64,000 nt of DNA from Thermoanaerobaculia bacterium. Its GTDB lineage: Bacteria > Acidobacteriota > Thermoanaerobaculia > Multivoradales > JAHEKO01. The first letter of the stretch is position 1, and every line of letters begins with the position of its first letter. The stretch is from positions 21,704-85,703 of the forward strand of contig CAMYOG010000047.1 in the NCBI GenBank assembly GCA_947259925.1, in the 5' to 3' direction. A program made the position numbers and the translations under genes. This document shows positions 1 through 64,000 of the stretch, piece by piece. Below the pieces are notes generated by a model. It did not search any database. It worked only from the letters and a program-made list of their open reading frames with translations, and was not told the origin of the DNA.

Positions 1-564
1 GATCTCACCCATGCCGCGCTCCTTGGAGGACGACTCCTTGAAACGGATGATGCCGCCCGCCGACCAGATCCGATCGCGATCCCAGTAGTAGTACGACTTC
101 GGCCCGACACAGCCGATCGTCGGATCCGCCTCGCACACCTTCACCATCTCGGTGAGCATCCGGGGATCGGTCTCGATGTCGTTGTTGAGCAACAGCAGAT
201 AGTCGTAGTCGCGCTCGAGCGCCCACCGGAGCCCCAGGTTCATGCCGCCCGAGGCCATCAGGTTCTGCTCGGTCCGGATCTGAATGACGCTCGGAAACGC
301 CTCGGCGATCGCCTCGTACGAGCCGTCGGTAGAGCCGTTGTCGACCACCAGCAGGTCGTAGTCGGGATAGTCGAGCCCGGTCAGGCTGCCGAGCGCCTCG
401 AGGGTGACGTCGCGGCCGTTGTAGTTGAGGACGATGGCAGCGACTTTCGGATCGCCCCCCACACCCTCCTCCTCCACCCGGTACCCGATTCCCTCTCCCT
501 CCCTCACGGGGGGAGAAGGACGCCCCCTCCCGCCATCTTCGTTGGTGGAGTCCGGGTCGGTCAT
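1..564 (-). CDS. Glycosyltransferase family 2 (partial, C-terminal part runs off the window start)
   Basis: Minus-strand translation reads MTDPDSTNEDGG...AAIVLNYNGRDVTLEALGSLTGLDYPDYDLLVVDNGSTDGSYEAIAEAFPSVIQIRTEQNLMASGGMNLGLRWALERDYDYLLLLNNDIETDP... This carries typical GT2 motifs. The ATG is at 564, one nt downstream of the stop of the upstream gene (566). Confidence 0.8.
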   Translation of the reverse strand, partial: MTDPDSTNEDGGRGRPSPPVREGEGIGYRVEEEGVGGDPKVAAIVLNYNGRDVTLEALGSLTGLDYPDYDLLVVDNGSTDGSYEAIAEAFPSVIQIRTEQNLMASGGMNLGLRWALERDYDYLLLLNNDIETDPRMLTEMVKVCEADPTIGCVGPKSYYYWDRDRIWSAGGIIRFKESSSKERGMGEI

Positions 565-565
565 G

Positions 566-1495
566 TCACCGCGTGCGCTGGAACCAGAGCGAGCCGTAGT
601 GGGTGTCGAAGTCCATCGGGTCGAGCGGCTTGACCCCCGGGATCTCGCTCAGCTTGTCGACGCCCCGGCGCTGGTCATCGGCGCGGATGAGAGCGTTCGA
701 GATCAGGATCTCGAAGCTGTCGTTGAAGGCGAAGAAGCCCTGTAGCAGCGCCGCCTCGGTCCACACCCAGGGGAAGAGTCGCTTTTCGAGGTAGCGCTCG
801 GACGGGTAGGGATAGGTGTACGGAAAGTGGATGTCGTGTGCGTGCACGACGACCCCCGGCACGAGGCGCGGCACGACCTCCAGGTAGAGGAACCCGACCT
901 CGCCGCCCACCTTCAGAACGTGACTGGTGTCGATGAACAGGACGTCGCCCGATTCGAGGCTGGTGAAGACCTCCATCGGCACGTCCTGGGCCTCCTTTAC
1001 CAGAAGACCCTCCCCGACCAGGTCGCGCAGCCCCTGCCACGGATGCGGCTCGACGACCTGGTGAACGCATTCGCGGCCCTCCGACGCGTTCTTCGACAGC
1101 GCGGAGCTCGAGTAGTAGGTGCAGAAGCCCGAGCCGATCTCGACGAAGCGCTTCGGCTTGATGTCGCGGAGCATGAAGTAGAGCAGGAACGAGTCGAGGA
1201 TGGTGAAGCCCTCGCCGAGCCCCTTCTGCTTGACCTCGTCGTAGCTGTCGAGCTCGTCGAGCTCGGCGCCGTAGGTCTCGACCAGCCGCTCCAACCGCTC
1301 GCGCATCGGTCCGGGATCACGGGCGACGCCCACCATCTCGCTCGGGTTCGCCCACTGGGCACGGTGCCGCTCGAGATCGTCGTAGCTCGGTAGCGGCGAG
1401 TAGAAGCCGTGCTCGTCCCGATAGATCTGGACGCCGGTCCGCCGATAGAACCAGTCGAGGCAGCGCTTCAGAAATCGCCGGGGGGGTTGGCTCAT
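566..1495 (-). CDS. Class I SAM-dependent methyltransferase (Methyltransf_24/TylF-like), probably polysaccharide-modifying
   Basis: 309-aa ORF with a VEIGSGFCTYYS SAM-binding motif (glycine-rich loop). Coherent codon usage. Tightly linked to the downstream GT2 gene. Confidence 0.55.
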   Translation of the reverse strand: MSQPPRRFLKRCLDWFYRRTGVQIYRDEHGFYSPLPSYDDLERHRAQWANPSEMVGVARDPGPMRERLERLVETYGAELDELDSYDEVKQKGLGEGFTILDSFLLYFMLRDIKPKRFVEIGSGFCTYYSSSALSKNASEGRECVHQVVEPHPWQGLRDLVGEGLLVKEAQDVPMEVFTSLESGDVLFIDTSHVLKVGGEVGFLYLEVVPRLVPGVVVHAHDIHFPYTYPYPSERYLEKRLFPWVWTEAALLQGFFAFNDSFEILISNALIRADDQRRGVDKLSEIPGVKPLDPMDFDTHYGSLWFQRTR

Positions 1496-1503
1496 TTTTT
1501 GGG

Positions 1504-3291
1504 GTGAAGGTCCCGCGATCGGGGCGCGACCAAGTCATCCTATTTGAGCACCTGGGCCTTTTCAACCGAGCTAGCGGCCCCACAGGCGCGGCTGCTGCAC
1601 TACCATTGAAACCGGTCGTGCCCACACCGAAGGCTCTCCTGGCGGCTGCGCTGGCAGCACTCACCGGCCTGTCCGCCGCGGCGCAAGTCGAGCTGTCCGC
1701 CGAGCTCCTGGTGCGACTGACGGGGGCCGAACCGACCGAAGACGCGACCTCCCCCGACCTCGTCGCATTGGAGGGATGGCTGGGCGAGGCTCGTGTGGTC
1801 GGTCTGGGGGAGAGCCGTCACGGTGTTCACGACTTCCGTCGCCTGGCCCACCGCATTTTCGCCCACCTCGTCGAGACCCAGGGCTTCGACGTATTCGCTC
1901 TCGAGGTAAGCCAGGCCCACGCCGTTCGGCTGAACGACTTCGTTCATGGGCGGCGCGACGACCTGGACGCCCTCATGAGGCAGCGCTGGTGGGTGGCCAA
2001 GGTCTGGTACGACCAGGCGTTGCGGGACCTGCTCCTCTGGATGCGCCGATACAACGAGACCGCGGAGCGCCCGGTCCACTTCGCGGGGTTCGATTTCAAG
2101 CAACCCTCGTTCGCGATGGCAGCCGTCGTCGACGGACTGAGACGCCTCGACCCGAAGGCCGCCGCGGAAGCAGAGAGGGAGTACCAGACGATCTCGAACC
2201 TGGGCGGACTCGGCGTCTTCCCGAACGTCTACGGGCTCACCGCATCGATGAGGGTCGCCTTGCCTGCGCGGACAGGTACGGAAACCCTGCAGGCCGAATT
2301 GATGGTTCGCGGTCGCGGTGTCTCTCACGGCTGGACCGGCCTCTCGCTCGAAGGTGCCTTCTCCGGAGACCCGATCGAGTCTCGATACGTGTCCCCGAAC
2401 GACTTGAGCGAGACCTGGGCCACGCTTCAACTCGACGTTGCGGTCACCGATCGCGTCGACGAGGTCAGGCTGAAGGTCTTTCATCGCGGCAACGGCACCG
2501 TCTGGTTCGATGGTCTGCGGCTGGCTATCGACGGGCGCGAGATCGAGCTGCAAGAAGGCCTCGAGGCGATGGAGGTGCAGGCCCTGGCCATGCCGCTCGT
2601 GCAGGTGATGGATCACGAAGCGAGCCTCGATGATCAGGTCTCGTACGCCGGTGGCAGATCCCTGCGCGTGGACTGTGATCCGGCTCTCGACCGGGCGCTC
2701 CGAGCGGCTCGGAAAGTGGACGCTCTCGTCGACGAGACGCTCGCCGCCGAAACCGCACGCATTTCGAGCTCGCAAGCAGCGTGGTTGCGGCAGATGTCTC
2801 GGCTCGTTGGGCAGGCCACCGAGTGGCGAGCGCTGGTCGAGAGCAACCGGGACGTGTTCATGGCCGAGAACCTCGCCTGGCTACAGCAGCACGGGTTTCC
2901 AGAGAGCCGTGTTCTAGCGCTCGCCCACTCCAGTCATACGAATCGGAAGGCACGAGGCAAGGGAATGGGGCTCGTCCTCGCGGAGGAGTACGGTGATTCG
3001 TACGCGACCGTGACGATGCTGACTCTCTCGGGGCAGCTTCGCTACTTCGGAGATCCTCGAGCCACGGGCCGCGACGACGAGATGGTGCTGTCCTCCCTGA
3101 AGCGGGAAGACGCGGGTCCGCTCGAGCAGCGCCTCGCCGCGCTCGGCACGGGGGATTTGATGCTTTACCTCCGGGGCGCGGCAGAGTCTGGAACGGCTCG
3201 GAAGGCGATCGATCTCGAGAGCGTACCGGTCAAGCAGGTCGCGGATGTGGCCATTCTCCTCAGGGAAGTGGGGCCTCTGCGCCTCGATTGA
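1504..3291 (+). CDS. Erythromycin esterase (Ere) family protein with a C-terminal extension
   Basis: N-terminal region VVGLGESRHGVHDFRRLAHRIFAHLVETQGFDVFALEVSQAHAVRLNDFV matches the Ere/succinoglycan-biosynthesis family signature (GE.SHG..EF...R......GF...A.E). Signal-peptide-like N-terminus. At 595 aa it is longer than the typical ~410. Confidence 0.65.
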   Translation: MKVPRSGRDQVILFEHLGLFNRASGPTGAAAALPLKPVVPTPKALLAAALAALTGLSAAAQVELSAELLVRLTGAEPTEDATSPDLVALEGWLGEARVVGLGESRHGVHDFRRLAHRIFAHLVETQGFDVFALEVSQAHAVRLNDFVHGRRDDLDALMRQRWWVAKVWYDQALRDLLLWMRRYNETAERPVHFAGFDFKQPSFAMAAVVDGLRRLDPKAAAEAEREYQTISNLGGLGVFPNVYGLTASMRVALPARTGTETLQAELMVRGRGVSHGWTGLSLEGAFSGDPIESRYVSPNDLSETWATLQLDVAVTDRVDEVRLKVFHRGNGTVWFDGLRLAIDGREIELQEGLEAMEVQALAMPLVQVMDHEASLDDQVSYAGGRSLRVDCDPALDRALRAARKVDALVDETLAAETARISSSQAAWLRQMSRLVGQATEWRALVESNRDVFMAENLAWLQQHGFPESRVLALAHSSHTNRKARGKGMGLVLAEEYGDSYATVTMLTLSGQLRYFGDPRATGRDDEMVLSSLKREDAGPLEQRLAALGTGDLMLYLRGAAESGTARKAIDLESVPVKQVADVAILLREVGPLRLD

Positions 3292-3326
3292 ATCCGACCG
3301 GAGCTTCGGAAAGCTCGCCTTGTCGT

Positions 3327-3354
3327 AGAACCGTCCGGGGCGTTCGAACGACTC
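3327..3354 (+). promoter_or_regulatory. Putative ECF-type autoregulated promoter (AGAACC-N16-CGACTC)
   Basis: GAACC-like -35 and CGaCT-like -10 motifs separated by 16 nt, about 20 bp upstream of the ECF sigma start. Confidence 0.3.
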
Positions 3355-3372
3355 TGGGTATAGAGAACGGCG

Positions 3373-3918
3373 ATGAGAACCCGCGAAGACATCCTCGACG
3401 AGCTCCTGGTGCTGCGAACGCAGAGCGGCGACGTGGCGTCGCTGGAGATGCTCGCCAGTCGCTGGCATCCGAAGCTCCTGCGCCACGCGATCTATCTGAC
3501 CGGCGAGCGCGAGGGTGGCGCGGACGTCGCGCAGGACGCGTGGGTGGCGATCGTGCGCGGTCTCAGGCGGCTCCAGGATCCGGCGCGCTTCCGGGCCTGG
3601 GCGTACAAGATCGTCACGCGCAAGTCGAGTGACTGGATTCGCTCGCGGGTGCGCCGGCGGCGCCTCAACGATCGGGCGGCCAGCGAGCCGACACCCACGA
3701 CGACCGGGTCATCCGAGGTCACCGAGGCGATCGACCAGATCCGCTCGGTGATGGCCGAGCTGCCCGCCGACCGGCAGGCGCTCCTGGCGATGTTCTACGT
3801 CGAGGGGATGACGGTCGGTGAGATCTCGGAAGCCCTTTCGATACCTCGCGGGACGGTCAAGTCCCGCCTCTTTCACGCCCGTAACATCCTGCGGGCGAGT
3901 CTGGAGGAACAGTCATGA
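3373..3918 (+). CDS. RNA polymerase sigma-70 factor, ECF subfamily
   Basis: 181 aa with sigma-70 region 2 (DVAQDAWVAIVRGLRRLQDPARFRAWAYKIV) and region 4 (LPADRQALLAMFYVEGMTVGEISEALSIPRGTVKSRLFHAR). Confidence 0.9.
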   Translation: MRTREDILDELLVLRTQSGDVASLEMLASRWHPKLLRHAIYLTGEREGGADVAQDAWVAIVRGLRRLQDPARFRAWAYKIVTRKSSDWIRSRVRRRRLNDRAASEPTPTTTGSSEVTEAIDQIRSVMAELPADRQALLAMFYVEGMTVGEISEALSIPRGTVKSRLFHARNILRASLEEQS

Positions 3919-4304
3919 AGTTCAAGAGCGATCAGATCGACGACATGATTCGTGAGGCGCTCACCAAGGAGGAGGCCGAGATCTTCGATCAGGTCTTCGA
4001 CGAGCCCTCGATCTTCGAGTTGGTGACCAGCATGTTCCGCGGCAAGATGCGCTATCTGGCGATGCTGGGGATCATCATGGGGTTCGTCTTCATGGCGATC
4101 GGCATCTTCAGCGCGCTGCGCTTCGTGGCCGTCGGCACCGTCCCCGAGATGTTGCGCTGGGGCGCCCTGATGTTCTTCGCGGTCTTCGGGATCACGCTCA
4201 TGAAGATCTGGCACTGGATGGAGATCCAGCGCTACGCTCTCACCCGCGAGATCAAGCGCCTCGAGCTCCAGGTGGCGAACCTGGCCGCCGGACGCTCGAC
4301 CTAG
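3915..4304 (+). CDS. Putative anti-sigma factor / small membrane protein co-transcribed with the ECF sigma
   Basis: ATGA start/stop overlap with the sigma gene. Cytoplasmic N-terminus followed by three predicted TM helices (GIIMGFVFMAIGIFSALRFVAV, ALMFFAVFGITLMKIW). Confidence 0.5.
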   Translation: MKFKSDQIDDMIREALTKEEAEIFDQVFDEPSIFELVTSMFRGKMRYLAMLGIIMGFVFMAIGIFSALRFVAVGTVPEMLRWGALMFFAVFGITLMKIWHWMEIQRYALTREIKRLELQVANLAAGRST

Positions 4305-4310
4305 TCCGCA

Positions 4311-4344
4311 GAAGAAAAAAGCCCGGAGGCCGAGGCCTCCGGGC
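4311..4344 (-). terminator. Rho-independent terminator for the convergent minus-strand gene
   Basis: Perfect hairpin GCCCGGAGGC-cgag-GCCTCCGGGC. It is preceded on the plus strand by GAAGAAAAAA, which is a U-tract on the minus strand, about 25 nt after the stop at 4370. Confidence 0.7.
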
Positions 4345-4369
4345 TGAGTTCGGCGGAAGCTGTGCCCGC

Positions 4370-6475
4370 CTAGTGGCAGACCGGACTCAAGCTCGTATCG
4401 AACTTGCCGAGGCCGCCCGTACCGTCACCGTTGACATACGCCTGCCATGTGGCGCGGAAGGTGTCGACCTGACGGATCGCCGACGTGTGCTGGCCTGGGT
4501 CGCCCGGCACCAGTAGGACGAACGCCATGGTCTTGACGTCGGTCGGACCGGCGCCGCAGTCGGGATTGGTCGCTGCATCATCCTCGTCGCCGATGGCGGG
4601 AGTCCGCGGACCGTTGCCCGGACCGAGACCGAACGCTCCGGCGATCGTGATGTCCGAGACGGTCAGGTCGATCCGCTTGCCGCAGAAGACGATGTCGTCC
4701 TGAGCCGCGAAACTGGCGACGCCTCCCAGGGAATTGCCGGAGAAGGCGCTCCTCGGATCGTCCGCATACCAGAAAGGACTGACGTCGGCGGCAGCGCGCA
4801 GACCCATGAAGTACTGATCCAGCTCGGTGAAGCCGTCGATCAGCTCGTTGGGCTCGGTGAGGAACGTGCTCTCGCCCGCCCCGGCGTCGCACGGCACCGG
4901 CAGGCCGGCGCTGGCGCCTGCTCCTAGATCGACGATCGCGTTACCTTCCATGCTCGAAGCACGCGGATCGCCGCCGAACTGGCTGTCGGGTACGCGCACA
5001 TTGTGGAAGAAGCTCCAGTGAGCGGCGCTCCTGCCGAGAAGATCGGCGCTGAAGAAGAACCCCGGGTGTAGGAACGCGGGGAACGCCAGCCACCGGTGGC
5101 CGGCCTCCTGGCCCATCAGCGACATCGCCGAGTTGAGTCCCAGCGTGTACGAGCCGTGGGCTCCGAAATCACCGTTCAGGGTTCCGAAGTGGCGGGCCCG
5201 CCGCGAGAACTGACTCGATCCCGGAGGTCCGTCGAGCGTGGCGCCGCCGCTGAAGCGGAACTTCTTTATCGGCGGATCGACCATGTTGTTCGCGGTCGGC
5301 CAGTAGAGTCCGATGCGGTTCATATTGAGCACCGACTCCAGCTCATCAATTGGACCGGTCTGGGCGTTCTCGAGCACGAAGGTGAAGTCGAACAGGCTGC
5401 TCGGGCCATTGCGGAAGAACCCGAGGCCCTCGGTCTGGTTCTGGATCCCCTGGTGGAACGCGAACGCCCCGAAACCGATGTCGACCACGAAGTCGGTAAA
5501 GATGACGATGAAGTCGAACTCATCGTTGTGTGTCTCGAGGAACCTCTGTGCGACCCCTAGGGTGTTCATCTGCGGGAACGCGTTGCCGATGACGAACTCC
5601 TCGAAGATGGCGCCGGCCGCGAAGGTGCCCGGCAGATCGGCGGTGTAGTCGATCTCCGTGAACGGCGTCTCGTTGTTACCCTCTGCCACACCGACCACTC
5701 CGATGGTGGCGGCGACCGAGCCGTAGTTGAGGTCGATCGAGCCGTCGGAGTGGAGAACGGCCTGCACGGAGTTGGAGTTGGCGACGCCGAACTCGGGTAC
5801 ACCGTCCCAGGTCACCACGACGGTGGTGGCATTGACCTCGGCGCGGATGTCACCGCCCGAGTCCGGGTTGAGATCGTTGAGGAAAGTGGAAACCCTCGGT
5901 GGCCCGCCGACGTGGCGAGCGGCGTCGCGTGCCGCGCTCGAGCCGTCGCCGGCGCCGAAGGTGATGTGCCCATCCGAGCCGACGAAGATCTCGTCGGTGC
6001 CGTAGGTGGTGCCGAAGAACGGGAAGCCGGCGAAAGTACCCGAGTCGACCGGCTCCACCTGGGTCGCCGAGTCATCGGTCAACCCGAGCGTGAAGCCGCC
6101 CGGATCGGCCACGATCCCACCGGCCGCGGAGCTGACCGAGAAATCTCCCGCTCCCGGGACGAAAGAGATGGTCGTTCCGGAGGGAATGTCGTACAGGTTC
6201 GGCGGCGTCGGCGGGATGATCAACGTGCCGTCGTCGACGATGACAGCGACGTCTCCCTCGTCTCGACTCTGCGGAGTGTTGGCGTTGGCGGTCAACTTGG
6301 CCGCTCGCGCCTGGAGCACCAGATTGTGGCTATCTCGATGTGGCCCGCTGCCGTCGACGTGCTCCCAGACCCCGGTGTTCTCCCACGGGATGCTCTTGGG
6401 CTCCTTTGCGGCCTGGGCCAGCGAGGGTGCCAGCAGCAGTGCGATGCCGGCCAGTGCGAATAATCGTTCTCTCAT
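4370..6475 (-). CDS. Large secreted hypothetical protein (701 aa)
   Basis: Start chosen at the internal Met (MRERLFALAGIALLLAPSLAQAA signal peptide) with GGAGG 7 nt upstream. Low-complexity Gly/Asp/Thr-rich body with no recognisable catalytic motif. Confidence 0.65.
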   Translation of the reverse strand: MRERLFALAGIALLLAPSLAQAAKEPKSIPWENTGVWEHVDGSGPHRDSHNLVLQARAAKLTANANTPQSRDEGDVAVIVDDGTLIIPPTPPNLYDIPSGTTISFVPGAGDFSVSSAAGGIVADPGGFTLGLTDDSATQVEPVDSGTFAGFPFFGTTYGTDEIFVGSDGHITFGAGDGSSAARDAARHVGGPPRVSTFLNDLNPDSGGDIRAEVNATTVVVTWDGVPEFGVANSNSVQAVLHSDGSIDLNYGSVAATIGVVGVAEGNNETPFTEIDYTADLPGTFAAGAIFEEFVIGNAFPQMNTLGVAQRFLETHNDEFDFIVIFTDFVVDIGFGAFAFHQGIQNQTEGLGFFRNGPSSLFDFTFVLENAQTGPIDELESVLNMNRIGLYWPTANNMVDPPIKKFRFSGGATLDGPPGSSQFSRRARHFGTLNGDFGAHGSYTLGLNSAMSLMGQEAGHRWLAFPAFLHPGFFFSADLLGRSAAHWSFFHNVRVPDSQFGGDPRASSMEGNAIVDLGAGASAGLPVPCDAGAGESTFLTEPNELIDGFTELDQYFMGLRAAADVSPFWYADDPRSAFSGNSLGGVASFAAQDDIVFCGKRIDLTVSDITIAGAFGLGPGNGPRTPAIGDEDDAATNPDCGAGPTDVKTMAFVLLVPGDPGQHTSAIRQVDTFRATWQAYVNGDGTGGLGKFDTSLSPVCH

Positions 6476-6769
6476 CGTGCCTCCATGTGATGGGTCGTTA
6501 TGGTTCTCGAGTTGCGTCGTCCACAAGACGACTCGTGGCCGTATTCACTCACTTGGCGCAATCGAGTGTGCGCTCGGCTATACCGACAGCTCGAGGCACC
6601 CGGAGACTCAACGAACCGGAGCTCCCTCTGAGGAGGTCCACACCACCCCATCTCATGGCGGGACCCGACTAACGAAAAGACGCGTCAGTATATTGGAGCC
6701 TGAGCGCGACCGACAAATAGCCAGCTGTCTATGTGTGGCCGCCGCTCTCGACCGGGGTCGGGAGGCCCG

Positions 6770-7198
6770 TCAGCCCTTGCGCTGGGCCAGGGCTGCGAGG
6801 AGATCGTCCTGGTCCAGGACGCCCTTGGTCTCGAGCACCTCGATCACCGCCAGAACCAGGCTCCGAGTGTCGTCGCGGCGCTGATTCGTCGCGTCGCCGG
6901 ACGCCGCCTCCGCGACGCCTTTCGACGGCCCGCTACCGGCCGGGTGGGGGTAGGTCGACCACCGCTCCTCTTCGGGCGTCTCCCCTCGGAAGAAGCCCCC
7001 CGGATCGACCCCCAGATGGTCCAGCACCTCGAGCAGCGATTCGAGCGACAGTCGCTTCTCGCCGCGCAGCGCGTCTCCCAGATAGCCACGGCTCCGCCCC
7101 ATCTCCTTCTCGACCGCCGAGACAGACTTGTTCTGCAGATCGATCAGATAGCGGAGCCGCCTGACGATCCACTCCCGGAAGCTTGAGGAGCCGTCCAT
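6770..7198 (-). CDS. XRE-family helix-turn-helix transcriptional regulator
   Basis: MDGSSSFREWIVRRLRYLIDLQNKSVSAVEKEMGRSRGYLGDALRGEKRLSLESLLEVLDHLGV is an HTH_XRE-like domain. The longer ORF in the track (to 7630) has an Arg/Ser-rich, non-protein-like extension, so the internal ATG was chosen. Confidence 0.55.
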   Translation of the reverse strand: MDGSSSFREWIVRRLRYLIDLQNKSVSAVEKEMGRSRGYLGDALRGEKRLSLESLLEVLDHLGVDPGGFFRGETPEEERWSTYPHPAGSGPSKGVAEAASGDATNQRRDDTRSLVLAVIEVLETKGVLDQDDLLAALAQRKG

Positions 7199-7340
7199 GA
7201 CGGAAATCTTGGCATCGGAGCAGTCTGGTGGAGAGAAATGCAGGAATAATCGGACGCCAGCGAATTGACAGCGCGCCATTGGCAGCGATATGCTGCTGCT
7301 GACAGAAAAGAACTGCCGGCCCAGTCGAGGCAGGGACAGC

Positions 7341-8117
7341 ATGAACGTCAGCCGCCGGAGCGCTACCGACCGCATCCCCGAGGGGGGGCAGGCCGTCGAG
7401 GTCTTGGCGCTCGGGCGGAGCGGTGGCTCGCTCTGCGGTCGGACCCGTGTCGGCGCGACCAAGGTCCTGGTGCGTCTCGGCCTGGCGCCGGTGCGTCCGG
7501 TTGCCGGCGAGCTCTTCACACTCGACGTCACCCGCCGCACCCGGGAGAACGGTCTCTGGATGCTCGAAGGCACGATCCGAGCACCGCGGCTCAGCCCGAG
7601 CACGCTCCGGCTCGAGCCGCTCGCCCTCATTCCTCGGCCGGAAGCCGGCGAGCGTCAGCACGAGCTCGAGACGATCATCCCGCGCATTCCCCGGTTCGAT
7701 GCCAGCGGCTTCGCGGCGATCGAGGAGATCTCCGCCCTCTGGGAGGCGGGTGAGATGGAGCTGGCCGAACTGCTGGCGGGCGAGCTCCTGGCGCGCGACC
7801 TGCGTTGCCTGGAGGCCCATGCGTTGCTCGGCAGCTTCTTTCTCGACGGGCCGGTCGAGGAGCGCTGGACCGAACGGGCTCTGCGCCACTATCGGGTCGG
7901 CGTGACGATCGGCGAGCTGTCGCTCGGCGACGACTTCGAAGGCGTCCTGCCCTGGCGCTGGCGCGGCAACCGCGCCTTGCTGCGCTGTCTCGACGGCTAT
8001 GGCCGCTGCCTGGAGCGGATCGGCGAGGCGAGATCCGCGCGGAACGTCTTCGAGCGCTCGTCGATGCTCGCGCCGGAAGCTCCGCTGGGAGTCGGCGGGC
8101 AAGAGCCGGCTTCGTAG
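7341..8117 (+). CDS. Hypothetical protein (divergent from the XRE regulator)
   Basis: 258-aa ORF with protein-like composition starting MNVSRRSATDRIPEG. No recognisable domain. Confidence 0.4.
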   Translation: MNVSRRSATDRIPEGGQAVEVLALGRSGGSLCGRTRVGATKVLVRLGLAPVRPVAGELFTLDVTRRTRENGLWMLEGTIRAPRLSPSTLRLEPLALIPRPEAGERQHELETIIPRIPRFDASGFAAIEEISALWEAGEMELAELLAGELLARDLRCLEAHALLGSFFLDGPVEERWTERALRHYRVGVTIGELSLGDDFEGVLPWRWRGNRALLRCLDGYGRCLERIGEARSARNVFERSSMLAPEAPLGVGGQEPAS

Positions 8118-8127
8118 GCGCGCACTC

Positions 8128-8649
8128 TCAGGAAGCTCTCTCCAGCCAGCCACCGAGGACCTGGCGGAGTGTCACCAGCTCCCCGGTCGACAGATCGCCT
8201 CCCAGCAAGACCTCGGCGTCTCGCGTCTTGAGCAGCAACAGGCCTCCCGGCGCCGCCGCGGACTGCCATCTCGAGCGCAGCTCCTGCTTGTCGAAGTAGA
8301 CCGACTCCACCGCGCGACCTTCCGCCTCCTCGATGTACTCGATGCTGTCGCCGCGATCTACGAGACAGATCGTGTCCGCATCGGCCTTGCGGCCGACGCT
8401 GAGGGTCGCCAGGCCCGCCAGGGCGAAGCCGAGGCCGAGCGCCAGAACCATGACGGCATCCGACCTCGAAAGCTCGCTCCACCGTGTGGCCAGCAGGTAG
8501 CCGCTGACCGCCGCGAGGCCGAAGCAACCGGCAGCGAGTAGCAGCATCTGGATGCGAATCCGGGCCCGGGTGTGAAAGCGGATCTTCTCCGGTGGCCCTG
8601 GCTCGATCAGAAGAGCCGCCGAGCTCGGGGGTTTCCGTACGGGGCTCAT
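8128..8649 (-). CDS. Hypothetical membrane protein (2 TM, PH-like C-terminal region)
   Basis: Two hydrophobic helices (MLLLAAGCFGLAAVSGYLLAT, VMVLALGLGFALAGLATL) followed by a soluble domain. Confidence 0.45.
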   Translation of the reverse strand: MSPVRKPPSSAALLIEPGPPEKIRFHTRARIRIQMLLLAAGCFGLAAVSGYLLATRWSELSRSDAVMVLALGLGFALAGLATLSVGRKADADTICLVDRGDSIEYIEEAEGRAVESVYFDKQELRSRWQSAAAPGGLLLLKTRDAEVLLGGDLSTGELVTLRQVLGGWLERAS

Positions 8650-8678
8650 ACGGGTGCGTCAGAGGGCCTTGATACCGG

Positions 8679-9908
8679 TCACCCCGGCTGTCGTTGCAGC
8701 TCCTCCGCCACCCGCTCCACCTCGCGCCAAACCCGCATCACGTTGCCGCTGGCGATCTTCTCGATGTCGGCGTCCGAGTAGCGGCGCTCGAGCAGCTCGC
8801 GGAAGAGGTTGGGCAGATCGGCGGCGGACTTGAGGCCGATCGGCAGGTTGTCGCCGACGCCGTCGAAGTCGGAGCCGAGGCCGACGTGATCGATGCCGAC
8901 CAGCCCCACCACGTGATCGATATGGTCGACGACGTCGGCCACCGTCGGCCACACCCGCTCGTGGTTCTTCCAGTACTCCGCGCGCCAGGTCTCCGCTTCC
9001 TCGCCCTCGACCCCGGCCGCCATGAACTCGTTCCAGAACGCGGTGCCCTGAGCGTTGGCGGCCTCGGTCAGGAACGAGTTGCCGAAATTGATCTGCACCA
9101 CGCCGCCGCCTTCGGCGAGCCGCCGGATCATCTCGTCGCCGATGTTCCGCTCCCAGCCGGGGGTGAAGTGCCGGCACGACGAGTGCGACGCGATCGCCGG
9201 CGCCGCCGAGATCTCCATGATCCGCCAGAAGGCGTCGTCGGACAGGTGGGACACGTCGATCATGATCCCGAGCCGGTTCATCTCGGCGACCACCTGCTCG
9301 CCGAACGGGCTGATGCCGGCCCATTGCGGCTCGTCGGCGTAGGACGAGTCCGAGAGATGGTTGTTGGTGCCGTGGGTGAGGCCGATGTAGCGGATGCCGC
9401 GATCGTAGAAGTACTCGACGTTGGCGAGGTCGCCCTCGATCGGCTCGCCGTTCTCCATGCCCATCGGCAACGAGACGAGGCCCGCGGCGAACTGCGCCTC
9501 GACCTCATCGGGCGAACGGGCGATGGCGAACTTGTCGGGGTGATCGCTCTCGAGCGTCTCGATCATCTCGATCAGCTCGTCGGCGAGCTCCTTGGCGCCG
9601 CCGCTCTCCTGATACGACGAGGGGATGTAGATCGACATGAACGGTACGTTCAGACCGCCCTCCTTGGCCCGGACGTAGTCGAAGTGCCGATCCTCCGTAC
9701 GCTCGCTGATATCAGCCGGGATCTCGCGCTGGCGGTAGGGGTAGTCGACGTGGGTGTCGACGATCAACAGGTCCTGCGCGAGGCGGTCGGCCCTGGCGCC
9801 CAGATCCTCCGCCATCGCCTCGGGGGCGGCCTCTTGGTCGGTCGATTCCATCGAGCAGGCGGCCATGGCCAGGGCGATTCCCACCGTCAGAAGTGCCTTA
9901 TGGATCAT
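8679..9908 (-). CDS. Membrane dipeptidase, peptidase family M19 (lipoprotein)
   Basis: Lipobox LAMAAC. HVDYPY... and DVSHLSDDAFW... motifs typical of renal-dipeptidase-family metal-dependent dipeptidases. Confidence 0.9.
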   Translation of the reverse strand: MIHKALLTVGIALAMAACSMESTDQEAAPEAMAEDLGARADRLAQDLLIVDTHVDYPYRQREIPADISERTEDRHFDYVRAKEGGLNVPFMSIYIPSSYQESGGAKELADELIEMIETLESDHPDKFAIARSPDEVEAQFAAGLVSLPMGMENGEPIEGDLANVEYFYDRGIRYIGLTHGTNNHLSDSSYADEPQWAGISPFGEQVVAEMNRLGIMIDVSHLSDDAFWRIMEISAAPAIASHSSCRHFTPGWERNIGDEMIRRLAEGGGVVQINFGNSFLTEAANAQGTAFWNEFMAAGVEGEEAETWRAEYWKNHERVWPTVADVVDHIDHVVGLVGIDHVGLGSDFDGVGDNLPIGLKSAADLPNLFRELLERRYSDADIEKIASGNVMRVWREVERVAEELQRQPG

Positions 9909-9912
9909 CGCG

Positions 9913-10338
9913 CTAGCCGCCAGGTGCCAGCTTCTTGCGCATGGTCATCACCGTGCCGCCGTCGAACTGATACTCGACCGCATCCATGAAGCGGCGAGTC
10001 AGAAAGATGCCCCGGCCGCGGGGCTTCAGGAGGTTCTCCGGAGCGAGCGGATCGGCGACCCCGTCGGGGTCGAAGCCCGAGCCTTCATCGCGGACCTCGA
10101 CGATCAGCTCCTCGGCTTCCATCCGGATCAAGATGTCGACTCTCTTCCCCGAGCCCTCGCCGTTACCGTGCTCGATCCCGTTCGCCGCCGCCTCGCGGAT
10201 CGCCAGGGAGGTGTGCTCGAGGTGATCGTCGGGGATCTCGACATGTTTGAGCACCGCCTCGCAGACGGTGTCGACGAGGTCGAGATCCTCGAACCGGCTA
10301 CCGATCGTCAGCCGGACCTCCGCGGGTTCCTTCAACAT
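9913..10338 (-). CDS. Anti-sigma regulatory factor (Ser/Thr protein kinase), RsbW/SpoIIAB-like GHKL ATPase
   Basis: 141 aa with HATPase_c motifs (AIREAAANGIEHGN ... EVRDEGSGFDP ... GRGIFLTRRFMD). Confidence 0.8.
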   Translation of the reverse strand: MLKEPAEVRLTIGSRFEDLDLVDTVCEAVLKHVEIPDDHLEHTSLAIREAAANGIEHGNGEGSGKRVDILIRMEAEELIVEVRDEGSGFDPDGVADPLAPENLLKPRGRGIFLTRRFMDAVEYQFDGGTVMTMRKKLAPGG

Positions 10339-10391
10339 GGAGAGGCAGAGTCTAGCAGCCAGCGCGCGGGGTACTTTGCTATCGTGAGCCG

Positions 10392-10583
10392 ATGGAGCAC
10401 GACGTACCGGAGACCGAGTTTCAGGCGATCGAGCAGATGATCGCCAGCGACGACAGCCCGGTCGGTATCGACGCCAAGAAGACGCACGTCCTCATCCTGC
10501 ACTCGCTGAGGAGCATCGAGCAGCGGCTGACCAGACTGGAGGCCGCGGTACATCGGGACGAGGGCGGCGAGAGCGGCGGATGA
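10392..10583 (+). CDS. Small hypothetical protein (63 aa)
   Basis: ORF only. Acidic, with no homology recognised. Confidence 0.2.
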   Translation: MEHDVPETEFQAIEQMIASDDSPVGIDAKKTHVLILHSLRSIEQRLTRLEAAVHRDEGGESGG

Positions 10584-10623
10584 GGCGGGGCGGGGCCCCG
10601 CCTCGTAGCTCGCCAACCGCTCG

Positions 10624-11370
10624 CTACTCGCTGGGCTCGGGCCAGTAGCTGAGCTCGGGCCGCGCCTCGATCATCCAGTTGACCTGGCTCTCGGTCGCCT
10701 CGCCCAGAGCTTGCATGATCGCGGGACCCTCTTCGCCCATCGCCTCCATGAAGCTCACGTCGCCGGGAGCGAAGCCGGCCCAGTTGTCGCGCGGGATCAC
10801 CACCGCGTAGGTCGGCGTGCGCCCGCCGTCCACCAGCGCGTACCAGTCGTACGGCGGCCAATCGTGCTTCGAGAGGTTGGCGTGGATCTTGACCACCGCC
10901 TGCTCGAACGTCCCCTGATGACCCGGGCGGACGTGGAACTCGATGATGCGCATGATCTGCCCCGGACCGTCGGCCGAGTTGCTGACCTCTTCCATCTTCG
11001 CCCAGATCATCGGCTCGGCCGACTCGATGTGCGGCGTGATGTGCATCGCCGAGTCGGCGTTGTCGGCCGCGGTGAACTCGTCGTCCAGGTCGAAGTCGGC
11101 CCAGCTGTGACCGAAGCTGCCGCGCCCGTACTGCCCGATGCGCGGACCGCTGATCACCTGCCAGGTCAAGAGGGGCGCCGGGTCGTTGTGATCGGCATGG
11201 ATCTGGTTGTGGGCCTTGAGGCCGGCCTCGAAGGCCTCGGTGGCTCCATCCTCGATCGTCCAGTAGGTGATGGACGCCAGGTTGCCGTCGCTCTGGGCGG
11301 TGGCGGGGCCGGTGCCCACGACCATCAGCGCGGCGACGATGAAGAGACAGGCTCCAACGGCTCTCGACAT
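10624..11370 (-). CDS. Secreted hypothetical protein
   Basis: Signal peptide MSRAVGACLFIVAALMVVGTGPATAQS. 248 aa. Lies downstream of the oxidase operon. Confidence 0.55.
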   Translation of the reverse strand: MSRAVGACLFIVAALMVVGTGPATAQSDGNLASITYWTIEDGATEAFEAGLKAHNQIHADHNDPAPLLTWQVISGPRIGQYGRGSFGHSWADFDLDDEFTAADNADSAMHITPHIESAEPMIWAKMEEVSNSADGPGQIMRIIEFHVRPGHQGTFEQAVVKIHANLSKHDWPPYDWYALVDGGRTPTYAVVIPRDNWAGFAPGDVSFMEAMGEEGPAIMQALGEATESQVNWMIEARPELSYWPEPSE

Positions 11371-11482
11371 ACTTCCTCCTTCACGGCAAGGGCGCGCCCG
11401 CCTCGACGACGGTCGCTCCCGAACCGGGACGAGACACCCTGCCGTCTGACCAGGCGCTATCGGTTGTAAGAACCGGCCGATC

Positions 11483-12574
11483 CTATCGTAAGGAAGTTCG
11501 TGATACTAGATCGGCGGTGATCTGGTCGACGCGGGTCACGCCGCACATCGCCATCGCCGCGTCGAGCTCGGTCCGCAGGATCTCCAGCACCTGCTCGACG
11601 CCCACCCGCCCGTCGACGGCGAGGCCCCAGAGGATCGGCCGTCCGACCGCCACCGCGTCGGCGCCCAGGGCGAGCGCCTTGACGACGTCGGTACCGCGGC
11701 GCACGCCGCCGTCCACGTACACTTCGATGCCGCCATCGACCGCCTCGACGATCTCCGGCAGGGCGTCGAGCGTCGCCGGGGCGGTGTCGAGCTGTCGGCC
11801 ACCGTGGTTGGAGACGAACACGGCGCCGGCGCCGTTCTCCGCCGCCAACCGGGCGTCGTCGGGATGGATGACCCCTTTGACCACCACCGGCAGGTCGCTC
11901 AACGATCGGAGCCAGCCGAGATCCTCCCAGGTGAGCGACGGATCGAACGTGCTGCCGACGTAAGCCGCAAGCGCCGAGCCGCTCAGCTCCTCGGGCAGTC
12001 CGTCCAGGTCGCTCGCGAGGTTCCCCAGGCCGAGCTCTTCCGGCAGTTGGAACCGGTTGCGCACATCGCGCTCGCGCCGGCCGAGACCGGGCACGTCGAC
12101 GGTCACGACCAGCGCGCTGCAGCCGGCGTCCCGTGCCCGCTCGACCAGCCCCTTGGAGATGGCGCGGTCCTTGTAGACGTAGAGCTGAAACCAGACGTCG
12201 CCATTGGTCGCCGCAACGATCTCCTCGATCGGTCGGTTGGAGAGCGTCGAGGCGATCATCACTGTGCCGGTGGCGCCGGCGGCTGCGGCGGTCGCGCGCT
12301 CGCCGTCGGCGTGGGCCATGCCATGGAAAGCGGTGGGCGCGATCAGGATCGGCATCGAGACCCGACGGCCGAGCACCACCGCGGACGGATCCCGGTCGAC
12401 GACGTCGCGCAGCACACGGTAGCGGAGCTCGAGCCGGTCGTAGGCGCGCTCGTTCCAGCCGAGCGTCAGCTCGTCCCAGGCGCCGCCGGCGTAGTAGTCG
12501 TAGACCATCCGCGGCAGGCGTTCGCGGGCAACCCGGTGGTAGTCGCCGACGTTGATCAGTGTCTCGGCGGTCAC
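11483..12574 (-). CDS. FMN-dependent alpha-hydroxy acid dehydrogenase/oxidase (LldD/glycolate-oxidase family)
   Basis: Family hallmarks present: GTVMIASTLSN, FQLYVYKDR, VVKGVIHPDDA, FVSNHGGRQLD and GGVRRGTDVVKALALGA. Confidence 0.9.
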   Translation of the reverse strand: MTAETLINVGDYHRVARERLPRMVYDYYAGGAWDELTLGWNERAYDRLELRYRVLRDVVDRDPSAVVLGRRVSMPILIAPTAFHGMAHADGERATAAAAGATGTVMIASTLSNRPIEEIVAATNGDVWFQLYVYKDRAISKGLVERARDAGCSALVVTVDVPGLGRRERDVRNRFQLPEELGLGNLASDLDGLPEELSGSALAAYVGSTFDPSLTWEDLGWLRSLSDLPVVVKGVIHPDDARLAAENGAGAVFVSNHGGRQLDTAPATLDALPEIVEAVDGGIEVYVDGGVRRGTDVVKALALGADAVAVGRPILWGLAVDGRVGVEQVLEILRTELDAAMAMCGVTRVDQITADLVSRTSLR

Positions 12575-13056
12575 GATTGCGACAGCTCGCCCAACTGGCG
12601 CGCGTGGTGGGCGAAGTCGTCGATCAGCTCGCCGATCGTGCCGCTGACGGTGAGAGTCTCGTGCCCGTGGCGGACGCCGAAGTCCCTGTCCCAGTCCGCG
12701 GCATCGAGCCGGTGCAGGTAGCTGATCAGGTCGGTGGCTGCTTCGTGCAGCTCGCTCAGCAGCTTGGTCGGGTCCTTCGACGGGAAGTTGCGGACCAGCT
12801 GGGCGTTGACGTTGGAGTAGTCCTCGCCTGGATCAAGGTCGTAGGAAGGGAGCTCGCCGCGACGGATCTGTTCGCTGCCGGTCACCGCGTAGCGCGTCCA
12901 GCCGATCAGGTGCGCGACGACGTCGCGGGGCGACCAGGCGCCGAGGTGGCCGAGGAACTCACCCGGCCGCAGTGCCTCGACCTGGCTTTCGAACGACTCG
13001 ATGCCGCGCTTCAGGCGATCGATCTCGAGCTCGATCTCGCTGCGCGAGGTGGACAT
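12571..13056 (-). CDS. ClbS/DfsB (DUF1706) or DinB-like four-helix-bundle protein
   Basis: 161 aa. The WSPRDVVAHLIGWTRY motif resembles the ClbS/DfsB family. ATGA overlap with the oxidase gene. Confidence 0.5.
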   Translation of the reverse strand: MSTSRSEIELEIDRLKRGIESFESQVEALRPGEFLGHLGAWSPRDVVAHLIGWTRYAVTGSEQIRRGELPSYDLDPGEDYSNVNAQLVRNFPSKDPTKLLSELHEAATDLISYLHRLDAADWDRDFGVRHGHETLTVSGTIGELIDDFAHHARQLGELSQS

Positions 13057-13060
13057 CGGC

Positions 13061-14485
13061 TCAACCGCCGCGCGCCTGGTGGGCGTTGAGGAACGTCTGC
13101 GGCTCGCTGAACACCTTGGCGATGTTCATCCCCTTGCGAAGCGAGCTCAAGCTGACCTTGCCGGTCGCCAGGGCGGCGAGCATCCCGAGGTACGTCTGCG
13201 CCTTGCCGCGCTCGCGGTAGCGCACCTCGAGCGCCCATTTCCAGAGGTCCGAGAACTCCTGGTAGAACTCCTCGAGCGGCAGCTTGGTCGGCAGGACGGT
13301 GTGGATGATGTCGAACATCTCCCAGTCCTCGGCGACGACGTCGGCCGCGACCTCGTCCCAGAGATCGGTTCCAGGAAGCGGCGTCAGCACGGTGAAACCG
13401 CTGTTGTAGGTGCCCATCCGGGCGATCCACTCCTTGAGCTGCGTGAACTCGTCGCGATCCCAGTCGGGATCGACGATGAAATTGCAGGTGAAACCGACGC
13501 CGAGCTCCTTGAGGATCTCGATCGCGCGCACGTTGTTGGCCGCCTTGTTGCTCTTATTGACCGAAGCGAGGCCTTCGTCGTCGACCTTCTCGACCCCCAG
13601 GAAGATCGCCAGATCGCCACAGTCCTTCCACATCTCGATCAGATCGGGGAAGCGGCAGATGATGTCGGTTCGCGTCTGGACGGTGAAGTACTTCCTGATC
13701 CCCGAGGCCTTGATCTGCTTGGCGAGCTCGCGGCCGCGCTTGACGTTCATCCAGAAGATGTCGTCGGTGATGAAGACGTTCGGGGCCTCGATCTGACCGA
13801 GCTCTTCGACCACCCGCTCCGGGGACTTCTCGCGGAACGAAGACTCGTGGAATTTCCAGACCGAGCAGAAATTGCACTTGAACGGACAGCCGCGCGCGGT
13901 CTCCATCAGCGCCAGCGGCTTGCGGAAGTTGATGTAGTAGTGGGGCGCGTACTCTTTGATCAGGTGGCGTGCGGGCAGCGGTAGCTCGTCGATGTTGCGG
14001 CGTGCCGGCGCCGGTCCGGTCGGATGGAGGCCGTCGTCGGTGTTGACGAACAGGCCCGGCGCCCGCTTCAGATCGCCATGCTTCTCGAGCGCTTCGACGA
14101 GAGCGGAGACGACCTCCTCGCCGTCACCGACGGTGATCGCGTCGATCGAGGGGTCGGTGAACCACTCCGGATCGCGCGAGGCGTCGTGCCCACCGACGAC
14201 CACGAACGCCCCCGGGAAGCGCTGTCGGATCTGGCGAGTCAGCTTGATCGTCCGATTGCGCTCGGTGGTGAAGTTGCACTGGACGCCGACCATCTGCGGC
14301 TCGAACGCGTCGAGCTTGGCCATGCCGCGCTCGTTCGAGTCGAGACGCAGGTCGACGATCAGGCACTCGTGTCCGTCTTCTTCGAGCGCAGCGGCGACGC
14401 ACTCGAGCCCCAAAGGCTCGACGAAGGTCAGCATCTCCAGTCCCAGGATGCCGCCGATGGGTGGCTTGACGAACGCCGCCTTCAT
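13061..14485 (-). CDS. B12-binding-domain radical SAM protein
   Basis: N-terminal cobalamin-binding domain (ECLIVDLRLD...VVVGGHDAS) plus the radical-SAM cysteine triad CPFKCNFCS. 474 aa. Confidence 0.85.
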   Translation of the reverse strand: MKAAFVKPPIGGILGLEMLTFVEPLGLECVAAALEEDGHECLIVDLRLDSNERGMAKLDAFEPQMVGVQCNFTTERNRTIKLTRQIRQRFPGAFVVVGGHDASRDPEWFTDPSIDAITVGDGEEVVSALVEALEKHGDLKRAPGLFVNTDDGLHPTGPAPARRNIDELPLPARHLIKEYAPHYYINFRKPLALMETARGCPFKCNFCSVWKFHESSFREKSPERVVEELGQIEAPNVFITDDIFWMNVKRGRELAKQIKASGIRKYFTVQTRTDIICRFPDLIEMWKDCGDLAIFLGVEKVDDEGLASVNKSNKAANNVRAIEILKELGVGFTCNFIVDPDWDRDEFTQLKEWIARMGTYNSGFTVLTPLPGTDLWDEVAADVVAEDWEMFDIIHTVLPTKLPLEEFYQEFSDLWKWALEVRYRERGKAQTYLGMLAALATGKVSLSSLRKGMNIAKVFSEPQTFLNAHQARGG

Positions 14486-14495
14486 GACCGACCGA

Positions 14496-14825
14496 TCACA
14501 CTAGCATGCGGTCGATCAGCACCGGCTCGATCCACGTGTGGACCGCTACCGCCGAGGGGAAGCCCAGAGTGCTGGCCGCGACCGCCACCACTTGCAGGAT
14601 CTCCTCCTCGGTCGCGCCGGCGTCGAGCGCCTTGCGCGTAGCGGACGTGACCGCCCCTTGCCGCATCGCGCCTACGGCGATCGCCAGCTTCATGAGTCGC
14701 AGCGCCTTCTCATCCGCGGGTCCTTGCCGCTCGACTTCGCGGACGCGGTCCCAGGCCTCGCCCAGCTCGGGAAAGCGCGCGACGAAACGGCTGTAGGCTT
14801 TCGGGGCTTTCGACTCTTCCGACAT
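14496..14825 (-). CDS. Carboxymuconolactone decarboxylase family protein (AhpD-like)
   Basis: 109-aa AhpD-like fold (EKALRLMKLAIAVGAMRQGAVTSATRKALDAGATEEEI). First gene of the minus-strand operon. Confidence 0.75.
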   Translation of the reverse strand: MSEESKAPKAYSRFVARFPELGEAWDRVREVERQGPADEKALRLMKLAIAVGAMRQGAVTSATRKALDAGATEEEILQVVAVAASTLGFPSAVAVHTWIEPVLIDRMLV

Positions 14826-14878
14826 GGCCTGAGGATTCTATCCACGCTGGCCGCTGCGCGGCCTGATCCGGAGGGCCT

Positions 14879-15025
14879 GATCCGGTGACAGGATACTCAA
14901 CTCGGGGAATGACAGGTTGCTCATTTGCCTTTGGCCAGACCGCGGCACGGGGGCAGATGAGTAACCTGTCACCGTATCTCGCCAGGCCGCGGAATGGGGG
15001 AGATGAGTATCCTGTCACCGGATCT
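14879..15025. repeat. MITE-like nested inverted-repeat element, copy A
   Basis: Terminal inverted repeats GATCCGGTGACAGGATACTCAAC (14879-14901) and GATGAGTATCCTGTCACCGGATC (15003-15025). Two inner copies of the same 17-nt core (ATGACAGGTTGCTCATT at 14909-14925; GATGAGTAACCTGTCAC at 14957-14973) give an arrow pattern of > > < <. The right TIR encodes the last codons and the TGA stop of lysK. Confidence 0.6.
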
Positions 15026-16646
15026 TGGGGGGGGTGGCGAACCGCTCGAGCGCTTCCCGCAACTTGGTGGCTGCGGTCTCGCGCCCGAGCACGTTCACGA
15101 ATCCGCCCAGGCGCGGGCCGCGCGCCTGTCGGATCAGAGCGATGTAGAGCAGCCGAAAGAGCCGGCCCGGCTTGATCTCGAGCTCCTTGGCGAGGGCGAA
15201 GATCTCCCCCTGGACGACCTCGTCCTCGGCGTCCCCGGCTTCCAGGAACGCGGCCAGGCGCTCGATCGCCAGGCTCTCGGCCACCGTGATCGTCTCACTC
15301 TCCGGTCCGATCTCGCTCTCGCGTGCCACCGCCTGGTAGTAGTCGAGCGCGCGGTCGATCTGATCCCGCGCTTCCGGCAGGCCGAGGGCCTCCGCGGCGT
15401 ACTGATCGGTGCGCGCGAGATACTCGACGACCGCCTCGACCTCGGCACTCCCGGTACCGCCGATGATGTTGAGCAGCAGCCCGAGGTCGAGGCGCAGCGG
15501 CCGCTCGTCGGGCGGGTCGAAGAAGGTCAGGAACCGGTAGGTCGCGCGCGCGTTCTGGGTGATCTGATCGTCGGCGCCGTCCGAGTAGTAGACCTCCTCG
15601 ATCGCCGCCAGGTCGCGCGAGTACTCCGGGATGCGCCCCAGGCTGACCCGCTTCGCCTGGGTGGGGTTGTCGAAGAAGAGCAGGCTGAGGGACTCCTGGG
15701 GCGCGAAGCGTAGCCACTCGGTCGGCGCCAGCACGTCGCCCTTCGACTTCGAGATCTTGGCGCCGCTCTCGTCCAGGAAGAGCTCGTAGAACATGTGCAT
15801 CGGCGGCTCGGTCTCGAAGATCTCACGGCAGATCCGATCGCTGATCTCCGCCGATGGGATCAAGTCCTTACCGTAGAGCTCGTAGTCGATCCCGAGCGCG
15901 AACCAGCGCGCCGCCCAGTCGATCTTCCACGGAAACTTGCCGCCGCCACCGAGTAGCGACCGGGTCGCCCGCTTGCCGCACGGCTCGTTGGCGCCGACCG
16001 GCACCGAGCAGGTGTACTCGACCTCGGCGCTCTCGGCGTCGAAGCCGAGGACGCGCGTCGAGTAGATCCGTCCGCACTCCTCGCAGATGACCATGAACGG
16101 GAACCAGTCCTTCATGGTCTCGGCGGAGAGATCGGCGGCGAGGATCTCGCGCACCTGGTCCGCTCTCTTCAGGACCGCGCGGATCGCCTCGTCGAACGTA
16201 CCCTTCCGGTATTCCTCGGACGCCGATCGGAAGTCGACGTCGACGCGGGTGAGCGCCGCCATCTCGTGTAAACGGCCGTTCATGTTGCCGGAGAACGAGT
16301 CGGCGGTGCCGAACGGATCGGGAATCGCCGACAGGGGCCGCCCGAGATGCTCTTCGAGCCCATCGGGAAAGCCGCTCGGCACCCGTCGGAGACCGTCCAT
16401 GTCGTCGGAGAAGGCGATGATGGTTGGCTCGTAGCCGCGCCGCCTGATCGCCTCGGCGACGAACGCGGTGCGCACGATCTCCCCGAAGGTCCCCAGATGA
16501 GGCGGCCCGGACGGTCCGAAGCCGGTCTCGAGTCGCACCGTCTCGGCGTCCTTCAGACGCTTGGCGAGTCGCTTGGCCTCCTTGTTCGGCCAGAGCGGGT
16601 AGTTCTTCTGGGTACCGGCGCGCTTGCGGCCGGAAGGCTCCGACAT
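15015..16646 (-). CDS. lysK: Lysine--tRNA ligase, class I
   Basis: HIGH-type motif PSGPPHLGT and KMSKS-type motif AKISKSKG. 543 aa, typical of class I LysRS. Internal Met (MSEPSGRK...) chosen as start. Confidence 0.9.
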   Translation of the reverse strand: MSEPSGRKRAGTQKNYPLWPNKEAKRLAKRLKDAETVRLETGFGPSGPPHLGTFGEIVRTAFVAEAIRRRGYEPTIIAFSDDMDGLRRVPSGFPDGLEEHLGRPLSAIPDPFGTADSFSGNMNGRLHEMAALTRVDVDFRSASEEYRKGTFDEAIRAVLKRADQVREILAADLSAETMKDWFPFMVICEECGRIYSTRVLGFDAESAEVEYTCSVPVGANEPCGKRATRSLLGGGGKFPWKIDWAARWFALGIDYELYGKDLIPSAEISDRICREIFETEPPMHMFYELFLDESGAKISKSKGDVLAPTEWLRFAPQESLSLLFFDNPTQAKRVSLGRIPEYSRDLAAIEEVYYSDGADDQITQNARATYRFLTFFDPPDERPLRLDLGLLLNIIGGTGSAEVEAVVEYLARTDQYAAEALGLPEARDQIDRALDYYQAVARESEIGPESETITVAESLAIERLAAFLEAGDAEDEVVQGEIFALAKELEIKPGRLFRLLYIALIRQARGPRLGGFVNVLGRETAATKLREALERFATPPKIR

Positions 16647-16795
16647 AGCAGAGAAGTCTAGCGTCGGTTCGTCCGCTTTGCGACCGAGCATTCGGAGCTG
16701 GCGCGCACGGTCTCGGCCGAAGGCTAGGACGCCGCCGACCTACCTGGGTACGTCTTGCGTCGAGCCGGACGCGCCCGTAGCATCCGGCGGCGAAG

Positions 16796-18133
16796 ATGAA
16801 GACGATTCTGGTCCTCGGTGCGGGCCACAGCTCACCGTACCTGATCCGCTACCTGCTCGATCGGGCCGAGGAGCGCGACTGGCGGGTCGTGGTCGGCGAC
16901 CGCGACGTCGAGCAGGCCGGCGCGCGCGTGGCCAGCCATCCCCGCGGCGAGGTGCGGCAGATCGACGCCACCTCGCTGGAGGAGCTCGGGCGCGCGATCT
17001 CACCGGCGGAGGTGGTGGTCAATCTGATGCCCCCGAGCATGCAGCGCTCGATCGTGCACGAGTGCCTGCGCGCCCAGACCCACATGCTGTCGGTCTCGTA
17101 CGCGACCCCCGATCTGCTGCGGCTGACCGACGAGGCGAGCGAGCTCGGTCTCTTGATGCTCTTCGAGCTGGGCGCCGATCCGGGCATCGACCACATGGCG
17201 ACCATGTCGCTGCTCGACCGGGTGCGCTCGGAGGGCGGTCGGGTGGTCGGCTTCGAGTCCTACGGTGGCGGCCTGCCCGCGCCGGACTCGATCGACAACC
17301 CACTCGGCTATGCGGTCACCTGGAATCCCCGCGGCGTGGTGATGGCGGGTAGCGAAGGCGCGCTGTTCGTCAAGGACGGCAGGATCCGCGCGCTGACGCC
17401 GGCCAGGGTGTTCGAAGAGACGTGGCCGGTCAGGATCGAAGGCATCGGCGACCTGGTCGCCTATGCCAACCGGGACTCGCTCTCGTACCTCCAGGCGTTC
17501 GGGTTGGAGGAGGCGCGGACGGTGGTCCGGGGCACCCTGCGTCACCCCGGATGGTGCTCGACCTGGCTGCAGATCGCGCGCCTGGGAATGAACAGCGAGA
17601 GCCTGAAGATCTCGCGGATGGCTGGACGGAGCTTCGCCGATCTGGTGGAGATGTTCCTGCCGGCCGAGGTCAACGGCGAGAGCCTGGAAGAGCGGACCGC
17701 GAGCTTTCTCGAGCTGGCACCCGACGATCACGCGATCGCGAACCTGCGCTGGCTGGGGCTCTTCTCGCGCGCGCCGCTCGGATTCGAGCCACCGTCGGTG
17801 GCACACGCCCTGACCCACCTCCTGTCGAAGAAGCTGCCGCTGCCGGACGGCGGTAGGGACGTGGTGATCCTGCACCACGAGCTCGAGGTGGAGAGGCCGG
17901 GACGCGGCGAGGAGCGGATCCGCTCGACCGTGATCGAGTATGGTGACCCGCAGGGCTCGAGCGCTATGGCACGGGCGGTCGGCTTGCCGACCGGCATCGC
18001 CGCGCGCCTGCTCCTCGACGGCGAGCTGGAGCTCGCCGGCTGCCACCTGCCGACCGAGCGCGCGGTCTACCGTCCGGTGCTCGAGGAGCTGGCTCGCGAG
18101 GGCCTGGAGTTCAGGGAAGAGAGGATCAGATGA
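16796..18133 (+). CDS. Saccharopine dehydrogenase, LYS9-type (NADP+, L-glutamate-forming; EC 1.5.1.10-like)
   Basis: 445 aa. N-terminal Rossmann ILVLGAGHSSPYLI, then LGADPGIDHMATM and GGGLPAPDSIDNPLGYAVTWNPRGV, closely paralleling fungal Lys9 (GLDPGIDHLYA..., [25 protein letters not shown]). Confidence 0.85.
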   Translation: MKTILVLGAGHSSPYLIRYLLDRAEERDWRVVVGDRDVEQAGARVASHPRGEVRQIDATSLEELGRAISPAEVVVNLMPPSMQRSIVHECLRAQTHMLSVSYATPDLLRLTDEASELGLLMLFELGADPGIDHMATMSLLDRVRSEGGRVVGFESYGGGLPAPDSIDNPLGYAVTWNPRGVVMAGSEGALFVKDGRIRALTPARVFEETWPVRIEGIGDLVAYANRDSLSYLQAFGLEEARTVVRGTLRHPGWCSTWLQIARLGMNSESLKISRMAGRSFADLVEMFLPAEVNGESLEERTASFLELAPDDHAIANLRWLGLFSRAPLGFEPPSVAHALTHLLSKKLPLPDGGRDVVILHHELEVERPGRGEERIRSTVIEYGDPQGSSAMARAVGLPTGIAARLLLDGELELAGCHLPTERAVYRPVLEELAREGLEFREERIR

Positions 18134-27292: not shown

Positions 27293-27856
27293 ATGGTATT
27301 TGTCATGAGCTTCTGGCTGCCCATCCTCTGCGCGACGGTAGCGGTGTTTCTCGCCAGCTGGATCGTCTGGATGCTCCTGCCGCATCACAAGGGCGACTGG
27401 GCGAAGTTCAAGAACGAAGAGGCGCTGATCGGTGCGGTCCGCGACGGGATCGACGGACCCGGCCAGTATCAGTTCCCCTACGTCGACCCGAAAGAGATGA
27501 AGGACCCCGAGCTCATCGCCAAGTGCGACGACGGGCCGGTCGGCACCGTGGTGGTCTGGCGGGGCAACCCCCTGAAGATGGGCAAGAGCCTCTCGCTCCA
27601 CTTCGTCCACACGTTGGTCCTGGCGACCCTGGTCACCTTCGCCTGCTACCGCATCCTCGGCTTCGGCACCGTCTACTACTCGGTGATGAAGATGGCCGGC
27701 TTCTTCGCCCTGCTCGCCTACGCCGGCGCGGCCCCGACCCAGGCGATCTGGTTCGGTCGGCCGTGGAGCGTCATCCTGAAGGAGATGGCGGACGGATTTC
27801 TCTACGCCCTGGTGATGGGCAGCGTCATCGCCTTCTTCTGGCCGTACAAGGGCTAG
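27293..27856 (+). CDS. Hypothetical integral membrane protein (4 TM)
   Basis: Start with strong RBS GAAGGAGG 4 nt upstream. Hydrophobic segments throughout. Confidence 0.6.
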   Translation: MVFVMSFWLPILCATVAVFLASWIVWMLLPHHKGDWAKFKNEEALIGAVRDGIDGPGQYQFPYVDPKEMKDPELIAKCDDGPVGTVVVWRGNPLKMGKSLSLHFVHTLVLATLVTFACYRILGFGTVYYSVMKMAGFFALLAYAGAAPTQAIWFGRPWSVILKEMADGFLYALVMGSVIAFFWPYKG

Positions 27857-28863
27857 AGCTCTTTTCGCGACCGGACGGCGTCGCCCAGGCGGCGGCGCTC
27901 GTCGCCGGTCAGAAATGCGATCTCCAAGGCGTTGGCCTGGGCCTGGCGGATCTGGGCCGCGCTCAGTCCGGCCGCCGGAGCGGCGGTCTCGTATTCGTCC
28001 CGCAGCTCGCCGTCGATCACGATCGGGTTGTCGGTGTTGATCGTCGCCAGCACGCCACGCTCGAGAAACGTCCGTAACGGGTGCGCGGCGAGGGTCGGCA
28101 CCGTGCTGGTCTGGAGGTTGCTCGTCAGGTTGATCTCGAGACCGATCCGGCGCTCGACCAGCGTCTCCAGGAGCCGCTCGTCGTCGATCGAGCGGACGCC
28201 GTGCCCGATACGGGTGGCACCCAGTCGATCGATCGCCGCCCATACACTCGCCGCGCCGCCCGCTTCACCCGCGTGCACCGTGATCTCCCAGCCCGCATCG
28301 CGGCCGCGCTCGAAGTGCCGCACGAACAGCTCCGCCGGCCAGCTGTTCTCGTCGCCGGCGAGGTCGAGGGCGGTGATCCGCTCGCGGTGCGCCAGCAGAG
28401 CCTCGAGCTCGATCATGCACTCCTCCGGACCATACGTGCGGCTCAGGATGCCGATCAAGTTGACCGGCAGGCCGGTGGCGTCGCTCCCCTCGGCGGCTCC
28501 CTCGATCACCGCCTCGGTCACCGCGACCGGGTCGAGGCCGTGCGGCCGCGCCATGTAGAGTGGGCTGAACCGGAGCTCGACGTAATCGAGCCCGGCGGCG
28601 AGCGCGTCCTCGACGTTCTCGCGCGCGATCCGCCGGCAGGCGTCATAGTCGCCGAGCACGCGGATCATCCACAGGAGGCGCTGGAGCCAGCTCACCAGAT
28701 CGGGCTCGACGGAGGTCACGACCACGTGCGGCCGGAGCGATTCGACGTCGTAGCCGGGCAGCTCGACGCCGAACCGCCGTCCGAGCTCGACGATGGTCGC
28801 CAGCCGGACGTTGCCGTCCAGGTGGCGGTGGAGATCGATGACGGGCAGGTCGGGAGCGAGCAT
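27853..28863 (-). CDS. add: Adenosine deaminase
   Basis: VIDLHRHLDG, HAGE, and INTDNP/SLNTDDP-like motifs of the adenosine/AMP deaminase family. 336 aa. Confidence 0.9.
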   Translation of the reverse strand: MLAPDLPVIDLHRHLDGNVRLATIVELGRRFGVELPGYDVESLRPHVVVTSVEPDLVSWLQRLLWMIRVLGDYDACRRIARENVEDALAAGLDYVELRFSPLYMARPHGLDPVAVTEAVIEGAAEGSDATGLPVNLIGILSRTYGPEECMIELEALLAHRERITALDLAGDENSWPAELFVRHFERGRDAGWEITVHAGEAGGAASVWAAIDRLGATRIGHGVRSIDDERLLETLVERRIGLEINLTSNLQTSTVPTLAAHPLRTFLERGVLATINTDNPIVIDGELRDEYETAAPAAGLSAAQIRQAQANALEIAFLTGDERRRLGDAVRSRKEL

Positions 28864-28870
28864 CTCGGAA

Positions 28871-29167
28871 TCAGACGTTCCCCGACACCGGGTGGGCGAA
28901 CCACCTGGCGCCGAGGAGGATGACCGCCACCAGCAGATAGGCGAGCGCGAATCGCCAGGCCGGGAAGAGGGCCGCCCAGTCGCCCTCGAAGCCGCCGTTC
29001 AGAAGCTCGAGCAACGGCAGGTCGACCAGCGTGTCGCCCTCGGTGAACTTGAAGGCGTGCAGGAGACCGCTCACGCTGAGCAGCGCCGCCGCCAGGATCA
29101 GCAGCTGGACGAGGTTGTTGACGAACGCGGCGATGAAGCCCTCGAAATCGCCGGCGGTGATGATCAT
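28871..29167 (-). CDS. Small membrane protein upstream of add
   Basis: ORF with two hydrophobic helices. Start uncertain (29167 or 29200). Confidence 0.3.
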   Translation of the reverse strand: MIITAGDFEGFIAAFVNNLVQLLILAAALLSVSGLLHAFKFTEGDTLVDLPLLELLNGGFEGDWAALFPAWRFALAYLLVAVILLGARWFAHPVSGNV

Positions 29168-29274
29168 CGGTGCGAGCGGACCGCGTCCGTGCCGACTCAA
29201 GCTCTCCGCCCCGCGGTACTATCCTGCGATCGAGACCGGGGGGAATCGAGGACGCACACCAGGGGAGGAGGAGC

Positions 29275-30063
29275 ATGGGCACCCTCGACAAGGCAAGCTA
29301 CACGGTTGGCAAGCGGCAGTATCACGTTCATCTGGAGCCGGGTGACGTCGGCAAGTACGTTCTGCTGCCCGGCGATCCCGATCGTGTGCTGAGGATCGCC
29401 AAGTATCTCGACGACGCGCGCGAGATCGCGTTCCATCGAGAGCATCGAACCGTAACCGGTAGCTACAAGGGTATCGTGGTGAGCGCCACCTCGACCGGTA
29501 TGGGCTGTCCGTCGGCGGCGATCGCGGTCGAGGAGCTGGCCAACATCGGCGCCACGCACTTCATCCGAGTGGGCAGCACCGGGGCGCTCCAGGAGCACCT
29601 GAACCTCGGCGATCTGGTGATCAGCACCGGCTCGATGCGCAACGAGGGCACCACCGGCTTCTACGTGCGCAAGGGCTTTCCCGCAGTGCCGGACCACTAC
29701 CTGACCCACGCGCTGATCGAGAGCGCCCGGTCGCTCGCCGAGGACGACTCTTCGGTCAAGGTACACGTCGGCCTGAACGCGACCGACGACGCGTTCTACG
29801 GCGAAAGCCCCGAGCACATCGAGATGCTGCGGGCTCACGGACTGTTGAACGTCGAGATGGAGAGCGCGGCGATCTTCGTGATCGCGTCGAAGCGCAACCT
29901 GCGGGCCGCCATGGTCTCGGCAGTCTCGGGCAATCTGGTCACCGGCGAGGTCGTCTTCGAGGGGGTGAACGAGCGCCTGGTCGAGGGCTGGGAGCGAGCG
30001 ATCCAGGTGTCGCTCGAAGCGATCGTGCGCTACGAGGGCGAAGGGTACGAGGCGCGCGGCTAA
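29275..30063 (+). CDS. Purine nucleoside phosphorylase, DeoD-type (PNP/UDP family 1)
   Basis: Strong RBS GGGGAGGAGGAG. Motifs GMGCPSAAIAVEEL and FIRVGSTGAL. ELEMESAAIFV-type C-terminal region. Confidence 0.85.
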   Translation: MGTLDKASYTVGKRQYHVHLEPGDVGKYVLLPGDPDRVLRIAKYLDDAREIAFHREHRTVTGSYKGIVVSATSTGMGCPSAAIAVEELANIGATHFIRVGSTGALQEHLNLGDLVISTGSMRNEGTTGFYVRKGFPAVPDHYLTHALIESARSLAEDDSSVKVHVGLNATDDAFYGESPEHIEMLRAHGLLNVEMESAAIFVIASKRNLRAAMVSAVSGNLVTGEVVFEGVNERLVEGWERAIQVSLEAIVRYEGEGYEARG

Positions 30064-30080
30064 CCGCCACCCAGCGCGGC

Positions 30081-31031
30081 TCATCGAGGAAGTCGCGCGG
30101 GAATCAGCTCCTCCTCGGCCAGATGCTCGAGGATCGTCCTGGCCGCCAGCCGGTGTGCTAGCGGGCTCGGGTGGGCGTCGGTGAAGGGCTCGACCACCAG
30201 CTGCCGGCGGTCGATGCCGTCGTAGATCGGAAGCAGGTCCACAGATCTGATCCCCAGCTCGCGGGTGGTGTCGAGCAGCAGCTCGTGAAGCTGCCGGTAG
30301 GCGTAGCCGTCTTCGAGGTCGAAGATCGGGAAGAGCACGACCACCAGAGGGATGTCAAGCTGGTCGGCGGCGCTCTGCAGGCTCTCGAGGCCGAGTCGTG
30401 CCCGGGACCACCCCTCCTCTCGATAGAGAGCGTGGTAGTACGCGGTCAGCTCGCGGCGCAACCGGCGGTTCTCGAGCGCGTCGTAGAGTCGTCGGGCGAG
30501 CAGGCTCCGCCGGTAGAGAGCGGCGCCGACGCCGGCTTCGGGGGTCTGTCGCACGAGTTCGGTCCGTCGCCGGGCGCGCTCCTCCAGGTCGGTCGGCTCG
30601 GCGTCGTTGAGGACGTAGCCGAGGACGAGCAGATCGGGGCTCCACTCGTCGAGGCGGTCGCGGATCGAGATCCACTCCTCCCAGGTATTCCACCCCGGGC
30701 GGCTCCAGTTGACGACCTCGAAGTGCTCGCCCGACTCGAGCTGGCGCAGCCAACGGGCGAGCTTGGTCACCCAGGTGAGCTCGGGACGAACTCCCCAGCC
30801 CCAGGCGAAGGAGTCGCCGAGCACCAGCACGCGAAACCTGTCGGGCTTCTTCTCCGGTTTCGGCACCCACTTGCGGAAGTGCGGGTCGACGGAGGTCGTC
30901 GGCTCGAGCAGGCCGATCGACGGTGGCGGATCGCGATCCTCGGCGAGGGCTCTCAGCCCGAGCTCGGCGATCCCGAGGGCGAGCGCGATCCCGATCGCGA
31001 CCGCCAGCGCCCGGAGGCTCAGAGACCTCAT
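30081..31031 (-). CDS. SGNH/GDSL-family hydrolase (secreted)
   Basis: Signal peptide at the internal start. VLGDSFAWG GDS(x) block. Confidence 0.65.
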   Translation of the reverse strand: MRSLSLRALAVAIGIALALGIAELGLRALAEDRDPPPSIGLLEPTTSVDPHFRKWVPKPEKKPDRFRVLVLGDSFAWGWGVRPELTWVTKLARWLRQLESGEHFEVVNWSRPGWNTWEEWISIRDRLDEWSPDLLVLGYVLNDAEPTDLEERARRRTELVRQTPEAGVGAALYRRSLLARRLYDALENRRLRRELTAYYHALYREEGWSRARLGLESLQSAADQLDIPLVVVLFPIFDLEDGYAYRQLHELLLDTTRELGIRSVDLLPIYDGIDRRQLVVEPFTDAHPSPLAHRLAARTILEHLAEEELIPARLPR

Positions 31032-31036
31032 GCCGG

Positions 31037-32878
31037 CTAGGACTTGCGCTCGAACGCTTCGAGGTCGAGCCGCTCGTGCAGGGCGGCGCGAAAATCGTCC
31101 GCCGACATGGCTCCGACCGGCCTGCCGGTCTCCCGCTCCAGCTCGAGGATCAGCTCCCACCAGATCTTCTCGCGCCGCGAGATCTCGTCCGGGTCACGCA
31201 CCTTGCCGTAGTCCTGGACGTAGCGGTTGTGCCGGCAGAGCATCCGGAAGGCGTGCTCGGCGTTCGGTCGGTCCTCGGATAGACCCAGGATACGCACGTC
31301 CCTGCCGACCTGATGCACCGGCTGCCCCCACTCCGAGTAGCCGGCAAAGATCGTGCCCAGCTTCTCCATGGCGTAGGCGACCTTCGGCTGCTTGAGCCGC
31401 CGGAGCACCCCGGTCAGGAGCGGCAGGGTGACCGTCCGGTGGATGGTCGGCTCGGCCAGGGTCACCCTGGCGCCGACCTCCTGGTTGACGATGTCGCGGA
31501 TCTGTTCCGAGGTGATCCGGTGCTCCGACGCCAGATGGATCCGCTCGCCCACGGCCCGAGGGCGGATCAGCGCGGCGATCATCCCCTCGGCGACCCGATC
31601 GACCGGGATCAGGTTGATCTGGGCCGAAGGGTCGGCGGGGAAGATGCACGCCAGCCGGGCGAGAGCGTTGATCTTGGAGCGCTCGAACCGGTTGCTGCCC
31701 CTTCCCCGCGCCTGGTTGGCGCGGCCGAAGAGGTTGATCGGCGCGTTGACCACCTTGGTGTCGCCGCGGTTGTTGCCGGCGCGCGACTCACCAATGACGA
31801 TCGCCGGGCAGAGCTGAACGACCCGCAGCCCCTTGTCGAGCATGAACCGCTCGGTCTCGATCGAGGCCATCGCTTTGGTCAGCTCGTAGTAGTTGTTGTA
31901 GAACTTGCGCGGGAAGACGATCTCGTCCTCGCGCGCCGGCGTCCGGATCCGGCGCCCGTGGATGTAGGAGGTCTCGATGCTGATGTGCGCCACGAAGGGG
32001 CTGCCCTCGGCCTCCTGCAGGGCGTGCGAGAAGCGGAGGGCGTTCAGGGTGCCGGTGACGTTGGCCCGGAAGGAGACGTCGTAGGGGTCGTCGAACGCGA
32101 CGCTCGCGGCGCAGTGGATGACGTGGGTGAGGCTGCTCGCCAGCCCCGCCAGCTCGTCCTCGGAGATTCCCAGGTCGGGCTCTTCGACGTCGCCTGCGAC
32201 GAACCGGAACTTGCGCTCGGCGTCGGTCCCCTCCAGCCAGAGGCGTCGCAGCAGATCGCTCCCGCGCTGCTCGGGGGTGAGCACCTCGAGCAGCTCCTCG
32301 GTCTTGCGGTCCCGGATCTCCTTCGGGCGGATCACCACCACGACCTCGGCGATCTCGTCGCGGTGGGCAGCTTGCCAGAGGAACTCCTGGCCGACGAAGC
32401 CGGTGCCGCCCGTCAGTAGCACCCGCACCGCGGGCTTACCGTCGCGGCTCGCTGCGGCGAGCTGCTCGGCCGCCTCCTCCTTGAGCACGCCGATGGAGGC
32501 CTCGACCTCCTCCTTGGTGTGCGGGTGGCGCTTGTAGCGGAAGAAGTACTCGCGCTTCTTGAGGCCGAAGAGCGCCTTGGAGATCTTCTCCGGGTCCTTC
32601 TGGCCGATCGCCCTGGCCAGGACCTCGGACGTGCGATGCCCCAGCCGGCGCATCCGCTTCATCTTTTCGTAGGCCCAGTTCTCGTCGCCGGTCGCCTTGA
32701 CGACACGCCCCATCATGTAGTGCGCGTACGAGTCGACGATGTGGTAGTCGCGATGGTGATGGACGAGCAGCTGGCGCGGCAGGATCTCCTCGTCGAGCGC
32801 CTCGTCGTTGCCGAGACTCACCTTCTCGACATACCGGTTCGGAGAGATCTCCGAAGGGATCTGCGCCTCACGTTTCAT
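31037..32878 (-). CDS. SDR-family NAD(P)-binding thioester-reductase-domain protein (NAD_binding_4 / male-sterility-like) with a ~160-aa N-terminal domain of unknown function
   Basis: VLLTGGTGFVGQ Rossmann motif and YxxxK region (YELTK). 613 aa. Confidence 0.7.
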   Translation of the reverse strand: MKREAQIPSEISPNRYVEKVSLGNDEALDEEILPRQLLVHHHRDYHIVDSYAHYMMGRVVKATGDENWAYEKMKRMRRLGHRTSEVLARAIGQKDPEKISKALFGLKKREYFFRYKRHPHTKEEVEASIGVLKEEAAEQLAAASRDGKPAVRVLLTGGTGFVGQEFLWQAAHRDEIAEVVVVIRPKEIRDRKTEELLEVLTPEQRGSDLLRRLWLEGTDAERKFRFVAGDVEEPDLGISEDELAGLASSLTHVIHCAASVAFDDPYDVSFRANVTGTLNALRFSHALQEAEGSPFVAHISIETSYIHGRRIRTPAREDEIVFPRKFYNNYYELTKAMASIETERFMLDKGLRVVQLCPAIVIGESRAGNNRGDTKVVNAPINLFGRANQARGRGSNRFERSKINALARLACIFPADPSAQINLIPVDRVAEGMIAALIRPRAVGERIHLASEHRITSEQIRDIVNQEVGARVTLAEPTIHRTVTLPLLTGVLRRLKQPKVAYAMEKLGTIFAGYSEWGQPVHQVGRDVRILGLSEDRPNAEHAFRMLCRHNRYVQDYGKVRDPDEISRREKIWWELILELERETGRPVGAMSADDFRAALHERLDLEAFERKS

Positions 32879-32894
32879 GATCGAGGACAGAAAG

Positions 32895-34151
32895 CTACCC
32901 TGTCGCTCGCCCGGCGGTCAAACGGCGCTCGGCGGGAACCACCAGCGCCAGCCAGAGGAGCCCGCAGACGATCTCGACGCCGGCGAAGACCAGGATGCCG
33001 GTGCGTAGGCCGAGCCCGCCGACCTCCAGCAGCAGCGCCGCCGCCAGGATCGAGAGACTGTCGGTGGTGGTCAGGAGCAGCCACTGGGTCGCCATTACCC
33101 GGCCGCGAAAGCGATCGCTCGTCCGGCGCTGGAGCAGGATGGTCGAGAAGACCCAGTTGATACCGCTCGGGGCGTGGGCTATCCCGACCAAGGGCGCGAT
33201 CCACCACCAGCCCCAGGGCAGGACGGCGATCACCAGATAGAACAGACCGCAGATCAGCACCGTCGAGCCGAGCAGCGCCGGCCAGCGCCGCTCGTCGGGC
33301 ACGAAATGACGCCCCGCGACCGGGCCGACGCCGGTGCCGATCCCCCGGAACGAATAGAGGATGCCGATCCCCAGGCCGGGCGCCGCCGGGAAGAGCCGCT
33401 CGCCCAGGATCGCCAGCATGAAGACCAGCCCGCCGCCGCCGACCGCCCAGAGCGCCTTGGCGAAGGCGATCCGGCCGATATGCGGGTGCTCGACCATGTG
33501 CCTCCAGCCGGCGACGATGTCGCGCACCGCGGAGCCGAGTTTGGCGCCTGGCTCCAGCGGGTCGGTCTCCTGGGAGATGACCGCACGATAGAGGAACCAG
33601 GCCGAGACGACGAAAGTGACGCTGTCGAGCACGAACACCGCGTCGGTACCGAGCGTGTCGGTGGCGAAGCCGCCGAGCGCCGCGCCGACCGCCAGGATCA
33701 CCGACCAGGTGGCGGCCGACAGCGCGTTGGCGACCGGCAGCTCTTCGGCCGAGGTGATGTTCGGGATCGACGAGACCCGGGCGGTGATGAAGATCGCCGA
33801 GAGCAGGACCTGGATCGCGATCAGGGCGTAGAGCAGCGGCAGCTCCTCGGGCCGATCGACGAGCAGGAAGCCGAGCACGATCACCGCCCGCGCCAGGTCG
33901 GCGCCGATCATCAGTCGCCGCCGGTTGAACCGGTCGGTCAGCAGGCCGGCGAGTGGCGAGGCAACCGCGAACGGCAGCATCTTGGTGATGAATACCGCGC
34001 CCAACGCCAGCGGCGATCCGGTCAGCTCCTGCACGATGACGTACAGTGCGATGGTGTTGAACCAGTCGCCGAAGAACGAGGCGATCGCGCCGCTCCAGAG
34101 GAGGCGGTAGTTCCGGTTGGTCCGGACGAGAGCGAGGTACTCGTTCTGCAC
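32895..34151 (-). CDS. MFS transporter
   Basis: 12 predicted TM helices with an MFS-type loop motif (GLLTDRFNRRRLM). Confidence 0.85.
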   Translation of the reverse strand: MQNEYLALVRTNRNYRLLWSGAIASFFGDWFNTIALYVIVQELTGSPLALGAVFITKMLPFAVASPLAGLLTDRFNRRRLMIGADLARAVIVLGFLLVDRPEELPLLYALIAIQVLLSAIFITARVSSIPNITSAEELPVANALSAATWSVILAVGAALGGFATDTLGTDAVFVLDSVTFVVSAWFLYRAVISQETDPLEPGAKLGSAVRDIVAGWRHMVEHPHIGRIAFAKALWAVGGGGLVFMLAILGERLFPAAPGLGIGILYSFRGIGTGVGPVAGRHFVPDERRWPALLGSTVLICGLFYLVIAVLPWGWWWIAPLVGIAHAPSGINWVFSTILLQRRTSDRFRGRVMATQWLLLTTTDSLSILAAALLLEVGGLGLRTGILVFAGVEIVCGLLWLALVVPAERRLTAGRATG

Positions 34152-34224
34152 GCCGGTGCCGGATCATGTCACCGGGTGGAACCCAGCGAGCGCTGGCTCC
34201 GTAGTGGAGGTAGGAGGTACCAAG

Positions 34225-35220
34225 ATGAGCGTCTATCGAGTCGGCCTGTTGGGCCTGTGTCTTCTCCTGTCCGCGGCCGGCCTGTCCGCCGAAATGGTCG
34301 AGCGGGACTTCCAGCGGACCTTCGACGTCAAGGCGGGCGATCGCCTGCATCTTGACCATGGCGACGGCGACGTGGTGATCGAGGCCTGGGATCAGGACAA
34401 GCTCGACGTCGCGGTGCGCTACCGGGTCGAGTACAAGCGCGTCGGCGTCGGCAGCGAGCTCGACTTCGAGGTCGACTTCCGGCAGAGCGGCTCGACCGTG
34501 CACGTGGTCGGGCGCGAGAGTAGCCAGTGGTCGTTCGGCTTCTTCAGTCAGAACGACATCGAGCACCTGTACACGGTCCGCGCTCCGTCCTATCTGCTGC
34601 TCGATATCGAGGGCGAGGACGGCGACGTCGAGCTCTCCGACTGGCAGGGAGAGATCGACATCCGCACCGAGGACGGCGACCTCGATCTGGTCGGGATCAC
34701 CTCGCCGCGGACCGACCTGGCCGCCGAGGACGGCGACATCACCATCGAGCGGCTGAGTGGCAAGCTGACGGTGGTGACCGAAGACGGCTATCTGCGGGTC
34801 TCCGATTGCACGGTGACCGACGGCCGCATCCGGCTCGAGGACGGGGACGCGACCTTCGCGCGCTGCGAAGGAAGCGCTCGCTTCGATCTCGACGACGGCG
34901 ACCTGGCGCTGGAGCGCTTCCGCCCCGACGGCATCGGCATCCGGACCGAGGACGGCGACGTCGAGCTCGACTTGCTGGCCAGCGCCGCGATGGACGTCGA
35001 GGTGCGCACCGGCGACGGCGACATCACCGTCGACCTCGCCGAGGGGACCTCGGCGCGCTTCACGATCGACACCGACGACGGCGGCATCCGACTCGACACC
35101 CCGGGTGCGGTGGACGTGTCGGAGAACCGGAGCAGCGTCTCCGGCCGTCTGGGTGAAGGCGAAGGCCGCCTACGGATCGAGAGCGGCGACGGCCGCGTCG
35201 TCCTGCGCAGCGGCGAGTAG
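34225..35220 (+). CDS. DUF4097-family secreted beta-solenoid protein (putative adhesin)
   Basis: RBS GGAGGTAGGAGG. Signal peptide. At least six repeats of DGD(V/I/L)(E/D)L... strands. Confidence 0.7.
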   Translation: MSVYRVGLLGLCLLLSAAGLSAEMVERDFQRTFDVKAGDRLHLDHGDGDVVIEAWDQDKLDVAVRYRVEYKRVGVGSELDFEVDFRQSGSTVHVVGRESSQWSFGFFSQNDIEHLYTVRAPSYLLLDIEGEDGDVELSDWQGEIDIRTEDGDLDLVGITSPRTDLAAEDGDITIERLSGKLTVVTEDGYLRVSDCTVTDGRIRLEDGDATFARCEGSARFDLDDGDLALERFRPDGIGIRTEDGDVELDLLASAAMDVEVRTGDGDITVDLAEGTSARFTIDTDDGGIRLDTPGAVDVSENRSSVSGRLGEGEGRLRIESGDGRVVLRSGE

Positions 35221-35435
35221 CCAGCGGCGGCCGGCGCGCGGGCGGACAGGTCGTCCACATCGAACTGTTTGTCTATGGCGATTTGCGTCGCTGTAGTGCA
35301 CGCCACAGAGCTTTCGGGCCGGCAGGCGGAAAATGTGGGCTGGCCGGAGCCGGCGCTCGTTCCGGTGAGGGCATCCACCGGTGTCGCCGGCCGGCACGAC
35401 CGCGCATCGCCGCAAGGAGTGGTTCCACGAAGTAC

Positions 35436-35810
35436 ATGAGCGCTCTGTTCCTGCTGGGGCTGACGATCTGCCTCGTCGGCTGCGAGGAGGGCACCGAGAT
35501 CAGAATGCCGCCGGAGCTGGTGGGCTCGTGGCGGACCTCGACCGAGGCCTATCAGGATCGCTATCTCATGATGACGCCACTCGAGGTCCGTTTCGGGGCG
35601 GACGGCGGGGACTCGGCCATCCACCCGGTTGCGGAGGTGCGCGAGATTCTCGAGCAGGACAAGAAGATCTACCGGATCGCCTATCTATCCAACGACGCCG
35701 GCGACGAGCGGGAGTACTGGTTGTCGGTCGAGTACCGGTCGCACGACCGCACCCTCCTCCTGGTCAATCAACCCGGGATGGTCTGGGAGCGAGCGCTCTC
35801 CTTCGACTGA
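35436..35810 (+). CDS. Lipoprotein, hypothetical
   Basis: Lipobox LVGC. 124 aa. Stop immediately adjacent to the start of the next gene (stop 35808-35810, ATG 35811). Confidence 0.5.
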   Translation: MSALFLLGLTICLVGCEEGTEIRMPPELVGSWRTSTEAYQDRYLMMTPLEVRFGADGGDSAIHPVAEVREILEQDKKIYRIAYLSNDAGDEREYWLSVEYRSHDRTLLLVNQPGMVWERALSFD

Positions 35811-36271
35811 TGAATCGACGCTGCCTTCGCCATCGCGGACTGACGCTCATCGAGCTGCTCCTGATCCTGGCGCTCATCGGCTCGATCGCAGCGATCGTCC
35901 TCCCGGCGATGATAGGAGCGTTGCACAAAGCGAAGATCAACAAGGCGATCGGCGACATCGCCACGATCTCCTCGCACGTGAACCGATTCCAGCGCGACAA
36001 CGAGCGCTGGCCGACCGACCTCGGCGAGCTCGGTCCGGTACCGAGAGTCGATCCCTGGGGCTTCGACTACGTCTACCGCTCCTCCGATGCCGCGGACTGG
36101 AACGGCAGACGTCGGCGTGATCGCTGGATGAACCCCCTCAACTGGGACTTCGACGTCTTCAGCATCGGTCCCGACGGCGACAGCAGGCCGCCTCTGCCGC
36201 CCCCGGTCAGCCACGACGACATCGTGCGGGCCAACGGCGGCTCCTACATCGGCGAAGCCTGGAAGTTCTGA
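35811..36271 (+). CDS. Type II secretion pseudopilin / type IV pilin-like protein (prepilin N-terminal methylation domain)
   Basis: GLTLIELLLILALIGSIAAIVLP class III signal/N-methylation motif. Confidence 0.75.
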
Positions 36272-36278
36272 GAATGCG

Positions 36279-38426
36279 GTGCCTGCCGTGATCGAGCTCG
36301 CGGCTCTGCGCAGCAGGTTCGGCCGCCGGCTGCTACTGCTCTTCGTGACTCTGGCCCTGGTGCCGATCCTCACGCTCGCGTTCATCACCTACCGATCGGT
36401 GACGCTGGAGCTGGCCGCCCTGAGCGAGCAGCGCTTGCGGAGCCAGACCAAGGCTCACGCGATGTCGATTCTCGAGCGGCTGGCCCTGCTCGACGGTGAG
36501 CTGGCTCTGCTGGCGGTCGGATCGACGTCGGCGCCACCGACGGCGATTCCTCTTGATCTCGAGCAGCCGATCGCGGTGCGCTTCAAGCGGTTGTCGTGGG
36601 TCGTCGGAGAAGAGGAGGGATCGATTCACGGAGGTCTCGTCCGCCGGCCCGCCCTGAGCCTCGAGCAGCGTCTCCATCTGGCGAGAGAGCGTGCGCTCCT
36701 CGTGCTGGCCGATGCCGCCGACACTCCGCGGCTCCTGCTCGCGCGGACGTTTGCCACCGACCAGCGCGGTGTCGAGGGAGAGCTCTGGAGCGAGATCGAC
36801 CCGAGCTATCTCTGGTGGGGCCGCTACCGAGAGAATCACCTGCCGGCGATGACCGAGCTGTGCGCCGTCCAGCCGACGCTCGATCGGACGCTGATGTGCT
36901 CTTCGGAGCAGCCGGCCGATCTGACCGCCGACATCCGGCTGCGGATGAGAACCGAAGCGTTCGGCGAGTTCGGCTGGTCGCGCGCCGGAGAGCGTCATCA
37001 GGCGCAATACCGGACCCTGAAGCTGGACGATCTCTACGGTCACACCGGTTTCACGGTGGTCCTGAGCGAGTCGGTTGCTCTACTGGGTGGCCCTCTGCGT
37101 GACTTCCGAGTCTCCTTTCTGCCGATCGTGCTGACGACGCTCTGGGTCGTGCTGCTCTTGAGCATTCGACAGATCCGTCGCGGTCTGAAGCCTCTGGAGA
37201 TGCTGCGCGAGGGCACCGCCGCGATCGCCGAGCGCGAGTTCTCGACCCGCGTCCAGATCGCCAGCGGCGACGAGTTCGAGGATCTGGCGGGCTCGTTCAA
37301 CCTTATGGCTCAGCGACTCGGCACCCAGTTCGAAGCTCTGGGAGCCCTGACGGAGATCCAGAGCTCGGTGCTGTCGGCCGACGGTCGTGCGGAGATCGCG
37401 GCGGCGGTGCTCACCAGGCTCGGGCGGCTTCTTCCCTCCCGGGTCGCTCAGCTCGCAGTATTGGACCCGGCCGCTCCCCAGCAGATAGAGCTCTACAGCT
37501 TGTTGCCGGGAGGTCGGCTCGCGACCGAGGAGCATCTGATTCACGCCGAGGACACCTGGTGGCTGCAGGAGAGCTCCGAGATCCGGATCGTCGATCGATC
37601 CGAGCGGCTCCCCGGCTTCCTCTCGAGTCTCAGATCGGGCGGCGAGGAGAGCGTCGCGGTGGTCCCGATCGTGCTCGAGTCGAGGATCGCGGGCGTCCTG
37701 GCGGCCAGCCTCGAGCCAGGCAAGGCCCTGAGCGAGGATGATTTCGGTCCGATGCGCCAGCTCGGCGACCAGATCGCGCAGGCGCTGTCCAAGGCGGCTT
37801 TGATCGCGGAGCTCGAAGAGCTCGGCCTGGGCACGCTGCAGGCGCTGGCGAGGACGATCGATGCGAACTCCAGGTGGACGCTGGGTCACTCGGAGCGAGT
37901 AGCCGAGCTGGCGACCCGCCTGGGTAGGAAGATGCGCCTGTCGAAATCGGATCTCGACCTCCTGGCGCGCGGAGCGCTGTTGCACGACATCGGCAAGCTC
38001 GGCGTTCCCGCGAGCATCCTCGACAAGCCGTCGAAGCTCACCTTCGAGGAGCGCCAGATGATCCAGCGGCACGTGGAGATCGGCGTGCGGATTCTGGAGC
38101 CGGTGCCGAGCCTCGCCGACGTCCTACCGCTGGTGCGGCAGCACCACGAATGGTGGGACGGCCGCGGCTACCTGGAGGGGCTCAGCGGCGAGGAGATTCA
38201 TCCGCTGGCCCGGCTGCTCGCCGTCGTCGACGTCTTCGACGCGCTGCGCTCGCCCCGACCGTATCGGGACGCGCTCGACCAAGCGGAGATCAGGACCCAC
38301 TTGCGGGAACAGGCCGGCAAGCAGTTCGATCCGGTGATCGTCGGTGCCTTTCTCGAGCTGCTCGGCGAGGTCGGCGCGCAGGAGCTCCCGAATATCGCCG
38401 ACGGCGCCGGAGCCCCTCCCGGCTAG
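36279..38426 (+). CDS. Membrane-anchored HAMP-GAF-HD-GYP c-di-GMP phosphodiesterase
   Basis: N-terminal TM, HAMP-like region, GAF-like region, and HD-GYP catalytic domain (HSERVAELA...LLHDIGKLGVP...HHEWWDGRGY). Confidence 0.85.
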   Translation: MPAVIELAALRSRFGRRLLLLFVTLALVPILTLAFITYRSVTLELAALSEQRLRSQTKAHAMSILERLALLDGELALLAVGSTSAPPTAIPLDLEQPIAVRFKRLSWVVGEEEGSIHGGLVRRPALSLEQRLHLARERALLVLADAADTPRLLLARTFATDQRGVEGELWSEIDPSYLWWGRYRENHLPAMTELCAVQPTLDRTLMCSSEQPADLTADIRLRMRTEAFGEFGWSRAGERHQAQYRTLKLDDLYGHTGFTVVLSESVALLGGPLRDFRVSFLPIVLTTLWVVLLLSIRQIRRGLKPLEMLREGTAAIAEREFSTRVQIASGDEFEDLAGSFNLMAQRLGTQFEALGALTEIQSSVLSADGRAEIAAAVLTRLGRLLPSRVAQLAVLDPAAPQQIELYSLLPGGRLATEEHLIHAEDTWWLQESSEIRIVDRSERLPGFLSSLRSGGEESVAVVPIVLESRIAGVLAASLEPGKALSEDDFGPMRQLGDQIAQALSKAALIAELEELGLGTLQALARTIDANSRWTLGHSERVAELATRLGRKMRLSKSDLDLLARGALLHDIGKLGVPASILDKPSKLTFEERQMIQRHVEIGVRILEPVPSLADVLPLVRQHHEWWDGRGYLEGLSGEEIHPLARLLAVVDVFDALRSPRPYRDALDQAEIRTHLREQAGKQFDPVIVGAFLELLGEVGAQELPNIADGAGAPPG

Positions 38427-39856
38427 CCGGGAGGTGTCTTCGTCTCCGAGCCGTCGTCCGCCTCGTAGGTCCGTCCGAAGCCGGTCAGCGCGGCGATCAG
38501 CATCACGCCAGCCAGGAACCAACCGTGCAGCACGAACGGCCAGACGTCGGTGGGCGAGACCGCGGTCACGAAGTCGTACTGCGACTCGAGGTTGCGGATC
38601 GTCTGGTAGCCGATCAAGACGCCACCGCCCCACGGGAAGATGTAGCCGAGCGCCGAGGTGACCGCGTCGAGAAAGTTGGCGCGGCGGTACGGATGGAGCT
38701 TGAAGCGCTTGCCGAGGCGCGAGACCACCGGCGCGGCGGTGATCTCGGCGGCGGTATTGATGGTGATGAAGACGTTGAGCGAGAAGACGATGCCCCAGAT
38801 GACCGCCTCCGCTCTGGCGACCGAGCTCTTGATCACCGAGACCAGCGATGCGATCAGCGAGTCCATCGCGCCGCCCAGGCGCATGATGTGACTGCCGGCG
38901 ATGATCAGCAGGATCAGGATCGACATCGCCAGATAGCCGGCGATGCCGTCGACCAGCGCGCCGCCGACCAGCTTCTGCTCGAGATCGAAGTAGATGACGT
39001 CCGCGGGCTCGAGGAGTCCCAGCGGGATGCCGATGGCGGTCGACACGAGGATGCCCCAGGTCAGGGTCACCAGGATGTGGTGCCCCGAGAGCGCGAGGAA
39101 GATCACCAGCGCGAATGGCGCTAGGAGTGCCAATCCGGCCGGCGAGGCCGACTCGGCGAGCAGCCCCGCGGCCCGCGAGCGGTCGACGTCGCCGCCTCCG
39201 CCGAGAGATGTCAGAAGAACGAGAGCCGGGATTGCCGCGACGATCGCGTACTTGAACCGCGAGCGGACGACGCCCGGGATGTCGGTCTCCTGGGTGGTCG
39301 CCGAGACCACCGTGGTGTCCGAGACCGGCGCCAGGTTGTCGCCGAACGCGGCGCCCGAGAGGATCGCCGCGAACAGCCAGACAGGATCGGCGCCCATGAT
39401 CAGCCCGGCGGGGAACATCAGCGTGCAGAAGGCGACGGTAGTGCCGTAACCGGTGCCGACCGCCGACGAGAAGACCGCCGCGAGCAGGAAGGTGGCGCCC
39501 ACGAAGAGACCCCCGGTGGCGTTCGAGGCGCCGCCCAGCCAGACCAGCCCGTCCACCAGCCCGCCGGCGCGCAGCACCTGGGCGAACATCCCCGCCCAGA
39601 ACCAGGCGATGATCGTCACCGCGGCGATCGGGTTGGCCATCCCGTTCATCACTTCCTTGGCGTAGAGCTCCCACTTGTCGCGGCAGAGGAACATGCCGAG
39701 GACGATGCCGATCACGGCGCCCAGGATCAGACCCTTCTCGTCGGGAGTGCCGCCGACGCAGATGTAGATCGCCCAGCCGATGAAGAAGAGCAACGGCAAC
39801 GCCGACGAGAACTTGCCGCCGTGAAAGCTCAGGGTGGGCGCGGGGGTTTCGGGCAT
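38423..39856 (-). CDS. Na+/H+ antiporter NhaC-family transporter (putative)
   Basis: 477 aa, about 11 TM helices, with a size and profile typical of the NhaC family. Confidence 0.6.
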   Translation of the reverse strand: MPETPAPTLSFHGGKFSSALPLLFFIGWAIYICVGGTPDEKGLILGAVIGIVLGMFLCRDKWELYAKEVMNGMANPIAAVTIIAWFWAGMFAQVLRAGGLVDGLVWLGGASNATGGLFVGATFLLAAVFSSAVGTGYGTTVAFCTLMFPAGLIMGADPVWLFAAILSGAAFGDNLAPVSDTTVVSATTQETDIPGVVRSRFKYAIVAAIPALVLLTSLGGGGDVDRSRAAGLLAESASPAGLALLAPFALVIFLALSGHHILVTLTWGILVSTAIGIPLGLLEPADVIYFDLEQKLVGGALVDGIAGYLAMSILILLIIAGSHIMRLGGAMDSLIASLVSVIKSSVARAEAVIWGIVFSLNVFITINTAAEITAAPVVSRLGKRFKLHPYRRANFLDAVTSALGYIFPWGGGVLIGYQTIRNLESQYDFVTAVSPTDVWPFVLHGWFLAGVMLIAALTGFGRTYEADDGSETKTPPG

Positions 39857-39934
39857 GAAAGCTCCTCCGAAAGCGGCCCGAGCTTACAGGAGGCCCTTTG
39901 CCCGCTGGGGCGAGTGGTGATCTCCGGCGCCCGC

Positions 39935-40204
39935 TCAGAAAGGCCAGATCTGCGGGATCAGGAGCGACGCCAGGATCCAGAAGATCAGATTGAGCGGACC
40001 GTCCAGTCGCAGGTAGTCCGAGAACCGGTCGCGATCACCGCCTTGTTGCTGAAGCCGGCGAGCGCCTGGTCGACCTCGACAGTGCCGGTGATCAGCGGGA
40101 CCCAGCAGGCCGAGCGCGCTCACCTCGATCGGGAAGCTCTCGCGGACAAAGGCGACCAGTGCCAGCACCGGCAGTGCCAGCATGAACAGGATCTCGCCGG
40201 TCAT
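39935..40204 (-). pseudogene. Possible transporter remnant (N- and C-terminal TM helices joined by low-complexity linker)
   Basis: 89-aa ORF: a TM helix ([16 protein letters not shown]), a Gly/Arg-rich stretch, then a terminal TM helix ([17 protein letters not shown]). No RBS. Confidence 0.2.
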
Positions 40205-40207
40205 GGC

Positions 40208-42409
40208 TCAGCCGCCGCTGCCCAGGCCGCTGAGAGTGACCGTGCCGTCGGCGCCGGCGTTGTGGCGGATGCGCAGGGTGGCTCGCCGGCTGCCGTTGGC
40301 GGCGGCGGTGAACCGCACCCCGATCGTGCAGCTCCCCCTGGGGGCCACGTAGGGAGCGCCCTCGCAGGTGCCGGGGACCAGCCTGAACTCGCTCGCCTGC
40401 GCACCCTCGATCGCTATCTGACGGAGCTCCAGCCGTCCGTCGCCCGGATTGCTGACGGTGAGGGTCTCGACCGAGCTGCGCGAGCCGACCTGCCGGGTGC
40501 CGAAGTCGATCGAGCGGGTGGAGAGCCTGAAGCCCGGAATGGCCGGCATCGCAGTGCCGAGCAGCGCGACCTCTCGCGACGGGCCGTCGCCGTCGTGCTG
40601 GATCACCAGCCGTGCGGCACGCGCGCCGTCCGCGCGGGGGACGAAGCGAACGGTCGCCTGGCAGGAGGCGCCCGGGGCGATACCGCTCTCGCCACAACCG
40701 ATGGCCGAGACCACGAAATCGGCAGCCGCACCGCCGGTGACCGACATCCGCTGGATCCGGAGCCGCGTGCTGCCGTCGTTGCGCAGGGTCAGGGTCTGGT
40801 TGGCCGATCCGGGTCGTCGCACCGAGCCGAAATCGAGCCGCTGGCGATCGAGCGAGAGCTCGGCGCTGGTGCCGCGCCCGACCAGGGTGATCGTCTGACG
40901 GCCTCCCGCCGCGTCGCTCTGGACGTCGAGCGCGGCCTGCAGCTCTCCCTTCCGGCTCGGCCGGAAGACGACCTCGATCGTGCAGGTCCGGCCGGGCTCG
41001 AGGGAGAATCCGGAGCAGCCGTCCTTGCCCTTGCTATAGGAGGACCGCGCCGGACCGCCGAGGGTGGCGTCGCCGAACGCCAGGGTAGTGGTGCCGGAGT
41101 TGCTCAGCACCGCCCGCCGCCGTTGCTCGAAGCCGACTCGAAGGTCCCCGAAGTCGAGCGAGCTCTTCTCGACGCTCAGGCGAGGCTCGACACCGACCCC
41201 GGCCAGCTCGACGGTGGTCTCGAGGCCGGCCGCGGTGAGCACCGCGACCGTCGCCGTCGTCTTGCCCTCGTTCGGCGGCCGGAACCGGAGCGCGACGCCA
41301 CACTCCTTGCCTGCGGTTAGGGTGGTCTGACGGCAATCCTGGCTGTCGATCGTGAATCCCGAATCGCCGGCGTCGAGCCGCACGTCGCCGACCTCGACCG
41401 GCTGACTTGTGCGATTGATGAACGCGACACGGCGCGGCTCGCTCGCCCGGCCACGGCGCTGGCGACCGAAGTCGAGCTCGGGCGGCGCGGCGTCGAGTGG
41501 CTGACCGCTCCAGACGCCGGACCCCTTGAGGGCGATCGCCGCCGCCTGTCGAGCGCCGTCGCTCTCGATCTGGAGAGAGGCGACGCGCTCGCCCGCCGCT
41601 CGCGGGGTGAAGCCGATGCGCAGGGTGCAGCTGTCGCCCGGCGGCAGCTCGTCCGACCCGCACCGCTCGCCGATCGAGAAGTCGCTGGCGTGCTCGCCGA
41701 CCACCGAGACCGCCGATACCTGCATCGGCGTAGCGCCCTCGTTGCTCAGGGTGAGCGTGCGGCTGGCCGAGCGACCGTCCACCGGCTGAGGCCCGAAATC
41801 GATCTCGGTGCGATCGGCGGTCAGGACCGGCGCCGCCCCGGTACCGGCGACCGCGAGGCGGCCGATGGCATTCCCCTCCAGGTCGAGCCACGCCGATCTC
41901 GGACCGTTGGCCGCGGGCTCGAACCGTATCTCGACGGAACAGCTCTCGCCCGGCCCGAGCGTCGAGCCGCTGCACTCGTCGCCGGCTACCGCGAACTCGT
42001 CGTCGGCGTCGCCGGTGAAGCGGACGCCGGTGAGGCTCATCGCCCGTGAGCCGCCATTGGTCACCGTCACACCGAGCGGCTCGCTCACGCCGCCGACCAC
42101 CTGCTCGCCGAACGCCAGGCTCTCGACCGAGAACGTGGCGGCCGGGGTGGTGAATCGGTAGAGCGCGAAGATCGCAGCGGCCACGGCCAGGAGCAGCACC
42201 AGGAAGAGCGGCCAGCGGCGCTTCTTCTCCCGGCGTCGACGGCCCCGGCGGCGGTCGTGGGGTCGGGCCGGCGCGGCGGGCGGCCGGCGATCCGCCGGCG
42301 GCTCGGACGGCTCAGCCGGGCGATCGAGGGGCAGCTCGGCCTGCTTCTCGTCCCCTCGGAGGGGGAGATCGAGCATGCTCCGTTTGTGGGTGGTGCGTCT
42401 CCTGGCCAA
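40208..42409 (-). CDS. Choice-of-anchor-D domain protein, 6 tandem repeats, N-terminal single-pass anchor
   Basis: Polybasic cytoplasmic tail (RRRGRRRREKKRR) and a TM helix. Six ~95-aa repeats, each with DFG...TLTL.N.G...C.G..L.PG.SCT..V.F.P...G.R.A.L.I. Confidence 0.7.
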   Translation of the reverse strand: MARRRTTHKRSMLDLPLRGDEKQAELPLDRPAEPSEPPADRRPPAAPARPHDRRRGRRRREKKRRWPLFLVLLLAVAAAIFALYRFTTPAATFSVESLAFGEQVVGGVSEPLGVTVTNGGSRAMSLTGVRFTGDADDEFAVAGDECSGSTLGPGESCSVEIRFEPAANGPRSAWLDLEGNAIGRLAVAGTGAAPVLTADRTEIDFGPQPVDGRSASRTLTLSNEGATPMQVSAVSVVGEHASDFSIGERCGSDELPPGDSCTLRIGFTPRAAGERVASLQIESDGARQAAAIALKGSGVWSGQPLDAAPPELDFGRQRRGRASEPRRVAFINRTSQPVEVGDVRLDAGDSGFTIDSQDCRQTTLTAGKECGVALRFRPPNEGKTTATVAVLTAAGLETTVELAGVGVEPRLSVEKSSLDFGDLRVGFEQRRRAVLSNSGTTTLAFGDATLGGPARSSYSKGKDGCSGFSLEPGRTCTIEVVFRPSRKGELQAALDVQSDAAGGRQTITLVGRGTSAELSLDRQRLDFGSVRRPGSANQTLTLRNDGSTRLRIQRMSVTGGAAADFVVSAIGCGESGIAPGASCQATVRFVPRADGARAARLVIQHDGDGPSREVALLGTAMPAIPGFRLSTRSIDFGTRQVGSRSSVETLTVSNPGDGRLELRQIAIEGAQASEFRLVPGTCEGAPYVAPRGSCTIGVRFTAAANGSRRATLRIRHNAGADGTVTLSGLGSGG

Positions 42410-42492
42410 CTCGGTCGCCCCTCGCGGGCCGAGTCTATCCGCCGCGGAAAGAAACTGGGCTCGACTTTTGTTCTAGGTTTCGGGACGGTGGC

Positions 42493-44295
42493 ATGAGCGA
42501 TCAGCTATTCAAGAATCAGCCCGAGACCGGTCTCCGGAGCGCGCCCGCGGGTCGCCCATCCGCGGAGATCGCGGAGTGCCTTCTGGGCGTCTCGACGGCC
42601 CTCAACACGGCCTCGGATCTGGAGTCCGGGCTGCACGAGGTCGCCCGCCTGCTCAAGGGCTACATCGACTACGAGACGTTGGCGATCCTGCTGCTGGACG
42701 AGCTCGGGCACGAGCTCCGCTTCGAGATCGCGGTCGGATTCGACTCCGAGGTGGTCAAGCACTGGCGCTTCGGTCTCGGCCAGGGGATCGTCGGCACCGC
42801 CGCCCAGCGCGGCGAGGTCGTGGTGGCCAACGACGTCGCCTGCGACTCGCGATACATCAACGCCTCCGCCGACGTCCGGTCCGAGATCGCCGTGCCCCTG
42901 ATCAGCAAGGGCCACACGATCGGAGTGCTCGAGGTCGGCGGCTCGCGGCGGGACTTCTTCTCGGCCGAGCGGCAGCGGCTGCTGTCGTTCCTGGGCGACC
43001 ACCTGGCCGCGGCGATCGAGAGCGCGCGCCTGTACCAGAACATGAGCGAGCAGGCGCGCACGCTCTCGCTCCTGCATCAGGTCAGCAGGGAGCTGACCTC
43101 GATTCTCGATCGGCGCCAGCTCGTGCAACGCGTTGCCGAGATGGTCAAGCACCTGGTCAACTACGACATCTTCACCCTCTTCCTTTGGGACGAGCAGCAG
43201 CAGCTCCTCGTACCGTCGCTGTCGATCCGCGGTGACGGTCCGTGGACCGGCCAGAAGATGACCATGGAGATCGGTCGCGGGATCAGCGGCACCGCGGCCG
43301 CCCTCCGCCAGCCGATCCGGGTGCCGAACGTGCACCGCGAGCCGCGCTACGTCTCCTGCAGCCACGACTTCGACGTCAAGTCGGAGCTGGCGGTGCCGAT
43401 GATCTTCAAGGGGAATCTGATCGGCGTGCTCGATCTAGAGAGCGGCAGCTACGACGCCTTCAGCAACAGGGACCAGCAGCTGCTGTCGACGCTGGCGTCG
43501 TCGATGGCGATCGCGCTCGAGAACGCGCGTCTCTACGAGCAGCTCCAGGAAGACGAGAAGCGGCTGGAGAAGGACCTCTCGACCGCACGCGAGGTGCAGA
43601 AACAGCTGCTGCCCACCTCCACGCCCTGGGTCCAGGGAGTCGAGATCGGGTTCGCCTACGATCCGGCCCGGCACCTGGGCGGTGACTTCTACGATTTTCT
43701 GCCGTTCGGCGACGGCCGGATCGCGATCGCGGTCGGCGACGTCGCGGGCAAGGCGACGTCCGCGGCGCTCTACGGCTCGCTGGCGGTCGGCACGCTGCGG
43801 GAGTACGCGGCGGGCCATTCGGGCTTCGGGCCGGGTCGCATCCTGACCGACATGAACCAGAAGCTCTGCCAGCTCGGCTTCGACAATCGCTTCGTCGCGC
43901 TCGGCTTCGGTGTCTACGACAGCCACCGGCGCCAGCTGACGCTGGCGAACTCGGGACTGCCCTTCCCCTATCTGCTCCGTGGCCGCACGCTCCAGAGGAT
44001 CGAGGTCGGGGGCGTGCCGCTAGGTCTGTTGTCGGGGCGGCAATACGACGAAGTGACCATCGACCTCCACGAAGGGGACGCCGTGGTCCTGATCTCGGAC
44101 GGGGTCGAGGACAGTCTGAATTCCTCCGAGGAGGAGTTCGGCCGCGAGCGTCTCGAGGGCACGCTGCAGCGCCTGGCCAGCGGCTCCGCGCGCGAGATTG
44201 CGCGCGGCCTGCTCGCCGCGACCCACATGCACGCGGAGCAGGCCGAGACCTACGACGACCGCACCGTCCTGGTGCTCAAGGTCGCCGGCGAGTGA
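42493..44295 (+). CDS. GAF-GAF-PP2C (SpoIIE/RsbU-type) serine phosphatase
   Basis: Two GAF domains followed by a PP2C domain (GGDFYDF...AVGDVAGKATSAALYGS...LVLISDGVED). Confidence 0.85.
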   Translation: MSDQLFKNQPETGLRSAPAGRPSAEIAECLLGVSTALNTASDLESGLHEVARLLKGYIDYETLAILLLDELGHELRFEIAVGFDSEVVKHWRFGLGQGIVGTAAQRGEVVVANDVACDSRYINASADVRSEIAVPLISKGHTIGVLEVGGSRRDFFSAERQRLLSFLGDHLAAAIESARLYQNMSEQARTLSLLHQVSRELTSILDRRQLVQRVAEMVKHLVNYDIFTLFLWDEQQQLLVPSLSIRGDGPWTGQKMTMEIGRGISGTAAALRQPIRVPNVHREPRYVSCSHDFDVKSELAVPMIFKGNLIGVLDLESGSYDAFSNRDQQLLSTLASSMAIALENARLYEQLQEDEKRLEKDLSTAREVQKQLLPTSTPWVQGVEIGFAYDPARHLGGDFYDFLPFGDGRIAIAVGDVAGKATSAALYGSLAVGTLREYAAGHSGFGPGRILTDMNQKLCQLGFDNRFVALGFGVYDSHRRQLTLANSGLPFPYLLRGRTLQRIEVGGVPLGLLSGRQYDEVTIDLHEGDAVVLISDGVEDSLNSSEEEFGRERLEGTLQRLASGSAREIARGLLAATHMHAEQAETYDDRTVLVLKVAGE

Positions 44296-44357
44296 GCGCG
44301 CAGGTCCGGTCCGAGCCTCGGCTCGGGTGGGCTGTGCATGTATTCACTCTTGCCAAT

Positions 44358-44386
44358 TTGACCATCAAAACCGCCGTCCGTACTCT
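44358..44386 (+). promoter_or_regulatory. Sigma70-like promoter candidate (TTGACC-17-TACTCT)
   Basis: AT-rich island in a 68% GC context. Motifs at 44358-44363 and 44381-44386. Confidence 0.3.
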
Positions 44387-44677
44387 CTTTTCATCGACCA
44401 CGACAAGGGCAACCTCGGCGTGAGCCGGGGACGCAAAGCCAGGGGCCCGCACACGGGCTAGCCGAGCCGCCGAACGGTCTTTCCCGGTCGGACTGGAATA
44501 CCTGCGGGCCGGGGGGAGGTGACCTGACCTCTCGTGACTGGGGTGTTGAGACCGTGAGAAACGGCGGCAACTACGAATACTCGAGGCGGACAGTGTCCGG
44601 GTGGTCGAGGAGCGCCACCAACCGGGGGGAAGAAGAGTGTTGATCTGAGTCGACACTTCGTCGACTTGTCTCTCGTC

Positions 44678-44708
44678 GAGCGGCTCTCCGGAGCCGCTCC
44701 TTTTTCTT
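44678..44708 (+). terminator. Rho-independent terminator (plus strand)
   Basis: GAGCGGCTC-tccg-GAGCCGCTC hairpin followed by CTTTTTCTT. There is no plus-strand CDS within 380 nt upstream. Confidence 0.6.
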
Positions 44709-44719
44709 GGCGCCGGGGC

Positions 44720-45871
44720 TCAGTCGGAGGCGAGGCCGCGGCGATAGAAGACCGAGCCGATGTCGTCGCCGAGGATCTCCAACTCGGTACTCTCCCGCCT
44801 CCGGTTCGGCCCGAACGAGTAGACGTAGTGGAAGCGACGCTCGCCGTCCCGGGTGCACTGCACCCAGTAGGGTGAGTTCCAGGGATCGAGAAAGAAGCGG
44901 GCCCGGTCTTCGGGCAGGCCCTGGGCGACCAACGCCGCGAACCGGCCTTCGTAGAGCTCGTCCTGGTCGTACTTCTCGACGTAGGAATAGACGCGCTTGT
45001 TCAGGTGGCGCTTGCTCAGGCAGATCTCGTTCAGACCGAGAAAGTCGAGTCGCAGAGCGCCGGCTTCGCTCTTGGCGGCCTCGATCAGCTCCGGGCGCCC
45101 GGCCCGCAGCCGTTCCGATCCGAAGGCGAGCAGGGCACCGCCGAGAACGACCACCAGCCACCAGGCCGCGACCTGCACTCGCTGGCGGCCGGCGCTCGAC
45201 CGGGCCGCGGTCCGCCATCGGGCGAGGGGCGGCAACGCCGCGAACAGGAATCCGAGCCCCATCATCAGCTCCACCCATTCGCCGGTGAACTCCCAGGCGT
45301 AGCTCGAATACATGAGGTAGGAGACCAGGAAGATCGGGGTCAGCCAGGGGGAGGGTGCCTTGATCGACCAGGAGTCGAACAGGCGCCGCACCGGCCGGAA
45401 GAGGTAGAGCAGCGGCAGGACGACGCCGTAGCCGAGCAGGACCACTTTCACCGCGAGCTTGCGATAGTCGCTGTCGACCACGTTGTGAACGTTGAGCTCC
45501 TGCTGGAAGTTGTGCTCGAGGAAATAGGCCGGCGGGCGATAGGCGAAGACCCGCTGCGCCCAGGAGATCTCCTCCATCGCCACGAAGAAGCAGAAGAGCG
45601 AGACGCCGGTGAAGAACCAGGGGATCGCGCCGGTCGCACGTCGCTCACGGGCGGCCGCGACCGCGAACAGCCCGGCCGCGACCAGAAAGGCGAGGAAGCT
45701 GGCCCACTCGAGCGCCTGGTCTTCCTGGACGCTCCGATAGTAGAGATCGGCGTCGGAGCGCAGCAGGTACCAGGCCCAGGCGAGCGTTGCCAGAGTCAGC
45801 AGATTGGCGAGGATCGCCGCGCCAGCCTCGAAGGTCTCGACGCTCGCACTCTGGTTCCGGGCCGAGGCCAT
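44720..45871 (-). CDS. Hypothetical membrane protein (multi-TM N-terminal half, soluble C-terminal half)
   Basis: 383-aa ORF with good codon usage and about 8 TM helices. Confidence 0.5.
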   Translation of the reverse strand: MASARNQSASVETFEAGAAILANLLTLATLAWAWYLLRSDADLYYRSVQEDQALEWASFLAFLVAAGLFAVAAARERRATGAIPWFFTGVSLFCFFVAMEEISWAQRVFAYRPPAYFLEHNFQQELNVHNVVDSDYRKLAVKVVLLGYGVVLPLLYLFRPVRRLFDSWSIKAPSPWLTPIFLVSYLMYSSYAWEFTGEWVELMMGLGFLFAALPPLARWRTAARSSAGRQRVQVAAWWLVVVLGGALLAFGSERLRAGRPELIEAAKSEAGALRLDFLGLNEICLSKRHLNKRVYSYVEKYDQDELYEGRFAALVAQGLPEDRARFFLDPWNSPYWVQCTRDGERRFHYVYSFGPNRRRESTELEILGDDIGSVFYRRGLASD

Positions 45872-46237
45872 CGAAGAATTCTACCGGCAGATCGCGAGCC
45901 GCTTGGTGAACTATGAGTTTGACAACCCGGGGGTTGATCCTGGAACATCTGGACAGCTTCGCATCCGCATGCTTCGTTCGCCGGAGTAGTGCGGCGGTTT
46001 CGAGGGTTTGGGCGGCCCGAGGAACCGGGCGGGGTGGGGCCCGCCAAATGGGGTACGCCCAGAAGGGAGGTGATCCAGTGGTATCTGATATACGCGGTTT
46101 AGTGGAGGTGGCGTCCTCTTAGGGGCTCTCCACAGCGTCCGTGGCGCTATCACTGGAGGCACCCCTCAAGGGGTACCCCACGCCACCGAGACAAACCCGA
46201 GGCCTCGGCTCCCAGGAGTCGAGGCCTTTCTAGTTCG

Positions 46238-47026
46238 ATGAGAATCGAGTTCGACCGCGAGGCGGGCGAGGTAACCCTCGGCTTCGACGACCGCGAGGAA
46301 GTGCGGAGCTTCTTCGAGCGCGCCGTCTCCGAGGGCGGCGTCCTGGTCGAGCTCTCCGACCAGCCGGCGTTCCGCCAGGAGGTGACGATCCAGGCGCGCT
46401 CGGACGACGGGGTCGACTTCGCCTGCCGGGCGGAGGTGAGCGGTGTGTCGAAGACCGCGGCGGGGAAGTACGCCACCGCTCTGCTCCTCGGCGGCTGGGG
46501 CGCCGCCGAGACCGAGCGGCTCAAGCTGGCGCTGGCGACCGCGAGCAGTCCGCGCCGGAGTACGACGGCCGCCGACGCCGACCTCGAGGAGGAGGCGGGC
46601 GAGACCCGAGGCACCTCGCCGATTCATCGGATCCGGGCGATGAACCCGAACCAGCGCACCATTCTGGCGCGCAAGGCGGATCGGGTCGAACGGCAGATCC
46701 TGTTGAAGGACAGCTCGCCGCAGGTGCTGCAAGCGCTACTGCTCAACCCCCGGGTCGAGGGGAAGGACGTCGTCCGCGTGGTCAAATCGACCCACACGAC
46801 GGGGGCGCTGCTCAAGCGGATCGTCGAGGACGGCCGCTGGGGGAAGAACCAGGAGGTCCTCGGCCTGGTGGCGAAGAACCCGAAGACGCCGTCGCCCGTG
46901 GCGCTGCGGCTGATCGAGAAGCTCCGGACGTCCGACCTGCGCTTCATGGCCAAGATCTCGTCCGGAGTTCGTGACAACATCCGGCGCGCCGCCCTACGCG
47001 AGTACATGCGGCGGACGGGCAGGTAG
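46238..47026 (+). CDS. Hypothetical protein with C-terminal HEAT-like helical repeats
   Basis: 262-aa ORF. Repeated ...LL.NP...VV..V.... helices. No SD. Preceded by a structured leader. Confidence 0.45.
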   Translation: MRIEFDREAGEVTLGFDDREEVRSFFERAVSEGGVLVELSDQPAFRQEVTIQARSDDGVDFACRAEVSGVSKTAAGKYATALLLGGWGAAETERLKLALATASSPRRSTTAADADLEEEAGETRGTSPIHRIRAMNPNQRTILARKADRVERQILLKDSSPQVLQALLLNPRVEGKDVVRVVKSTHTTGALLKRIVEDGRWGKNQEVLGLVAKNPKTPSPVALRLIEKLRTSDLRFMAKISSGVRDNIRRAALREYMRRTGR

Positions 47027-47050
47027 AAGATCGTGCGGAGGTAGCGCCAG

Positions 47051-47782
47051 ATGTCCGGTTCCAGACTGTCTCTCTTGCTGATCGCCATCGCACTCGGCGG
47101 TTGTGCGGGCGGCGCCGCCCCGGTCGCCGTGCCCGAATCGCCGCCCTCGGCGGTCGAGACCAGCTACGAGATCCTCTGGGTGCGCGACTCGGCGGAGTAC
47201 GAGGCGGCGCTGGTCCAGACCTACCGCCTGGCGGCCGCACGGGTCGAGCAGACGGCCAGGGAGCTGGAGCCCGGCACCTGGGTGGTGGTGATGGATGCCG
47301 ACGAGACGGTCCTGAGCAATCTCGACTACTCGGTGGAGCGGGCGGCGGTAGGCGGGCGCTGGACCGCGGAGACCTGGCGAGAGTGGGTGTCGCGCAAGCA
47401 GGCGCCGCCGATTCCGGGCGCGATCGATTTCATCGAGACTGTCTACCGATTGGGAGGCAGGGTAGCGATCGTCACCAATCGTTCCGAAGAGCTCTGCCCG
47501 GCGACGCGCGACAACCTGGAGGCGGTGGGCGTCCCGTTCGACCATCTGCGCTGCAAGCGCGAGGGCGAGGACCGCAAGGAGTCGCGCTGGCAGGAGGTCC
47601 GGTCGGGCGACGGCACCGACCTCGGTCCGCTCGAGATCGTGATGTGGATCGGCGACAACATTCGCGACTTCCCGGACCTGGATCAGTCGGTGCGCGAGGC
47701 GGGGACTTCCGCCTACGACGAGTTCGGGGTGCGCTACTTCGTGCTTCCGAACCCGCTCTATGGCTCGTGGGAAGAAGACTGA
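47051..47782 (+). CDS. 5'-nucleotidase / class B acid phosphatase, lipoprotein e(P4) family (HAD superfamily)
   Basis: Lipobox LGGCAGG. DxDET motif (VVMDADETVL). Conserved GDNIRDF block. Confidence 0.8.
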   Translation: MSGSRLSLLLIAIALGGCAGGAAPVAVPESPPSAVETSYEILWVRDSAEYEAALVQTYRLAAARVEQTARELEPGTWVVVMDADETVLSNLDYSVERAAVGGRWTAETWREWVSRKQAPPIPGAIDFIETVYRLGGRVAIVTNRSEELCPATRDNLEAVGVPFDHLRCKREGEDRKESRWQEVRSGDGTDLGPLEIVMWIGDNIRDFPDLDQSVREAGTSAYDEFGVRYFVLPNPLYGSWEED

Positions 47783-47797
47783 CGCCAGCGAGGCCGG

Positions 47798-49153
47798 TCA
47801 GACCGCGCCGTAGGCGACCATCGCGTCGGCGACCTTCACGAACGCCGCCAGGTTGGCACCGACGACGTAGTTGACCGAGCCGTCAGGCTGTTCGCCGTGG
47901 GCGACGCACTTGGCGTGGATGGTGCGCATGATCGAGCGCAGCCGGGTGTCGACCTCCTCACGGGTCCACGGCATGCGCTGGGCGTTCTGGCTCTGCTCGA
48001 GCCCCGACGCGATCACGCCGCCGGCGTTCGCCGCCTTGCCGGGCCCGTAGAGCGTACGGGCGTCGATCAGCCGGTGAACGGCGCGGGGCGCGCACGACAT
48101 GTTGGAGCCCTCGGCGATCGCCAGGACGTCGTTGGCGACGAGGGAGCGGGCGTCTTCGTCCGCGATCTCGTTGTGGGTCGCGCAAGGCAGGGCAATGTCC
48201 ACCGACACCGCCCAGGGCCGCTTGCCAGAATGGAACGTCGCCCGGTCATAGCGCTGGGCATACTCCTCGATCCGGCCGCGGCGCGCTCCCTTGAGCTCCT
48301 TGAGCCACTCGAGCTTGTCGGCGTCGATGCCGTCGGGGTCGTGGATGAAGCCGGTGCTGTCGGAGACGGTCACCGCCTTGCCGCCGAGCTGCGTCAGCTT
48401 CTCGATCGCGTACAGGGCGACGTTGCCCGAGCCGGACACCGAGCAGGTCATCCCCTCGATCTCCCGGCCGACCCGCTCGAGCATGTTCTGGGTGAAGTAG
48501 ACGACGCCGTAGCCGGCCGACTCGGTATGCACCAGACTGCCGCCGTGGCTGATCCCCTTGCCGGTCAGCACGCCCTCGAAGCGGTTGGCGAGCCGTTTGT
48601 ATTGACCGAACATGAAACTGATCTCACGCTGGCCGACGCCGACGTCGCCGGCCGGCACGTCGATGTCGTCGCCGATGTGGCGATACATCTCGACCATCAG
48701 CGAGTGGCAGAAGCGCATCACCTCGCTCTCGCTCTTCCCCTTCGGATTGAAGTTGGCGCCACCCTTGGCGCCGCCGAGCGGCAGGCCGGTCAGGCTGTTC
48801 TTGAAGACCTGCTCGAACGCCAGGAACTTGAGGACGCTCAGGTTGCAGTCGGGGTGGAACCGGAGCCCGCCCTTGTACGGCCCGATCGAGTTGTTGAACT
48901 GGACGCGCCAGGCACGGTTGGCGCGCACGTTGCCCCGGTCGTCCTCCCAGGAGACCCGGAAGATGATGATCCGATCGGGCTCCGTCAGTCGCTCGGCGAT
49001 CTGGGCGTGCCGGTAGCCCTGGTTGTCGAGGATGTACGGAGTAATGCTCTCCGCCACGCCGCGCACCGCCTGGTGGAACTCCGGCTCCTCCGGATTGCGC
49101 CGGACCAGGCCGCGCATGAAGCGCTCGATGACGACTCGGGCAGCATCCGACAT
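47798..49153 (-). CDS. gdhA: NADP-specific glutamate dehydrogenase
   Basis: GGAKGG glycine-rich Glu/Leu/Phe/Val dehydrogenase signature and the K...GG catalytic region. 451 aa from the internal start. Confidence 0.9.
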   Translation of the reverse strand: MSDAARVVIERFMRGLVRRNPEEPEFHQAVRGVAESITPYILDNQGYRHAQIAERLTEPDRIIIFRVSWEDDRGNVRANRAWRVQFNNSIGPYKGGLRFHPDCNLSVLKFLAFEQVFKNSLTGLPLGGAKGGANFNPKGKSESEVMRFCHSLMVEMYRHIGDDIDVPAGDVGVGQREISFMFGQYKRLANRFEGVLTGKGISHGGSLVHTESAGYGVVYFTQNMLERVGREIEGMTCSVSGSGNVALYAIEKLTQLGGKAVTVSDSTGFIHDPDGIDADKLEWLKELKGARRGRIEEYAQRYDRATFHSGKRPWAVSVDIALPCATHNEIADEDARSLVANDVLAIAEGSNMSCAPRAVHRLIDARTLYGPGKAANAGGVIASGLEQSQNAQRMPWTREEVDTRLRSIMRTIHAKCVAHGEQPDGSVNYVVGANLAAFVKVADAMVAYGAV

Positions 49154-49190
49154 CGGATTCGCCACCAGATTACTCGAAAATCGCTCCCTC

Positions 49191-49266
49191 GGTGCCAGGC
49201 CTGCAAGATGCAAGTTGAGCTCTTCGCCGCTAAGTAGATGAGCTTGCATCTTGCAGGCCTGGCACC
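49191..49266. repeat. 24-bp perfect inverted repeat (hairpin) upstream of gdhA, followed by a tandem 15-mer duplication
   Basis: GGTGCCAGGCCTGCAAGATGCAAG-28 nt-CTTGCATCTTGCAGGCCTGGCACC. Then CTGGCACCGGCTAGC repeated twice (49260-49289). Confidence 0.55.
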
Positions 49267-49283
49267 GGCTAGCCTGGCACCGG

Positions 49284-50309
49284 CTAGCGGCCGCTGGCCC
49301 AGCGCTCGATCAACGCCTGCTTCGCCTCGGGATTGCGCATCGAGAAGTCGCGGTCGTAGCGCCAGTCGCCCGGGATCCATTTCCACCAGAACATCCCGCG
49401 GATGCTCGGCACGCTCTCGATGCGCGCGAGCGCCACGTCCATCAGGCGCTGGCGCAACGCACGGCTCTCGGGGGAGTCGCTCATCTCGTGCTTCCAGGGC
49501 ATGCGCGCGGCGTCGTGCGATCGGTTGTAGCCGATCTCGGCGAAGACGATCGGCTTGCCGCCGTGGCGTCGCGTCAGCGCCTCCAGGCGGGCGAGCGGTT
49601 CGTCCCAGCCCCGCCAGATCTCGTCCCGGTTCGGATCGCTCTGCTGGCTGAGCGGGAAATAGGCGTGAACGCCGATCATGTCGACCGAGCCCCAGAATGG
49701 CACCGACTCCAGCGAATCCCAGTTGGCGGCGTAGGTGATCGTGCCGTCGTAGACCGAGCGCACCCGCTCGATGATGCGCAGCCAGCGATCGGCGTGGTAG
49801 GTCGTGGCCTCGAGCTCGACTCCGATGGCGAACAGCTCCGCGCCCGACCTCTGTGCGAACTTTGCCTGGTCGACGATGAACAGCTCGTAGCGGTCGAAGA
49901 ACCTGTCCCACGCCTCCTGGTCGTCGCCGAAGTCGATCGCGCCGCGCCACTCGAAGCTCCCCCAGTAGGCGAGATGCGGCTTCCAGAAGAGCTTCATCCC
50001 CTGGGCGCGCACGATCTCGACCGCCCGCTCGAGGTAGCCGGTCTCGACCGCCGGCCAGTGGCGCACCTCGCCGGTCCGGCGGACGCCGGCGTAGGGGTGG
50101 ATCGAAACCCACTCGACCCCGAGCCCGGCCAGCTCGCGCAGGCTCTCGGTCATCTCGGGCGAGCCCCAGACCTCTCCGAAACGCGGACAGGAGACGATCA
50201 TCCCGCGCATGAAGCGGGGAGACTGCCGCTCGGCCTCGGCGGCGAGTGCGTCGCCAGCCGTCCAGCCGGAGAGCAGTGTGACGACCAAAAACAGCGCGAT
50301 TCGAGCCAT
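49284..50309 (-). CDS. Secreted TIM-barrel glycoside hydrolase (GH5/GH113-like)
   Basis: Signal peptide. Candidate catalytic glutamates in ELEATTYH and FAEIGY. Confidence 0.55.
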   Translation of the reverse strand: MARIALFLVVTLLSGWTAGDALAAEAERQSPRFMRGMIVSCPRFGEVWGSPEMTESLRELAGLGVEWVSIHPYAGVRRTGEVRHWPAVETGYLERAVEIVRAQGMKLFWKPHLAYWGSFEWRGAIDFGDDQEAWDRFFDRYELFIVDQAKFAQRSGAELFAIGVELEATTYHADRWLRIIERVRSVYDGTITYAANWDSLESVPFWGSVDMIGVHAYFPLSQQSDPNRDEIWRGWDEPLARLEALTRRHGGKPIVFAEIGYNRSHDAARMPWKHEMSDSPESRALRQRLMDVALARIESVPSIRGMFWWKWIPGDWRYDRDFSMRNPEAKQALIERWASGR

Positions 50310-50371
50310 CGTCAGCGGGACCCTATCCGAATACGACCCCCAACCGGAGTAGGTTCTCGTAGAATGGCTAG

Positions 50372-50977
50372 ATGGTCAGGCAAAGAGCTTCGGAGAGCGC
50401 TCGGCGCGAGCAGATACTGGAAGCGGCGTTCCGCGTCGCTGCCAGGGATCGCCTCGAAAGCCTGACCGGGCGTCGAGTCGCCGAGGAGGCCGGTCTCAGC
50501 AGCGGGCTGGTCTTCTTCTACTTCAAGAGCAAGGACGCGCTGCTCGTTGCGCTGCTCGACTGGCTGCTGGAGCGGACGGTGATCATGCGCACCGACGAAG
50601 GCGTCCTGAGCTTGCCGACCGCCCGCGAGCGCTTCCTGGCGCGTCTGCGCAAGGCGATCGACAGCGTCGGGCGGGAGCGGGTCCAGGTCGAGCTCTTCTT
50701 CGACTACTGGGTGATGGGAACGCGTCATCCGGAAGTGCGCGAGAAGCTGCGCTCGGCGCTCGATCGCTACCGCGAGGTCTTCCGCCCGCTGCTGGTCGAA
50801 GTGTTGAGCGAGGACGGCACCCCGCCGGGAGTGACCGCCGAGAGCCTGGCCGCGGTCTGTGTCAGCTTCGTCGAAGGCTGCGCCGTGCAGGCGATCATGG
50901 ACCCCGATCAATTCGACGTGGAGAGTTTCATGGCCTGTGTGGAGGCGTTGATAACGCCGTCGATGGCACTCGCCTAG
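50372..50977 (+). CDS. TetR/AcrR-family transcriptional regulator
   Basis: N-terminal HTH (REQILEAAFRVAARDRLESLTGRRVAEEAGLSSGLVFFYFKSKDALL). Confidence 0.85.
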   Translation: MVRQRASESARREQILEAAFRVAARDRLESLTGRRVAEEAGLSSGLVFFYFKSKDALLVALLDWLLERTVIMRTDEGVLSLPTARERFLARLRKAIDSVGRERVQVELFFDYWVMGTRHPEVREKLRSALDRYREVFRPLLVEVLSEDGTPPGVTAESLAAVCVSFVEGCAVQAIMDPDQFDVESFMACVEALITPSMALA

Positions 50978-50989
50978 GCTGGAGAAAGC

Positions 50990-52162
50990 ATGGCATCCAT
51001 TTCTTCTCGCATTCACAACGACGACATCATCTACCCCAGCGCGGTGGCTTTCGTGCTCGTGCATCTCGCCTGCCTGGCAGTCTTCTGGACCGGTTTCCGC
51101 ACCGTCGACGTCGTCGTCTGCCTGGCTCTCTACTTCGTGCGCATGTTCGCGATCACGGCCGGTCTCCATCGCTACTTCTCGCACAAGTCGTTCAAGACCA
51201 GCCGGTTCTTCCAGTTCGTTCTCGCCCTGGTCGCCGGCACCTCGGCGCAGAAGGGCGCCATCTGGTGGGCGGCCAAGCATCGAGAGCATCACAAGTACTC
51301 CGACACCCCGAACGACGTCCACTCGCCGGCCCAGAGCGGCTTCTGGATGGCGCACCTCGGGTGGATCTTCACCCACTCGAAGGGCGATGCCGACCTGAGC
51401 ACAGTCAAGGACCTGACGCGCTATCCCGAGCTGGTCTGGCTCGACAAGCACGATCGGCTCCCGGCGGTGGTGCTGGCTCTGCTGGTACTGCTCACTCTCG
51501 GCTGGTCCGGCCTGGTCGTCGGGTTCTTCGTCAGCACCGTCCTGGTCTATCACTGCACCTTCGCCATCAACTCGTTGGCGCACGTCTACGGCAAGCAGCG
51601 CTACATCACCGGCGACGACTCCCGCAACAACTGGCTGCTCGCGCTGCTGACGATGGGTGAGGGCTGGCACAACAATCACCACCACTACCAGGCGTCGACT
51701 CGGCAGGGATTCCGCTGGTGGGAGATCGACGTCACCTTCTACCTCTTGAAGCTGCTCTCGTGGCTCGGCGTCGTCTGGGACCTCAGGTCGCCGCCGCGAG
51801 CGGTCGTCCAGGGCGTCAAACCGCTCCGCCCGCCGGTGATCGAGAAGGTCGCCCGGGAGCTGGCGCTCAGTTTCTCGATCGAGACCATCACCGCCGAGAT
51901 CCGGGCGAAGTGGGAGCAGATGCCCGACCTGGACGCTCTGCGCGAGCGGACGCGGTTGACCCGGGCCCGGGCCGAGGCCTACCTATCGGACTGGCATCTG
52001 CCTGAGCTGCCCAGCTTCGAGGAGCTGCGAGCTCGAGCGCTCGAGAAGTACGCCCAGAGCCCATCGCTAGACGACATAGCTGGTCGTGCGCGACAGATCC
52101 TGCTCGAGGCGCTCTGTGACGAGCTCCTTCAGCCGGTACCGGTACCCTCGACGCCGAGGTAG
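50990..52162 (+). CDS. Acyl-CoA (stearoyl-CoA-type) delta-9 fatty acid desaturase with C-terminal extension
   Basis: Three His boxes: HRYFSH, HREHHKYSD, HNNHHHYQ. Four TM helices. Confidence 0.9.
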   Translation: MASISSRIHNDDIIYPSAVAFVLVHLACLAVFWTGFRTVDVVVCLALYFVRMFAITAGLHRYFSHKSFKTSRFFQFVLALVAGTSAQKGAIWWAAKHREHHKYSDTPNDVHSPAQSGFWMAHLGWIFTHSKGDADLSTVKDLTRYPELVWLDKHDRLPAVVLALLVLLTLGWSGLVVGFFVSTVLVYHCTFAINSLAHVYGKQRYITGDDSRNNWLLALLTMGEGWHNNHHHYQASTRQGFRWWEIDVTFYLLKLLSWLGVVWDLRSPPRAVVQGVKPLRPPVIEKVARELALSFSIETITAEIRAKWEQMPDLDALRERTRLTRARAEAYLSDWHLPELPSFEELRARALEKYAQSPSLDDIAGRARQILLEALCDELLQPVPVPSTPR

Positions 52163-52190
52163 GCGTCGACCCCACCCAGGAGGTCGTTCG

Positions 52191-52550
52191 ATGTTCTGTC
52201 CAGAATGTGGAGCCGAATTCCGCGACGGCGTCTACCAATGCGCCGATTGCGAGGTGAGCCTGGTGCCGACCCCGCCGGAGGAGCCTTCCCACGAGGCCGA
52301 GCCGTCGGTCGAGGTTCTGCGCTCGGCGGACGCGGCGCTCTTGCCGGTGGTCAAGTCCCTGTTCGCCTCGGCCGATATTCCGTACACGGTGCAGGGCGAC
52401 GAATCGTCGGGTCTGTTCCCGTTCGGCCCGACCGCGATGGTCCCCGAAGGACGGCGTTTCGGAGCGGTCATTCGAGTACCCGAGAGCCGGGCCGAGGAAG
52501 CGAAGGCACTCCTCGAGTCGACGGCGCCGGTCGAAGGAGAGAGCTCATGA
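52191..52550 (+). CDS. Zinc-ribbon plus DUF2007-type small protein
   Basis: CPECG...CADC zinc ribbon. RBS CCAGGAGG. TGA overlaps the ATG of proC. Confidence 0.5.
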   Translation: MFCPECGAEFRDGVYQCADCEVSLVPTPPEEPSHEAEPSVEVLRSADAALLPVVKSLFASADIPYTVQGDESSGLFPFGPTAMVPEGRRFGAVIRVPESRAEEAKALLESTAPVEGESS

Positions 52551-53365
52551 GCGAGTACGCGATCGAGCGAGTCGCGGTCATCGGTGCTGGCAAGATGGGT
52601 ACCACCCTGGTCCACGCGTTCTTGCAGGACGGCGACGTCGGCCCCGAGAACATCATCGCCACCCGTCGCAAGGAAGAGCCCTTGAGCCGGCTGGCGGCGG
52701 CCGAAGGGGTCCAGACCACCACCGACAACCGCGAGGCGGCCGCAGCCGCCGACATGATCCTCTTGTGCGTCAAGCCCCAGGGGGTGAGCGAGGTACTGGA
52801 GGAGATCGCCGGCGAATTCGGCGGCGGCAAGGTGCTGGTCTCGATCGCCGCCGGCGCCACGACGGCGATGCTCGAGGAATCGCTTCCCGAGGGGACTCCC
52901 GTCGTGCGCGCCATGCCGAACACGCCGAGCCTGATCGGTCAGGGGATGACCGCCATCTGCGGCGGTCGGTGGGCCGAGCCGGATCACGTCGAGGTGACGC
53001 GCAAGATCTTCGCCGGTATGGGGCGCACCGTGGTGCTGGACGAGAGCTACTTCAACGCGGTCACCGGTCTGGCGGCGAGCGGCCCGGCCTTCGTCTACAT
53101 CATCATCGAGTCGCTCGCCGAGGGCGGCGTGAAGGTCGGCCTGCCGCGCCACATCGCCACCGAGTGCGCGGCCCAGGCGTGCCTCGGTGCGGCGAGCATG
53201 GTACTCGAGACCCAGAGCGCGCCGGCGCTACTCAAGGACGACGTGACGACGCCCGCCGGCTGCACCATGGACGGCATCCTCAAGCTGGAGGAAGGCGGTC
53301 TGCGGGTGACCCTGATCAAAGCGGTGGTCGAGGCCACCAAGCGGGCGGGCGAGCTGGTCGAGTAG
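52547..53365 (+). CDS. proC: Pyrroline-5-carboxylate reductase
   Basis: VAVIGAGKMG Rossmann motif. Conserved C-terminal P5CR dimerisation region (LAASGPAFVY...ESLAEGGVKVGLP). RBS GAAGGAGAGAG. Confidence 0.9.
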   Translation: MSEYAIERVAVIGAGKMGTTLVHAFLQDGDVGPENIIATRRKEEPLSRLAAAEGVQTTTDNREAAAAADMILLCVKPQGVSEVLEEIAGEFGGGKVLVSIAAGATTAMLEESLPEGTPVVRAMPNTPSLIGQGMTAICGGRWAEPDHVEVTRKIFAGMGRTVVLDESYFNAVTGLAASGPAFVYIIIESLAEGGVKVGLPRHIATECAAQACLGAASMVLETQSAPALLKDDVTTPAGCTMDGILKLEEGGLRVTLIKAVVEATKRAGELVE

Positions 53366-53447
53366 CTTCGAGAGCAGGGAGATCTTCCCCTTTCAATCCC
53401 TTCTATGGGGTGGCAGTGCGGTGAGGGGAGCGGCCTGGAACGGCAGC

Positions 53448-53735
53448 CTATGACTCGTAGCCGGCCAGCTTGACGTAGAGCGCCAGCCAACCCATCAGCG
53501 ACATGGGGCTGATGAGTGCGGTGATCAGTATCGCGCGCAGCGCGTTTCCGGCGCTTCGGGGCGCCGGGCCGGTGAGAGCCCAGAGATTCGCCAGGAACGA
53601 CAACGGAACCGAAGCGCCGAGGATGACCAGTGCGACAGTACCGCTCGACGTCAGGTTGTCTTCGACGAGATCGAGAGACAGGTAGGTGACGAGATAGAGA
53701 GCGAGATGTGTGGCGACCACCTTGACGACCGTCAT
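53448..53735 (-). CDS. Small membrane protein (possibly YggT-like)
   Basis: 95 aa, 3 TM helices. Adjacent to proC as in yggS-proC-yggT loci, but on the opposite strand. Confidence 0.3.
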   Translation of the reverse strand: MTVVKVVATHLALYLVTYLSLDLVEDNLTSSGTVALVILGASVPLSFLANLWALTGPAPRSAGNALRAILITALISPMSLMGWLALYVKLAGYES

Positions 53736-53760
53736 TCGCTCGCCCCCATCTCACCGGCGC

Positions 53761-55104
53761 TCAGCCGGGCGTGTCGAGACGCAGCGTTACCGCCTCGCCG
53801 AGGCTCACCTCCGCGGCCGCTTCCAGATTGCCCGGATCGCGGGTCGAGACGCTACCGTCGACGTCGAGGCGGGCGGTCAGCTGGCCGGTCTCGGGGATCG
53901 GCGCCCCCATCATGCTGTCGGCCTGGGTCAGCGTCAGGGTCATCGGAAACCTCGGGGTCTCGATACGCTTGACGGCGACCGGGGGTCCGCTGCCCTCGCC
54001 GCGCAGGATCACGTAGAGAATCGACCCGGGGACGGGATTCGCTCCCGGTGCCAACCCGACCGAGACCGTGATGGCATCCGGTGCGGTGGCCTGCGGCTCG
54101 GGAGCCACCGCCGGCTCGGTCCGCGCTTCAGCGGGGGGCGGCTCGGCGGGGGGCGGTGTCATGCCGAGAATCTCCTCCGGCGGCCGGCCTTCCTCGGCGA
54201 GCCTGATCAATCGCTCGATCATCTCGTTGCTGCCGCCGATCGCCGCGAGTCCACGCTTCCAGATGGCGATCGCAGTCGGGTAGTCACCTCTCTGGAGGCT
54301 GATGATGCCGGTCGCGGTGAGCGAGTCGACGTGGTCGGGATCCGCCGCCAGAGCACGGTTGAGGAGCTCCTCGGCGATCTGCGCCTGACCCATGGTCAGG
54401 CGTACCAGGCCTTGCATGTAGAGGCCGTCTGGGTCCTCGGGTCGGCGGGCGAGGATCTCTTCGGCCACCCGGTACCCTTCGACGAAGCGCGAAGCGCCGA
54501 GGTAGGCGTAGCCGAGGTCCTTGCGGGCATCCAGATCGTCGGGGGCGCGCTCGAGATGAGCGATGATCGAAGCGATCCGGTTCGCCGCCTCGGGTGGCAG
54601 ATCGGAGAGGTCCGGATGCACCGGATCGCCGGCCGCCGGCGCGGACATCGGTGCGGTCGTGTCTTGCCGCGGCTGGGCATCTCGCACCGCCCAGTAGATC
54701 AGCCCGCCGACCAGGATCAGCAGGCCGGCGCCGTAGGCGAAGCCGGTCAGGAAATGGCGCGCGGGCGCGCGGGCCGGCGTCGCCTCGGCCGGCGCCTCGG
54801 TCTCCTCTTCACGTGCGAGCCTGGGCTCCTTCTCTACGAGGTCGCCTCCCAGCCGGTCGAGATCGCGCAGGGTCCGGGCCGCCGCCAGCTCGAGAGATTC
54901 GCGGTCCGCCGCGGGTGCGAGCCCGCGGTTGATCTCCCGCAGCCGTGTGTAGAGCTCGTCGCGACGTGCCTCCAGATCGGCGATCCGGAGCTCGCGGCCG
55001 GTGGCCGGCGTCTTCCGCCTGGCGCTGCCCTTGAAGGCCCTGGCCAGCAGCAGGCCTCCCGCCAGACCCACGATCAGGACCACCAGTCCGGGTAGCCAGC
55101 TCAA
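53761..55104 (-). CDS. ccmI: Cytochrome c-type biogenesis protein CcmI (CycH)
   Basis: N-terminal TM helices, TPR repeats (AYAYLGASRFVEGYRVAEEILAR...). Last gene of the ccm operon. Confidence 0.7.
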   Translation of the reverse strand: MSWLPGLVVLIVGLAGGLLLARAFKGSARRKTPATGRELRIADLEARRDELYTRLREINRGLAPAADRESLELAAARTLRDLDRLGGDLVEKEPRLAREEETEAPAEATPARAPARHFLTGFAYGAGLLILVGGLIYWAVRDAQPRQDTTAPMSAPAAGDPVHPDLSDLPPEAANRIASIIAHLERAPDDLDARKDLGYAYLGASRFVEGYRVAEEILARRPEDPDGLYMQGLVRLTMGQAQIAEELLNRALAADPDHVDSLTATGIISLQRGDYPTAIAIWKRGLAAIGGSNEMIERLIRLAEEGRPPEEILGMTPPPAEPPPAEARTEPAVAPEPQATAPDAITVSVGLAPGANPVPGSILYVILRGEGSGPPVAVKRIETPRFPMTLTLTQADSMMGAPIPETGQLTARLDVDGSVSTRDPGNLEAAAEVSLGEAVTLRLDTPG

Positions 55105-55652
55105 CTGCCGACCTCTCGGCGGACGATCTCCAGGTAGGGCTCGAGCTCCGGGTCCGATTCGACGCTCGTCTCCTCGGTAGCCGATCGGGGAGTGCGGACA
55201 CGCGTCGCCACCAGCCAGACTCCGACCAGGACCGCCAGGATCGGCGCCAGCCAGACGAGCAGATTGAACCCCTCTGCCCTGGGTGAGAGCCGGATGAACT
55301 CACCGTAGGAGCGCTCGAAGTAGCTGAGAATCTGGTCCTCGGAGTAGCCCGCCGCGATCAGTTGGCGTGCCTCGGCCTTCATCGCCAACGCCAGGTCGGT
55401 CGGCGAGTCGGCGACCGACAGACCCTGACAGACCGGACAACGGATCAGGCTGGTGATCTCCTCGGTGCGGCGGTCGAGCTCGTCCCCCTCGAGCGGCGTT
55501 TCCGCGGGCGGCTCGTCCAGCTTCGGGGAGTCGAGACCGAGCGGCGGCCGGAGGCCGAGCGCGTCGTACGCCGGGTCCTGCGCCGTTCCGGTGCCGGCCA
55601 CGGCGACCGACAGAAGCAGAACGAGCACGGCGATCGGATGGCGCGGGCGCAT
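55101..55652 (-). CDS. ccmH: Cytochrome c-type biogenesis protein CcmH
   Basis: Signal peptide. LIRCPVCQG CxxC motif. C-terminal TM helix. Confidence 0.8.
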   Translation of the reverse strand: MRPRHPIAVLVLLLSVAVAGTGTAQDPAYDALGLRPPLGLDSPKLDEPPAETPLEGDELDRRTEEITSLIRCPVCQGLSVADSPTDLALAMKAEARQLIAAGYSEDQILSYFERSYGEFIRLSPRAEGFNLLVWLAPILAVLVGVWLVATRVRTPRSATEETSVESDPELEPYLEIVRREVGS

Positions 55653-55657
55653 CGCGG

Positions 55658-56170
55658 CTACAGCAGACCTCCCAGAATCTGCTCGAGTGCCTGCGGCGTG
55701 ACCACTCCGGTGATCCGCTCGACGATCGTGCCGTCGGTGGAGACGACGAACGTCTCCGGAGCACCGTAGACACCGTAGGCGATCGCCACCTCCGAGCCGG
55801 GGTCGAGCAGGGACGGGCCCCAGGCGCCGCGCTGGGCGACGAACTCGCGGATCAGCTGTGGCTTGTCCTGGTAGACGATGCCGAGGAAGTCGACGCGACC
55901 GGCGTAGCGGCGCGCGCCGGCCAGCAGCACGGGATGCTCGACGATGCACGGCTGGCACCAGGTGGCCCAGAAGTTGATCACCACCGGCCGCGCGGGCGAC
56001 TCGGGGAGCTGATAGACGTGACCGTCGAGATCGGCGAGAGAGAAGGTGGGTGCCGCCTTTCCGACCAGCGGCGAGTCGATCGCTCGCGGGTCGTAGCGGA
56101 ACGAGATCGCGAGGAAGATCAGGAGCGGCAGAACGAGCAGGGCTCCGAGGATCAGGGCGACGCGATTCAT
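55658..56170 (-). CDS. ccmG: Thiol:disulfide interchange protein CcmG/DsbE
   Basis: WATWCQPC thioredoxin motif and a GVYGAPETF-type family block. ATGA overlap with ccmF. Confidence 0.85.
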   Translation of the reverse strand: MNRVALILGALLVLPLLIFLAISFRYDPRAIDSPLVGKAAPTFSLADLDGHVYQLPESPARPVVINFWATWCQPCIVEHPVLLAGARRYAGRVDFLGIVYQDKPQLIREFVAQRGAWGPSLLDPGSEVAIAYGVYGAPETFVVSTDGTIVERITGVVTPQALEQILGGLL

Positions 56171-58125
56171 GCCGCCGCCTTCTTCGGCGCCACCGGCGAG
56201 ACCAGGCAGAGGCCGATGCCGGCGCTCATGATCAGCACGCCGATCCAGATCCACAGGACCGCCGGGGTGACGATCGCCCGGATGCCGACGCGGCCGTCCG
56301 GCAAGACCTCCATCATCGTCAGATAGAGATCGTGCGTGAGCGAAGTGCGGACCGCGGGCGTGCCGATCGGCTCCTGCATGGTCGGGTAATGGTTCATCGC
56401 CGGCTGCAGGGTGCCGAGGTCACGCCCGGAGTTGTTGACGGCCAGGGTCGCCTTGCGCGCGACCCGATGGGGCTCCTGCTCGACCCGAACCTCCTTGAAG
56501 GTGAGCGAGTAGTCGGCGATCGCGAACTCCTGGCCGGGCGCCAGTACCGCTTCCTCGCTGGTCTGGAACGTCGACGAGACCGCGATCGAGACGAAGGTGA
56601 CGATCACTCCGAAGTGGACCACGTACGCGCCGAGCAACCGCGGGCTCCTGAGCAGGCTCTTCCTGGCGACGTCGCCGGGCGAGTCGCCTCGCGCCCGGCG
56701 CCGGCGCATCGCCTCGGTTCCCCGGGCTCCGGTCACCCAGAGCGCATAGCCGGCCATCGCTCCGGTCAGCAGGATGCCGAGGTCACGGCCGCCCAGAAGC
56801 GCCGTCAGACCGACCGCGAGCAGCGCCGCCGGCACCGGGGTCAGGAGAGCTCGACGGATCTCGGCAGCGCTCGCCCTGCCCCAGGGCAGGGCCGGGCCGA
56901 TGCCCATCAGCATCAGCAGTCCGAAGCAGATCGGCACCGCCATGCGGTTGAAGTAGGGCTCGCCGACGCTCACCTTCACGTCCCGCACCGCCTCGGCGAC
57001 GATCGGAAAGATAGTGCCGATCAGCACGGTGAACGTGAACGCCACCAGCAGCAGGTTGTTCAGCAGAAACGCTCCCTCGCGCGCGAACAACGCGTCCTCG
57101 GACGGTTCGGATACCAAGGTGTCGACCCGCAGCGCCAGCAGGATCACGACGCCGAAGAGACAGATGCCGAGGAAGGTCAGAAAGAGTGGGCCGATCGGGC
57201 TCTGGGTGAAGGAGTGGACCGAGTTGACGACGCCCGAGCGGGTCAGGAACGTCCCGAGGATCGTCAACAGGAAGGTGATCATGACCAGGATCGTCGTCCA
57301 CGCCTTGAGCGAGCCGCGCCGCTGCATGACGATCGCCGAGTGCAGCGCCGCGATCGCCGTCAGCCAGGGGAGAAACGAGGCGTTCTCGACCGGGTCCCAG
57401 GCCCAGTACCCGCCCCAGCCCAGCACCTCGTACGACCACCAGCCGCCGAGCATGATGCCCAGGGTCAGGAAGCCGGTCGGCACCAGCAGCCAGTTGCGGA
57501 GCGGCTTGAGCCAGGTCGCTCCGAGCTGCCCGCGCAGGAGCGCGGCGACCGCCATCGCGAACGGTACGCTCATCCCGACGTAGCCCAGATAGAGCATCGG
57601 CGGGTGGACGATCATCAGGATGTGGTTCTGGAGAAGCGCGTTGGGTCCCGGGCCGTCGGTCGGCACCGGCGGCGGAGTCGGCGCGAACGGATTGGCCGGG
57701 CCGGCGATCAGATAGCTGAAGAAGAGCCCGATCGCGAACAGCGTGCCGAGCGAGTAGCCGAGATAGTGCTCATGGCCCTGCCGCTGGAGGTAGGCGAAGG
57801 CAGCGGTGAAGAGGCCGAGGACGAACCCCCAGAAGAGGATCGAGCCCTCGAGCGACGACCAGAGTGAGACGATGGTGATGACCAGAGGCGTCGCCCGCGA
57901 GCCGACCTGGGCGACGTACGAGACCGAGAAGTCGTGTGCGACCAGCGCGTAGACCATCACCAGGTTGGCGAGGACCATCAGCCCTCCGAACAGGTAGGCC
58001 AGGCGCTTCGAGAGCTCCAGTCCGCGCAGCGAGCGGCGCGCACCGGCACCGTAGGCGACCGGTATACCGATCGCGCACACCAGCAGCGACAGCAGGACCA
58101 GGCCCGATCCTAGGTTCGAGATCAC
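56167..58125 (-). CDS. ccmF: Cytochrome c heme lyase subunit CcmF
   Basis: 652 aa, about 15 TM helices, with a W-rich motif region typical of CcmF/NrfE. Confidence 0.9.
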   Translation of the reverse strand: MISNLGSGLVLLSLLVCAIGIPVAYGAGARRSLRGLELSKRLAYLFGGLMVLANLVMVYALVAHDFSVSYVAQVGSRATPLVITIVSLWSSLEGSILFWGFVLGLFTAAFAYLQRQGHEHYLGYSLGTLFAIGLFFSYLIAGPANPFAPTPPPVPTDGPGPNALLQNHILMIVHPPMLYLGYVGMSVPFAMAVAALLRGQLGATWLKPLRNWLLVPTGFLTLGIMLGGWWSYEVLGWGGYWAWDPVENASFLPWLTAIAALHSAIVMQRRGSLKAWTTILVMITFLLTILGTFLTRSGVVNSVHSFTQSPIGPLFLTFLGICLFGVVILLALRVDTLVSEPSEDALFAREGAFLLNNLLLVAFTFTVLIGTIFPIVAEAVRDVKVSVGEPYFNRMAVPICFGLLMLMGIGPALPWGRASAAEIRRALLTPVPAALLAVGLTALLGGRDLGILLTGAMAGYALWVTGARGTEAMRRRRARGDSPGDVARKSLLRSPRLLGAYVVHFGVIVTFVSIAVSSTFQTSEEAVLAPGQEFAIADYSLTFKEVRVEQEPHRVARKATLAVNNSGRDLGTLQPAMNHYPTMQEPIGTPAVRTSLTHDLYLTMMEVLPDGRVGIRAIVTPAVLWIWIGVLIMSAGIGLCLVSPVAPKKAAA

Positions 58126-58586
58126 GTGTCCGACTCTTCGAACTGCATCGACTTCATCAGCTCTTTAATGTCGAGGTCCTGCATCTCACCGGGCGGCTGG
58201 TACTCGTTGTCGTGCTTGACCATCAGGCGGCGGGTCTCGAACCAGCCGTCCGACCGCATCGTGCCCTCGACCACGACGCCGATGCCCTCGCGAAACATCG
58301 CCGGCGGTACGGTCTCGGCCGAAACCGGGACCGAAGCCTCGCCGTCGGTGACTGCGAAGCGGAGGGTCAGGCCGTCCTGCTCACGCTCGATCGAGCCGGG
58401 CTCGACCAGCCCTCCCAAGCGAATGTTCGCTCCGACCGCTTGGTCGCCCGACGCCTTGAGCTCGGTCGGGCTCCAGTAGTAGACCAGGTTCTCGCCGATT
58501 CCGCCGAAGCCGAGGTAGGCGAGCACGCCGACACTGACGAGCAGTGCGGCCAGGGTGATGAAAACACGTCGTCGTCGTTCGCTCAT
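58122..58586 (-). CDS. ccmE: Heme chaperone CcmE
   Basis: N-terminal anchor and OB fold. C-terminal VKHDNEYQPPGE, the HxxxY heme-binding motif. Confidence 0.85.
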   Translation of the reverse strand: MSERRRRVFITLAALLVSVGVLAYLGFGGIGENLVYYWSPTELKASGDQAVGANIRLGGLVEPGSIEREQDGLTLRFAVTDGEASVPVSAETVPPAMFREGIGVVVEGTMRSDGWFETRRLMVKHDNEYQPPGEMQDLDIKELMKSMQFEESDT

Positions 58587-58738
58587 CCATTGCTCCTCGC
58601 ATCCCGATCGGATGCCTTGCGGCGACGCCAGAGGCTCCAGGCGTAGGTGATGAAGACCAGGGCGGTGAGCCCGTAGCCGCCGATCACGAAGTTCCACGCC
58701 CCAACGATGACACCTTCGGGCATGGCTGTCTCAGACAT
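58583..58738 (-). CDS. ccmD: Heme exporter protein CcmD
   Basis: 51-aa single-TM protein between ccmC and ccmE. Overlaps ccmC by 8 nt (ATGTCTGA) and ccmE by ATGA. Confidence 0.6.
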   Translation of the reverse strand: MSETAMPEGVIVGAWNFVIGGYGLTALVFITYAWSLWRRRKASDRDARSNG

Positions 58739-59453
58739 TGTCAACCCCCTGCGGCGTACCCGGGATCTCGGCCGTGCGGGGTGCACGCTTCGGTGGCAGG
58801 GCGACGCTCTCTCCGCGCCGGCGGGCCATCTCCAGGCGCGCGCGCTGGGCGATGCACCAGATAGCGATGAACAGGATCGCGAACGAGTTGATTCGCAACG
58901 GCACGACCATAGAGGAAGCTACGGTCTCGGGCGACGACTGGATCTGATGCAGGCTGCGCCACCAGCGCACGCAGAAGTAGACCAGCGGCACGTCGACGTA
59001 GCCGACGATCACCGCGACCGCGCTCCAGGTGGCTCGCCGCTCGGGGTCGTCGACGAACGAGCGCAGCACCAGGATGCCCGCGTACAGAACCACCATGATC
59101 AGGGTCGTGGTCAGGCGGACGTCCCAGTCCCACCAGACACCCCAGGTGGGTTTGGCCCAGATCATTCCCTGGGCTGTGAGCAGGGCTCCGAAAACCACGC
59201 CTACTTCGGTCGCGCCGGTCATCGCTGCATCCCATTTCGGCTTGCCGGTCCAGATGGATGCGATTGCGAAGACGAAGGCCGCGGTCAGAACCAGCATCGA
59301 GATCCAGGCGGTCGGCACGTGGACGTACATCAGACGCTGGACCTCGCCCATGTGCCGATCGGGAGGCGCCAGGAAGAGACCGATGTAGCTGCCCACCAGG
59401 AGCAACAGCACCCCCAGCAGGCCCAGAATCGCATCCCATCGCAGTCGTTTCAT
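58731..59453 (-). CDS. ccmC: Heme exporter protein CcmC
   Basis: WGVWWDWD WWD heme-handling motif. 6 TM helices. Confidence 0.9.
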   Translation of the reverse strand: MKRLRWDAILGLLGVLLLLVGSYIGLFLAPPDRHMGEVQRLMYVHVPTAWISMLVLTAAFVFAIASIWTGKPKWDAAMTGATEVGVVFGALLTAQGMIWAKPTWGVWWDWDVRLTTTLIMVVLYAGILVLRSFVDDPERRATWSAVAVIVGYVDVPLVYFCVRWWRSLHQIQSSPETVASSMVVPLRINSFAILFIAIWCIAQRARLEMARRRGESVALPPKRAPRTAEIPGTPQGVDNV

Positions 59454-60140
59454 CTACACCCCTTCCTCGACGACGTACGTGAATAGCACACCGCAGAGGC
59501 TCCAGTAAATCACATCGAAACCTGCCAATAACATGGTCCACGAGCCGAGCTGCTGCATCGGGTCGCCGGTCAGAACCAGATCGATCGCCTTGACCGACCC
59601 GAGCATCACCGGTACCACCAGCGGAAAGAGCAGCAGCGGCAAGAGGACGTCCTGACTGCGCAGCCGGCTGGTCATGGCCGCGAACAGGGTGCCCGGAGCG
59701 GAGAGGCCGGCGGCCGCCAGCCCCCAGAGTCCGATCACCTCGGCCAGGTCGAGCAAGCTGATCTCGACCGCGTAGAGCACCACCGCCACCGGCGTCAGGA
59801 TCGGTGCCAGCAGCAGGAGAAAGAGCGTGTTGCTGAGCGCCTTGCCGTAGTAGAGCGCCACCGGCTCGACCGGAGCCAGCAGCAGGCCCTCGAGCGCGTG
59901 ATTCTCGTGCTCGAGGCGGAAGCTCTCGGAGAGCGCCAGGGTCGAGCTGAGCAGCAGCGCCAGCACCAGGAAACCGGCGGCGCCGGTCTGCAGGGCGGCG
60001 GTGTCGGGCCCGACCGCGAACGAGAACAGTAGCAGGGTAACGACCCCGAACAGGACCACCGAGAGCCCGCGGGTCCGGCCGCGCCACTCGAGCAGCAGGT
60101 CCTTGCGCACCAGAGCGACGATCTGGCCGACCGTCCTCAT
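59454..60140 (-). CDS. ccmB: Heme exporter permease CcmB
   Basis: 228 aa, 6 TM. Position between ccmA and ccmC. Confidence 0.85.
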   Translation of the reverse strand: MRTVGQIVALVRKDLLLEWRGRTRGLSVVLFGVVTLLLFSFAVGPDTAALQTGAAGFLVLALLLSSTLALSESFRLEHENHALEGLLLAPVEPVALYYGKALSNTLFLLLLAPILTPVAVVLYAVEISLLDLAEVIGLWGLAAAGLSAPGTLFAAMTSRLRSQDVLLPLLLFPLVVPVMLGSVKAIDLVLTGDPMQQLGSWTMLLAGFDVIYWSLCGVLFTYVVEEGV

Positions 60141-60832
60141 CCCTGCCGCTCCAGCTGCGCCGGCAGGCCGGCCGCGGGCCCCTCCCAGGCGATCTGACCG
60201 TCCTCCAGAAGGAGAGCGCGTTTGCAGATGCGGCTCATGCGCGGGATCGCGTGGGAGGCGACCACCACCGTGGTTCCGCGTGCGACCTCGCGCTCGATCC
60301 AGGCTTCCACGAGGTCCATTCCGGCGGTGTCGAGCGCCGCCAGCGGCTCGTCGAGCAACAGGATGTCGGGGTTCTCGATGCGCGTTCGCAGAAAGGTGAG
60401 TCGCTTACGCATCCCGGAAGAAAAGCCGCCCACGGCCAGGTCGCGGTGGTCGATCAGCGCGACTTCCTCGAGCAGGCCATCCAGCTCCGCGTCGGAGATG
60501 CTCCGCTCACACAACCGAGCCCAGACCCGCAGCATCTCGATCGCGGTCAGCCCGTCGTAGAGGTAGGCCCGGTGGGAGACCATCGAGAGCGAGCGGCGGC
60601 AGGTGAGCCGCTCCGAGTGCGGGTCGCTCCCGAGGATGCGAACGCTGCCGGCGCTCGGCCGGGACAGGCCGGCCAGGACGCGCAGGAGCGTGGTCTTGCC
60701 GGAGCCGTTGGCCCCCGCCAACAGCAGGCTTTCGGCGCGCTCGACGGTCAGGTCGACGTGCGCCAGAACCCATCGGCGGCCGAAACGGCGGCCGAGGCTC
60801 TCGCAATGGATCGCTGGCCCTGCCTCTCCCAT
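60137..60832 (-). CDS. ccmA: Heme exporter ATP-binding protein CcmA
   Basis: Walker A GANGSGKTT, ABC signature SSGMRKRL, Walker B LLLDEP. Confidence 0.85.
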   Translation of the reverse strand: MGEAGPAIHCESLGRRFGRRWVLAHVDLTVERAESLLLAGANGSGKTTLLRVLAGLSRPSAGSVRILGSDPHSERLTCRRSLSMVSHRAYLYDGLTAIEMLRVWARLCERSISDAELDGLLEEVALIDHRDLAVGGFSSGMRKRLTFLRTRIENPDILLLDEPLAALDTAGMDLVEAWIEREVARGTTVVVASHAIPRMSRICKRALLLEDGQIAWEGPAAGLPAQLERQG

Positions 60833-60915
60833 CGCCTCGTAAGCCTAGCTGGTCGGGGAGGGCTCTGCCCCATCCTTTTGGGGTTGGCGACGAACCACCC
60901 CACGGGTGGTTGAAG

Positions 60916-61506
60916 TCAGGGCCGTCGCCTCCGGGGGATGAAGCGAGGGACCTTCTGCGAGTACTCGACGTAGGCGTCGCCGAACCGCTCGCGCAGCTCG
61001 CGCTCTTCGAGCAGCACCAGGCCGTAGATCAGGGGCAGGAGGGCGAGCAGCAGGAGATAGGTGCCCCGGTAGTTCACGAACAGAGTGAAGCCCGCCGTGC
61101 CGAACAGGAGCGACATGTAGCGCGGGTGCCGGATGCGGCTGTAGATGCCCTGATCGAGCAGCTTGCCGGGGTTGTCTCTGGAGAGCTCGGGCGCGCCCGC
61201 CAGAATGTAGAACTTGAGGTGCTTGCGGCACTGGAGCTCGACGTAGATGGCGATCAGGTAGAGGATCAGGCCCAACGCGCTCAGCCACGGATTGAAGCCG
61301 TAGTCGACTCCCAGGAGCGGATCGCGGATCTGCCAGAGGCCGTAGCCTATCGCCACGCAGAGACCGATGACGATCAGGTAGGCCGGCAACCGCCCGAGCC
61401 GGCGCCAGGCGGAAGCGAACGGGTGGATGACGTACCAGTAAAGAACCGCCGGCGGCATCGAGATGATCGTGAGAACCGCCAGCCAGTAGCGGACCGTGTC
61501 CAGCAT
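60916..61506 (-). CDS. Isoprenylcysteine carboxyl methyltransferase (ICMT)/PEMT-family membrane methyltransferase
   Basis: Multi-TM protein with the RHPRY motif and a C-terminal EE.L...FG..Y..Y block. Confidence 0.75.
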   Translation of the reverse strand: MLDTVRYWLAVLTIISMPPAVLYWYVIHPFASAWRRLGRLPAYLIVIGLCVAIGYGLWQIRDPLLGVDYGFNPWLSALGLILYLIAIYVELQCRKHLKFYILAGAPELSRDNPGKLLDQGIYSRIRHPRYMSLLFGTAGFTLFVNYRGTYLLLLALLPLIYGLVLLEERELRERFGDAYVEYSQKVPRFIPRRRRP

Positions 61507-61571
61507 GGGGCCACTCTATCGCTCGCTTCCAATAGAATCGGGTCGAGCTAGGGTTTATTGTCTCGTGGGAG

Positions 61572-62795
61572 GTGCTCTTGGCTGAGACTCGGGGGAGTCA
61601 CAGCGCGAAGCGACGTGGTCCGGGTGCCACCGCCGAGGTCGGAGAGACCGACCTCGGCCGATCGCTGCTGGAGTTGATCGGCTCGACCGAGCTCGGCGGG
61701 CGTGAGTTCCAGATCGGCCTCGAGGCGCTTCGGTCCGAGTACGGCCTGCTGGCCTACACGCACCTGCTCGCGCTTCTCTGCCACCTCCGATTCGAGCCGG
61801 AAGAGGCGCGGCGCCGCTGGGGCGAGCTGCTCGAGCACCGACAGCGGCTCGAGGAGCGGTGGGGAGCTCCGGTCGATCTACGGGTGGCGCTCGCGAGCTT
61901 CTTCCTGCACGTCGAGCGGCGGCTCGAGAATCCGACGCTGATCGAGATGCATCAGCTCGAGCAGACCCAGGCGTTCGCCTACCGAGATCAGCTGACCGGG
62001 CTGCGCAACTACCGCTTCTTCGAGCTCTACATGGCCCACGAGCTCCAGCGGAGCGCTCAGTACGGCTGGCCGCTGTCGCTGATCCTGCTCGACATCGACA
62101 ACTTCAAGCCCTACAACGATCGTCATGGGCACACCGCGGGCAATCAGGTTCTGGCCGAGTTCGGTCGGCTGCTCGCCGCCGCGTGCCGCAAGGTCGACAT
62201 CTCGGCGCGCTACGGCGGCGAAGAGTTCGCGATCATCGCGCCGTCGACTCCGAAGCTCGGAGCCGAGCAGGTCGCCGAGCGCGCGCGCCACGCGATCGCG
62301 GCGCACGACTGGGGACCCGATCACCTGACCGTGAGCGCCGGCGTCGCCACCTATCCGGGCGACGCCACGGACGTCGGGGAGCTGGTCCGCCGTGCCGACG
62401 AGGCACTTTATCTGGCGAAGGCCAGGGGCAAGAACCAGGTACAGCTCTACGGCGGTAACCGCCGGTCGCATCGGCGCGTCCAGGTGGAGCTCGAGGGCCT
62501 GATGCTGGCGCCCGCCCTGCAGCCCCATCCGGTCACGACCGTCGACGTCTCCGAAGCGGGACTCCGCTTCACCTGCGACGTCGAGCTGCCGGAGGGTACC
62601 CTGGTCGACATCCGGCTCGATCTCCCGGGCAGCTCGGGCGGCATCACGGTCGCGGGTCGCGTAGTGCAGTCGAACCGTGAAGCGGCGGTGAGCGGTGCGG
62701 CGATCCGGGTGGTCGATCTGTCGGCGGAGGACCGCCGGCTGCTGGCCGAGTACCTGAGCGAAGCGGCGCTCATGGACGACGACGGTAGAGCTTGA
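61572..62795 (+). CDS. Diguanylate cyclase (GGDEF) fused to a C-terminal PilZ domain
   Basis: GGDEF domain with RYGGEEFAII active site. C-terminal RRSHRR...DVSEAGLRF...G PilZ c-di-GMP-binding motifs. Confidence 0.85.
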   Translation: MLLAETRGSHSAKRRGPGATAEVGETDLGRSLLELIGSTELGGREFQIGLEALRSEYGLLAYTHLLALLCHLRFEPEEARRRWGELLEHRQRLEERWGAPVDLRVALASFFLHVERRLENPTLIEMHQLEQTQAFAYRDQLTGLRNYRFFELYMAHELQRSAQYGWPLSLILLDIDNFKPYNDRHGHTAGNQVLAEFGRLLAAACRKVDISARYGGEEFAIIAPSTPKLGAEQVAERARHAIAAHDWGPDHLTVSAGVATYPGDATDVGELVRRADEALYLAKARGKNQVQLYGGNRRSHRRVQVELEGLMLAPALQPHPVTTVDVSEAGLRFTCDVELPEGTLVDIRLDLPGSSGGITVAGRVVQSNREAAVSGAAIRVVDLSAEDRRLLAEYLSEAALMDDDGRA

Positions 62796-63726
62796 CGCCG
62801 GTCGGGTCGCCGAGAACGCGCAGGCGGTGCTCCTCGTCCTCCGGGCGGCTCTTGAACCGTTTGTAGCTCCATAGATACTGCTCGGGACGCTCCAGCACGC
62901 AGCGCTCGACCTCTCGATTGAGAGCGGTGGCGGCGATCGCCGGGTCGGGATCGCCGAGCGCGGTCGAGGCGACTCGGAAGTGGAGGATGAAACAACCGTC
63001 CGACTCGCGTGTCGCCCAACCCACCAGGGCCGGAGAGCCGAACTTGCGCAGCAGCCTGGCGACCAGCGTCATGGTCAGGGCGGGAACGCCGAAGAACGGC
63101 GCGAAGACGCCGCTCGAGCGAATCGGCTCCTGGTCGGGCAGGATCAGGACGAGCTTGCCCGAGGCGAGCTCGCGGTAGAGCTGACGGAGGCCACGCGGCG
63201 TCGTTGGCACCATCGTGCAGCCGGTGCGTTGACGTGCGGCGAGCAGGAAGCTGTCGAGCTCGTCGACCCGTGGCGGGCGGTAGAGCGCCACGAACGGGTG
63301 TCGCGCCATCAGGTATGGATTGAACAGCTCCCAGTTGCCGAGGTGGGGCAGCAGGAGCACCGCGCCCTTGCCGGCGGCGAGCGCCTGGTCGAGCAGCTCG
63401 GCACCGTCGGTGGCGCCGACCAGCCGCTCGAGCCTCTCGGCCGGCCAGGTGAGCAGCGCGCCACCCTCGGCGTAGAACTTGCCGGTTTCGATCAGGCTGC
63501 GCCGGACCATCCGGCGGTGCTTTTCGGCCGGCCAGTCGGGGAAGCACCAGCGCAGATTGAGCCGGGTGAACCGGCGCAGACGGTTCGGCAGGATCGAGCA
63601 GAGGATGCCGAGCCCGGTGCCCAGCCCGCGCGCCAGGCCGATCGGTAGGGCCGCGATCGCGCCGATCGCGAGGCGTGCCGCGCCCGCCAGGAAAGGCGAC
63701 GAGCGGCTGAGCTTCTTCTTCGCCAT
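62770..63726 (-). CDS. Lipid A biosynthesis lauroyl/myristoyl acyltransferase (LpxL/HtrB family)
   Basis: N-terminal TM helix. HLGNWE acyltransferase motif. 318 aa. Confidence 0.8.
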   Translation of the reverse strand: MAKKKLSRSSPFLAGAARLAIGAIAALPIGLARGLGTGLGILCSILPNRLRRFTRLNLRWCFPDWPAEKHRRMVRRSLIETGKFYAEGGALLTWPAERLERLVGATDGAELLDQALAAGKGAVLLLPHLGNWELFNPYLMARHPFVALYRPPRVDELDSFLLAARQRTGCTMVPTTPRGLRQLYRELASGKLVLILPDQEPIRSSGVFAPFFGVPALTMTLVARLLRKFGSPALVGWATRESDGCFILHFRVASTALGDPDPAIAATALNREVERCVLERPEQYLWSYKRFKSRPEDEEHRLRVLGDPTGVKLYRRRP

Positions 63727-63738
63727 CGGCGGCGGCTC

Positions 63739-64000
63739 AGATCGCCGCTGGCAGCTCCTCGCCGGGGTTGACGAACAGATTCCGCTCGAACTGGTGCTGC
63801 TTGTCGTACAGATCCTTGTAGCGGCCGTCGGCGGCCAGCAGCTCCTCGTGCGAGCCGCGCTCGACGACCCGCCCCTCCTCCATCACCAGGATCAGATCGG
63901 CGTTACGGATCGTCGACAGTCGATGGGCGATGACGAGGCTGGTCCGACCCCGCTTGAGCTCCGCCAGGCCCTGCTGGATCAGCGCCTCGTTCTCGCTGTC
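63739..64000 (-). CDS. ABC transporter ATP-binding/permease protein, MsbA-like (partial, C-terminus only)
   Basis: Minus-strand translation ends ...[86 protein letters not shown]. This is the ABC C-terminal region with the H-loop AHRLSTI. Confidence 0.7.

Follow-up and report, generated by a model that had tools for sequence, protein, structure and literature searches.

A nested inverted-repeat cluster at the end of lysK is built from dispersed acidobacterial repeat units, probably of the RAYT/TIRYT-associated kind

Within the stretch of DNA analysed here, which is 64 kb long and is referred to throughout as the window, the class I lysyl-tRNA synthetase gene lysK ends inside a nested palindrome at positions 14879-15025 (copy A). 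The locus raises the question of whether this palindrome is a mobile element in its own right, an assembly of smaller repeats, a structured RNA or a control region for the genes on either side of it. A preliminary description, made from the letters alone, had left the choice between a MITE, a REP-like element and an operator array. We assign a probability of roughly 0.78 to the reading that copy A consists of four copies of a ~30-nt RAYT/TIRYT-associated interspersed repeat, arranged convergently as one pair nested within another. The sequence of the family is new, but it belongs to a kind already published, the RAYT/TIRYT-associated repeats, and is not a new class of element; copy A is probably not a dedicated regulator of the lysK/B12-rSAM locus. 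For the window this reading removes a candidate novelty, the nested palindrome being dispersed, transposase-associated repeat DNA.

The layout of copy A was confirmed in all parts of its description. Four units with the core GTGACAGGWTRCTCA were located in the order + + - - (> > < <), as had been claimed, with the cores at 14885-14899, 14909-14923, 14958-14972 and 15004-15018; the core at 14909-14923 has A and not G as its first base. The outer terminal inverted repeats, put at 23 bp before, were found as arms of 25 nt (14879-14903 and 15000-15024, 96% complementary), and the nested inner palindrome likewise held up, with arms of 20 nt (14910-14929 and 14952-14971, 90% complementary). When the degenerate core was counted with up to 2 mismatches allowed, the 64-kb window gave 7 matches against 0.21 expected from 100 shuffles, none of which reached 7. 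An nhmmer search of the 64 kb with a profile of the unit returned copies A and B only, that is, 2 clusters with 8 units. The parts of copy A are as follows.

14860..14885, plus strand: tandem partial duplication (GGCCTGATCCGG twice, period 14) over the 5' end of unit 1, a direct repeat
14879..14906, plus strand: outer unit 1, the left terminal arm (GATCCGGTGACAGGATACTCAACTCGGG); core with 0 mismatches, nhmmer E=3.8e-08, arm of the 25-nt inverted repeat
14907..14931, plus strand: inner unit 2, 5'-truncated and without GATCCGG (GAATGACAGGTTGCTCATTTGCC); core with 1 mismatch to the degenerate pattern, arm of the 20-nt inner repeat
14950..14979, minus strand: inner unit 3 (AGATACGGTGACAGGTTACTCATCTGCCCC on the minus strand); core match, nhmmer E=5e-07, pairs with unit 2
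14997..15025, minus strand: outer unit 4 (AGATCCGGTGACAGGATACTCATCTCCCC on the minus strand), with the last codons of lysK and its TGA (15015-15017) inside; core with 0 mismatches, nhmmer E=6.9e-09

Copy B, at 25853-26009, shows the same four-unit build with one unit decayed, and its outer inverted repeat has arms of 29 nt that are 86% complementary.

25853..25881, plus strand: outer unit 1, abutting the ATG at 25850-25852 (minus strand); core with 0 mismatches, nhmmer E=1.1e-08
25899..25927, plus strand: inner unit 2, with a tandem duplication (TGAATTCGGTG twice, 25886-25907) just before it; core match, found with the nhmmer profile
25950..25973, minus strand: decayed inner unit 3, identical to the unit at ~15 of 22 positions, with one deletion; from a MAFFT alignment of both copies
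25980..26010, minus strand: outer unit 4 (GAGATCCGGTGACAGGATACCGATCTC on the minus strand); core with 2 mismatches, nhmmer E=1.6e-06, arm of the 29-nt repeat

MAFFT alignments of the two copies in both orientations gave the best match with copy B opposite to copy A, and no alignment was obtained between their spacers. Because copies A and B share units and not spacers, the repeated entity is the ~30-nt unit, and the view of the ~150-bp composite as the element was not upheld. Tandem duplications at the 5' end of units recur, at 14860-14885, at 25886-25907 and several times in the related locus L074.

The consensus of the unit, over ~30 nt, is [A/G]ATCCGGTGACAGGATACTCA[A/T][C/T]T[C/G]CCC, and in Bryobacterales it takes the form AAATCCGGTGACAGGATACTCAWTTCCCCGATTT. 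Searching the exact 18-mer CCGGTGACAGGATACTCA against one genome per species (185,579 species) gave 105 loci, 89 of which are in Acidobacteriota MAGs from Bryobacterales, from Thermoanaerobaculia including Multivoradales, and from unclassified members. As every related locus was found through this exact 18-mer, the search itself accounts for part of the core conservation seen among them. In individual Bryobacterales MAGs, at least 16-22 exact copies were counted. The acidobacterial occurrences comprise 76 singletons, 25 convergent '+-' doublets and 2 complex groups, with singletons outnumbering doublets about 3:1, and neighbouring units are ordered '+-' 32 times versus '-+' once. The share located deep within long open frames is only 18% for units, versus 76% for random positions. 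At ~100 sites in other genomes the neighbours of the unit are functionally unrelated genes, and the unit often lies at gene 3' ends or inside operons. The unit is thus a member of a phylum-wide Acidobacteriota repeat family that is dispersed and mostly extragenic.

The 16 loci outside the Acidobacteriota compare with a chance expectation of ~17 by our own estimate (596 Gb x 2 / 4^18). A family spanning several phyla, or an IS110 target, was considered from loci L010 and L079 in Syntrophales and from L051 and L054, and was rejected. There the 18-mer falls in the 5' region of a conserved small ORF, within a duplicated segment of 357 bp that excludes the IS110 gene, and the number of hits also fits chance; the Desulfobacterota matches are the leader of a conserved small ORF and are unrelated to the family. 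Plasmids in PLSDB gave no blastn match to the element. In the JGI metagenomes, a 20-mer of the window's own variant was found in one 1.8-kb contig only (L109), which was uninformative. With the Rfam gathering score, nothing was found on the units in the window and ten related loci, and below that threshold there were only generic hairpin (miRNA-precursor) matches.

A candidate enzyme for the family comes from the related genomes. In five MAGs (L003, L021, L045, L105 and L023, with one locus per MAG) a gene of ~240 codons for an HUH-Y1 transposase lies between two inverted units, the downstream one of which gives the gene its last codons (…EIGE) and stop. The protein is 240 aa long. With Pfam Y1_Tnp it reaches 47 bits, which exceeds the cut-off, and with the NCBIfam model for REP-associated tyrosine transposases (REP_Tyr_transpos) 72.5 bits (E=3e-20), below the cut-off of 80. 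Its 16 homologues are invariant at NHVH (H60, H62), W99-Q100 and Y119-I-E-R-N-P; they also share a WSS motif (YPWSSA) and a C-terminal extension, with residues 150-220 conserved. When a profile of the homologues was compared with PDB, the best match was 4ER8 (E. coli TnpA_REP, E=3.7e-4), ahead of the IS200/IS605 transposases. Proteins of RAYT subclass 2.1 are described as ~238 aa long, with NHVH, W[EQ] and YIELNP-like motifs, an SS motif and a C-terminal extension (PMC6006769, Table 1). The acidobacterial transposase fits that row in length and motifs, and by these two characters, which set its placement, it would be a RAYT of subclass 2.1 ('TIRYT'). The class 3 Y1 transposases of Solibacter (PMC6006769) were also considered and rejected, their W[TA] and YV..EQ contrasting with WQ and YIERNP here. 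The 64-kb window itself holds no transposase gene, so that it is other genomes with the shared core that connect its units to a putative cognate enzyme.

The closest published class is the TIR/TIRYT system (Di Nocera et al. 2013, PMC3733652), which corresponds to RAYT subclass 2.1 (Quentin et al. 2018, PMC6006769) and to RAYT Group 1 (Bertels et al. 2017, PMC5581495). According to PMC3733652, the inverted repeats on either side of TIRYT genes do not form stem-loops, and TIR repeats make up moderately abundant families of single, dimeric or grouped copies, with Acidobacteria among the hosts. The later survey equates subclass 2.1 with the TIRYTs of Di Nocera and gives the TIR consensus as GGGG[AT][CG]A[CG] (PMC6006769). 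Compared with this published consensus only, the core GGTGACAG agrees at 7 of 8 positions and the variant GGGGACAG of L098 at 8 of 8. The acidobacterial family resembles the TIR/TIRYT system in that non-palindromic inverted repeats flank a RAYT-like Y1 gene, one of them overlapping its 3' end, and in that tens of copies per genome occur as single, dimeric and grouped units in an acidobacterial host. The proteins also agree, the acidobacterial one having ~238-240 aa, NHVH, WQ, YI-x-x-NP, WSS and a conserved C-terminal extension. In the descriptions of TIR families we found no mention of stop donation, seen here in about a third of the units, or of nested clusters of four and tandem duplications at the 5' end of units. 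The remark in the preliminary description that the core was not recognised holds for the exact sequence, which was found neither in Rfam nor, in a bacterial context, in the searchable literature, but not for its class, which is published (PMC3733652; PMC6006769). For the field of bacterial repeats, the result is a phylum-wide acidobacterial family with a fixed 16-nt core and a probable link to RAYT subclass 2.1.

Similarities with the REP/BIME and RAYT system (E. coli TnpA_REP, 4ER8) are evident as well. Both consist of short repeats outside genes, found within operons and at gene 3' ends as single copies, inverted pairs or clusters; both flank a single-copy HUH-Y1 gene (here in five related MAGs) and lack target duplications. 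The acidobacterial unit nevertheless fails the classical definition of a REP, since it is not a stem-loop and carries no GTAG/CGTC tag. The predicted folds of individual units were not more stable than those of shuffles (z from -1.6 to +1.2), and neither GTAG nor CGTC was found at the unit ends. The transposase differs too, scoring below the NCBIfam RayT cut-off (72.5 vs 80) and having a C-terminal extension of ~100 aa. REPINs (Bertels and Rainey 2011, PMC3116915) offer a further comparison, being RAYT-associated and consisting, like the convergent acidobacterial doublets, of two inverted units that form a long hairpin around a short spacer. However, the acidobacterial doublet spacers are conserved neither in length nor in sequence, and singletons prevail 3:1. 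Doublet arms show 4.55 mean differences within doublets versus 4.47 between doublets of the same MAG (n=20); because arms resemble each other no more than they resemble non-partner units, the data give no support to the doublet as a REPIN-like replicating unit. The REP-like part of the preliminary reading stands in this form, with dispersed, mostly extragenic units of which inverted copies flank a RAYT-type gene in five genomes.

If the Y1 transposase works like TnpA_REP and the IS200/IS605 transposases, it would cut and rejoin the units in trans, as single strands, and the units would themselves be non-autonomous. No target-site duplication would be expected, as single-strand cutting and rejoining leaves none. 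New units may tend to land beside existing ones in convergent orientation, which would build up doublets and nested clusters. At the locus studied here, insertion in the lysK tail would have supplied the last codons and TGA and replaced most of the old spacer between lysK and the next gene, which encodes a CMD/AhpD-like protein. The features that bear on this are two.

15015..16691, minus strand: lysK, class I lysyl-tRNA synthetase, with its stop codon donated by unit 4; Pfam tRNA-synt_1f, 3e-108
14835..14840, minus strand: TAGAAT, a hexamer resembling a -10 box, outside the element and 9 nt before the start codon of the CMD/AhpD-like gene; G-TAGAAT-C aligned in the window, L106 and L107

The ORF at 15015-16691 (minus strand) ends in unit 4, which agrees with the earlier claim that the right arm encodes K-I-R and the stop of lysK. 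The last codons, AAG ATC CGG TGA (K-I-R-stop), lie inside the outer right unit, and the TGA is that of GGTGACAGG. On the other side, the distance from the end of the left arm to the start codon of the CMD/AhpD-like gene (ATG, 14823-14825), previously given as 54 bp, was measured as 53 nt. This gene is followed on the same strand by genes for a B12-radical SAM protein, a DinB-like protein and an FMN-dehydrogenase. The nearest LysK homologues are 76-84% identical and have differing short tails after ...ERF, with the KIR ending in none of them. The preliminary description had counted against itself any relatives with the same lysK C-terminus and no repeat; the relatives found have no repeat at the site and C-termini that differ. 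On the 5.1-Mb contig L106 the order lysK-CMD-rSAM-DinB-FMN_dh is the same, with a lysK-CMD spacer of 175 nt and no unit. MAG OFTM233 also has no unit at lysK (L107), and it has two four-unit clusters elsewhere, around a carbonic anhydrase gene (L074); L074 comes from the nearest relative that carries the family, and its build is the same > > < <. The lysK-CMD spacer in the window is 189 nt, of which 147 nt are element, versus 175 nt in L106, and the element has therefore taken the place of the old spacer and was not added to it. An alignment of the spacers from the window, L106 and L107 gave no clean empty site, these sequences being so diverged that only the coding ends and TAGAAT align. The best explanation of these data is an insertion of copy A into the C-terminal tail of lysK, which is variable, so that the element now supplies the last two or three codons and the TGA.

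The distance from TAGAAT to the CMD start downstream of it is 9-41 nt across the window, L106 and L107, the latter two being without the element at this site. As the hexamer is outside the element and is kept in relatives that lack it, the CMD/B12-rSAM operon probably keeps its own TAGAAT -10 box and promoter. In the lysK transcript the cluster would fold into a long interrupted hairpin that begins at the stop codon and might act as a 3'-end barrier or stabiliser. Since the stem starts at the stop codon, the hairpin may also hinder termination of lysK translation. E. coli REP hairpins stabilise upstream mRNA, and REPs within ~15 nt of a stop codon reportedly lower translation, a result credited to Liang, Rudd and Deutscher in 2015.

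Donation of a stop codon is not peculiar to lysK. Among 121 units, open frames of at least 450 nt enter on the forward strand 30 times in the frame that meets the unit TGA versus 10 and 13 times in the others, and on the reverse strand 15 times in the TGA frame versus 4 and 7, counts that include orthologous loci more than once and are indicative only. The forward TGA ends such a long frame in 24% of units, versus 3.9% for random TGA triplets, and in about a third of cases the gene upstream takes its stop codon from the unit, with a bias in frame. Since long frames favour the TGA frame of the unit ~3x, the event at lysK is typical of the family; an 800-codon gene in L003 has the same K-I-R/W-stop reading. 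The simplest reading of the frame bias is purifying selection, in which an insertion in the last codons survives if a stop follows at once. A role of the core GTG as a widespread start codon, through a GTGA stop/start overlap, was considered and rejected, as it is not enriched (17.5% vs 35% for random GTG). Units reshape gene ends by donating stop codons and overwriting intergenic spacers, which matters for the annotation of 3' ends and promoters in these MAGs.

Copy B touches the other end of a gene. It lies between a divergent pair, a phosphotransferase/class III aminotransferase fusion gene (23540-25852, minus strand) and a 4HBT thioesterase gene. Relatives L110, L111 and L112 are without units at this site and keep the N-terminus MxRAKAP, and for this reason the ATG at 25850-25852 is taken as the native start. 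In these three relatives, a TAnnnT hexamer (TAGGCT or GATACT) precedes that ATG by 7-11 nt. The window instead has a unit directly against the ATG, with the TATCCT of this unit 12 nt upstream; it is conceivable from these positions that the copy B unit now supplies the -10 element of the 23540-25852 gene, its native upstream region having been replaced. A consensus sigma-70 scan of both copies found no full promoter. We also considered an extension of the copy B inverted repeat to CCATAGA/TCTATGG, by which the element would supply the ATG itself, and rejected it, as the right-hand TATGG, which is kept in L111, is native, and so is the ATG, a start codon that the relatives conserve.

A broader proposal can be framed from stop donation and the copy B hexamer together, in which the family would go beyond selfish DNA and be a portable 'gene-boundary' module in Acidobacteriota, bringing stop codons and a -10 box for leaderless or short-leader mRNA. 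Subclass 2.1 RAYTs (TIRYTs) would also gain with it their first DNA substrate that is defined in sequence and well populated. We regard this proposal as unlikely. To our knowledge, subclass 2.1 enzymes had no REP-like partner in earlier surveys and have no demonstrated substrate, and we know of no TIRYT shown to move DNA.

The fold of copy A and its position exactly at the lysK 3' end make it reasonable to ask whether function as RNA explains its presence, be it as a terminator or attenuator, as an mRNA-stabilising 3' hairpin or as a small RNA. The predicted folds are very stable on both strands, at -82.6 kcal/mol (z = -8.75) for the transcribed minus strand and -101.7 kcal/mol (z = -10.7) for the plus strand. 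However, a hairpin equally strong on both strands is what is expected of a DNA palindrome. Rfam gave no match, and a scan of 14700-15200 and 25700-26200 on either strand found no terminator-like site; a U-tract and terminator consensus are lacking. Mismatches between doublet arms are uncompensated, and the similarity of the arms does not exceed that of non-partners. Copy B has a decayed inner hairpin, and the family consists mostly of single units, which do not fold. A selected structured RNA is accordingly an improbable origin of the element, and it is compatible with the RAYT/TIRYT-associated repeat as a secondary effect.

The classical MITE named in the preliminary description would be a deletion derivative of a DDE-type IS, with the 150-bp composite moved by cut-and-paste through its 23-25-bp terminal inverted repeats. 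The resemblance is real in outline, as the outer arms have the appearance of terminal inverted repeats, one window contains two copies that are similar in size and build, and L074 repeats the > > < < build. Copies of ~150 bp with terminal inverted repeats, beside or overlapping coding ends, are also what is seen in bacterial MITEs (Correia/NEMIS, ERIC, RUP) and in Rickettsia palindromic elements (RPEs); Correia elements carry promoter elements, and RPEs are translated. Unlike those elements, copies A and B lack target-site duplications, a conserved interior and a DDE-type parent, and what is repeated is a 30-nt unit. Of the 32 doublets examined, 16 have no flanking direct repeat and 14 have one of 1 nt only, and the inner distance between doublet cores varies from 24 to 110 nt; because of this absence of duplications and these variable distances, the doublets are not DDE-type MITEs. 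Copies A and B have unrelated spacers, the family occurs as single units in three quarters of cases, and the sole transposase found between inverted units is a Y1 HUH enzyme, with no DDE-type parent seen at any locus. We therefore consider this origin very improbable.

The operator array, in which the four cores would be transcription-factor sites controlling lysK and/or the B12-rSAM operon, and likewise the divergent pair at copy B, is very improbable: the cores are well conserved while flanks and spacers drift, and both copies sit in intergenic control regions, copy B filling a divergent promoter region, but the unit lies beside functionally unrelated genes at ~100 sites, often at 3' ends or within operons (ftsW/murG), and flanks a transposase gene, syntenic relatives have the same operons without it, and half-sites 45-120 nt apart are unlike an operator.

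Relative to flanking genes, the singletons show an orientation bias of ~2:1, a figure drawn from crude ORF calls and non-independent orthologous loci on which we do not rely. Orthologous singletons are kept between MAGs, one example being the unit in the spacer upstream of murG (between ftsW and murG).

At orthologous loci in four Bryobacterales MAGs, the GTGA of a unit closes an upstream frame of ~1250 nt, and the same GTGA starts a downstream frame of ~714 nt (VTGYS…AYAVR). The unit appears to encode a stop/start overlap at these loci, one from each MAG:

L002, ~6485, GTGA stop/start
L007, ~1905, GTGA stop/start
L035, ~5219, GTGA stop/start
L062, ~5490, GTGA stop/start

Such a GTGA overlap is not general across the repeat family. 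Many homologues of the HUH-Y1 transposase terminate in …IGE, IGV, IGI or IGK (homologue alignment A3; 5430-5447 in L003, where inverted units flank the gene), and these C-termini are consistent with the final residues and stop codon of the transposase being supplied by the downstream repeat unit in much of the family. In L023, a MAG locus whose transposase gene is likewise flanked by units, a tRNA gene (1947-2019, minus strand) is located ~170 nt from the flanking unit.

Immediately outside a full unit there is often a tandem duplication, of period 11-14 nt, of the unit's 5' 10-15 nt (…ATCCGGTGAC…), and the break points of these duplications vary from case to case. Examples were found in L033 and L093, from other genomes, and at the following sites:

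Window 14860-14885, tandem duplication of the unit's 5' end
Window 25886-25907, tandem duplication of the unit's 5' end
L074 (another genome) 6650-6745, tandem duplication of the unit's 5' end
L074 6815-6850, tandem duplication of the unit's 5' end

The 18-mer of the unit core was also found in a Syntrophales genome, inside a 357-bp duplicated segment that begins a small Cys-rich ORF, and an IS110-family transposase gene lies ~170 nt from one copy of that segment. The resemblance to the acidobacterial core is probably coincidental. The positions concerned are:

L079 2347-3399, Syntrophales
L079 3497-3851, Syntrophales
L010 6701-7057, Syntrophales

At 558 aa, the listed lysK ORF has an N-terminus ~16 residues longer than that of its closest homologues:

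Window 16641-16691, minus strand, putative N-terminal excess of lysK; homologues start MSEP/MTEP

The real lysK start is probably the internal ATG (MSEPSGRK…). The thioesterase probably starts at its second ATG, 26037 (MREVGRPVIH; window 26028-26039, plus strand), in agreement with MQEVGRPVIH in the relative L111.

TAnnnT hexamers (TAGAAT, TAGGCT, GATACT) were compared at window 14835-14840 (minus strand), in the stretch that precedes the 25850-25852 ATG, and in the relatives L106, L107, L110, L111 and L112. In the window's lineage they mostly lie just 7-12 nt 5' of start codons, the exception being L107, with TAGAAT 41 nt upstream. These distances suggest that mRNAs in this lineage may be leaderless or carry a very short leader. 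In L107 (MAG OFTM233), ~4 kb (11776-15856) interrupts the lysK-CMD synteny and contains a Peptidase_S74 gene, an FG-GAP repeat gene and an RHH/PemK toxin-antitoxin pair.

The sole Rfam match at gathering threshold in the whole window is a c-di-GMP-I riboswitch aptamer (RF01051; 44398-44474, plus strand); its score is 45.3 bits, where the gathering cut-off is 35.

Follow-up and report, generated by a model that had tools for sequence, protein, structure and literature searches.

What is encoded in the intergenic stretch between a phosphatase gene and the convergent gene that follows it in this Thermoanaerobaculia genome, and does the product act on its own? The window (the whole stretch of DNA analyzed here, 64,000 nucleotides) had been predicted to carry, at this place, an unclassified noncoding RNA with its own promoter and intrinsic terminator. 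We found that the underlying observation is real and that its reading is partly supported. The sequence evidence favors a separate transcription unit, as both the promoter and the terminator are conserved among relatives, and, in agreement with the original prediction, the RNA is not tmRNA, RNase P, SRP or 6S RNA. However, it is not unclassified: an Rfam search assigned the first ~84 nt to RF01051 at the gathering level. The locus thus belongs to a known riboswitch family, in an uncommon arrangement that lacks an open reading frame (ORF). The features are listed in Table 1.

Table 1. Positions of the unit, its parts and its neighbors in the window
Feature	Position	Strand	Basis
Upstream neighbor, GAF-GAF-SpoIIE (PP2C/RsbU-like) phosphatase, 600 aa	42493..44295	+	Pfam matches
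Hairpin CCGAGCC-tc-GGCTCGG after the phosphatase stop, without U-tract	44312..44327	+	Sequence
Promoter: –35 TTGACC (44358-44363), 17-nt spacer, –10 TACTCT (44381-44386)	44358..44386	+	Sequence
c-di-GMP-I (GEMM-I, RF01051) riboswitch aptamer	44396..44479	+	Rfam match and covariation
Aptamer P1	44396-44399 with 44476-44479, plus 44401-44402 with 44471-44472	+	Rfam-derived structure
Aptamer P2, GNRA loop GUGA (44420-44423)	44414-44419 with 44424-44429	+	
Aptamer P3	44437-44447 with 44456-44468	+	
Degenerate G-rich leader/spacer	44480..44621	+	
Start of 3΄ module: G-run GGGGGG (44624-44629) and motif TTGATCTGA	44624..44646	+	Alignments
Hairpin H, 8-bp stem GAGTCGAC / GTCGACTT, variable 5-nt loop (ACTTC)	44647..44667	+	
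Intrinsic terminator GAGCGGCTC-tccg-GAGCCGCTC (44678-44699), then CTTTTTCTT to 44708	44678..44708	+	Terminator scan
Convergent neighbor, 383-aa protein	44720..45871	–	ORF list

The TTGACC-17-TACTCT promoter was confirmed at its predicted position, and transcription is predicted to start near 44393, 2–3 nt ahead of aptamer helix P1. A generic promoter scan of the window did not call this promoter, because TACTCT agrees with TATAAT at only three of six positions. The –35 TTGAC, the 17-nt spacing and a TAnnnT –10 element are kept in the homologous loci L001, L003, L004, L033, L034, L035, L038, L039 and L040, and the promoter block had a mean identity of 0.71, whereas shuffled pairs gave 0.57 and a control intergenic region gave 0.54. 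At the other end, the terminator scan recovered the canonical plus-strand terminator, in which a stem of 9 bp (7 G-C) with the 4-nt loop TCCG is directly followed by a U-tract, and which probably forms the 3΄ end of the predicted transcript of ~316 nt. The 318-nt stretch from 44393 to 44710 folded better than its shuffled versions (z = –2.69). The adjacent gene is indeed convergent and the next plus-strand ORF is distant, beginning at 46238 in the ORF list of the window. No Pfam or NCBIfam family matched the convergent 383-aa protein, whose orthologues (tblastn, 70–73% identity) were located just past the ORF-less unit in L001, L033, L035 and L039. One outcome named as refuting the original prediction was that the RNA is simply the long 3΄ UTR of the phosphatase gene. 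Phosphatase transcripts may read through into the unit, because the hairpin after the phosphatase stop codon lacks a U-tract; the terminator scan called neither this hairpin nor any U-tract terminator between 44295 and the promoter in the window. However, read-through is not a sufficient account, since the promoter is conserved and a terminator lies between the phosphatase and the promoter in L002 and L004.

The first ~84 nt of the unit are a canonical c-di-GMP-I aptamer, for which binding of c-di-GMP is predicted. The RF01051 match (44398-44474, plus strand) covered the whole model, from 1 to 87, and scored 45.3 bits, above the family's gathering score of 35. The aptamer carries the junction motifs AAGGGCAA, GACGCAAAGC and GCCGAA, which align to the RF01051 consensus and are (nearly) invariant in alignment A3; we take them to correspond to the ligand-contacting nucleotides G20, A47 and C92 of Vc2. 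In this fold, P2 is capped by a GNRA tetraloop that docks onto a P3 receptor, and the P2 loop is of the GNRA type in all nine sequences of alignment A3 (GUGA in the window; GCGA, GUAA or GAGA in the homologues). Across nine homologues, 94% of the cells of the 24 aptamer pairs were paired and 7 pairs displayed double changes; in the controls, slid structures were paired in 23–40%, and none of 500 shuffles matched the observed values. When the aptamer alignment was folded with RNAalifold, the junction was mispaired, and the Rfam-derived structure was taken instead.

Scores of 42–54 bits with RF01051 were obtained for L003, L034, L035, L038, L039 and L040. Two other loci fell below the Rfam gathering level: with the GGC model, L001 reached 34.4 bits, and for L004 there was no match at E ≤ 0.1. 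With a family-specific model (R2), these two scored 84–90 bits and the window aptamer scored 88 bits. The c-di-GMP-I-GGC variant (RF03167) was the top-listed clan member, at 44.7 bits, when permissive filters were applied, compared with its gathering score of 59. We placed the window aptamer outside RF03167 because this score is sub-gathering and because it carries CGCAAAGC where the cmscan consensus has CGCGAAG.

The 3΄ module is conserved together with the promoter and the aptamer, and its helices, like those of the aptamer, covary in the relatives, which was one of the checks that the original prediction had called for. In alignment A4 (10 sequences), hairpin H (helix 1) was paired in 96% of cells, with double changes in three of its eight pairs, and the terminator (helix 2) in 94%, with double changes in five of nine. 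The GTCGAC-acttc-GTCGAC hairpin reported earlier is present within hairpin H, at 44649-44665, one base off the position 44650-44666 given for it. A model of the module (R1) scored 76 bits on the window over 44637-44709 and found no second copy in the window or in 16 other sources, and pattern searches agreed; the module was therefore rejected as a generic repeated terminator. Toward the 3΄ end, Rfam matches below threshold (sX12, 17 bits; mmgR, 14 bits) were dismissed as terminator look-alikes. The last ~85 nt of the unit, moreover, match the 3΄ UTR of a riboswitch-preceded adhesin-like gene in the relative L004.

Our sample consisted of ten related genomes, all of them reached either by way of the neighboring phosphatase or with a pattern built from the aptamer itself. 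Phosphatase orthologues with 75–84% identity were reached by a homologous-protein search and per-protein look-ups, a protein-based contig scan with the phosphatase as query gave no match, and a DNA pattern for the 3΄ half of the aptamer, searched against GTDB genomes, returned only the two loci already known. The unit lies directly 3΄ of the phosphatase orthologue in 10/10 of the related genomes with readable downstream sequence; the L036 contig ends at the gene. L003 and L004 carry this promoter and aptamer ahead of a Shine-Dalgarno sequence and an ATG, which lie 57–65 nt past the aptamer. The L004 gene encodes a secreted adhesin-like protein of 1231 aa with DUF11, DUF7507, SdrD-B, Ser-Asp-repeat and DUF7467 regions, and only the first 77 aa of the L003 adhesin are on the contig, the rest being cut by the contig end. 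Behind the L004 gene come the same G-run, which starts right after the stop codon (TAA-GGGGGATTCCTCGACCTGAGTCGAC), the same hairpin H and terminator, and then the orthologue of the convergent 383-aa gene (tblastn, 70–73% identity). Accordingly, blastn aligned the 5΄ and 3΄ ends of the ORF-less units with the L004 leader and the L004 post-stop segment, respectively.

The adhesin coding sequence is absent in the window and in seven other genomes, and L002 retains a C-terminal adhesin pseudogene remnant (DQFGAVILREFIPE, ending in a stop). Because L003 and L004 have homologous adhesin N-termini and stand on distant branches of the phosphatase tree (a midpoint-rooted NJ tree of a single protein, used as a rough guide only), the gene is likely to be ancestral and the ORF-less state derived. 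Loss of the coding sequence would explain why the leader abuts the old 3΄ UTR. The distribution suggests at least three independent losses of the coding sequence, each of which kept both mRNA ends. L034 and L038 have a spacer block in common, which only 2 of 300 shuffles matched, and for this reason we consider that they inherited the ORF-less state.

Between the aptamer and the 3΄ module, neither the length (12 to 214 nt among ORF-less relatives) nor the sequence of the spacer is conserved. Its identity was 0.31, the same as the shuffled value of 0.31, local similarity was significant solely between L034 and L038, and its GC skew is positive. In the window, the spacer holds a weak anti-P1 remnant (CGGTCGG, 44486-44492); its Shine-Dalgarno-like run (GGGGGGAGG, 44511-44519) is not followed by any usable ORF. 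The gap had been called noncoding, and our results agree: no conserved ORF occurs from 44480 to the terminator, L001, L033 and L035 contain no ORF of at least 10 aa, and a 29-aa ORF of the window is neither conserved nor codon-periodic. The ORF at 46238 lies past the strong terminator and the convergent gene. When the spacers were searched for adhesin coding remnants, tblastn and blastn returned noise only, and codon periodicity was not detected in them. With respect to the dating of the losses, the lack of a coding remnant would also be expected after a deletion that was clean and recent.

The anti-P1 hairpin, which pairs with the P1 3΄ strand, is not universal: it is perfect in L004 (–23.5 kcal/mol), can be recognized in L001, L035 and L039, and is weak in L003, L034, L038 and the window. 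A long-range partner of the P1 5΄ strand, UCGACCAC with GUGGUCGA (44602-44609), was reached by 2% of shuffles for the window and was at the chance level in six other units, and we therefore rejected it as a conserved switch. Minimum free energy folds that were constrained to contain or to lack P1 did not agree on a ligand-dependent switch or on Shine-Dalgarno access. We looked for a conserved single-stranded seed, a target and an alternative pairing and found none of them, and an enrichment of GGA motifs of the kind seen in CsrA sponges, judged by eye, was unconvincing. An expression platform combined with a regulated downstream ORF, the mark of a cis-regulator, is found in L003 and L004 but not in the window.

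We compared the conservation of each part with that of neutral sequence. Identity at 4-fold codon sites was 0.42–0.64 over all genome pairs with a GC3 of 0.75–0.96, which is near saturation, and the control intergenic region displayed 0.54, compared with 0.51 when shuffled. The corresponding values were 0.78 and 0.61 for the aptamer and 0.64 and 0.55 for the 3΄ module. Only the spacer behaved as expected at the neutral rate; the aptamer, promoter and 3΄ module were conserved well above both the control and shuffled sequences. Among the five intact ORF-less clade members, 115 of 120 cells were paired and 6 of 24 pairs showed compensatory changes. The aptamers of L034 and L038 are 91% identical, whereas the 4-fold sites of these two genomes are at 0.42. 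ORF-less aptamers were 0.73–0.88 identical to that of the gene-linked L004, compared with 0.75 between the gene-linked L003 and L004. However, two copies count against selection: L033 has lost half of its aptamer and gave no R2 match, and unit 1 of L039 is truncated (43 bits by R2, compared with 83–99 bits over the intact copies).

The best reading of these results, which we consider rather probable, is that the unit specifies a stand-alone RNA of ~316 nt, predicted to bind c-di-GMP, that was kept by selection after the adhesin gene had been lost. Its main rival, unlikely in our judgment but to be taken seriously, is that the adhesin gene was deleted and that the promoter, aptamer and terminator are undecayed leftovers of no function, with any transcription being inconsequential. 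The absence of a coding sequence that relatives possess, the unconstrained spacer, the weak expression platform in the window and the broken aptamers of L033 and L039 unit 1 would all fit such a relic, and the pseudogene remnant in L002 suggests a locus prone to decay. However, the aptamer, promoter and 3΄ module have escaped the saturation of neutral sites and the randomization seen in the control intergenic region and the spacers, and compensatory changes and preserved GNRA loops occur inside the ORF-less clade itself. Furthermore, the aptamers of L034 and L038 have remained nearly the same even though both loci are ORF-less by descent, the three losses, if independent, all spared both ends, and from the lack of codon periodicity and protein similarity in the spacers we infer that the losses are not recent.

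Action in cis on a neighbor appears improbable. The unit might serve as a c-di-GMP-sensing 3΄ UTR that affects the stability of the phosphatase mRNA, or as a ligand-controlled antisense or colliding transcript against the 383-aa gene. Its position directly 3΄ of the phosphatase in all ten loci is consistent with the former, as are the lack of an intervening terminator in the window, L034 and L040 and the finding that Vc2 stabilizes the RNA upstream of it (10.1101/617340); however, this synteny is partly due to ascertainment, because loci were found through the phosphatase, and the dedicated promoter is conserved and, in L002 and L004, parted from the phosphatase by a terminator. Antisense action would fit the convergent gene that is present in the window, L001, L033, L035 and L039, but L038 and L040 keep the unit without it, and little antisense read-through is expected past a terminator that is strong and conserved. 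We consider it very improbable that the riboswitch still acts on a small protein gene within the ~200 nt past the aptamer, such as the 29-aa GTG ORF at 44554-44643. This ORF does have a G-rich stretch upstream, and overlooked small proteins behind c-di-GMP riboswitches have a precedent in Clostridioides difficile (10.64898/2026.06.10.731418). However, the three loci without any ORF of at least 10 aa, the GC content by codon position in the 29-aa frame, which is not coding-like, and the random level of spacer similarity all argue against it; no peptide is conserved between units, and the tblastx matches track the DNA of the hairpin and terminator in several frames.

Returning to the stand-alone RNA, we suppose that the unit comprises the 5΄ aptamer and the residue of the leader and 3΄ UTR of a riboswitch-controlled adhesin mRNA. 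If the ORF-less unit is under purifying selection, as its conservation suggests, then it would be a c-di-GMP-binding noncoding RNA and not a cis-regulator. Binding of c-di-GMP would close helix P1 (GACC/GGUC) and compact the three-helix junction, and the most likely consequence would be a ligand-dependent change in fold or lifetime, with the G-run, hairpin H and terminator as a constant output end. By analogy, its role might be that of a c-di-GMP buffer or sponge, as has been suggested for Bdellovibrio merRNA, or that of a ligand-gated small RNA, as for the Vc2-stabilized small RNAs of Vibrio cholerae. We tentatively propose, as a possibility that may well not hold, that the mRNA has turned into a small RNA that regulates in trans under c-di-GMP gating, in which the G-run and hairpin H would be the effector (by protein binding or base-pairing) and the aptamer would set abundance or conformation. 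If this is the case, a trans-acting c-di-GMP riboswitch is conserved across a clade of Thermoanaerobaculia-type Acidobacteriota.

Known members of RF01051 include Vc2 of V. cholerae and Bc2 of Bacillus thuringiensis, which precedes the collagen adhesin gene cap. The window unit resembles such riboswitches in its above-gathering score, its covarying P1, P2 and P3, its P2 GNRA loop and its junction motifs. Several studies describe c-di-GMP riboswitches ahead of adhesin genes (PMC4933901, PMC7423583, PMC6200980), and L003 and L004, whose surface adhesin-like gene has the aptamer in its 5΄ UTR, fit this typical target class (PMC4933901, PMC7423583). Unlike these riboswitches, the window unit has no downstream ORF and a degenerate anti-P1, and its nearest terminator, 200 nt past the aptamer, is the old 3΄-UTR terminator and not one of an expression platform. 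The merRNA of Bdellovibrio bacteriovorus is a massively expressed 445-nt RNA with a c-di-GMP riboswitch inside, proposed to be a c-di-GMP store or sponge and reported to be confined to Bdellovibrio (PMC3627812). As in merRNA, a transcript that is independent (here by inference) carries a c-di-GMP aptamer that no conserved ORF follows (PMC3627812); however, the window unit belongs to another phylum, is known from sequence and likened to merRNA by arrangement, can be traced to an adhesin mRNA, has a conserved 3΄ hairpin module and is kept across several deeply diverged genomes. In V. cholerae, c-di-GMP binding shields Vc2-dependent small RNAs from degradation (10.1101/617340). These also carry a c-di-GMP-I aptamer in a noncoding transcript, and here too the bound fold could set RNA lifetime and not termination or translation. 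In contrast, the V. cholerae aptamer stands at the 3΄ end of the small RNAs and continues to regulate tfoY as well, whereas the window aptamer stands at the 5΄ end of a unit with a canonical terminator at its 3΄ end and no regulated gene.

What had been an unknown noncoding RNA is thus identified as a c-di-GMP-I riboswitch of a lineage that has been little studied, and the loci of the relatives suggest that c-di-GMP controls a surface adhesin in these bacteria. The unit would add to Bdellovibrio merRNA an independent second case of a gene-less c-di-GMP riboswitch transcript, here a predicted one, whose evolution can be traced. It also offers a natural experiment, in which the surviving ancestral, gene-bearing state exposes the mRNA parts that are still selected once the protein is lost. 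If the evidence for selection is borne out, it would favor the view that a riboswitch RNA can serve in its own right, for example as a ligand buffer or a regulator in trans, and the predicted 316-nt RNA is a defined object for tests, with P1, hairpin H and the G-run as mutational targets. Finally, the aptamer pattern had 27 matches in metagenomes, which we set aside because both the promoter and the 3΄ module are missing from them; most of them belong to another type of riboswitch, with a Shine-Dalgarno sequence inside the P1 3΄ strand and an ORF that begins 3–12 nt after the match.

The 424-bp gap between the phosphatase gene and the convergent 383-aa gene (44296 to 44719) contained the promoter, hairpin and terminator of the original prediction, with the hairpin coordinates shifted by one base. 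The promoter was not called by a generic promoter scan because its –10 element shares only three positions with TATAAT; comparative data rescue it. The fold of positions 44393 to 44710 (318 nt) was more stable than those of shuffled sequences (z = –2.69).

Features in and beside the gap, in window positions
Feature	Position	Strand	Basis or remark
GAF-GAF-SpoIIE phosphatase	42493–44295	+	upstream neighbour of the gap
Promoter TTGACC, 17 nt, TACTCT	44358–44363, 44381–44386	+	sequence
c-di-GMP-I aptamer (RF01051)	44398–44474	+	Rfam scan
Palindromic hairpin GTCGAC-acttc-GTCGAC (hairpin H)	44649–44665		sequence
Terminator, 9-bp stem, then CTTTTTCTT	44678–44699		terminator scan
383-aa protein, no Pfam or NCBIfam family	44720–45871	–	convergent neighbour of the gap

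The RNA had originally been left unclassified, with an Rfam covariance search proposed. That search identified its 5΄ part as a c-di-GMP-I aptamer (45.3 bits against a gathering score of 35), the only gathering-level match in the whole window. The model of the GGC variant was rejected: it scored 44.7 bits with permissive filters, below its gathering score of 59, and the window carries CGCAAAGC where the model has CGCGAAG; the aptamer therefore belongs to the canonical class. Helix P1 pairs GACC (44396 to 44399) with GGTC (44476 to 44479), and transcription is predicted to start approximately 7 nt past the –10 element, 2–3 nt ahead of P1. Across nine homologues, 94% of the cells in the Rfam-derived fold were paired (23–40% in slid controls) and 7 of 24 pairs showed compensatory double changes, which bears out the covariation proposed as a check. 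The P2 loop was always GNRA, with varying letters (GUGA, GCGA, GUAA, GAGA). The junction motifs, the site of ligand contacts in Vc2, were intact; we take them to correspond to G20, A47 and C92 of the Vc2 structure. Judging from sequence and structure, in which every feature tested agreed, the element is a member of RF01051. Functionally, a riboswitch needs an ORF downstream to act on; the unit was examined for one and has no conserved ORF, so it falls outside that definition.

Phosphatase orthologues (75–84% identity) in Thermoanaerobaculia-type Acidobacteriota genomes assembled from metagenomes led to eleven distinct loci, ten of which reach past the phosphatase (L036 stops at the gene). In the window and loci L001, L034, L035, L038, L039 and L040, the promoter and aptamer lead into a spacer of 12–214 nt, after which come a G-run, hairpin H and the terminator, with no ORF; L033 has the same order with a broken aptamer. 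A gene stands behind the riboswitch in two, L003 and the genome represented by L002 and L004, where the common promoter and aptamer are followed 57–65 nt on by the Shine-Dalgarno site and ATG of a secreted protein. The L004 protein (1231 aa) has DUF11/DUF7507 repeats, an SdrD-B-like domain, Ser-Asp repeats and a DUF7467 C-terminus, and because of this make-up it looks like a surface adhesin. Adhesin genes are a typical target class of c-di-GMP riboswitches (PMC4933901, PMC7423583, PMC6200980). Directly 3΄ of the L004 stop codon lies GGGGGATTCC-TCGACCTGAGTCGAC-ggctt-GTCGGCTC, then a terminator and, beyond it, a convergent orthologue of the 383-aa gene (70% identity).

The leader and post-stop segment of L004 matched the two ends of the ORF-less units in blastn, with nothing between, and no adhesin homologue was found anywhere in the 64-kb window. 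Since L003 and L004 encode adhesins with homologous N-termini and lie on distant branches of the phosphatase tree, the gene-bearing state is ancestral, and the ORF-less state arose from it by loss of the coding sequence. There were at least three losses, affecting the lineages of L039 and of L040 and the clade that unites the window, L001, L033, L035, L034 and L038; this count is approximate because it rests on a midpoint-rooted neighbor-joining tree of a single protein, the phosphatase.

Several loci carry rearranged copies. L003, which retains the adhesin gene, is from a sister genome of L039 in the same metagenome (88% phosphatase identity). L039 itself contains two tandem units (6745 to 7296): unit 1 has a promoter, an aptamer broken by a deletion of approximately 30 nt (43 bits on the family-specific model R2, against 83–99 for intact copies) and a Shine-Dalgarno remnant without ATG, and unit 2 has no –35 element, but its aptamer is intact (scoring 90 bits with R2 and 42.6 bits with RF01051) and is followed by a spacer, hairpin H and the terminator. 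In L002, a remnant encoding DQFGAVILREFIPE* (4950 to 5088, equal to 1175 to 1313 of L004) lies between the phosphatase and the riboswitch promoter; it matches the adhesin C-terminus GDQFGAVILREFVSE and has its own hairpin H and terminator behind it, a second copy of both. The riboswitch-adhesin unit was duplicated in tandem here, and this copy has decayed. In L033 (4056 to 4242), promoter and 3΄ module (G-run, hairpin H, terminator) are intact; a deletion removes P3, the 3΄ strand of P1 and the spacer, fusing the G-run of the P2 3΄ strand to that of the 3΄ module, which points to microhomology between G-runs as the driver of deletions here.

We consider it reasonably probable that the window unit is a maintained, stand-alone RNA that binds c-di-GMP. 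That it is a slowly decaying relic seems unlikely, even at a locus clearly prone to decay, with some copies dead: L033 has lost the 3΄ half of its aptamer and does not match R2, the first L039 unit is truncated, L002 keeps only the C-terminal remnant of a second adhesin copy, and the window has only a weak version of the anti-P1 hairpin whose pairing is perfect in L004 (–23.5 kcal/mol). However, 4-fold degenerate sites of the phosphatase gene showed 42–64% identity across all genome pairs (GC3 0.75–0.96), close to saturation, and the intergenic region upstream of this gene (0.54 against 0.51 for shuffled pairs) and the spacer (0.31 against 0.31) were at the random level, whereas the aptamer (0.78 against 0.61), promoter (0.71 against 0.57) and 3΄ module (0.64 against 0.55) exceeded it.

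Compensatory changes also argue against a relic. When the comparison is restricted to the five intact units of the ORF-less clade, 115 of 120 cells pair and compensatory changes occur in 6 of 24 pairs; hairpin H and the terminator covaried as well (95% paired, double changes in 8 of 17 pairs). A model search of the window and the other 16 sources found no further copy of this hairpin-terminator module, which is therefore locus-specific rather than a generic repeat. A 24-nt spacer block common only to L034 and L038, whose score was reached by 2 of 300 shuffles, shows that the ORF-less state was already present in the ancestor of both, and yet their aptamers are 91% identical with 4-fold sites at 0.42. 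In similarity to the gene-linked L004 aptamer, ORF-less aptamers equal the gene-linked one of L003. The spacers contained no codon periodicity, adhesin similarity or conserved small ORF, and were rejected as fresh pseudogene fragments; the small remaining probability falls to a hidden small ORF or to cis effects on the neighbours. The possibility first raised, that the transcript is a 3΄ UTR of the phosphatase gene, may hold in part: read-through could occur in the window because no U-tract terminator precedes the unit, but it is insufficient because the promoter is conserved and, in L002/L004, a terminator intervenes.

In relatives the aptamer precedes an adhesin-like gene; in the window nothing is left for it to regulate in cis. 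As a maintained RNA, the unit would start at its own promoter and end at the terminator (44708), giving a transcript of approximately 316 nt that would bind c-di-GMP, and the parts maintained would be the ligand-binding domain and the 3΄ module. Two precedents offer analogies. For the 445-nt merRNA of Bdellovibrio a c-di-GMP-buffering role has been proposed (PMC3627812), which this RNA could share; alternatively, the ligand could set its lifetime or conformation, as it does for the Vibrio cholerae small RNAs that contain Vc2 (10.1101/617340). A search for conserved alternative pairings that would separate these models found none. In its working, the unit would be most like the merRNA-type ORF-less riboswitch RNAs. 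Novelty is limited, since the family is known and the arrangement, though rare, has precedents; what the unit adds is a traceable origin, as an mRNA minus its coding sequence with both ends conserved, and evidence for continued selection. Spacer GC skew is positive; speculatively, this would fit an untranslated RNA that avoids C-rich Rho-loading sites.

Divergent from the phosphatase, a gene at 40208 to 42409 (–) encodes a 733-aa protein with HYDIN/VesB-like Ig repeats and a DUF1573 region, likely another surface protein; it is syntenic in L001, L002, L034, L036, L039 and L040. A second conserved structured-RNA candidate (45918 to 46232, +) lies in the gap before the plus-strand gene at 46238, with a –35-like GTTTGACAAC at 45917 to 45926 and a 3΄-end hairpin, AGGCCTCGGCTCC-cagg-GAGTCGAGGCC, followed by TTTCT (fold z-score –4.09). 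Approximately 300 nt of it match L040 (~4620 to 4945) closely, mismatches being few, and L034 (5040 to 5161) aligns to the 5΄ part, although synonymous sites between these genomes are saturated; in both loci the candidate comes immediately after the ORF-less unit's terminator. It matched no Rfam family at gathering level (best RF01867, CC2171, 23.7 bits against 75) and contained no tRNA or tmRNA according to ARAGORN. The metagenome contigs L009, L012, L023 and L028 carry a different c-di-GMP-I type, with the Shine-Dalgarno sequence inside the P1 3΄ strand (GCCGAAAGGAG), 7–12 nt ahead of a conserved protein of approximately 85 aa that contains LNDLAA.TGLPTGH.GRHLRTLERDRLARY and resembles a small helix-turn-helix protein. 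Behind other matches of this type lie genes for secreted proteins that have signal peptides.

Follow-up and report, generated by a model that had tools for sequence, protein, structure and literature searches.

Small mRNAs of the rre type, rreB in Bradyrhizobiaceae and rreR in Rhodobacterales, are recognized by a complementarity of at least 16 nt to the 3' end of their own 16S rRNA (Hahn et al., RNA Biol 2016/17, PMC5711450). In Bradyrhizobium, rreB is transcribed from an RpoD-like promoter of its own into a 165-nt mRNA that ends at its own terminator, and the 17-nt rreB block complementary to the 16S 3' end finishes on the G of a GTG start codon, followed by a small open reading frame (sORF) of 14 codons, while the rreR sORF has 18 codons (PMC5711450). 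Only the five 5' nucleotides of the rreB block are predicted to be single-stranded, the RNA co-sediments with the 30S subunit, and its weak translation has been ascribed to the long Shine-Dalgarno (SD) sequence combined with the GTG codon (PMC5711450). Destroying the start codon stabilizes rreB, over-expressing the RNA does not slow growth, and the gene adjoins one that encodes a two-component hybrid sensor/regulator (PMC5711450). Analogues have been reported only in four orders of Alphaproteobacteria, and their function is unknown (PMC5711450). These genes, which with an SD three times the normal length hold the 30S subunit and are barely translated, have been little studied: the literature searched contained one experimental paper, and that search, of incomplete coverage, found no later report of rre genes beyond Alphaproteobacteria. 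A gene of this kind probably also underlies CC2171 (Rfam RF01867), a Caulobacter sRNA without a known function that is widespread in Alphaproteobacteria.

Here we analyzed a spacer in a 64-kb stretch of DNA (the window) that we read, with a probability of roughly 0.65, as a stand-alone gene for an rre-type small mRNA, a predicted ribosome-binding RNA (Table 1). To judge from its sequence features, this would be a new setting for the rre-type module, outside Alphaproteobacteria and in a longer RNA with an extra 5' domain. A module of this kind in a distant phylum would mean either that the class is considerably older and wider than thought or that grabbing of the 16S tail evolved twice, and either origin, ancient or convergent, argues for the module having a function. 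The larger RNA around it has covariation-supported helices and a conserved gene neighborhood, so that the extra domain and the neighboring genes (for a hybrid kinase and a PilZ-like protein) provide comparative handles that are missing from the alphaproteobacterial genes.

Table 1. Features of the spacer and of its flanking genes, in positions of the window.
Feature	Positions	Strand	Description
383-aa membrane protein gene	44720-45871	-	
Spacer	45872-46237		366 bp; minus-strand 383-aa gene on one side, plus-strand 262-aa gene on the other
16S-5'/27F-like motif, first part	45915-45922		GAGTTTGA
16S-5'/27F-like motif, second part	45933-45943		GTTGATCCTGG
Predicted sigma-70-type promoter	45919-45948	+	-35 TTGACA 45919-45924, 18-nt spacer, -10-like GAACAT 45943-45948
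Whole predicted RNA	45953-46232	+	about 275-280 nt, from the inferred start at about 45953-45956 to the U-tract
Hairpin P0	45965-45994	+	CCGCA.../...UGCGG; 89% paired, 2/5 pairs changed on both sides (15 sequences)
Hairpin P1	45995-46027	+	P1a CGGUUUC/GGAACCG, GA/GA internal loop, P1b GGGUU/GGCCC
Pseudoknot	46009-46061	+	P1 loop UGGGCG (46009-46014) with CGCCCA (46056-46061)
Hairpin P2	46028-46045	+	GGCGGG/CCCGCC, G-rich loop; 96% paired, 0/6 two-sided, one-sided changes only
Hyper-extended SD block	46061-46078	+	AGAAGGGAGGUGAUCCAG; last G is base 1 of the GUG start
Anti-SD complement named by the earlier note	46063-46078		AAGGGAGGTGATCCAG
Helix P4	46074-46157	+	UCCAGUGGUA (46074-46083) with UAUCACUGGA (46148-46157)
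Mini-ORF	46078-46122	+	GUG, 14 codons, UAG stop within a small hairpin loop
Long-range helix	46096-46197	+	GGUUU.GU...GGUGGCGU (46096-46114, within the ORF) with ACGCCACC...AC.AAACC (46180-46197)
Hairpin P6	46161-46174	+	ACCCCU-CA-AGGGGU; CCCC/GGGG stem with variable loops in every member
Further motif	46161-46174		ACCCCTcaAGGGGT
Further motif	46170-46179		GGGGTACCCC
Further motif	46197-46208		CCGAGGCCTCGG
Intrinsic terminator	46200-46232	+	13-bp stem AGGCCUCGGCUCC/GGAGUCGAGGCCU (46200-46227), then UUUCU
262-aa protein gene	46238-47026	+	

Conservation and fold of the predicted RNA

Orthologous loci were reached through the downstream 262-aa protein in metagenome-assembled genomes (MAGs) labelled Acidobacteria or Thermoanaerobaculia and in metagenomes; a genome scan with the protein as query yielded a single locus. 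The RNA was found in 16 loci of Acidobacteriota-like genomes and metagenomes that represent about seven lineages, with the taxonomy of the distant members uncertain and their MAG labels absent or conflicting. Five of these members (L142, L146, L161, L171 and L185) come from a metagenome scan with the pattern GGTGATCCAGTG-N50-80-CACTGGAGG, which gave 108 matches: about 95 copies of a plant tRNA-derived repeat, 5 copies of an unrelated conserved sequence, 3 singletons and the 5 true relatives. The unrelated conserved sequence is apparently coding. Family sampling depends in part on this pattern, which fixes part of the ribosome-binding site (RBS) and CACUGGAGG, and the invariance of GGTGATCCAGTG and CACTGGAGG in the five pattern-found members therefore carries no weight. 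A covariance model built from the 5' half of the RNA (R1) and used on loci fetched through the protein alone added four more members (L008, L247, L248 and L249) at 77-100 bits, which are free of this bias. BLAST of the RNA against the PLSDB plasmids matched nothing, and the viral contigs held at least 120 matches to the 15-mer GGAGGTGATCCAGTG, which is about the chance level for that collection.

When the window was compared with six syntenic loci, nucleotide identity was 87-95% over the RNA core (45990-46229), 66-78% in the downstream coding sequence and 57-67% in the 5' part of the spacer. The predicted RNA has a minimum free energy of -125 kcal/mol (z = -3.6), and we assign it to the plus strand because its frequent G·U pairs fit that strand only. 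Sequence comparison points to a separate RNA gene, with selection acting on the RNA. A protein-coding reading of the region was rejected: the overlapping long ORFs begin in non-conserved promoter sequence and many of the indels are not multiples of three. An earlier note on this spacer had called it structured, as the present analysis supports, and all the motifs that it listed were located in the sequence apart from small slips in coordinates.

Alignments were anchored by hand, and pairs were counted on 11 sequences and then on 15. On the 11 sequences, 94.9% of the cells of the 5' domain were paired, against 33-51% with slid partners, 7 pairs were changed on both sides, and the covariation score was 0.239 versus 0.170, with 0 of 500 shuffles reaching it. 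The corresponding values for the 3' domain were 96.2% against 35-51%, again 7 pairs changed on both sides, and a score of 0.184 versus 0.130 that was likewise reached by 0 of 500 shuffles. Covariation supports about 60 base pairs in the whole RNA. Within the 5' domain, P1a is 92% paired with 3/7 pairs changed on both sides, and P1b 89% paired with 2/5 (15 sequences). The loop of P1 bears a conserved G(G/A)GCGG motif (GGGCGG in the window) and is predicted to form a pseudoknot whose 3' edge is the start of the 16S-complementary block. This pseudoknot is 97% paired, with 1/6 pairs two-sided, a G-C to A-U switch in L005 and L244 that counts as a single compensatory event, and support for it is accordingly modest.

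In the 3' domain, predicted helix P4 buries the start codon along with the 3' portion of the SD block. In the 11 members outside pattern selection its core (CCAGUG/CACUGG) is paired throughout (100%), with 0/6 pairs two-sided and one U-A to U·G change. A long-range helix, pseudoknotted with P4, contains the GGTGGCGT/ACGCCACC stem that the earlier note had pointed out, with the first arm at 46107-46114 as described and the second at 46180-46187, one base away from the 46181-46188 given there. On 15 sequences, the segment LR1 of this helix is 99% paired with 0/8 pairs two-sided, LR2a is 96% paired with 1/5 two-sided (one G-C to A-U switch), and LR2b is 73% paired with one U-A to C-G switch. We regard P4, LR1 and the pseudoknot as provisional, since beyond conservation they show no more than one or two compensatory events. 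A local hairpin over the ORF (GUGGAGG/UCUCCAC) was rejected as the main fold, being 85% paired with 0 two-sided changes against 96-99% with compensatory changes for the long-range helix, and the pairing GGGGUAC/GUACCCC, at only 77% paired, was not adopted. For P6 the alignment register is poor, which makes its pair counts weak. The palindromes GGGGTACCCC and CCGAGGCCTCGG, listed by the earlier note, are by-products of the neighboring helices, P6 and the terminator, rather than independent elements.

The 16S-pairing block, the mini-ORF and their alphaproteobacterial counterparts

The functional heart of the region, as the earlier note had proposed, appears to be the anti-SD complement together with the mini-ORF. 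All 18 bases of the block can pair with the canonical 16S 3' end CUGGAUCACCUCCUUUCU, which may not be that of the host, if one G·U is allowed; what had been described as the exact complement of the 16S 3' end is exact over 13 contiguous Watson-Crick bases (GGAGGTGATCCAG). This 13-mer occurs once in the 64-kb window (naive expectation approximately 0.002) and is kept in every member read, bar one A-to-G change that still pairs as G·U. Against the canonical CUGGAUCACCUCCUUUCU, 12 of the 15 members pair over 18/18 bases (one G·U in 11 of them and two in L244), and the most distant members over 16 bases (L171 and L185) or 15 (L146), 14-15 of them contiguous Watson-Crick pairs. The contiguous Watson-Crick run measures 13 nt in the window and 12-15 nt in the relatives, and the block reads AGAAAGGAGGUGGUCCAG in L008, L248 and L249 and AGGAAGGAGGUGAUCCAG in L142. 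In all 15 members read, the GTG starts on the final G of the block. The GTG had been placed 6 nt after the SD; it is present, at 46078-46080, where it shares the last G of the motif, and the spacer between GGAGG and GTG is 7 nt. Partition-function folding of 11 members, with pseudoknots left out of the model, gave AGAAG a mean probability of being unpaired of 0.6-0.9 and UCCAGUG one of 0-0.1; by this prediction the block is free over its first four to five bases and paired over the rest, including the start codon.

The mini-ORF (VVSDIRGLVEVASS), present as first described, has 14 codons in 15/15 members read, including the four found without a sequence pattern. Residues 2-5 of the peptide vary freely, as do 12 nt inside the ORF, and between L171 and L185 three codons of the mini-ORF differ, each by a non-synonymous change of two bases. 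The C-terminal EVAS(S/P) is conserved and falls within RNA helices, so that selection on the peptide cannot be demonstrated. In these alignments it is the initiation site and the length of the ORF that are conserved, and a functional peptide is without support. The mini-ORFs of the members read contain no repeated or regulatory codon class.

We set the rre assignment by the published hallmarks as described in PMC5711450, with common sequence judged at the RBS only. On these terms the predicted element resembles the rre RNAs hallmark by hallmark at the level of sequence and differs in phylum, length and its extra 5' domain. As in rreB, the complementary block ends on the G of the GTG (G46078) and is directly followed by a 14-codon sORF, and in both RNAs only the 5' few nucleotides of the block are predicted to be single-stranded, with the rest and the start codon paired. 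Both would be small transcripts with their own promoter and terminator, which here are indicated by the conserved TTGACAA and the covarying terminator, and the hybrid kinase neighbor of rreB has a counterpart in three members of the present family, which precede such a gene. The differences begin with the pairing itself, since the 16S complementarity here includes one G·U and reaches at least 16 nt only when that G·U is counted. The RNA belongs to Acidobacteriota-like rather than alphaproteobacterial genomes and has about 275 nt against the 165 nt of rreB; about 108 nt, which include an extra domain of three hairpins with a pseudoknot, separate its RBS from the predicted 5' end, and the body of its ORF is predicted to form a long-range helix with the segment before the terminator.

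A search of the region against Rfam found nothing at gathering score; with the limit relaxed to E up to 10, the only matches were CC2171, below its threshold, and noise from miRNA and snoRNA models. CC2171 was the top sub-threshold match in all four members scanned at this E-value threshold, with 23.7 bits in the window and 21.1-23.9 bits in L171, L142 and L244, below the gathering score of 75 bits; true CC2171 members score 83-84 bits. The CC2171 consensus begins GAAAGGAGGUGAUCCAGUG, that is, with the same 16S-pairing site, and copies from alphaproteobacterial plasmids carry GAAAGGAGGUGAUCCAGUG as well. When R1, which spans the 5' domain and the RBS, was run on CC2171 loci, it gave 15-21 bits across the approximately 40-nt RBS only. 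Genuine or near CC2171 members (L240-L243) have a GUG and an ORF of 24-26 codons (VSHC...), unlike the present element in both length and peptide. Two of them (L240 and L243) continue with a closing helix, GGAGG or GGAAGG and a GC hairpin; the GC hairpin after GGAGG is the terminator in those RNAs, whereas here it is the internal P6, with about 50 nt of RNA still to follow. We conclude from the hallmarks that CC2171 is probably an alphaproteobacterial rre gene, an assignment of our own that is absent from PMC5711450.

Predicted promoter and terminator, and gene neighborhood

The heptamer TTGACAA (45919-45925) stands at the same distance upstream of the RNA in 16/16 loci, and upstream conservation is restricted to it and to a -10-like xAxxAT 17-18 nt further on, which appears as CAACAT, CACGAT, CACACT, CAGCAT or CAATAT among the loci; GATxCT in the promoter spacer is kept in the close clade only. 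A consensus promoter scanner was silent here, the -10 matching in just 3/6 positions. The 27F-like motif, put forward by the earlier note as resembling the 16S 5' end, was rejected as a 16S signal: it overlaps the promoter by chance, and GAG and most of GTTGATCCTGG are unconserved in the orthologues. In the orthologous loci, by contrast, the anti-SD block is kept, and both the GGTGGCGT/ACGCCACC stem and the terminal hairpin show either conservation or covariation. That terminal hairpin, the predicted terminator, has an energy of -25.5 kcal/mol; on 15 sequences it is 92% paired with two-sided changes in 8/13 pairs (5/11 pairs in the 11-sequence count), and a run of at least 3 U follows the stem in every member read. 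A terminator scanner that needs 5 T in 8 overlooked it.

In six lineages the RNA immediately precedes a member of the 262-aa gene family read in the same direction, at protein identities as low as 43-47%, and in three of these a hybrid PAS-HisKA-receiver kinase gene stands between the two. Neither flanking protein could be assigned to a family with Pfam or NCBIfam, the one hint being a PilZ match below threshold. In the window, the ATG at 46238 comes 6 nt past the U-tract and, as the earlier note had remarked, has no SD; neither is there a promoter call or room for a promoter of its own. Because of the synteny in six lineages and this 6-nt gap without SD or promoter, a role in cis by read-through is possible. 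The RNA would then act in cis as the 5' leader of an operon that comprises the 262-aa PilZ-like gene and may include the hybrid histidine kinase gene: the promoter would serve the operon, the terminator would be a regulated checkpoint, and 30S binding, translation of the mini-ORF or a signal at the 5' domain would set the level of read-through. The genes found downstream in two other members, for a HAD phosphatase (L161) and a GDSL lipase (L171), fit this reading too, being co-directional and 10-116 nt away, but in L185 the gene downstream is a convergent PspC-like one, and the fetched flanks of the 262-aa orthologues in L006, L010 and L011 do not contain the RNA. The terminator, moreover, forms with a pair probability of 0.95-1.00 in 11/11 sequences, whether the RNA is free or masked from the SD to 13 nt past the stop codon as if covered by a ribosome, and folding and a hand search of these 11 sequences found no conserved antiterminator pairing, just a non-conserved 5-bp CCGAG/CUCGG. 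We consider the leader unlikely, although it is compatible with the reading as a discrete rre-like transcript, which we favor over regulated read-through, its main rival; the studied relative, rreB, is itself a discrete transcript of 165 nt (PMC5711450).

The earlier note had gone further and suggested a leader-peptide attenuator. Ribosome-mediated attenuators of the trpL type act through a leader peptide, which in rnTrpL/peTrpL of Sinorhizobium also has 14 codons, and the released attenuator RNA can act as an sRNA itself. The element described here resembles them in its short SD-led ORF, its stable helices, its intrinsic terminator and the co-directional genes downstream. It differs in offering no antiterminator as an alternative to the terminator and no regulatory codon run; the N-terminal half of its peptide is unconserved, 78 nt separate its stop codon from the terminator stem further on, and the downstream genes vary, one of them being convergent. 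The attenuator thus finds no footing here, and the broader label of a leader does not suit an element with its own conserved promoter, a strong terminator and unrelated genes downstream. We take the RNA to be an independent gene because across the 16 loci its -35 box is conserved, its terminator covaries and its flanking genes differ.

Proposed mechanism and the partner of the block

In the mechanism that we propose for a discrete rre-type RNA, the sigma-70-type promoter (-35 TTGACA at 45919) would drive the synthesis of an RNA of about 275 nt, with termination at the 46200-46227 hairpin. The transcript would fold into a 5' domain of P0, P1 and P2, whose P1-loop pseudoknot would extend up to where the 16S-pairing block begins, and a 3' domain in which P4 would hold the start codon and the 3' half of the 18-nt block while the body of the ORF would pair with a distal segment just before the terminator. 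Pairing with the 3' tail of 16S rRNA may be seeded by AGAAG, which is predicted to be single-stranded and opens the block on its 5' side. Zippering to 13-18 bp, over proposed 30S-binding bases that include AGAAGGGAGG, would open P4 and capture a 30S subunit on the GUG; with an over-long SD duplex and a GUG, escape into elongation would be poor, and the RNA would be mostly ribosome-bound and weakly translated, its decay or refolding depending on ribosome engagement. The anatomy, conservation, covariation and predicted accessibility pattern of the RNA are what the sequences of this family show, and the RNA may by analogy share with rreB its 30S binding, weak translation and start-codon-dependent decay. 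Of the three ideas in the earlier note, that of a ribosome-sequestering element comes closest, in that rreB of Bradyrhizobium binds the 30S subunit through such a site (PMC5711450). Simple titration is disfavored because over-expression of rreB did not slow growth (PMC5711450).

Two lines of evidence point to the 16S tail as the partner of the block: alphaproteobacterial CC2171 RNAs have the same block and, by R1, nothing else in common with the present family, and the sole substitution in the SD core, A to G, preserves pairing. A structured non-coding RNA in which the SD-like block serves another partner, a protein or an RNA with CCUCC, and in which the 16S match and the mini-ORF are incidental, seems quite improbable. 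It would agree with the thermodynamic folding, in which the start codon is nearly always paired and the SD paired with a frequency of about 70%, with the two further GGAGG motifs in the RNA (46104 and 46155), and with the lack of demonstrable selection on the peptide. Yet the complementarity to the 16S tail extends far past GGAGG (GGAGGUGAUCCAG) and ends on an optimally spaced GUG, the block is the sole part common with the alphaproteobacterial rre and CC2171 RNAs, the ORF has exactly 14 codons in every member read although 12 nt in it vary freely, and the third GGAGG is not invariant (GGGGG in L247).

A relic of an rRNA operon end, the remaining idea of the earlier note, or a chance collection of motifs is hardly credible: an 8-mer and a 10-mer match the 16S 5' end, a 13-mer complements the 3' end and the 262-aa orthologue of the distant L006 and L007 lies about 110 nt downstream of 23S-5S rRNA, but both 16S-like motifs are 'primer'-oriented on one strand, which is impossible for an rRNA gene, the full 27F or 16S 5' sequence has no match at up to 3 mismatches anywhere in the 64-kb window and its partial likeness is unconserved, nhmmer and blastn against the 23S, 5S and spacer DNA of L006 and L007 found no similarity, Rfam gave no rRNA-family match at E up to 10, and chance is excluded by the strong conservation and covariation, so that as far as sequence comparison reaches the relic is refuted.

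A ribosome-binding RNA of the rre type may also be set beside RNAs that mimic or sponge a cellular machine, such as 6S RNA, which targets RNA polymerase, and CsrB and RsmZ, which target CsrA. The likeness is one of working principle only, a stable structured RNA that offers a super-optimal site to an abundant machine; here the proposed partner is the 30S subunit, there is one main site instead of many, and there is no sequence or structural relationship. A wider extension of the preferred reading, which we regard as rather doubtful, is that rre-type RNAs are old, cross-phylum 30S-engaging RNAs and that here the 5' pseudoknot domain senses a signal, gates 30S capture and couples ribosome availability to the two-component/PilZ-like operon. 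Candidate signals for such sensing are a ligand, a protein or the kinetics of folding.

CC2171 and the rre genes

The alphaproteobacterial loci of CC2171, which is listed in Rfam as an sRNA of unknown function, carry the hallmark RBS of the rre small mRNA genes together with a conserved ORF of 24 to 26 codons starting VSHC. Because of these two features, CC2171 is probably the alphaproteobacterial rre gene, a connection that is absent from the rre paper (PMC5711450). On the Methylobacterium radiotolerans plasmid, the CC2171 copy precedes a 16S rRNA gene by approximately 880 nt.

The metagenome pattern scan also picked up approximately 95 copies of a repeat of approximately 96 nt (GGTGATCCAGTGGTAAGAG...GGTTCGAGCC...CACTGGAGG) among loci L132-L238, most of which come from samples Ga03075xx and Ga03254xx. 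Its T-loop-like GGTTCGA motif makes it look like a tRNA-derived SINE of a plant host, and it has no relation to the RNA gene.

Genes downstream of the RNA

Three lineages have a gene for a hybrid PAS/GAF-HisKA-HATPase-receiver kinase immediately after the RNA. Bradyrhizobium rreB has also been reported to adjoin a two-component hybrid sensor/regulator gene (PMC5711450); this shared adjacency may be a coincidence.

In the window, the downstream gene encodes a 262-aa protein to which no family was assigned. Residues 21-75 gave a sub-threshold PilZ hint (E 0.049), and the C-terminal half is helical-repeat-like. Orthologues in distant relatives adjoin translation-related loci, namely an rrn operon end, RsgA and SelB. 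In L006 and L007, loci from relatives with 49% identity, the orthologue lies approximately 110 nt 3' of 23S-5S rRNA; thus, the same gene is preceded there by an rRNA operon end and in the window by an RNA predicted to bind the 16S tail. No sequence similarity was found between the RNA region of the window and these rRNA-end upstream regions.

Features in the window and in the fetched loci
Feature	Locus	Position	Strand	Remark
Hybrid kinase gene	L008	484-2484		directly 3' of RNA
Hybrid kinase gene	L247	2504-4972		directly 3' of RNA
Hybrid kinase gene	L248	3043-5001		directly 3' of RNA
CC2171	L240	1501-1681
CC2171	L243	1501-1674
CC2171	L241, L242	around 1500-1700
23S-5S rRNA region	L006	1-598		upstream of orthologue
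23S-5S rRNA region	L007	1-337		upstream of orthologue
262-aa gene	window	46238-47026	+
Riboswitch-to-terminator region	window	44398-44710	+
c-di-GMP-I riboswitch	window	44398-44474	+	RF01051, 45.3 bits (gathering score 35)
SD-like GGGAGGTGA	window	44514	+
Possible 29-codon ORF	window	44555	+	GTG start
Terminator-like hairpin	window	44678-44699	+	with T-run
Repeat copy GCGGTTTCGAGG	window	45994-46005
Repeat copy GCGGTTTAGTGG	window	46094-46105
AAACC	window	46193-46197

c-di-GMP-I riboswitch in the window

The c-di-GMP-I riboswitch sits between two convergent genes with no ordinary + strand gene downstream; 3' of it are an SD-like motif, a possible ORF and a terminator-like hairpin. The syntenic loci L002 and L003 gave no Rfam match at gathering score.

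Direct repeat within the RNA

The RNA contains a direct repeat with copies 100 nt apart, the first beginning the 5' hairpin P1 and the second lying inside the mini-ORF. AAACC could pair with the GGUUU of either copy (84% paired for the first vs 96% for the second), which hints at alternative RNA folds.
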